Shown: positions 1 through 19,359, counted from the stretch's first letter. The stretch is 19,359 nucleotides of DNA from an uncultured Thermococci archaeon (GCA_964487115.1 CAZAPD010000073.1:1-19359), one strand, 5' to 3'. Notes: a model not told the origin generated them from the letters alone. Program-made: numbers and translations.

Positions 1-29
1 AAAAACCACCTTTCTTGGAGGTGTTGGCA

Positions 30-209
30 GTGGAAACTAAACTCGACATACCTGTATGCACATCATGTGGAAAGGAAATAAGCCCAAGAGAAAACGCTAC
101 TCACTTCGTATGCCCAAACTGTGGTGAAGAAATAATATGGAGATGTGAAAGCTGCAGAGTTTTAGCCGTCCCGTACAAATGCCCCAAGTGCGGCTGGGAG
201 GGACCATGA
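30..209 (+). CDS. Small double Zn-ribbon protein (DUF1610/HVO_2753-like, predicted RNA-binding), about 59 aa
   Basis: Four CxxC pairs (CTSC, CPNC, CESC, CPKC) and a C-terminal GWEGP. GTG at 30 follows RBS GGAGGTG (17-23). This gene type commonly lies just upstream of aEF-1beta in archaea. Confidence 0.9.
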
Positions 210-224
210 AAGGAGGTGAAAAAG

Positions 225-500
225 ATGAGCGACTTCAATCTCGTTGGTGTTATCAAGGTCATGCCGACCGATCCTGAAGTAAACCTCGATGAGCTTGAGG
301 AAAAAGTCAAGGCCGCCATTCCAGAGAAATACGGCTTCGTTAAGATCGAAAGGGAGCCAATAGCCTTCGGTCTCGTTGCTCTCAAAGTTTATGTTCTCGC
401 CAAGGACGCAGAAGGCTACTCCCTCGATGAAGTTACCGAGGCCTTCAGAAAGGTTGAGAACGTTGAAAGCGCTGAAGTTGAGAGCGTTTCGAGGATCTGA
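225..500 (+). CDS. ef1b: Archaeal translation elongation factor 1-beta, 91 aa
   Basis: Signature IKVMP...EPIAFGLVAL...ENVESAEVE. ATG at 225 follows RBS GGAGGTG (212-218). Confidence 0.96.
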   Translation: MSDFNLVGVIKVMPTDPEVNLDELEEKVKAAIPEKYGFVKIEREPIAFGLVALKVYVLAKDAEGYSLDEVTEAFRKVENVESAEVESVSRI

Positions 501-502
501 AT

Positions 503-530
503 CCCCTTCTCTTCCTTTGATTTCTTGTTC
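503..530 (+). terminator. Pyrimidine/T-rich putative archaeal terminator after ef1b
   Basis: ccccttctcttcctttgatttcttgttc directly follows the stop codon. Confidence 0.45.
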
Positions 531-597
531 TGCACTTGCGGTATCTAACACTGCCTTTTATGAACGCTGTTGGATGGTGTCCTCATTCCGAAGGAAT

Positions 598-645
598 GTG
601 CCAAAACTCAAAAAGTTTTTATAAAACCTTTAACAATTTTGACAC
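598..645 (+). promoter_or_regulatory. BRE/TATA promoter of the wHTH gene, embedded in a long imperfect inverted repeat (candidate autoregulatory operator)
   Basis: AAAAG then TTTTTATAAA at 611-625, about 25 nt before ATG 647. Positions 598-645 form a dyad centred on 621/622 with 18 of 24 positions paired. Confidence 0.6.
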
Positions 646-646
646 G

Positions 647-1588
647 ATGATTAGCATGCTAAGCCGGGCAGAGCTCAGGGTTCTCTCAGTCCTGCATGGG
701 CCGGCCACCCTCAAAGAACTCTCTGGGCAGCTCGGGGTTTCCCGCGCTCGCCTTTCGATAATCGCCCGTTCCCTAGAACGAAAGGGCCTTATTGAGCGGC
801 AGAAGGATGGAAAGGAGATTCTACTCATTCCTTCCAGCTCCAAACCCCTCGAACTCTTCCACGAGCTTCTAACGAGGTTTCCCCATGTTGACTTCATCTC
901 CCTCCTGGCAGGTAGAAAGCTTAAGGTCATAGGTGGAATGGCCGTTGAGGAGCCCAGACCGGTGTGGGAAATCTCCCTGAGATCCAACGTTAACCGCTAC
1001 ACGGTGCATCACGTCCTAACGGAGCTGATGGAAAGGCTCATCGTCGGGAAAAACGAGAAGGGGTACTTTATTGCGAAACGGTTTTTACTTGTCAAAGAGT
1101 TTGTCGACGAATACTTTCGCCTGCAGAACTTGATAAAGGCAAAGAGCTTCAGCCATGATTCGGTAGTCCTCTGGAGCGGCGTTAATGAGTTCCTCCTCGC
1201 TACGAGAAGCTTCAGGGGCTTGGCGGTAGATTCCTTCCAGCTTACCGGTCTCTCCCGCTTTTCGAGCTACGGCCTCGGTGTAATATCCAGCGGAATCTAC
1301 CATTATTACTGGCCTTCCAGGGAGACAACACTCGAGGAGGTCATTGTTCATACCCTGGCAGTTGGAGCTGGCGCGAGGGAGCTCCTATACGTCGTGACCA
1401 TCCTAAAGGCAAGGAGTTTTAACGTTGAGCGGCTCAGACGTCTGGCCATTAAGTTTGATGTCCTCGGAGTCGTTGACGAGATTATTGAGTATCTTGACGG
1501 AAAAGAGAAAGGTTATCCTTTCCCTTCCAGGGATGAAGTTGAGAAGCTCTGCCCTGACCTCCTCCCCGCCCTGAAGGGCGGGGCTTGA
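647..1588 (+). CDS. MarR/ArsR-like winged-HTH protein with a second HTH-like segment; probable antitoxin/regulator partner of the downstream nucleotidyltransferase. Last residues come from an inserted palindromic element
   Basis: N-terminal wHTH (LKELSGQLGVSRARLSIIARSLERKGLIER) and a second HTH-like segment (VWEISLRSNVNRYTVHHVLTELMERLIV). The start is more likely ATG 647 or 656 than 536, given the TATA position. Confidence 0.75.
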   Translation: MISMLSRAELRVLSVLHGPATLKELSGQLGVSRARLSIIARSLERKGLIERQKDGKEILLIPSSSKPLELFHELLTRFPHVDFISLLAGRKLKVIGGMAVEEPRPVWEISLRSNVNRYTVHHVLTELMERLIVGKNEKGYFIAKRFLLVKEFVDEYFRLQNLIKAKSFSHDSVVLWSGVNEFLLATRSFRGLAVDSFQLTGLSRFSSYGLGVISSGIYHYYWPSRETTLEEVIVHTLAVGAGARELLYVVTILKARSFNVERLRRLAIKFDVLGVVDEIIEYLDGKEKGYPFPSRDEVEKLCPDLLPALKGGA

Positions 1589-1600
1589 GAAAAGAGAAAA
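1553..1600. mobile_element. Short IS200/IS605-like end or non-autonomous palindromic element, copy 1
   Basis: cctgacctcctCCCCGCCC-tgaa-GGGCGGGGctt: perfect 8-bp GC stem with a 4-nt loop (1564-1583), then a purine-rich tail. Matches 8304-8337 at 29 of 34 positions. Confidence 0.65.
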
Positions 1601-2086
1601 GTGGAGATGGTTGAGCACGAATACAAAGTTAAACTGGGGGCTGTTTTGGTTTATAGAAAGCTTGACCCGGAGATGCATGATTTCAACATAGATGTCTTTG
1701 TGAAGAGAATCCTAAGAGGGCTCACACTGTCGGAGGGCATGAAAAACCGCTCAGTACTTCCCAGCGAGTTTGAGGATTTCGAAATTCTTAGGGTTCGGCT
1801 GGTGTCTCTTGAGGACATTTTCCTGTTCAAAGGGGTTACATCTCTTGGCAGGGTCAAGGACATTGATGATTTGCTTCGCTTGCTTGAGCATGGTGTTGAT
1901 TTTGAGGTGATGCTCGGTGAGCTCAATAATCAAAGAATGATCATTGGGCCGGAGAGGTTTGAATAGCTCATGGGGCTCCTTTATGAGAAGTCATTGATGC
2001 TCAGAAGGGTACTCGCGGAAAAAGGACTCAGAAGCAGGGCCCTGAATAAGTTCACTAAAGAGCTGGAGCTCTCTTTCGGTAAATGA
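1601..2086 (+). pseudogene. Nucleotidyltransferase-fold protein (DUF6036/AbiEii-like), apparently N-terminally truncated, with an in-frame TAG at 1964-1966
   Basis: Retains IDVF and the EDIFLFK...R.KDIDD C-terminal motif but lacks the N-terminal GG...T.D.D catalytic segment. After the TAG the frame stays open for 39 codons (LMGLLYEKSL...ELSFGK) to TGA at 2084-2086. Confidence 0.65.
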
Positions 2087-2095
2087 AAAAGAAAC
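2086..2095 (-). terminator. Oligo-T terminator of the TPR gene
   Basis: The minus strand reads GTTTCTTTTT immediately after the stop codon. Confidence 0.45.
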
Positions 2096-3112
2096 TCAGA
2101 GCCCCAAGCTCAAGCTCAGCTTCGGCCTCTTCCACTCGTCGAGAATTGCTTTCAGATCCTCGTTCTGAATCTTGGCGTAAAGCTCGTCGAACCTCTTCTT
2201 CGCTTCCTCGTCGCCTTCCTTCCAGCGGGCGAGTTCGCCTATAGCCCTGAAGAACTCTGCGGTGTCATCCTCAAAGGCTTCTGCGAATATCCCCATATTC
2301 TCATGGATTTCCCCATATACCTCCTCATTGAAGAGCCCTTTAATGAACTCCATCAGTGTCTCAAACACAAGTGCAAAGAGCTCATCATCCGTCTCAACAG
2401 CTTTCACCAGAGCATCCCGAATAGCTACGAAAGCCCTCCTGTAGTCCTCTTTGCCTGCATATATTTCAGCTTCAACGAGCTTTGCATTGATCTCAACCTC
2501 ATTGTCCCTCGGACTCCGGAGAACACCCTTTATCAAGGCCTCCGAAGTATCGTAATCTCCAAGCTCATAGCGAAAATGAGCCAGATCAAGGAGACTTATC
2601 ATGTAATTCTTTTCATCACCAATCTCTTCGAACAGTTTTCTTGCTTTCTCCATAAGCTCCACAGCCCTTTCAATCTCCCCGAGCTCGTCATAGTTCATTG
2701 CCAAATTGGCGAGAGTTAAAGCAACCTCCTTCTCATCCCCACGCCCCTCTTCAAGCTTAAGCAGTTTGTTATACGTCTCTATAGCCTTTTCTGGCATTCC
2801 AAAATGCTCGTAAGCATCCGCCAGATAATAAAGTCCAACTGCATACTCTTCCGGGTCATCCTTCCTACTTTCGGCGAGCCTTCTGTAGAGGTCAATTCCC
2901 CTATCAGTTTCATCAAAATGGGCATAGATATGAGCAATCTCATGGACCAAGTCATAGGGATCATCGCACTCAAAAGCTAATTCTTCAAGCTTCTTTAAGA
3001 CTTCTCTGAGTTCGTTCTCATCTTCGATGGAATCCACATAATCATCAAGCAGCTCCAAAACCCTTTCACAATCCCTCTCACTCAAGGCTTTCTCAAATTC
3101 ATTCCCATTCAT
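2096..3112 (-). CDS. Acidic tetratricopeptide-repeat protein, 338 aa
   Basis: TPR-like helices (GLYYLADAYEHFGMPEKAIETYNKLL; TLANLAMNYDELGEIERAVELMEKA; SLLDLAHFRYELGDYD). ATG at 3112 is preceded by RBS GGTGAT. The longer 3226 start would overlap the GH38 gene. Confidence 0.88.
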   Translation of the reverse strand: MNGNEFEKALSERDCERVLELLDDYVDSIEDENELREVLKKLEELAFECDDPYDLVHEIAHIYAHFDETDRGIDLYRRLAESRKDDPEEYAVGLYYLADAYEHFGMPEKAIETYNKLLKLEEGRGDEKEVALTLANLAMNYDELGEIERAVELMEKARKLFEEIGDEKNYMISLLDLAHFRYELGDYDTSEALIKGVLRSPRDNEVEINAKLVEAEIYAGKEDYRRAFVAIRDALVKAVETDDELFALVFETLMEFIKGLFNEEVYGEIHENMGIFAEAFEDDTAEFFRAIGELARWKEGDEEAKKRFDELYAKIQNEDLKAILDEWKRPKLSLSLGL

Positions 3113-3171
3113 TGTATCACCGGGAGAAAAGTTTATTTCCAAGGTTAAAAACATATGGCAAGGTGAAATCC
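3113..3171. promoter_or_regulatory. Compact 59-bp divergent promoter region between the TPR and GH38 genes
   Basis: Plus strand: GAAAAG-TTTATTT (3126-3138) and RBS AGGTGA (3161-3166). Minus strand: TTTTTAA (3145-3151) and RBS GGTGAT. Confidence 0.55.
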
Positions 3172-5523
3172 ATGAAAGTCTTTCTTGTTCCACACTTCCA
3201 CTATGACTTGGAATGGGTAAGGACAAAGGAGGAATTTGGAGAATTAGCTCTCAACAACATGGAAAAAGTTCTCGAAATAATGCGCAAAGACAAAGAATTC
3301 AGGTACCTCTTTGATCAACTGTTCCTCTTAGAGCTGTTTAAGGAAAGGAAACCAGAACTTTGGAATGAGTTCCTAGAAAGAATCAGGGAAGGTGGGATTG
3401 AGCTTGTTGGTGGGATTTACTTAATGCCCGACAACTTGATCCCGGGGTTGGAGACTCAAATAAGGGAAATACTTCACGCAAAGCCTAAAATGGAAGAGTT
3501 AAGCAGAAAGGAAATTAAAATCGGATGGATGATAGATTGTTTTGGTCATCACTCTCAAATTCCTCAGATTTTCAAAAATGCTGGTTTTGAGTTTTACACA
3601 TTCAAGAGGGGGTATAGAGGAGAAAAAACTATGAACTTCATCTGGGAAGGCTTAGATGGGAGCAGAATCTTTGTCCACTATATGCTCTTTGGTTATGACC
3701 CGCTCTGGCTTCCTCAAGATGACGTTGAGCTTGGGGCAAAAATCCTCCTTGAGATGATCGAGAAAGCCAAACCATATGCTCTAAATGATTGCATAATGCT
3801 GTTAACGGGTTCTGATTTCACGCCACCGAATCCAATTCTTTCCAAGATTGTTAAAAGGGCAAGGGAGCTGAGTGGTTATGACATAAAGGTAGCTACACCA
3901 GGAGAGTACTTTGAAGAAGTCAAGAACTGTGAAGTTCCAATTGTGAGGGATGAGATGGTATTTGGGAGATATCATCCCGTTCTGCCCAGATGCAGAAGTT
4001 CGAGGATTGATATCAAGATCAGATTCAGAAAGCTTGAGTTCCTTCTTCAAAGTGTTGAAGCCTTAAATACTTTCGTGTCACTTAAAGGTGGAAAAAGTGA
4101 GGAGGAGAAGCTTGAGAGGGCCTGGAAGCTTTTGTTGATGAACGCCTTTCATGACACCATATGCGGATGTGGAATAGATGAGATATATGAGGAAGCTGAA
4201 GAGAGGTTCAGAGAAGCTGAGGAAATAGCCTTGGAAGTTCTTAACTCATCACTGAGCTTCTTCAGCGGAAGCAATGAAAAGTTCCTACTTTTCAACCCCC
4301 TGCCTTGGAAGAGAAGGGAGATAGTTGAGCTTGCTGATGAAAAAATTGTAGATGCAGAGCTTCCTCCTTTGGGATATATGATTGCAGAGGGAGAAAGAGA
4401 AGAGAAAGTAGAGAAAGAAGAACTCGAAATAGAGAACGAGTTTTTCAAAGTAAGGCTAACTGAGAGGGGAACACTTGAGGTATTTATGGACGGGGAGCTT
4501 GTAATTAAGGATGGCAACGACATTGAAATCATTTCAGATGGTGGTGACTTGTATTATTCCAGAGTCCCAGAGAAGAGCTATAAGACGAGAATTAGCGAAG
4601 CAATTTCAAAGCCTGAGTATTTGAGGGATATGAATGAGATAAGGTTTGAAGTTGTAGATGCAAAGGCCGAGAAATCAAAGTTTAGGGAGGTTTTAAGCTA
4701 CACAATTAAAGCTGAATGGAGAGGGGATACCATTTTAAAGCTTTCATTTGAAGTTCAGCTCGCTAAGGGAATTCCGAGAATAGACTTCAAGGCTAAGGTT
4801 TACTTCAACTATCCGCACACGGATTTAATGGTTCTATTCCCAATGGACATTGAAGGAAAGGCCTATGCAGAGATTCCAGGAGGAGTCTGTGAAGTTGATT
4901 TAGACGTTGATGATTCTGATTGGGTAGAGGAGTATGATAACTTTGCTGTTCAGAACTGGATGGCTTATGAAGACGGAAATAGGGGAGTTGCTCTGATAAA
5001 TCTTGGAATCCCTGAGCACAGGATTGAAGACGGAATCATAAAGCTGACCCTTCTGAGAAGCGTAGACTTGGTCTCTTGGGGCAACGCTGGACCAAAGCTA
5101 TATACTCCAAAAGCATTGATGATTGGAGAGCATGAGTTCAGATATGCACTAATTCCATACAAAGGGAGCTGGAAAGAGAATGACATTCCAAAGCTCGCTT
5201 ATTCACATAATGCTCCAGTATTTATTCTGCACGGGGTTAAAGAGTTACCCGAGATGGACTGGGCTCTTGAGCTTGATGATAATTTAGTCATGACAGCTTT
5301 CAAGGAAAGTAAAGAGGAAATTGTCCTTAGGTTCTTTGAGACGTTGGGCAAGGAGACAAAATCAACCATGAAGACAAAGTTTGATTATGCTGAAGCTTAC
5401 AAAGCAGACCTCTTAGAAAGGCAACTGGAAGAGTGGAACTTTGAAGTTAAGCCCTTTGAGATTGTTACACTCAAATTTGATGTTCAGAAGACAGGGATTG
5501 ACAAAATGCTAAAATCCAAATGA
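3172..5523 (+). CDS. Glycoside hydrolase family 38 alpha-mannosidase (MngB-like), 783 aa, cytoplasmic
   Basis: GH38 motifs: PHFHYDLEW (metal-binding H/D), GWMIDCFGH (nucleophile Asp), FIWEGLDGS, NAFHDTICG, LTLLRSV and C-terminal KPFEIVTL. No signal peptide. Confidence 0.93.
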   Translation: MKVFLVPHFHYDLEWVRTKEEFGELALNNMEKVLEIMRKDKEFRYLFDQLFLLELFKERKPELWNEFLERIREGGIELVGGIYLMPDNLIPGLETQIREILHAKPKMEELSRKEIKIGWMIDCFGHHSQIPQIFKNAGFEFYTFKRGYRGEKTMNFIWEGLDGSRIFVHYMLFGYDPLWLPQDDVELGAKILLEMIEKAKPYALNDCIMLLTGSDFTPPNPILSKIVKRARELSGYDIKVATPGEYFEEVKNCEVPIVRDEMVFGRYHPVLPRCRSSRIDIKIRFRKLEFLLQSVEALNTFVSLKGGKSEEEKLERAWKLLLMNAFHDTICGCGIDEIYEEAEERFREAEEIALEVLNSSLSFFSGSNEKFLLFNPLPWKRREIVELADEKIVDAELPPLGYMIAEGEREEKVEKEELEIENEFFKVRLTERGTLEVFMDGELVIKDGNDIEIISDGGDLYYSRVPEKSYKTRISEAISKPEYLRDMNEIRFEVVDAKAEKSKFREVLSYTIKAEWRGDTILKLSFEVQLAKGIPRIDFKAKVYFNYPHTDLMVLFPMDIEGKAYAEIPGGVCEVDLDVDDSDWVEEYDNFAVQNWMAYEDGNRGVALINLGIPEHRIEDGIIKLTLLRSVDLVSWGNAGPKLYTPKALMIGEHEFRYALIPYKGSWKENDIPKLAYSHNAPVFILHGVKELPEMDWALELDDNLVMTAFKESKEEIVLRFFETLGKETKSTMKTKFDYAEAYKADLLERQLEEWNFEVKPFEIVTLKFDVQKTGIDKMLKSK

Positions 5524-5674
5524 ATCCCTTGGTACATTGGAAAAGATTAACATCCTCCTTAGATACTTATACACATTTTTTCATTGTTTTCAAACAAATC
5601 TGTCATTTCAACCTTTATTCAGCCCTCTTTTGCCAACTATCCATCAGAGTAAACAGTAACCATTTTAGCCCCCA

Positions 5675-5716
5675 AGAAAGCTTTTTAGTATTGGATAAAA
5701 TATCCAATAGGTGATA
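5675..5716 (+). promoter_or_regulatory. nrdDG promoter with a perfect palindromic operator and RBS
   Basis: AGAAAG-CTTTTTAG BRE/TATA-like element (5675-5688), TATTGGATA-aaa-TATCCAATA (5689-5709) and RBS GGTGAT (5710-5715). Confidence 0.6.
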
Positions 5717-5720
5717 AGAA

Positions 5721-7565
5721 ATGGAAACAACAAAAGAAGATATAATCCAAGAATACGCCAGCTGGGGCAGTTTAGATGTTTTGGAAAATGCTAATCGCTA
5801 TCCCGGGCCAACAGGTTTCTTTGCATACATAATGGAGGACGCTCTGAAAGAATCCCTATCACTTATCCCAGAAACCGGGAAGAAAGCACATTTTTCAGGT
5901 GAAATTTATATTCACAAGCTTCCGTATAGCCTCTACATCCCGTACTGCACAGGACATAGCACATCTCGCTTGCTTGAAAAAGGACTTAAAACCCCAACGA
6001 TAATTTCCCGCCCAGCAAAGCACTTCGACACCTACGTTGACCACATAGCCAACTATCTCATAACAATGCAGCATTACTTCAGTGGAGCACAGGCTTTGAG
6101 CTCAGTTGAATGGTATGCTGGACCTTTTATTAGAAGGGACAGCCTCTCCAGAAGAAAAATCAAACAGAATATCCAGAGATTGATTTACAACCTCAACTAT
6201 CCAACAAGAATAGGCCTCCAAACCCCATTTACAAATTTCACAGTGACACTCAATGCTCCTGAGAAAATGATTGAGGGTGATCATGCAATCTATGCTGGAA
6301 AAGAAATCGAACCACTTGGTGAATACGAGAAAGAGGCTAAAGAGTTTTTCGTAGCCCTAACAGAGGTCCTACGCGAAGGAGATTCAATTGGCCAGCCCTT
6401 CACATTTCCCATTCCCACGCTAATGGGAACCGCCAAGATGATTTGGAACGACCCCGAGATATTCGAAGCGGTCTTTGAGACAGCGGCAAAGCGCGGAAGC
6501 TTTTACTGGCTCAACACAAACGTGGTTGACCCAGATGCAAGCTTTTCTATGTGCTGCAGGCTTGTAATCGATAAAAATGAGATGTCTCATGCTTTCAACT
6601 TTAACCCCGGTGATACCTTAGAGGACTGGCTTAATGAAGTTGAAAGACAGCGCTTCGGCGGACTCTGGGCAATGCCCGACGTCACCGGTTCAGTAAACGT
6701 AACCACCATAAATCTTCCCAGGATAGCCCTCAAGGCAAATGGTGATGATGACAAATTCTGGGAGGAATACGATAGAGTGCTTGAAATAATAAGAACAACA
6801 ACCGAATGGTTCCGTGAGCGTTATATCCGGTTCATTACAACCTATAGACAAATGTACAGCATGATCTCCCTCTACCTCGAAGAATTTCCATCGAGCCATT
6901 TTAATACCATTGGAATTATCGGTCTTCCAGAAACAGCAGCAATATATCTCAACGAACCGAGACTCTGGGAGGAAGGGAGCAGAAAAGACTGGTTAAAAGC
7001 AGCCGAGTTCATGAAAGAAATGGTGGAATTCGCAACAACCAAAGCAAGAGAATGGATGCGCACAACTGGTGTGCCATGGAACGTTGAAGAAGTTCCGGGT
7101 GAGAGTGCAGCTGCAAAACTTGCATTAAAAGATGCACACGAATACCCCAATGTTCTTGAATATTTGAGTGATCCAGAAAATCCAATTTACTCCACAAGTA
7201 TAGCACCCTACTACGGAAGCCTTGAACTGGCTGACAGGATAAGAGTGGAGGAAAAAGCCCAGAAAAGCTTCACGGGTGGAGTGATGATGCACATCTTCCT
7301 TGGAGAAGAGCCAGACCCGGAGGCTCTCGCAAAGCTAACCAAGAGACTTATGAAGACCGAGCTGGTCTACTGGAGCTACACACCAGCTGTGACAGTATGC
7401 AAGACCTGTAACTATTCCACGACGGGCCTTTACACCCACTGCCCGCACTGCGGGAGCGAGAACGTCGAGATATGGAGCAGGATAATCGGCTATTACCGAC
7501 CACTCAAGAACTGGAACCCCTTCAGAAAGAAAGAGTTCTGGACGAGAAGACACTATAAAACCTGA
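5721..7565 (+). CDS. nrdD: Anaerobic (class III) ribonucleoside-triphosphate reductase, 614 aa, no ATP-cone
   Basis: IYIH...PYC, FSGAQA, QTPFTN, FTFPIPT, finger loop SMCCR, TINLPRIA, C-terminal CxxC...CxxC Zn site and glycyl-radical loop SRIIGYY. Confidence 0.96.
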   Translation: METTKEDIIQEYASWGSLDVLENANRYPGPTGFFAYIMEDALKESLSLIPETGKKAHFSGEIYIHKLPYSLYIPYCTGHSTSRLLEKGLKTPTIISRPAKHFDTYVDHIANYLITMQHYFSGAQALSSVEWYAGPFIRRDSLSRRKIKQNIQRLIYNLNYPTRIGLQTPFTNFTVTLNAPEKMIEGDHAIYAGKEIEPLGEYEKEAKEFFVALTEVLREGDSIGQPFTFPIPTLMGTAKMIWNDPEIFEAVFETAAKRGSFYWLNTNVVDPDASFSMCCRLVIDKNEMSHAFNFNPGDTLEDWLNEVERQRFGGLWAMPDVTGSVNVTTINLPRIALKANGDDDKFWEEYDRVLEIIRTTTEWFRERYIRFITTYRQMYSMISLYLEEFPSSHFNTIGIIGLPETAAIYLNEPRLWEEGSRKDWLKAAEFMKEMVEFATTKAREWMRTTGVPWNVEEVPGESAAAKLALKDAHEYPNVLEYLSDPENPIYSTSIAPYYGSLELADRIRVEEKAQKSFTGGVMMHIFLGEEPDPEALAKLTKRLMKTELVYWSYTPAVTVCKTCNYSTTGLYTHCPHCGSENVEIWSRIIGYYRPLKNWNPFRKKEFWTRRHYKT

Positions 7566-7608
7566 CGTTTTATACTTTGTCACTTATACTTTATTTGGAG
7601 GCCTCAAG

Positions 7609-8358
7609 ATGCTCATCGCCGGTTGGAAAAGCACAAGCTTAGTCGATGTTTATGGCAGAGTAACATTTACACTCTGGCTCTGCGGATGCAACCTCAGGTG
7701 CCCCTTCTGTCATAACTGGCGCATCGCAGAAGGCCTCGACTGCTTCCCCCTCGACAGGGAACTTCTTATAGAAGATCTCAAATCATCCACCTTTCTCATT
7801 GACTACTTTCACATCACCGGGGGAGAACCGCTGATGCAGTGGCGCGAGTTACGTTCGCTCTTAGTAGAGATAAAATCCATGGGGATACCAATCAGTCTCA
7901 ACACAAATCTAACTCTGTTAAGGCCCCTCGAGAAACTCCTGAAAGCCGGCCTGCTTGACCATATAGCAACTGACCTCAAAGCACCACCAAATGAACTCTA
8001 TGGTCTTCCCAAAGAATCCTGCAAAAAACTATGGAGACTATTCCTGAGAGGCCTTGAAATTGTTTCTGATTACAGGATTCCACTGGAGTTGAGAATTCCT
8101 GTTGTGAAGGACTTAAATGCTTGGCCCTATATTGAAGAAGGGCTGAGAAAGATTAAAAGTAACTTCTACGTCATTTTGAATCCCCTTACAGGGGAACCTC
8201 TCACAAACCCAAGAGACAAAAAGTGGTGTTTGAAACACTGCTGGCCGAAGGAGGAGGTGGAGGAGCTTAAGGAGAAACTTGAAGAACTCGGCATTGAAGC
8301 CCACCTGACTTCCTCCCCGCTCTTAAGGGCGAGACTTTCAGAAGAAAGAAGCAAATAG
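7609..8358 (+). CDS. nrdG: Radical SAM activating enzyme for class III RNR
   Basis: GCNLRCPFCHN (CxxxCxxC), ITGGEP and DLKAP motifs; RBS GGAGG at 7597-7601; directly follows nrdD. Confidence 0.93.
   Translation: MLIAGWKSTSLVDVYGRVTFTLWLCGCNLRCPFCHNWRIAEGLDCFPLDRELLIEDLKSSTFLIDYFHITGGEPLMQWRELRSLLVEIKSMGIPISLNTNLTLLRPLEKLLKAGLLDHIATDLKAPPNELYGLPKESCKKLWRLFLRGLEIVSDYRIPLELRIPVVKDLNAWPYIEEGLRKIKSNFYVILNPLTGEPLTNPRDKKWCLKHCWPKEEVEELKEKLEELGIEAHLTSSPLLRARLSEERSK
8304..8350. mobile_element. Short IS200/IS605-like end or palindromic element, degenerate copy 2, inside the 3' end of nrdG
   Basis: cctgacttcctccccgctcttaagggcgagactt plus a purine-rich tail; 29 of 34 positions identical to 1553-1586. 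Confidence 0.6.
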
Positions 8359-8392
8359 GCAGGCACAACAGCTTTTATGTTAGTATTATCAA

Positions 8393-8417
8393 AACCATAC
8401 GTTTTGAACTTTCAGTT
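8393..8417. promoter_or_regulatory. SurR binding site (long form)
   Basis: AAC-catac-GTT-ttg-AAC-tttca-GTT. This is an exact GTTn3AACn5GTT at 8401-8417 and also matches on the reverse strand at 8393-8409. It lies just upstream of the putative BRE/TATA. Confidence 0.75.
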
Positions 8418-8427
8418 TTAAAAAGTG

Positions 8428-8443
8428 TTAAAAATTAATAATT
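8428..8443 (+). promoter_or_regulatory. Putative BRE/TATA of the ABC-chelatase operon
   Basis: AAAAA-TTAATAAT between the SurR site and the palindrome. The region is AT-rich, so the exact box is uncertain. Confidence 0.45.
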
Positions 8444-8453
8444 ATCATGAATT

Positions 8454-8485
8454 TTGTAATACTAATTTTTAAATTAGTAGCACAA
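8454..8485. promoter_or_regulatory. Palindromic operator with NikR-like geometry
   Basis: ttGTAATActaattt-tt-aaattagTAGCACaa: 13 of 15 positions paired, with a perfect 9-bp inner arm. The core GTAATA-N16-TAGCAC is 28 bp, the same layout as the E. coli NikR operator GTATGA-N16-TCATAC. Confidence 0.65.
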
Positions 8486-8499
8486 TAACGGTGATGGCA

Positions 8500-10602
8500 A
8501 TGAAAAAGCCCAAAGAGAAGAGGTTGGCACTGTTTTTGATAGGAATTTTAATTTTTAGTGTCATAACAAGCGGTTGTATAGAGACTACCTCATCTTCCAG
8601 TTCAACAAAGACGAGTTCATCCTCAACAGCAACCATTACATCAGGATACCCAATTACAATAACCGACTTCGCCGGAAGAAAAGTCACCATAAAAAAACCA
8701 CCTGAAAGAGTGATAGTGCTCTCCGGATACTGGGCTGAAGTGCTTTGCATCTTGGGCGTCCAGAACAGAATAGTTGGCATCGGTAAATACATTCCTTATG
8801 ACCCCTACCTCCCGCATGATGTGAAAAACAAACCTATCGTTGGCAGCAATTTCAAAGGTCTCAACTGGGAAACCGTCGTTGGCTTAAAACCTGACCTCAT
8901 AATAATCGACTGGTACGGTGGCAAGTACGCCGACGCTGAAACAATAAAAAAGGCTGAAGAACTCGGGATCCCCACCATAGCACTCACTGCCAGAAACATC
9001 GAAGACAACATAAAAGTCATCAAGCTTCTCGGAAAAGTATTTGGCAAAGAAGAAAAAGCCAGCAGGCTGGCTACATGGATGGAAGAAAAGCTTAGCATTG
9101 TGAGAAAAACCGCAAGCAGGATTCCAGAAAACAGCAAAAAGAATGTTCTAATGATAAACGCCCCAAGAGACATGAATAAACCTATAACCGTTTATGCAAA
9201 CGGCAGTGCATGGGCGAGCATAGTCGAACTCGTCGGAGCCCATAACCTGGCATTTGACAAAAACTTTAACACCCAGTGGCCAAAACTCGATCTCGAAAAG
9301 ATAATAACCTACTGGGGAAATACAACAGACATTATACTCGTGACATCATTCAGTGAAAACCTGCTTGAAAAAACCATAACAGCCATAAAAACAGATCCAA
9401 GATGGAGAACAATCAAAGCTGTGAAAGAAGGCCATGTCTACGGCATTTTAGCTGGTTCCAATGCATTCCTTGACTGGGGACCAAGAATAGTAGTAGGAAT
9501 CTACCAAATAGGAAGACTAATTTACCCCAATTATTACCCAGAATGGAAACCAATCGCAAAAGAACTAATTGAAAACTTCTATGGAATGAAATATGAATCC
9601 CCCGTGACAGTTACAGATTCCATGGGAAGAAAAGTAACCTTCAACAAAACCCCCCAGAGGGTCATAGTTCTTAATGGCTACTGGGCAGAAGTAATGTACT
9701 GCCTCGGGGTCGCAAATAAAATTGTTGGTTTAGGGAAATACGTACCCTACGATCAGTTCCTACCAGAAAGCGTTAAGAAAAAGCCTATTGTCGGAACAAC
9801 ATGGGAGAAAGCCATCAACTGGGAAACCGTAGCCGGCCTCAAACCCGATTTAATCTTAATGGGCCGCTGGAAGGGAGGCTTTACCCCCGGAGAACTTGAT
9901 GTAATCAAAAAATCAAAAGAGTTTGGATTCAAAGTTCTGGCTCTCGGAATTCCTGATTCCAACGCAACTGGAACAGAAATGCCCTATGAAAACATTAGAA
10001 TAATAAGAATTCTCGGACAGGTCTTTAATACGGAGAAAAAAGCCGAAGAGCTCGCAAGCTTCTTGGAGAGTTACTATAACAAAGCTCTGGACATAGCCAG
10101 CAAGATTCCAGACAACAAAAAGAAAAACGTTCTTATAGTTTACGGATCATCCATTACAGGGAAATACGCAACCGGCACAATAAGCATCTCATACAGAGGC
10201 TCGGCATACGCAGAAACCGCAGAGCTCATAGGAGCCCATAACGTTGCATTTGACTACAACTTTTCAACCCAGTACCCAAAATTCGACCTTGAAAAACTCA
10301 TAACCTACTTCGGAAACAAAACCGATATCCTGATAATCGTTGACTGGGATCCAAAGAGATTAACTAAAGCCGTTCAAAAAGTGAAGAATGACCCAAGATG
10401 GCAACAAATCAAAGCTGTCAAAGAAGGCCACGTTGTTGGAATACTGGTAAGTTCATGGTCAAAGAACGCAGCATCCCTCTATGGACCCAGATTCATAACC
10501 GGAATCTATGCCTTTGGACATGCAATATATCCAGAATACTACCCAGACTGGAAACCGATATACCAAGAACTCATCAAAAGATTTTACAGCACGGAGGGCT
10601 GA
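8500..10602 (+). CDS. ABC substrate-binding lipoprotein with two tandem BtuF/FecB-type (Peripla_BP_2) domains, about 700 aa
   Basis: Basic n-region, hydrophobic stretch, lipobox SGC and Ser/Thr linker. Two repeats each with TD..GRKVT..P.RVIVL.GYWAEV, NWETV.GLKPDLI and W..IKAVKEGHV. RBS GGTGA at 8490-8494 favours ATG 8500. Confidence 0.92.
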   Translation: MKKPKEKRLALFLIGILIFSVITSGCIETTSSSSSTKTSSSSTATITSGYPITITDFAGRKVTIKKPPERVIVLSGYWAEVLCILGVQNRIVGIGKYIPYDPYLPHDVKNKPIVGSNFKGLNWETVVGLKPDLIIIDWYGGKYADAETIKKAEELGIPTIALTARNIEDNIKVIKLLGKVFGKEEKASRLATWMEEKLSIVRKTASRIPENSKKNVLMINAPRDMNKPITVYANGSAWASIVELVGAHNLAFDKNFNTQWPKLDLEKIITYWGNTTDIILVTSFSENLLEKTITAIKTDPRWRTIKAVKEGHVYGILAGSNAFLDWGPRIVVGIYQIGRLIYPNYYPEWKPIAKELIENFYGMKYESPVTVTDSMGRKVTFNKTPQRVIVLNGYWAEVMYCLGVANKIVGLGKYVPYDQFLPESVKKKPIVGTTWEKAINWETVAGLKPDLILMGRWKGGFTPGELDVIKKSKEFGFKVLALGIPDSNATGTEMPYENIRIIRILGQVFNTEKKAEELASFLESYYNKALDIASKIPDNKKKNVLIVYGSSITGKYATGTISISYRGSAYAETAELIGAHNVAFDYNFSTQYPKFDLEKLITYFGNKTDILIIVDWDPKRLTKAVQKVKNDPRWQQIKAVKEGHVVGILVSSWSKNAASLYGPRFITGIYAFGHAIYPEYYPDWKPIYQELIKRFYSTEG

Positions 10603-10604
10603 GC

Positions 10605-11651
10605 GTGAGGAGGCTCCTATTTCTTTTTCTTTTAATCTCCCCAATCTTTTCCTTACTCATAAGCCTGTGTATAGGGTCGTATCACATTCCGCTTCCTGCA
10701 ATTATTAACATGCTTCTCATTAAAATCACCCAGCTCACCTCTACAATCTTAGATAAAATAACCCTTGGAAAACTAAATTTTGATATTCAAAATCACTATC
10801 CAAACGTTTATCGTATAATCCTCTTTGAAATAAGACTTCCAAGAGTTCTTCTGGCGATGATGGTGGGTTCAGCACTTGCTCTTTCAGGAGCTGTTCTTCA
10901 GGCAATATTCCGAAACCCGCTCGTTAACAGCTATATCTTAGGAATTTCCTCTGGAGCAGCTTTTGGAGCCGCTTTGGCAATAGGATTCTCTATCGAGCTT
11001 GGAGTCACACCACTGGCATTTACCTTCGCCCTACTGGCTGTGTTACTAACAACTTCCTTAGCCAAAATTGGTGGAAGAGTAACACCAGTCTCCCTCATCC
11101 TGGCCGGAATAATAATCAATGCATTCTTCTCAGCACTAACATCCCTACTTAAGTTTTTAATGAGCCATGATAAACTCGCAAGTGTTGTTTACTGGCTCAT
11201 GGGGAGCTTTGCAGATGCAGGCTGGCATTCAGTGAAAGTAGCATTCCCAGTTATCTCAACTGGATGCATCGTAATATACCTAATGCGGTGGCAGCTTAAC
11301 GTTCTCTCCTTTGGAGAAGAGGCTAAATTTGTGGGAGTTGAAACGGAGAAAATAAAATTCGTGTTTATAGTCCTCGTTTCTCTTACTACAGCAGTTTCAG
11401 TCGCATTCTGTGGAGTTATAGGATGGGTTGGTCTAATGATCCCCCATATAGTTAGAATGGCCTTTGGACCAGACCACAAGACACTAATCCCCCTCTCAAT
11501 AACCCTCGGAGCTTCTTTTATGGTTTTGGCAGACACCTTAGCGAGATCAGTAGCCACCTATGAAATCCCAATCGGGATATTAACCACATTACTTGGAATA
11601 CCCTTCTTTGCCTATCTATTGAGAAAGACAGGCGGTGGTTGGCATGCTTAA
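10605..11651 (+). CDS. Type II ABC importer permease (BtuC/FecD family), 348 aa
   Basis: IRLPRVLLA...GSALALSGAVLQAIFRNPL...LGISSGA, GVIGWVGLMIPHIVR and EIPIGILTTLLGIPFF. GTG at 10605 follows RBS GGAGGG. Confidence 0.95.
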   Translation: MRRLLFLFLLISPIFSLLISLCIGSYHIPLPAIINMLLIKITQLTSTILDKITLGKLNFDIQNHYPNVYRIILFEIRLPRVLLAMMVGSALALSGAVLQAIFRNPLVNSYILGISSGAAFGAALAIGFSIELGVTPLAFTFALLAVLLTTSLAKIGGRVTPVSLILAGIIINAFFSALTSLLKFLMSHDKLASVVYWLMGSFADAGWHSVKVAFPVISTGCIVIYLMRWQLNVLSFGEEAKFVGVETEKIKFVFIVLVSLTTAVSVAFCGVIGWVGLMIPHIVRMAFGPDHKTLIPLSITLGASFMVLADTLARSVATYEIPIGILTTLLGIPFFAYLLRKTGGGWHA

Positions 11652-12414
11652 AGTTAAAGGATTATCATTCAGTTATGGCGATTTCAGCGTTGAAAATGTG
11701 TGTTTTGACGTCAAAGAAGGCGAGATTTTAACTTTATTGGGTCCAAACGGCAGCGGAAAAACCACAATTTTGAAGAATGTCTATGGGCTGTTAAAGCCAA
11801 AGAAAAAGTGCGTCTTCATAGATGGTAGAGATTTTCACTCCCTACCATTGAAGGACAGGGCTAAGTTAGTCGGTTACGTTCCCCAATCCCACTACCCCCC
11901 TTTCCCATATACAGTTTTAGATGTCGTCGTTATGGGCTTGGCGTCTCAGCTCAGCGTTTTTGAGAGTCCAAGGAAAGAACATTACAAAAAAGCTCTCGAA
12001 AAGCTCAGGCTTTTGGGAATGGAGCGCTTTAAAGACAGACCATATACCCAGCTGAGCGGAGGTCAATTACAGCTGGTCTTAATAGCAAGAGCATTAGTGC
12101 AAGAGCCAAAAGTCCTTCTTCTTGATGAGCCCACCGCCCATTTAGATTTCAAAAATCAGGTGAAAATCCTTGGAATTATCAAAAAACTCGCAAAAGAAGA
12201 GAGAATTACAGCAATCCTGACACTTCACGACCCAAATTTAGCTTCAATTTACTCAGATAGGATAGCTCTGGTTAAGGAAGGAAGAATCAGGGGCATTGGA
12301 GATTCGAGTGAGATTTTGAGAGAGGAGATACTTGAAGAGGTTTACGGCGTTCCAATTCACATCCTGGAGTTCAATGGATTCAGAGTTATCATGCCAAAAA
12401 CGGAGGTAGTTTAA
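11644..12414 (+). CDS. ABC ATPase (BtuD/FecE family), 256 aa
   Basis: Walker A GPNGSGKT, Q-loop YVPQ, signature LSGGQ, Walker B LLLDEPT, H-loop LHD. Overlaps the permease stop codon. Confidence 0.96.
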   Translation: MLKVKGLSFSYGDFSVENVCFDVKEGEILTLLGPNGSGKTTILKNVYGLLKPKKKCVFIDGRDFHSLPLKDRAKLVGYVPQSHYPPFPYTVLDVVVMGLASQLSVFESPRKEHYKKALEKLRLLGMERFKDRPYTQLSGGQLQLVLIARALVQEPKVLLLDEPTAHLDFKNQVKILGIIKKLAKEERITAILTLHDPNLASIYSDRIALVKEGRIRGIGDSSEILREEILEEVYGVPIHILEFNGFRVIMPKTEVV

Positions 12415-13364
12415 TGCTAAGCCTGATAATAACCTCAACGAAAATAGCATTTAGCTTTTTAAAACGCTCTGTCCCCGGGTTGCTGATTGGCCTATTCATA
12501 GCTGAGCTTTTAATTGAAAAAGGAGTTATTAACAAGTTCTCCCCAATAGGCAAACCCTTTGTCAAGTTCTCAAATCTTCCAGAAGAGTGTGCCTTAGCAT
12601 TTGCAACTGCGTTTTTAAATACGAGGGCAGGAAATGCCATGCTAATAGATTTTTACAAAGAAGGAAAAATAGACAAGAAAGAACTCTACATTGCCTCCCT
12701 TATGAACGCATTTCCTGCAATGATCAGGCACTGGAACTCGTTAATCCCAGTTCTTCTGGCAACGCTTGGGACACTTGGCCTGCTTTATTTTGGAATCTTG
12801 GTGATTATTGGATTTATTCAAACAACGATTTTTGCCCTCGCTGGGAAACTCTTAATTAAGAGTCCAAAACAAATAAAAAATGTTCAAAAACACACCAAAA
12901 AGTCCCAAAAGCCGCTCAAAAAAGTTTTAAGAAAGGCTTTAGCAAAAACTAAGAAGCACTCAATCCCAATTTTAAAAAGCATGGTTCTAGCAACTTATAT
13001 AATTGCCTTACTCATAACAGCAGGGTTTTTTGAGTATTTAACCTCTCTCGTAAAAAATTTTGCAGCTTTCCTCCCTCTTTCGCCTGAAGAAATAAGTGTG
13101 GCATTAAGTGCAATGGCGAGCAGTATAGCCGCTTATACTCTCGGTGCAAACCTCTTAAAAGCTGGATTAATAAGTGAAAAAGCTCTAATAAGGTCTCTCC
13201 TTCTTGGATCAGTTCTCGCGAATATCACTTTCCTAAGAGTGCTGATTCCCTATTATGTTGGTCTGTATGGAGCTAAAGATGGAACGAAGATTATGCTCAT
13301 CTCAATGGCAACACGGAGTGCTATCATACTGGGCCTTATAGTTGTAATGGGGGTGGTTTTATGA
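12414..13364 (+). CDS. Polytopic membrane protein, probable nucleoside-recognition Gate-domain family, 316 aa
   Basis: Two hydrophobic halves separated by a Lys-rich loop; pattern LPEECALAFATAF...GNAML..FYKEGKIDKKE. Coupled by TAATG and ATGA overlaps. Confidence 0.7.
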   Translation: MLSLIITSTKIAFSFLKRSVPGLLIGLFIAELLIEKGVINKFSPIGKPFVKFSNLPEECALAFATAFLNTRAGNAMLIDFYKEGKIDKKELYIASLMNAFPAMIRHWNSLIPVLLATLGTLGLLYFGILVIIGFIQTTIFALAGKLLIKSPKQIKNVQKHTKKSQKPLKKVLRKALAKTKKHSIPILKSMVLATYIIALLITAGFFEYLTSLVKNFAAFLPLSPEEISVALSAMASSIAAYTLGANLLKAGLISEKALIRSLLLGSVLANITFLRVLIPYYVGLYGAKDGTKIMLISMATRSAIILGLIVVMGVVL

Positions 13365-16300
13365 TCTGCTTCATATTGGGTTACGGTGCAAGACCTTTAC
13401 CTTTGCTTGAGAAAATATTGAAAGAGGAAAAAATCGATGGAGTTGTTTTAACAGAACAGAACTGTGAGAAAGAGCTTGAAAAAGTTGAAAAGGCAGAAGT
13501 AATTTTCATTTACACCTACGAACTTCCAGATGCTGTTGTAGAGACGCTAAGGAAGAGCAGAGCAAAGATTGTTTCAATGGACAGCTTAAACAACGTTTCG
13601 CAGGAGATTTTAGTTAAAGCTAAATCCTACTACGTCCTCGGTGGTGAGGAGAATCTAAGGAACTTAGCTAAGTTTTTAGCAAACCTGGCAGGTGAAAAGA
13701 GAGAATATGAGGAGCCAAAAGAAGTTCCAATGCATGGGATTTACCACCCACATTTTGGGGTTTTTGAGAGCTTAGATGAATATTTGGAGGTTTATAATAA
13801 GAGACCAATTGTTGGAGTTCTATTCTGGAGGAGTGCTTGGCTTTACAGAGAATTCAGCCCGATTGAGGAGCTCATCAAAGCACTTGAAAGTGAAGGGTTA
13901 GGAGTTATTCCCGTCTTTACCTATGGGAAAGACTCGACAACAGGACTCGGAAAAGAAAAGAGTGAAGCTGTTAAAGAGTTCTTCATAAAAGATGAGAAGC
14001 CAATTATTGAGGCACTGGTAAGTTTGATCTCCTTTGGCACCGTTGATTTAAATAATTTGGAAAAGCTGAATGTCCCAGTATTTGCTCCAATTCGCTCTTA
14101 TTATCAAAGCCTCAAAGAGTGGAAGGAGAGAGAAGGCGTTGATTACATGACGCAGGTTTATGGGGTGATAATTCCAGAAGTTGCAGGAGCAATTGAGCCG
14201 ATATTTATAGCTGGAACTAAAAACATTGAGGGCTACAAAAAGGGCGAACCATACGAAGAACACATAAAATACCTCGTCAAAAGAGTGAAGAAGTGGATTG
14301 AGCTAAGGAAAAAGCCAAAGAAAGATGTTAAAATAGCAATAGTTTTGATAAATCCGCCTTGTAAGGGACTCGAAGCCAGCATTGCAGTGGGGATGGGATT
14401 GGATGTTCCAGAGAGCATAGTTAGACTTCTGCACAAGCTAAAAGAAGAAGGCTACTATGTTGGTGAAGAGCTTCCAAAGAATGGAGAAGAGCTAATAAGA
14501 ATGATTTTGGAGAGAAAGGCAATAAGTGAGTTCAGATGGACGAGTGTGGAAGAAATCGTCAAAAATGGTGGGGCAATTGACTTCGTAAGCTTGGAGGGTT
14601 ATTTGGAGTGGTTCAATGAGCTTCCCGAGGACTTGAGAGAAAAAATAGTCAAAGATTGGGGAAGACCAGAGGACGTTCTGGCAGGAAAAGTGGACAAAAC
14701 ATTGGTTGGAATGGTTTATGATGGAAAGTTCGTTGTTCCTGGAATAAAGTTTGGAAATGTCTTTATCACTCCGCAGCCAAAGTTCGGCTGTGCTGGGGCG
14801 AGGTGTGATGGAAAAGTTTGTAGAATCCTCCATGATCCGACTATAACTCCTCCTCACCAGTGGTGGGCTGTCTATAGGTGGATAACGAGGAAGTTTAATG
14901 CCAATGTTATGATACACTTTGGAACTCACGGTTATTTAGAATTTAGGCCGGGGAAAAGCGTTGGGCTTTCTCCTTCATGTGTTCCCGAGGCAAGCTTAGA
15001 TGACGTTCCCCACTTATACGTTTATGTAGTTTCAAATCCAATGGAGGGCGTTATTGCCAAGAGAAGAAGTTATGCAACGCTAATAGACCACATTTATCCA
15101 CCAATGGCAATAGCTGAAGTTTTGGATGATTTGGATTCGCTCTTGAATCAATATGCAAAGGCAAAGAGCCTGGGAGATGATGCAAGGAGAAAGAAGATTT
15201 ACGAGCAGATTTTGGAGGAAGCTGAAGGAAACAAGATAAGAATAGCGAACCCTGAAAATGAAGAGCAAACGATAGAGGAAATCCACCGCTACGCTGAGTT
15301 GATGAGAGGTTCTCAAATTAATCTCGGTCTTCATATCTTTGGGTATCCACCAAAAGAACCCGAAAGATTGGCGGAATACATTGCCACGGCAATGGCTTAC
15401 GATTCCTACGCTTCACCCTCGATTAAACGCGTCATAGCTGAGGCAATAGGCTTAGACTACGATGAGATAAGAAAGAACCCCCTGGAGACTACAAATGGAT
15501 TTACGAAGAGAGAACTGCTGGAGATTTTCCACAAGATAGCAGTTAAAAGCTTAGAGCGTTTGCTTAATGGAGAAGGCTTTGATGTCATTGAGGAAGAAAT
15601 TGAAAAGTTTGGATTCAAAGTTAAGGAGAAAGAAAAGCTTGAGGAACCGTTTAGAAAAGCCCTTGAAGTTGCTCAAAAAGTTGTCGAGTGCGAAAGGGAA
15701 TATAATGGCTTTTTAGAAGGTGTGGAAGGAAAATATGTAAAGCCAGGCCCTTCGGGAGCCATAACGAGAGGGAAGTTCGAGATTTTGCCAACGGGAAGAA
15801 ACTTCTATGCAGTTGATCCAAGAACTCTGCCAACCAAAGCAGCTTGGCAAATTGGAGTTGAAACTGCTGAAAAGCTCTTGGAGGAGTATACGAAGAAGCA
15901 TGGGAAGTATCCCGAAAGCATTGGGCAGGTTCTCTGGAGTATAGACGGTTACAAAGCCGATGGAGAACAGATAGCTCAAATTCTCTATTTGCTTGGAGTT
16001 AAGCCTATCTGGAAAGGAGATGTAGTTTCTGAACTTGAAGTAATTCCCTTAGAAGAGCTCGGAAGGCCAAGGATTGACGTTCTGGTCAGAATAAGCGGAA
16101 TCGTAAGAGATACTTTGCCAAATTACATATATCTCATCGACGAAGCAATAGAAAAGGTTGTTATCTTGGATGAATCGTTGGAAATGAATTACGTTAGAAA
16201 GCACTACATTGAACATATTAAAAAGCTCATTGAGCTTGGAAAGAGCTTTGAAGAAGCACAGAGGTTCGCAAGGTTTAGAGTTTTCTCTGCTCCTCCGGGG

Positions 16301-17107
16301 GCTTATGGAGCTGGTGTAAACTTAGCTGTTGAGTCATCGGGCTGGCAGAAGGAGGAGGATTTAGCAAAGGTTTGGGTCCAGTGGAGCGGCTACGCTTATG
16401 GAAAAGATGCCTTTGGAGTTGAAGCTCACGAATCTTTAGTTTTGAACCTCGAAAGCGTTGACGTAATCAATAGAAACCACATAAGTGATGAGCATGACTT
16501 AACGAATTGCTGCTGTTATTTTGCCTATCACGGTGGATTTAAAACAGCGGTGGATGCTCTAACCGGGAAGGATGTAGATATAATCCAAGTCGATACGAGG
16601 GACATAAGCGATACTAAAATTGTTGATATTAAAGTCGAGATTGAGAGAATAACAAGGACAAAGCTTCTCAACGACAGATGGATTGAAGAAATGAAGAAGC
16701 ACGGCTACAGAGGGGCGAGTGAGTTCTCAAAGAAGATTCTTCATCTCTATGGCTGGGAAGCAACAACAAAACTCGTTGAGGACTGGATTTTCGATGAAAT
16801 AGCGCAAAAGTATGTTCTTGATGAAGGGATGAGGAGATGGTTTGAGGAGCACAATCCCTACGCTATTGAGGAAATTGCAAGGCGTTTGATTGAAGCTTAT
16901 GAGCGTGGCTTGTGGGAGACGAGCGATGAGCTCATTGAAAGGCTCATGGAAGCTTACTCTGAAATTGAGGGGCTTTTGGAGGAACACCTTGGTGAAGGGG
17001 AAGTTCAAGGTGGAACGATTGAAATCTACACTGCTGAGGATGATGAACACTGGAGTGAAAACATTGAGGAGGTGGATAAAATATGGAAGCTCGTGAAAAA
17101 CGCTTAA
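13361..17107 (+). CDS. cobN: CobN/ChlH-family class I chelatase large subunit, 1248 aa
   Basis: [51 protein letters not shown]...[23 protein letters not shown] and HGYRGA motifs. Confidence 0.95.
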
Positions 17108-18993
17108 TCTTCCCATTTTCTGCTATAGTTGGGCAGGAAAAGGCTAAATTAGCCCTGCTCTGTGTAGCGGTTAATCCGCTAATAGGTGGAGTTTTATTGA
17201 AAGGAGACAAAGGGACTGGGAAATCAACCCTAGTTAGGGCTCTGGCCAACGTTTTGCCCGAAATTGAAGTTGTGGCAGATTGTCCCTTCAACTGCAATCC
17301 AATGAACCCCTTAGAGATGTGCGACAGCTGCTATGAGCGCTATGGAAGAGGCGAGAGCTTACCAGTTGCCAAAAGAAGAATGAGGGTTGTTGACTTGCCT
17401 TTGAGCGTTACCATAGATAGATTAGTCGGAACAATTGATGTGGAGCGCTTTTTAAAGGAGGGCAAAAAAGCTTTGCAGCCGGGAATATTGGCGGAGGCTA
17501 ATAGGGGAGTGCTTTACATCGATGAAGTCAACCTCTTAGATGACTACATAGCCGATTCGCTCTTAGATTCCGCTGCAATGGGATGGAACACGATAGAAAG
17601 GGAAGGAATCTCGTTTAGACATCCAGCCCGCTTTATCTTAGTCGGGAGTATGAATCCAGAGGAAGGCGACTTAAGACCCCAAATCCTCGATAGATTTGGT
17701 CTGTGTGTTGAAGTCTCAGCACCAATGAACCCAGAGGATAGGATAGAGATAGTTAAGAGGGTTGAGGAGTTCCATGAAGACCCAATAAACTTCTACAGGA
17801 AGTTTGAGAGCGAAGAGAAAAAGCTTACAGAAAAGATTGTTAAAGCGAAGGAGCTTTTGCCTAAAGTTGAAATAAGCGATGATTTGCTAAAACTTTTAGC
17901 TGAGACAGTGATTAATTTAGGTATAAAGACCAACAGAGCTGAGATCACTACAATAAAAACCGCCAAAGCAATAGCCGCTTTAAATGGAAGGAGAAGGGTT
18001 TCCCTTAAGGATCTGGAAAAAGCTATGGAATTAGCTCTACCGCACCGCCTGAGGGACAGACCCTTCCAAAAGCCGCCCCAGATGAGGCCCCCAAAACCTA
18101 AAGATGATAAGGAGTACAATCACAATCATAAACACGATCATAAGCATGAGCACAGGAAGGAAGAAAAAAGTGGAAGCGCTCGAAGTCAGGGGGTTGGAAA
18201 TTTAGAGCAAAATTTTCGCTCAAGCGAAGCTAAAATCCCAAGGATAGAGAGCAGAAACTTTGGGAACAATGACTTTACAGGCTACCGCTCCTCAAGAGAC
18301 GTCGGCGTTACAGTGGTAAACTTTCCAAAGGGGATTCCTGTCTCTTACGTTCCCCCAAAAGGCGAAATAAGGGATGTTGATTTTTACAACTCGACTATTT
18401 GGGCAGTGTTAAATGGCAAAAAGCCTCCAATAAAGCTTGAGTTAAGGGATGTGCGCGTTAGGGTTAGGAAAGCAAAAGCTCCTACGCTCTGGGTTCTACT
18501 CCTGGATTCGAGCGGAAGTATGGCGGTGAAGAGAAGAATAAGCATCGCGAAGGGGATAGCGGAGAAATTGGTTGAGAATGGCTACATCAAAAAGTCAAAG
18601 ATAGCCCTGATCGTTGCGAAAGGCAAAGCGGCTGAGGTTTTTGTTTCGCCAACTAAGAACTACTGGGAAGTGTTTGAAAAAATAGAAAGCGTTCCAACTG
18701 GAGGAAGGACTCCTCTCAGCTCTGCTCTATACAACCTTTTGTTTTTAGCCAATAGGGAGAGAATGAAAGACAAGTCCGTCAAAGTTAGAGCATTTCTAAT
18801 AACCGATGGAAAAGCAAACGTCCCTCTCTTCGGCAAGAGAATTAAGGATGAAATCATTGAGCTTGCAAATGCATTGAAAAAGAGGGACATTGAGCTTAAC
18901 ATTTACGATACAAACGGCAGGGGCATAAACCCTGGCATGTCGTATATTCCAGTTTTGAAAGAAATTGCGAACGCTAAAGTCTATAAAGCGTGA
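17083..18993 (+). CDS. chlD: ChlI/ChlD-type chelatase subunit: AAA+ domain, Pro- and His-rich linker, vWA domain; 636 aa
   Basis: [10 protein letters not shown], Walker A GDKGTGKS, Walker [45 protein letters not shown] and [18 protein letters not shown] upstream. Confidence 0.93.
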
Positions 18994-19095
18994 ATTCCCA
19001 AATTTTAAAGCTTTGTATGATTTAAAATGATAAGTATCAGTTTTAAATTCAACTTGCATAGCCATATCTCCAGCCCCTGCTTTAGGGTATAAGAA

Positions 19096-19112
19096 CCAAA
19101 AAATTTATAAAT
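19096..19112 (+). promoter_or_regulatory. BRE/TATA promoter of the thermosome gene
   Basis: CCAAAAAA-TTTATAAA (TATA at 19104-19111), a near-consensus archaeal promoter. Confidence 0.75.
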
Positions 19113-19200
19113 AATCCAAAGGAATGATTGAGTGGAAACACTGATTGTTACTAAAAACCCTCCTTCGGAAAAATAAAAAACAGAAGGAGGTGGTAGGAGT

Positions 19201-19359
19201 ATGGCACAGCTCGCAGGTCAGCCTGTTGTTATTTTGCCGGAGGGGACTCAGAGGTATGTTGGAAGGGATGCTCAAAGATTAAACATTCTCGCCGCAAGAA
19301 TCATAGCAGAAACAGTCAGAACAACCCTCGGACCAAAAGGAATGGACAAAATGCTCGTC
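19201..19359 (+). CDS. ths: Thermosome (group II chaperonin) subunit, 5' partial, runs off the window
   Basis: Translates as [63 protein letters not shown] at 19186-19192. Not in the supplied ORF track. Alpha versus beta cannot be settled without the C-terminus. Confidence 0.97.

Follow-up and report, generated by a model that had tools for sequence, protein, structure and literature searches.

Helicobacter NiuBDE is an FeCT-type importer under NikR control, and PDB entries 4ls3 and 4ino represent the Helicobacter nickel-binding protein. The published NikR consensus is an inverted repeat of 27-28 bp, GTGTTAC-N13/14-GTAACAC (PMC545781), and the SurR motif reads GTTn3AACn5GTT (PMC12162507). Among CobN/ChlH homologues, HmuS demetallates a tetrapyrrole and is NADH-dependent, ATP-independent, membrane-associated and without an AAA+ partner (PMC12583661); how archaea use the homologues of HmuS, CobN and ChlH is, according to the HmuS paper, unclear. 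In M. marburgensis, CobN1 (D9PVN3, 143 kDa) rises about 330-fold under nickel limitation, alongside a rise of about 6.5-fold in a ChlD-like protein; CobN1 falls under iron limitation, and CbiX stays flat (PMC12350162).

The window analysed here, a 19,359-nucleotide stretch of DNA from a heat-loving, uncultured Thermococci archaeon (GCA_964487115.1 CAZAPD010000073.1:1-19359), carries six plus-strand genes in the order binding protein, permease, ATPase, Gate protein, CobN and ChlD (Table 1). As an initial annotation had described, these genes overlap or lie 2 nt apart, with no tetrapyrrole gene in the window. The binding-protein gene probably starts at ATG 8500, behind the ribosome-binding site GGTGA at 8490-8494.

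Table 1. Features of the operon and its promoter, with positions counted from the first nucleotide of the window.
Feature	Position	Strand	Evidence or remark
Doubled long SurR box AAC-n5-GTT-n3-AAC-n5-GTT	8393-8417	.	directly upstream of BRE; predicted activating position
Predicted BRE and TATA box (AAAAAG TGTTAAAA)	8420-8433	+	21/24 promoters, 27-28 nt past SurR box start
NikR-type operator GTAATAC-N14-GTAGCAC	8456-8483	.	over predicted transcription start; predicted repressing position
Binding protein (SBP), lipoprotein with two FeCT-class domains	8500-10602	+	PF01497 matches
FecCD/BtuC-type ABC permease	10605-11651	+	PF01032, 294 bits; 2 nt gap after SBP
ABC ATPase	11644-12414	+	PF00005, 108.5 bits; 8 nt overlap with permease
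Gate-domain membrane protein	12414-13364	+	PF07670, 28.8 bits; 1 nt overlap with ATPase
CobN/ChlH-family large subunit, cysteine-loop subtype	13361-17107	+	PF02514, 1202 bits; 4 nt overlap with Gate gene
CobN motif with Cys334	14351-14365	+	alignment
CobN three-cysteine loop (Cys477, 482, 487)	14786-14821	+	aligns with HmuS Loop I, gate of central cleft
Superfamily motif HFGTHGYLE	14915-14941	+	His523, counterpart of HmuS catalytic His-538
CobN Cys1050-1052	16508-16516	+	replaces acidic SDD of cobaltochelatases
Fused ChlI/ChlD-type AAA+ and vWA protein	17083-18993	+	25 nt overlap with CobN gene
ChlD Walker A	17203-17226		intact
ChlD Walker B	17515-17526		intact
ChlD His-rich linker, 6 His in 11 residues	18121-18153	+	sequence
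ChlD MIDAS	18505-18519		intact

Of the 30 CobN loci, 24 have importer genes ahead of CobN, and four of the remaining six stop at contig edges; in these and the following counts across related genomes the relatives are non-independent samples. The binding protein had been called a double BtuF-type protein. Its two PF01497 domains are real and mutually 51% identical, and the double form occurs in only 14 of 24 operons. We rejected the protein as BtuF proper, as it scores 78.8 bits on the BtuF profile NF002894 (cut-off 234) and lies outside the salvage cluster; the true BtuF, the C51 protein, reaches 253 and belongs to that cluster elsewhere in the genome, where it marks a separate cobalamin importer. 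The solved structures closest to the binding domains are distant and mostly uncharacterised binding proteins, with the Helicobacter nickel-binding protein matched only at E 5e-6 (rank about 45 of 58). We found no invariant His or Met at the likely ligand position of these domains, and, looking for the Ni-ligating His expected of a NiuB/CeuE-type Ni-(His)2-binding protein, we saw no invariant cleft His among 23 D1 and 13 D2 sequences compared with one another. The Gate protein is optional (18/30 CobN loci) and scores slightly below the PF07670 cut-off of 29.6, with an Atlas score of 0.97 to Gate clusters; its model (pLDDT 87; best structural match Z 8.8, rmsd 5.2 over 281 residues) weakly suggests a fold resembling elevator-type secondary transporters. 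The His-rich linker of ChlD, already noticed in the initial annotation, recurs with 5-7 His in all 24 full-length ChlD proteins, and many ChlD proteins from beyond the order show it weakly or lack it.

The palindrome whose NikR geometry had been noted earlier is present in 24/24 operon promoters, and the copy in the window differs from the published consensus at two positions (A or G being allowed at position 3). On a matrix made without the window it scores 35.7 bits, against 13.2 for the genome runner-up and maxima of 11.6-17.8 for 20 column-permuted control matrices. When the matrix is built from relatives' operon promoters, the operon ranks first and nikM/cbiM second out of 1,894 gene starts genome-wide, and the corrinoid importer gene is not among the ranked matches. 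The M subunit carries the NCBIfam name CbiM; we take it to be NikM from its N-terminal signature. A second basis for this reading is that Thermococcales have no listed Co-type system (PMC2667541). All 20 nikM promoters inspected carry the motif, at -43 to -59. Of the 28 non-cobN pattern matches inspected, 22 lie ahead of nikM (2), cooC-like genes (3), fmdE-ABC operons (14) or ABC operons adjoining CO dehydrogenase (3), although the fmdE and cooC matches are inflated because their right half-site overlaps the ribosome-binding site. The fmdE-ABC operons show that FeCT-type importers exist with the same operator and without CobN. NikR itself is found in 96/99 genomes of the order and adjoins hypA in this one. 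In another archaeal phylum the palindrome (≤2 mismatches) stands at 6/20 cysteine-type cobN starts against 5/255 other gene starts, being missing at the remaining 14/20, and one locus holds nikR inside the cluster. Nickel-linked control of the operon is, as a prediction from these sequences, well supported, because the operator is common to operon and nikM promoters, it matches the published consensus, and a CobN-family protein of a methanogen is induced under nickel limitation.

The SurR box that had been proposed is likewise real: 12 of the 24 operon promoters carry it without a mismatch and 23 with at most one, and its doubled form occurs at just two places in the 2.06 Mb genome. Next to it lies what we take, from the archaeal consensus, to be the BRE and TATA box. 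The SurR motif also stands ahead of genes that are presumably, from their N-termini, hydrogenase, Mrp/Mbh-type, hypF-like and fmdE genes. In Pa. pacificus, cbiMNQO and hypF transcripts go up with sulfur (PMC6981617), contrary to simple SurR activation; the published sulfur-response data and supplement that we searched hold no row for the chelatase gene.

Of the 99 genomes examined from the order, 30 encode CobN and none has HemB, CbiC or CobB (search controls for the last three positive in 11, 6 and 7 of 14, respectively), so this CobN is almost certainly not a cobaltochelatase of B12 synthesis. The genome search that the initial annotation had proposed, and its premise that Thermococcales make no corrinoid ring de novo, agree with this result: neither HemC nor CbiX was found in this 96.5% complete genome, whose sole TP_methylase is diphthine synthase. 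The database names of the family would make it an ordinary cobaltochelatase of the aerobic type, serving de novo B12 synthesis; this reading is already contradicted by these pathway searches and by scores below all CobN equivalog cut-offs, and almost certainly does not hold. With no ring synthesis in the host lineage, biosynthetic roles therefore drop out. The genome does have cobT, cobQ, cobY-like, cobS and cobZ, and cbiB is found in 27/30 CobN genomes; it was not found in G000, G082 and the closed genome G078, all three of which keep the operon. Nickel demand is heavy, as had been anticipated for [NiFe]-hydrogenases, with five large-subunit loci and one CO dehydrogenase in the genome. The operon is divergent from hypD in four loci and follows a membrane hydrogenase-type cluster in two; a nikM match is present as well in 26 of the 30 genomes with CobN, so the operon is no replacement for NikMNQO.

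The PF02514 match of CobN spans residues 89-1190, and thus the domain runs over the full length. The protein falls below the CobN equivalog cut-offs (NF004646, 1271 against 1468; TIGR02257, a narrow miss at 819.4 against 822.05) and below that of the ChlH profile TIGR02025 (805 against 829), and searches run without its N-terminal 310 residues gave a class I cobaltochelatase as the closest solved structure (E 3e-149). No signal or anchor is visible at its N-terminus. The acidic DSDD motif of domain V (7c6o, 9uk9, 9fpc) is NCCC in this CobN, the DVSH of ChlH being likewise replaced, and Cys1052 falls at the position of the ChlH His and, by a motif alignment through ChlH and a His-type paralogue, of HmuS His-1209. 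Seven conserved cysteines map, by alignment, to the active cavity. This cysteine lining of the active site had escaped the initial annotation. In a phylogenetic tree, such as had been called for, cysteine-type CobN proteins, this one among them, form a separate clade (60/61 rows, SH-aLRT 99), whose named members, such as Sporomusa, Methanothrix, Methanosarcina and Ammonifex, are anaerobes. Members of the clade are frequent among methanogens able to synthesise F430 themselves, and in the other archaeal phylum 77 of 301 sampled genomes have a match. Several operons hold a second, His-type CobN paralogue with the motif common to the porphyrin-acting ChlH and HmuS, which scores higher against ChlH (224 bits) than against HmuS (167).

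The analogy with HmuS drawn earlier stands in one part: the HFG(T/A)HG motif with the catalytic His is kept. It fails in others, since an ATP-independent, NADH-dependent and membrane-associated enzyme is set against an intact AAA+ partner here, LSLDHxxEFMGG with His-1209 is absent, and an ABC importer and chlD flank cobN in place of the hmu operon context. Scavenging of haem iron in the manner of hmu/HmuS, with the palindrome bound by another metal sensor, could draw on the FeCT-type importer, the HmuS/BtuS precedent and the His-type second paralogue of some operons, and is nevertheless highly improbable: the operator marks nickel genes, His-1209 has become a cysteine, the His-type paralogue lies nearer ChlH, and M. 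marburgensis CobN1, likened by family and size rather than by cysteine type, goes down under iron limitation.

Our leading reading, which we hold tentatively and at slightly less than even confidence, is that the operon takes up nickel in chelated form and would set the metal free. The likeliest cargo would be a nickel tetrapyrrole, for instance F430 or one of its breakdown products, and expression would come on under nickel shortage, at times when hydrogenases are required. Nickel-loaded NikR very probably acts as a repressor at the operator covering the predicted transcription start, and reduced SurR very probably as an activator bound ahead of the BRE in the absence of sulfur. The ABC system would plausibly import a nickel chelate beyond the reach of NikMNQO. 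ATP hydrolysis by ChlD may then drive CobN to demetallate the ring, in a cavity where His523 opposite Cys1052, together with six more cysteines, might act as a thiolate nickel trap or hold an Fe-S cluster that reduces the substrate. We speculate that the His-rich linker of ChlD buffers the released nickel for HypA/CooC, and that the Gate protein exports the empty ligand. F430 as the substrate and metal removal by the complex are points that we infer with caution, because HmuS works without an ATPase and some of the copies in methanogens lie among cbi genes. The interpretation offered by the initial annotation is, overall, partly supported.

Metal removal has to be weighed against a forward or exchange reaction, in which a corrin or other ring, imported without a metal or with the wrong one, receives cobalt (or nickel) from the complex and goes on to salvage. 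ATP-dependent CobN and ChlH insert metal with such an AAA+/vWA motor, intact here, which weighs against HmuS-like removal by a motor-bearing CobN. In 4/20 methanogen-phylum loci, cbi genes surround or adjoin a cysteine-type cobN, the late salvage genes listed above are at hand, and Kaster et al. proposed such proteins as nickel chelatases (PMC3087415). Yet CobB, which would provide the diamide substrate, is missing from 99/99 genomes, the operon persists where cbiB was not found, the corrinoid importer is a separate gene outside the operator matches, a nickel-type operator suits cobalt insertion poorly, and the acidic CobN motif is replaced. On balance we consider this reaction decidedly unlikely.

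A non-tetrapyrrole cargo is also on the unlikely side. A small nickel-metallophore or nickel-thiolate would be imported under the same nickel control, and the cysteine-lined CobN with ChlD would form an ATP-driven unloading or nickel-trafficking machine. The regulatory evidence fits this equally well, as do the cysteines that stand where tetrapyrrole-acting members have acidic or His ligands, the CobN-free importers under the same operator, and the frequency of the clade in methanogens with their own F430. However, all characterised family members act on a tetrapyrrole, the superfamily cavity motif is intact, the second paralogue of several operons bears the motif of ChlH and HmuS, and the operon has no metallophore synthesis gene.

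Beyond this operon, the cysteine-loop CobN clade with ChlD may form an ATP-driven nickel dechelatase that strips F430 or related nickel tetrapyrroles, with Thermococcales harvesting from methanogens and starved methanogens recycling the nickel of their own F430; this broader proposal we regard as doubtful. If true, it would establish a route for F430 salvage, the first of its kind, and give the first example of a class I chelatase driven backwards by its own motor. Our literature search found no published description of such an operon. With F430 as cargo, it would also add a nickel-cycling link between methanogens and their neighbours and bear on the nickel supply for biological hydrogen production. 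The locus offers a clean case, in a lineage without ring synthesis and with a promoter tied to nickel. It points a large cobaltochelatase-annotated clade, present in these 77 archaeal genomes as well as in acetogens and sulfate reducers, towards nickel metabolism, and so suggests a role for a widespread orphan enzyme family. For Thermococcales it also proposes a NikR operator with its regulon, wired jointly with SurR.

Set beside known systems, the operon resembles the NikR regulon with NikMNQO (PMC545781) in its two 7-bp half-sites 14 apart; our literature search found no published NikR-regulon member with a class I chelatase. M. marburgensis CobN1, compared by family and size, is a CobN-family protein of similar size in a host that makes F430, and the study that measured its induction assigns it no function. 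Like the class I cobaltochelatases, in which CobN works with CobST or ChlI/D (7c6o, 9uk9), the system pairs a large subunit with an AAA+/vWA partner, and it departs from them in NCCC for DSDD, sub-cut-off scores, the lack of a substrate pathway in 99 genomes and linkage to an importer. Mg-chelatase (ChlH/ChlI/ChlD; 4zhj) has in common with it the family, the fused I/D-type partner and intact Walker and MIDAS motifs, whereas here the host makes no porphyrin, DVSH is replaced, a His-rich linker is present and the TIGR02025 cut-off is missed. HmuS/BtuS of the Bacteroidota hmu operon (PDB 9d26) is alike in family, coupling to uptake, a host that makes no ring, the catalytic His (538 in HmuS, 523 here) and the proposed logic of import followed by release. 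HmuS is, however, bis-His, iron-related and held by terminal membrane anchors, whereas this CobN, with no visible anchor and a ChlD motor, has a cysteine at the second His, a three-cysteine Loop I, an ABC importer and a NikR-type operator.

The operon is real and conserved. As the initial annotation had proposed, it comprises six genes, all on the + strand, that abut or overlap (a 2 nt gap or overlaps of 1 to 25 nt), and these were assigned to families as a binding protein with two PF01497 domains, a FecCD permease, an ABC ATPase, a borderline Gate protein, a CobN/Mg-chelatase and a fused AAA+/vWA ChlI/D protein; for the NCBIfam families listed, all six stay below the equivalog cut-offs. No second copy of the cobN, chlI/D or Gate gene was found in the window's genome, which is 96.5% complete and which, by its gene content and its named close relatives, belongs to Thermococcales. 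Across the order, sampled by 99 genomes, CobN is present in 30 genomes from six of the seven genera, and one locus was fetched for each. The gene order binding protein-permease-ATPase-CobN is kept in 24/30 loci, four more stop at contig edges and two are without the importer; ChlD follows CobN in 27/30 loci, the Gate gene occurs in 18/30, and the binding protein has two domains in 14 of the 24 operons and one domain in 10. Both importer-less loci are decaying or reduced: after nrdDG, genome G075 (L054) carries only a different, His-type cobN paralogue together with chlD in two frames, a possible frameshift, programmed or not, and genome G072 (L055), likewise after nrdDG, carries a truncated cobN with an intact chlD.

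The operon has no fixed chromosomal site: 10 loci have it after nrdDG, four divergent from hypD and two after a membrane hydrogenase-type cluster. We considered a linkage to nrdDG and judged it incidental, since 9 of these 10 loci (of 30) come from one genus and other neighbours are found elsewhere. At one locus (L050, G036), NrdD itself is 1,357 aa long versus ~615 elsewhere and probably contains an intein. The window's CobN shares 92-97% identity with proteins of three other genera and 83-88% within its own genus, which suggests that the operon may have been exchanged between genera.

Locations of features in the window, in its genome and in the fetched loci
Feature	Location	Remark
HTH protein with HVO_2833-type C-terminal domain, then short ORF	window 536-1966	lower-prevalence insert after EF-1-beta-like gene
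Short ORF	window 1601-1966	maybe remnant of a longer gene; relative in L041 is 298 aa
GH38 alpha-mannosidase, between TPR gene and nrdD	window 3112-5523	missing from other loci of same synteny
Doubled SurR box	window 8393-8417	
NikR-type palindrome	window 8456-8483	GTAATAC-N14-GTAGCAC
Operon	window 8500-18993	+ strand
CobN	window 13361-17107	cysteine type
Other doubled SurR box	own genome C5:3041-3065	no called ORF of at least 70 aa starts nearby
Corrinoid salvage cluster	own genome C51:1-14110	
nikMNQO promoters	own genome C46:21393-24153; L210-L229	
fmdE + FeCT ABC unit	own genome C78:56-736; L145:5025-8669; L147, L149, L150, L152, L154, L155, L157-L159, L134	
Operator of a relative's operon	L037:5123-5150	
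RNA contig starts	L037:5134-5159	
Second, His-type CobN paralogue	L039:2331; L051:2601; L040, L027, L054, L084, L085, L088, L092	
Split cysteine-type CobN	L069, L080, L082, L084, L085, L090, L094, L100-L102, L191	
CobN with ECF-like or ABC-2-like system	L074, L077, L080, L198, L201, L202	

A genome search for hem, cbi and cob ring-synthesis genes, as called for by the initial annotation, detected HemB, CbiC and CobB in 0/99 genomes each, with the controls responding, and HemC and CbiX were likewise not found in the window's genome (96.5% complete), whose sole TP_methylase is diphthine synthase. Since these genes were not found, CobN is without an endogenous substrate. The genome does hold a salvage cluster with cobT, a BtuF above cut-off, cobQ, a cobY-like gene, cobS and cobZ, so that cobalamin import is served by a gene other than the operon's. 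The BtuF of this cluster is itself double-domain. The search for cbiB found none in the window's genome or in G082, and among closed genomes it is missing from G022, G034, G076, G078 and G081.

The NikR-geometry palindrome claimed for the promoter proved to be conserved: two 7-bp half-sites 14 apart stand just 5′ of the ribosome-binding site in 24/24 operon promoters. Its form agrees with the signal GTGTTAC-N13/14-GTAACAC predicted for NikR of deltaproteobacteria in the available text of PMC545781. Because a scan with the published consensus alone was unselective (two mismatches already let in 5/1,894 gene starts, and three were needed to reach nikM), a lineage matrix was needed, and we built one from 19 distinct sites of relatives, without the window. 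The window's site scores 35.7 bits, against 13.2 for the runner-up in the genome and maxima of 11.6-17.8 for permuted matrices; among the 1,894 gene-start windows, the operon ranks first, cbiM/nikM second (13.2) and the third reaches 8.4. Since 13.2 for nikM alone falls inside the permutation range, the weight rests on the relatives' promoters. In 20 loci fetched from 67 nikM-like ones, picked to span both sequence groups, a half-site pair lies at -43 to -59, directly after the TATA box, in 20/20, and 16/20 score at least 5 bits, with a background of 1.4e-5 per position. An exact pattern search returned 51 sites in 38/99 genomes, with the reversed control matching in 23; 19 of the 51 lie 5′ of the operon, and 28 of the other 32 were inspected, falling at nikM (2), ATPases that we take to be cooC-like from a motif, Pfam giving only CbiA/ParA (3), fmdE-ABC operons (14, of which one is degraded and another retains a remnant of fmdE), ABC operons beside CO dehydrogenase (3) and within genes (6). 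At fmdE and cooC, the ribosome-binding site and the right half-site overlap; at the operon and nikM they do not. NikR is encoded in 96/99 genomes; in the window's own, its gene neighbours hypA and lies 5′ of an fmdE gene whose site is degenerate. We infer that NikR binds the palindrome, a predicted operator, and nickel-linked control of the operon is in our view very probable.

Across the order, the nikMNQO promoters share a layout of SurR-like box, BRE/TATA and NikR-type operator, which outlines a putative joint SurR/NikR regulon. A complementary distribution of the operon and NikMNQO was looked for and not seen among the genomes. For NikM, no signature was found in the open literature, and the available text of PMC2667541 attributes no Co-type M system to Thermococcales. 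An fmdE-family gene and a FeCT ABC importer stand behind the same operator and a SurR-like box in many Thermococcales, frequently close to nikR-hypA; this unit is a candidate second Ni-chelate uptake system, apparently undescribed, in which FmdE perhaps does what CobN-ChlD does in the operon.

The SurR box, too, is borne out; it is a doubled long motif at a fixed distance 5′ of the BRE, perfect in 12/24 operon promoters and within one mismatch in 23/24. In the window's genome, which has a presumed SurR-like gene recognised by its motif, the doubled form occurs at two places, and single long motifs precede what we take, from their N-termini, to be hydrogenase, Mrp/Mbh-type, hypF-like and fmdE genes. 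The genome also encodes a CO dehydrogenase and has [NiFe] large subunits at five loci. The motif form is that in the available text of PMC12162507. Against a simple SurR picture, cbiMNQO and hypF transcripts of Pa. pacificus go up with sulfur (PMC6981617, in part); the available parts of that paper and its supplement hold no chelatase row. In a relative (L037), RNA contigs from four runs of one study span the operon, leave the promoter uncovered and start inside or just after the operator, a weak hint of where transcription begins.

CobN with ChlD is a textbook pair. The Walker and MIDAS motifs are intact in all 24 ChlD copies, which also keep the His-rich linker seen initially; beyond the order the linker is variable. 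Three motifs of the window's CobN contain seven conserved cysteines between them, and it reads NCCCY in place of DSDDY of solved cobaltochelatases or DVSHY of ChlH. By alignment, the three-cysteine loop (Cys477, 482, 487) would correspond to Loop I of HmuS, at the cleft entrance, and His523 to its catalytic His-538, and through motif alignment Cys1052 appears in place of its His-1209; these positions come from sequence alignment alone, as the single-sequence model of residues 311-1200 has a pLDDT of only 44. Such a thiolate-rich site would suit nickel capture or an Fe-S redox centre. A CobN phylogeny was built from 148 proteins (130 of 150 representatives of at least 1,050 residues, 17 locus proteins and the window's), keeping motif columns, leaving solved references out and rooting at the midpoint; it gathers 60 cysteine-loop rows in one 61-row group (SH-aLRT 99) that is separate from the acidic and the His-type groups. 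Named cysteine-type members include Sporomusa, Methanothrix, Methanosarcina, Ammonifex, Prosthecochloris, Dethiosulfatarculus and Alkanophagales. In many Thermoproteota and Archaeoglobi, two genes, of ~780 and ~500 aa, together encode the cysteine type. Within Thermococcales, the His-type paralogue occurs in addition, or in fragment, in G043, G085, G097 and G089, and alone in G075. Several archaeal operons encode this paralogue (~1,180 aa) in tandem with a cysteine-type CobN, and in some of them it has a binding protein to itself; it may handle a second metal-ring cargo. Its reading as HmuS-like was dropped beyond the motif, the ChlH score being higher.

Outside the order, CobN matched in 77/301 sampled genomes of a methanogen phylum, and in 20 fetched loci, long contigs favoured, the cysteine motifs are present in 20/20, the same class of binding protein in 11/20 and nikR within one cluster. 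The palindrome, within two mismatches, lies at 6/20 cobN starts versus 5/255 other starts. Counting against a nickel-release reading, cysteine-type cobN lies in or beside cbi clusters in 4/20 loci (L193, L194, L196, L199); these look related, and all four have the palindrome directly 5′ of cobN. Experimental support would come from the available data of PMC12350162, where CobN1 of M. marburgensis, assigned to the CobN family and absent from our tree, rises from ~7.4e6 to 2.4e9 under Ni limitation, with a ChlD-like protein up ~6.5-fold, CobN2 down and CbiX flat, and falls under Fe limitation. Ni-chelatase roles for such proteins and metalloporphyrin salvage are proposed in the available texts of PMC3087415 and PMC10846266, respectively. 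In some genomes, the place of the FeCT importer beside the same CobN is taken by an ABC-2-like pair or by an ECF-like importer, which includes a double ATPase, a T component and beta-propeller or large surface proteins.

Because the host is ring-less, the unit includes an importer and expression is predicted for nickel shortage, the operon would take nickel out of an imported compound, and we consider acquisition of nickel from an imported chelate probable. As all characterised family members act on a tetrapyrrole, one is the likeliest cargo; a Ni tetrapyrrole that undergoes demetallation is a serious possibility, rated slightly below an even bet. In this habitat, the Ni tetrapyrrole of biological origin is F430; as the specific cargo we consider it less likely than not. 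The main objection to demetallation is that iron removal by HmuS requires neither ATP nor a motor, whereas motor-coupled members insert metal (PMC12583661, in part). The Gate protein, speculatively, would export the emptied ligand. Foldseek returned no match to its model (pLDDT 87) at E <= 0.001, and the best Z, 8.8, is of a size often seen among helical proteins. The weak resemblance to elevator transporters is a possible lead only; FeoB-type structures are absent from the matches listed, which excludes nothing.

In the open literature, with subscription journals, bioRxiv supplements and regulon databases such as RegPrecise outside its scope, our search turned up nothing that describes the operon, a CobN clade linked to NikR or the demetallation of F430, and the available parts of PMC11247825 and PMC8595942 hold nothing on the operon. 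Among known systems, the operon is alike in logic to the hmu system, and its CobN, on the features tested, belongs with neither HmuS, CobN nor ChlH.
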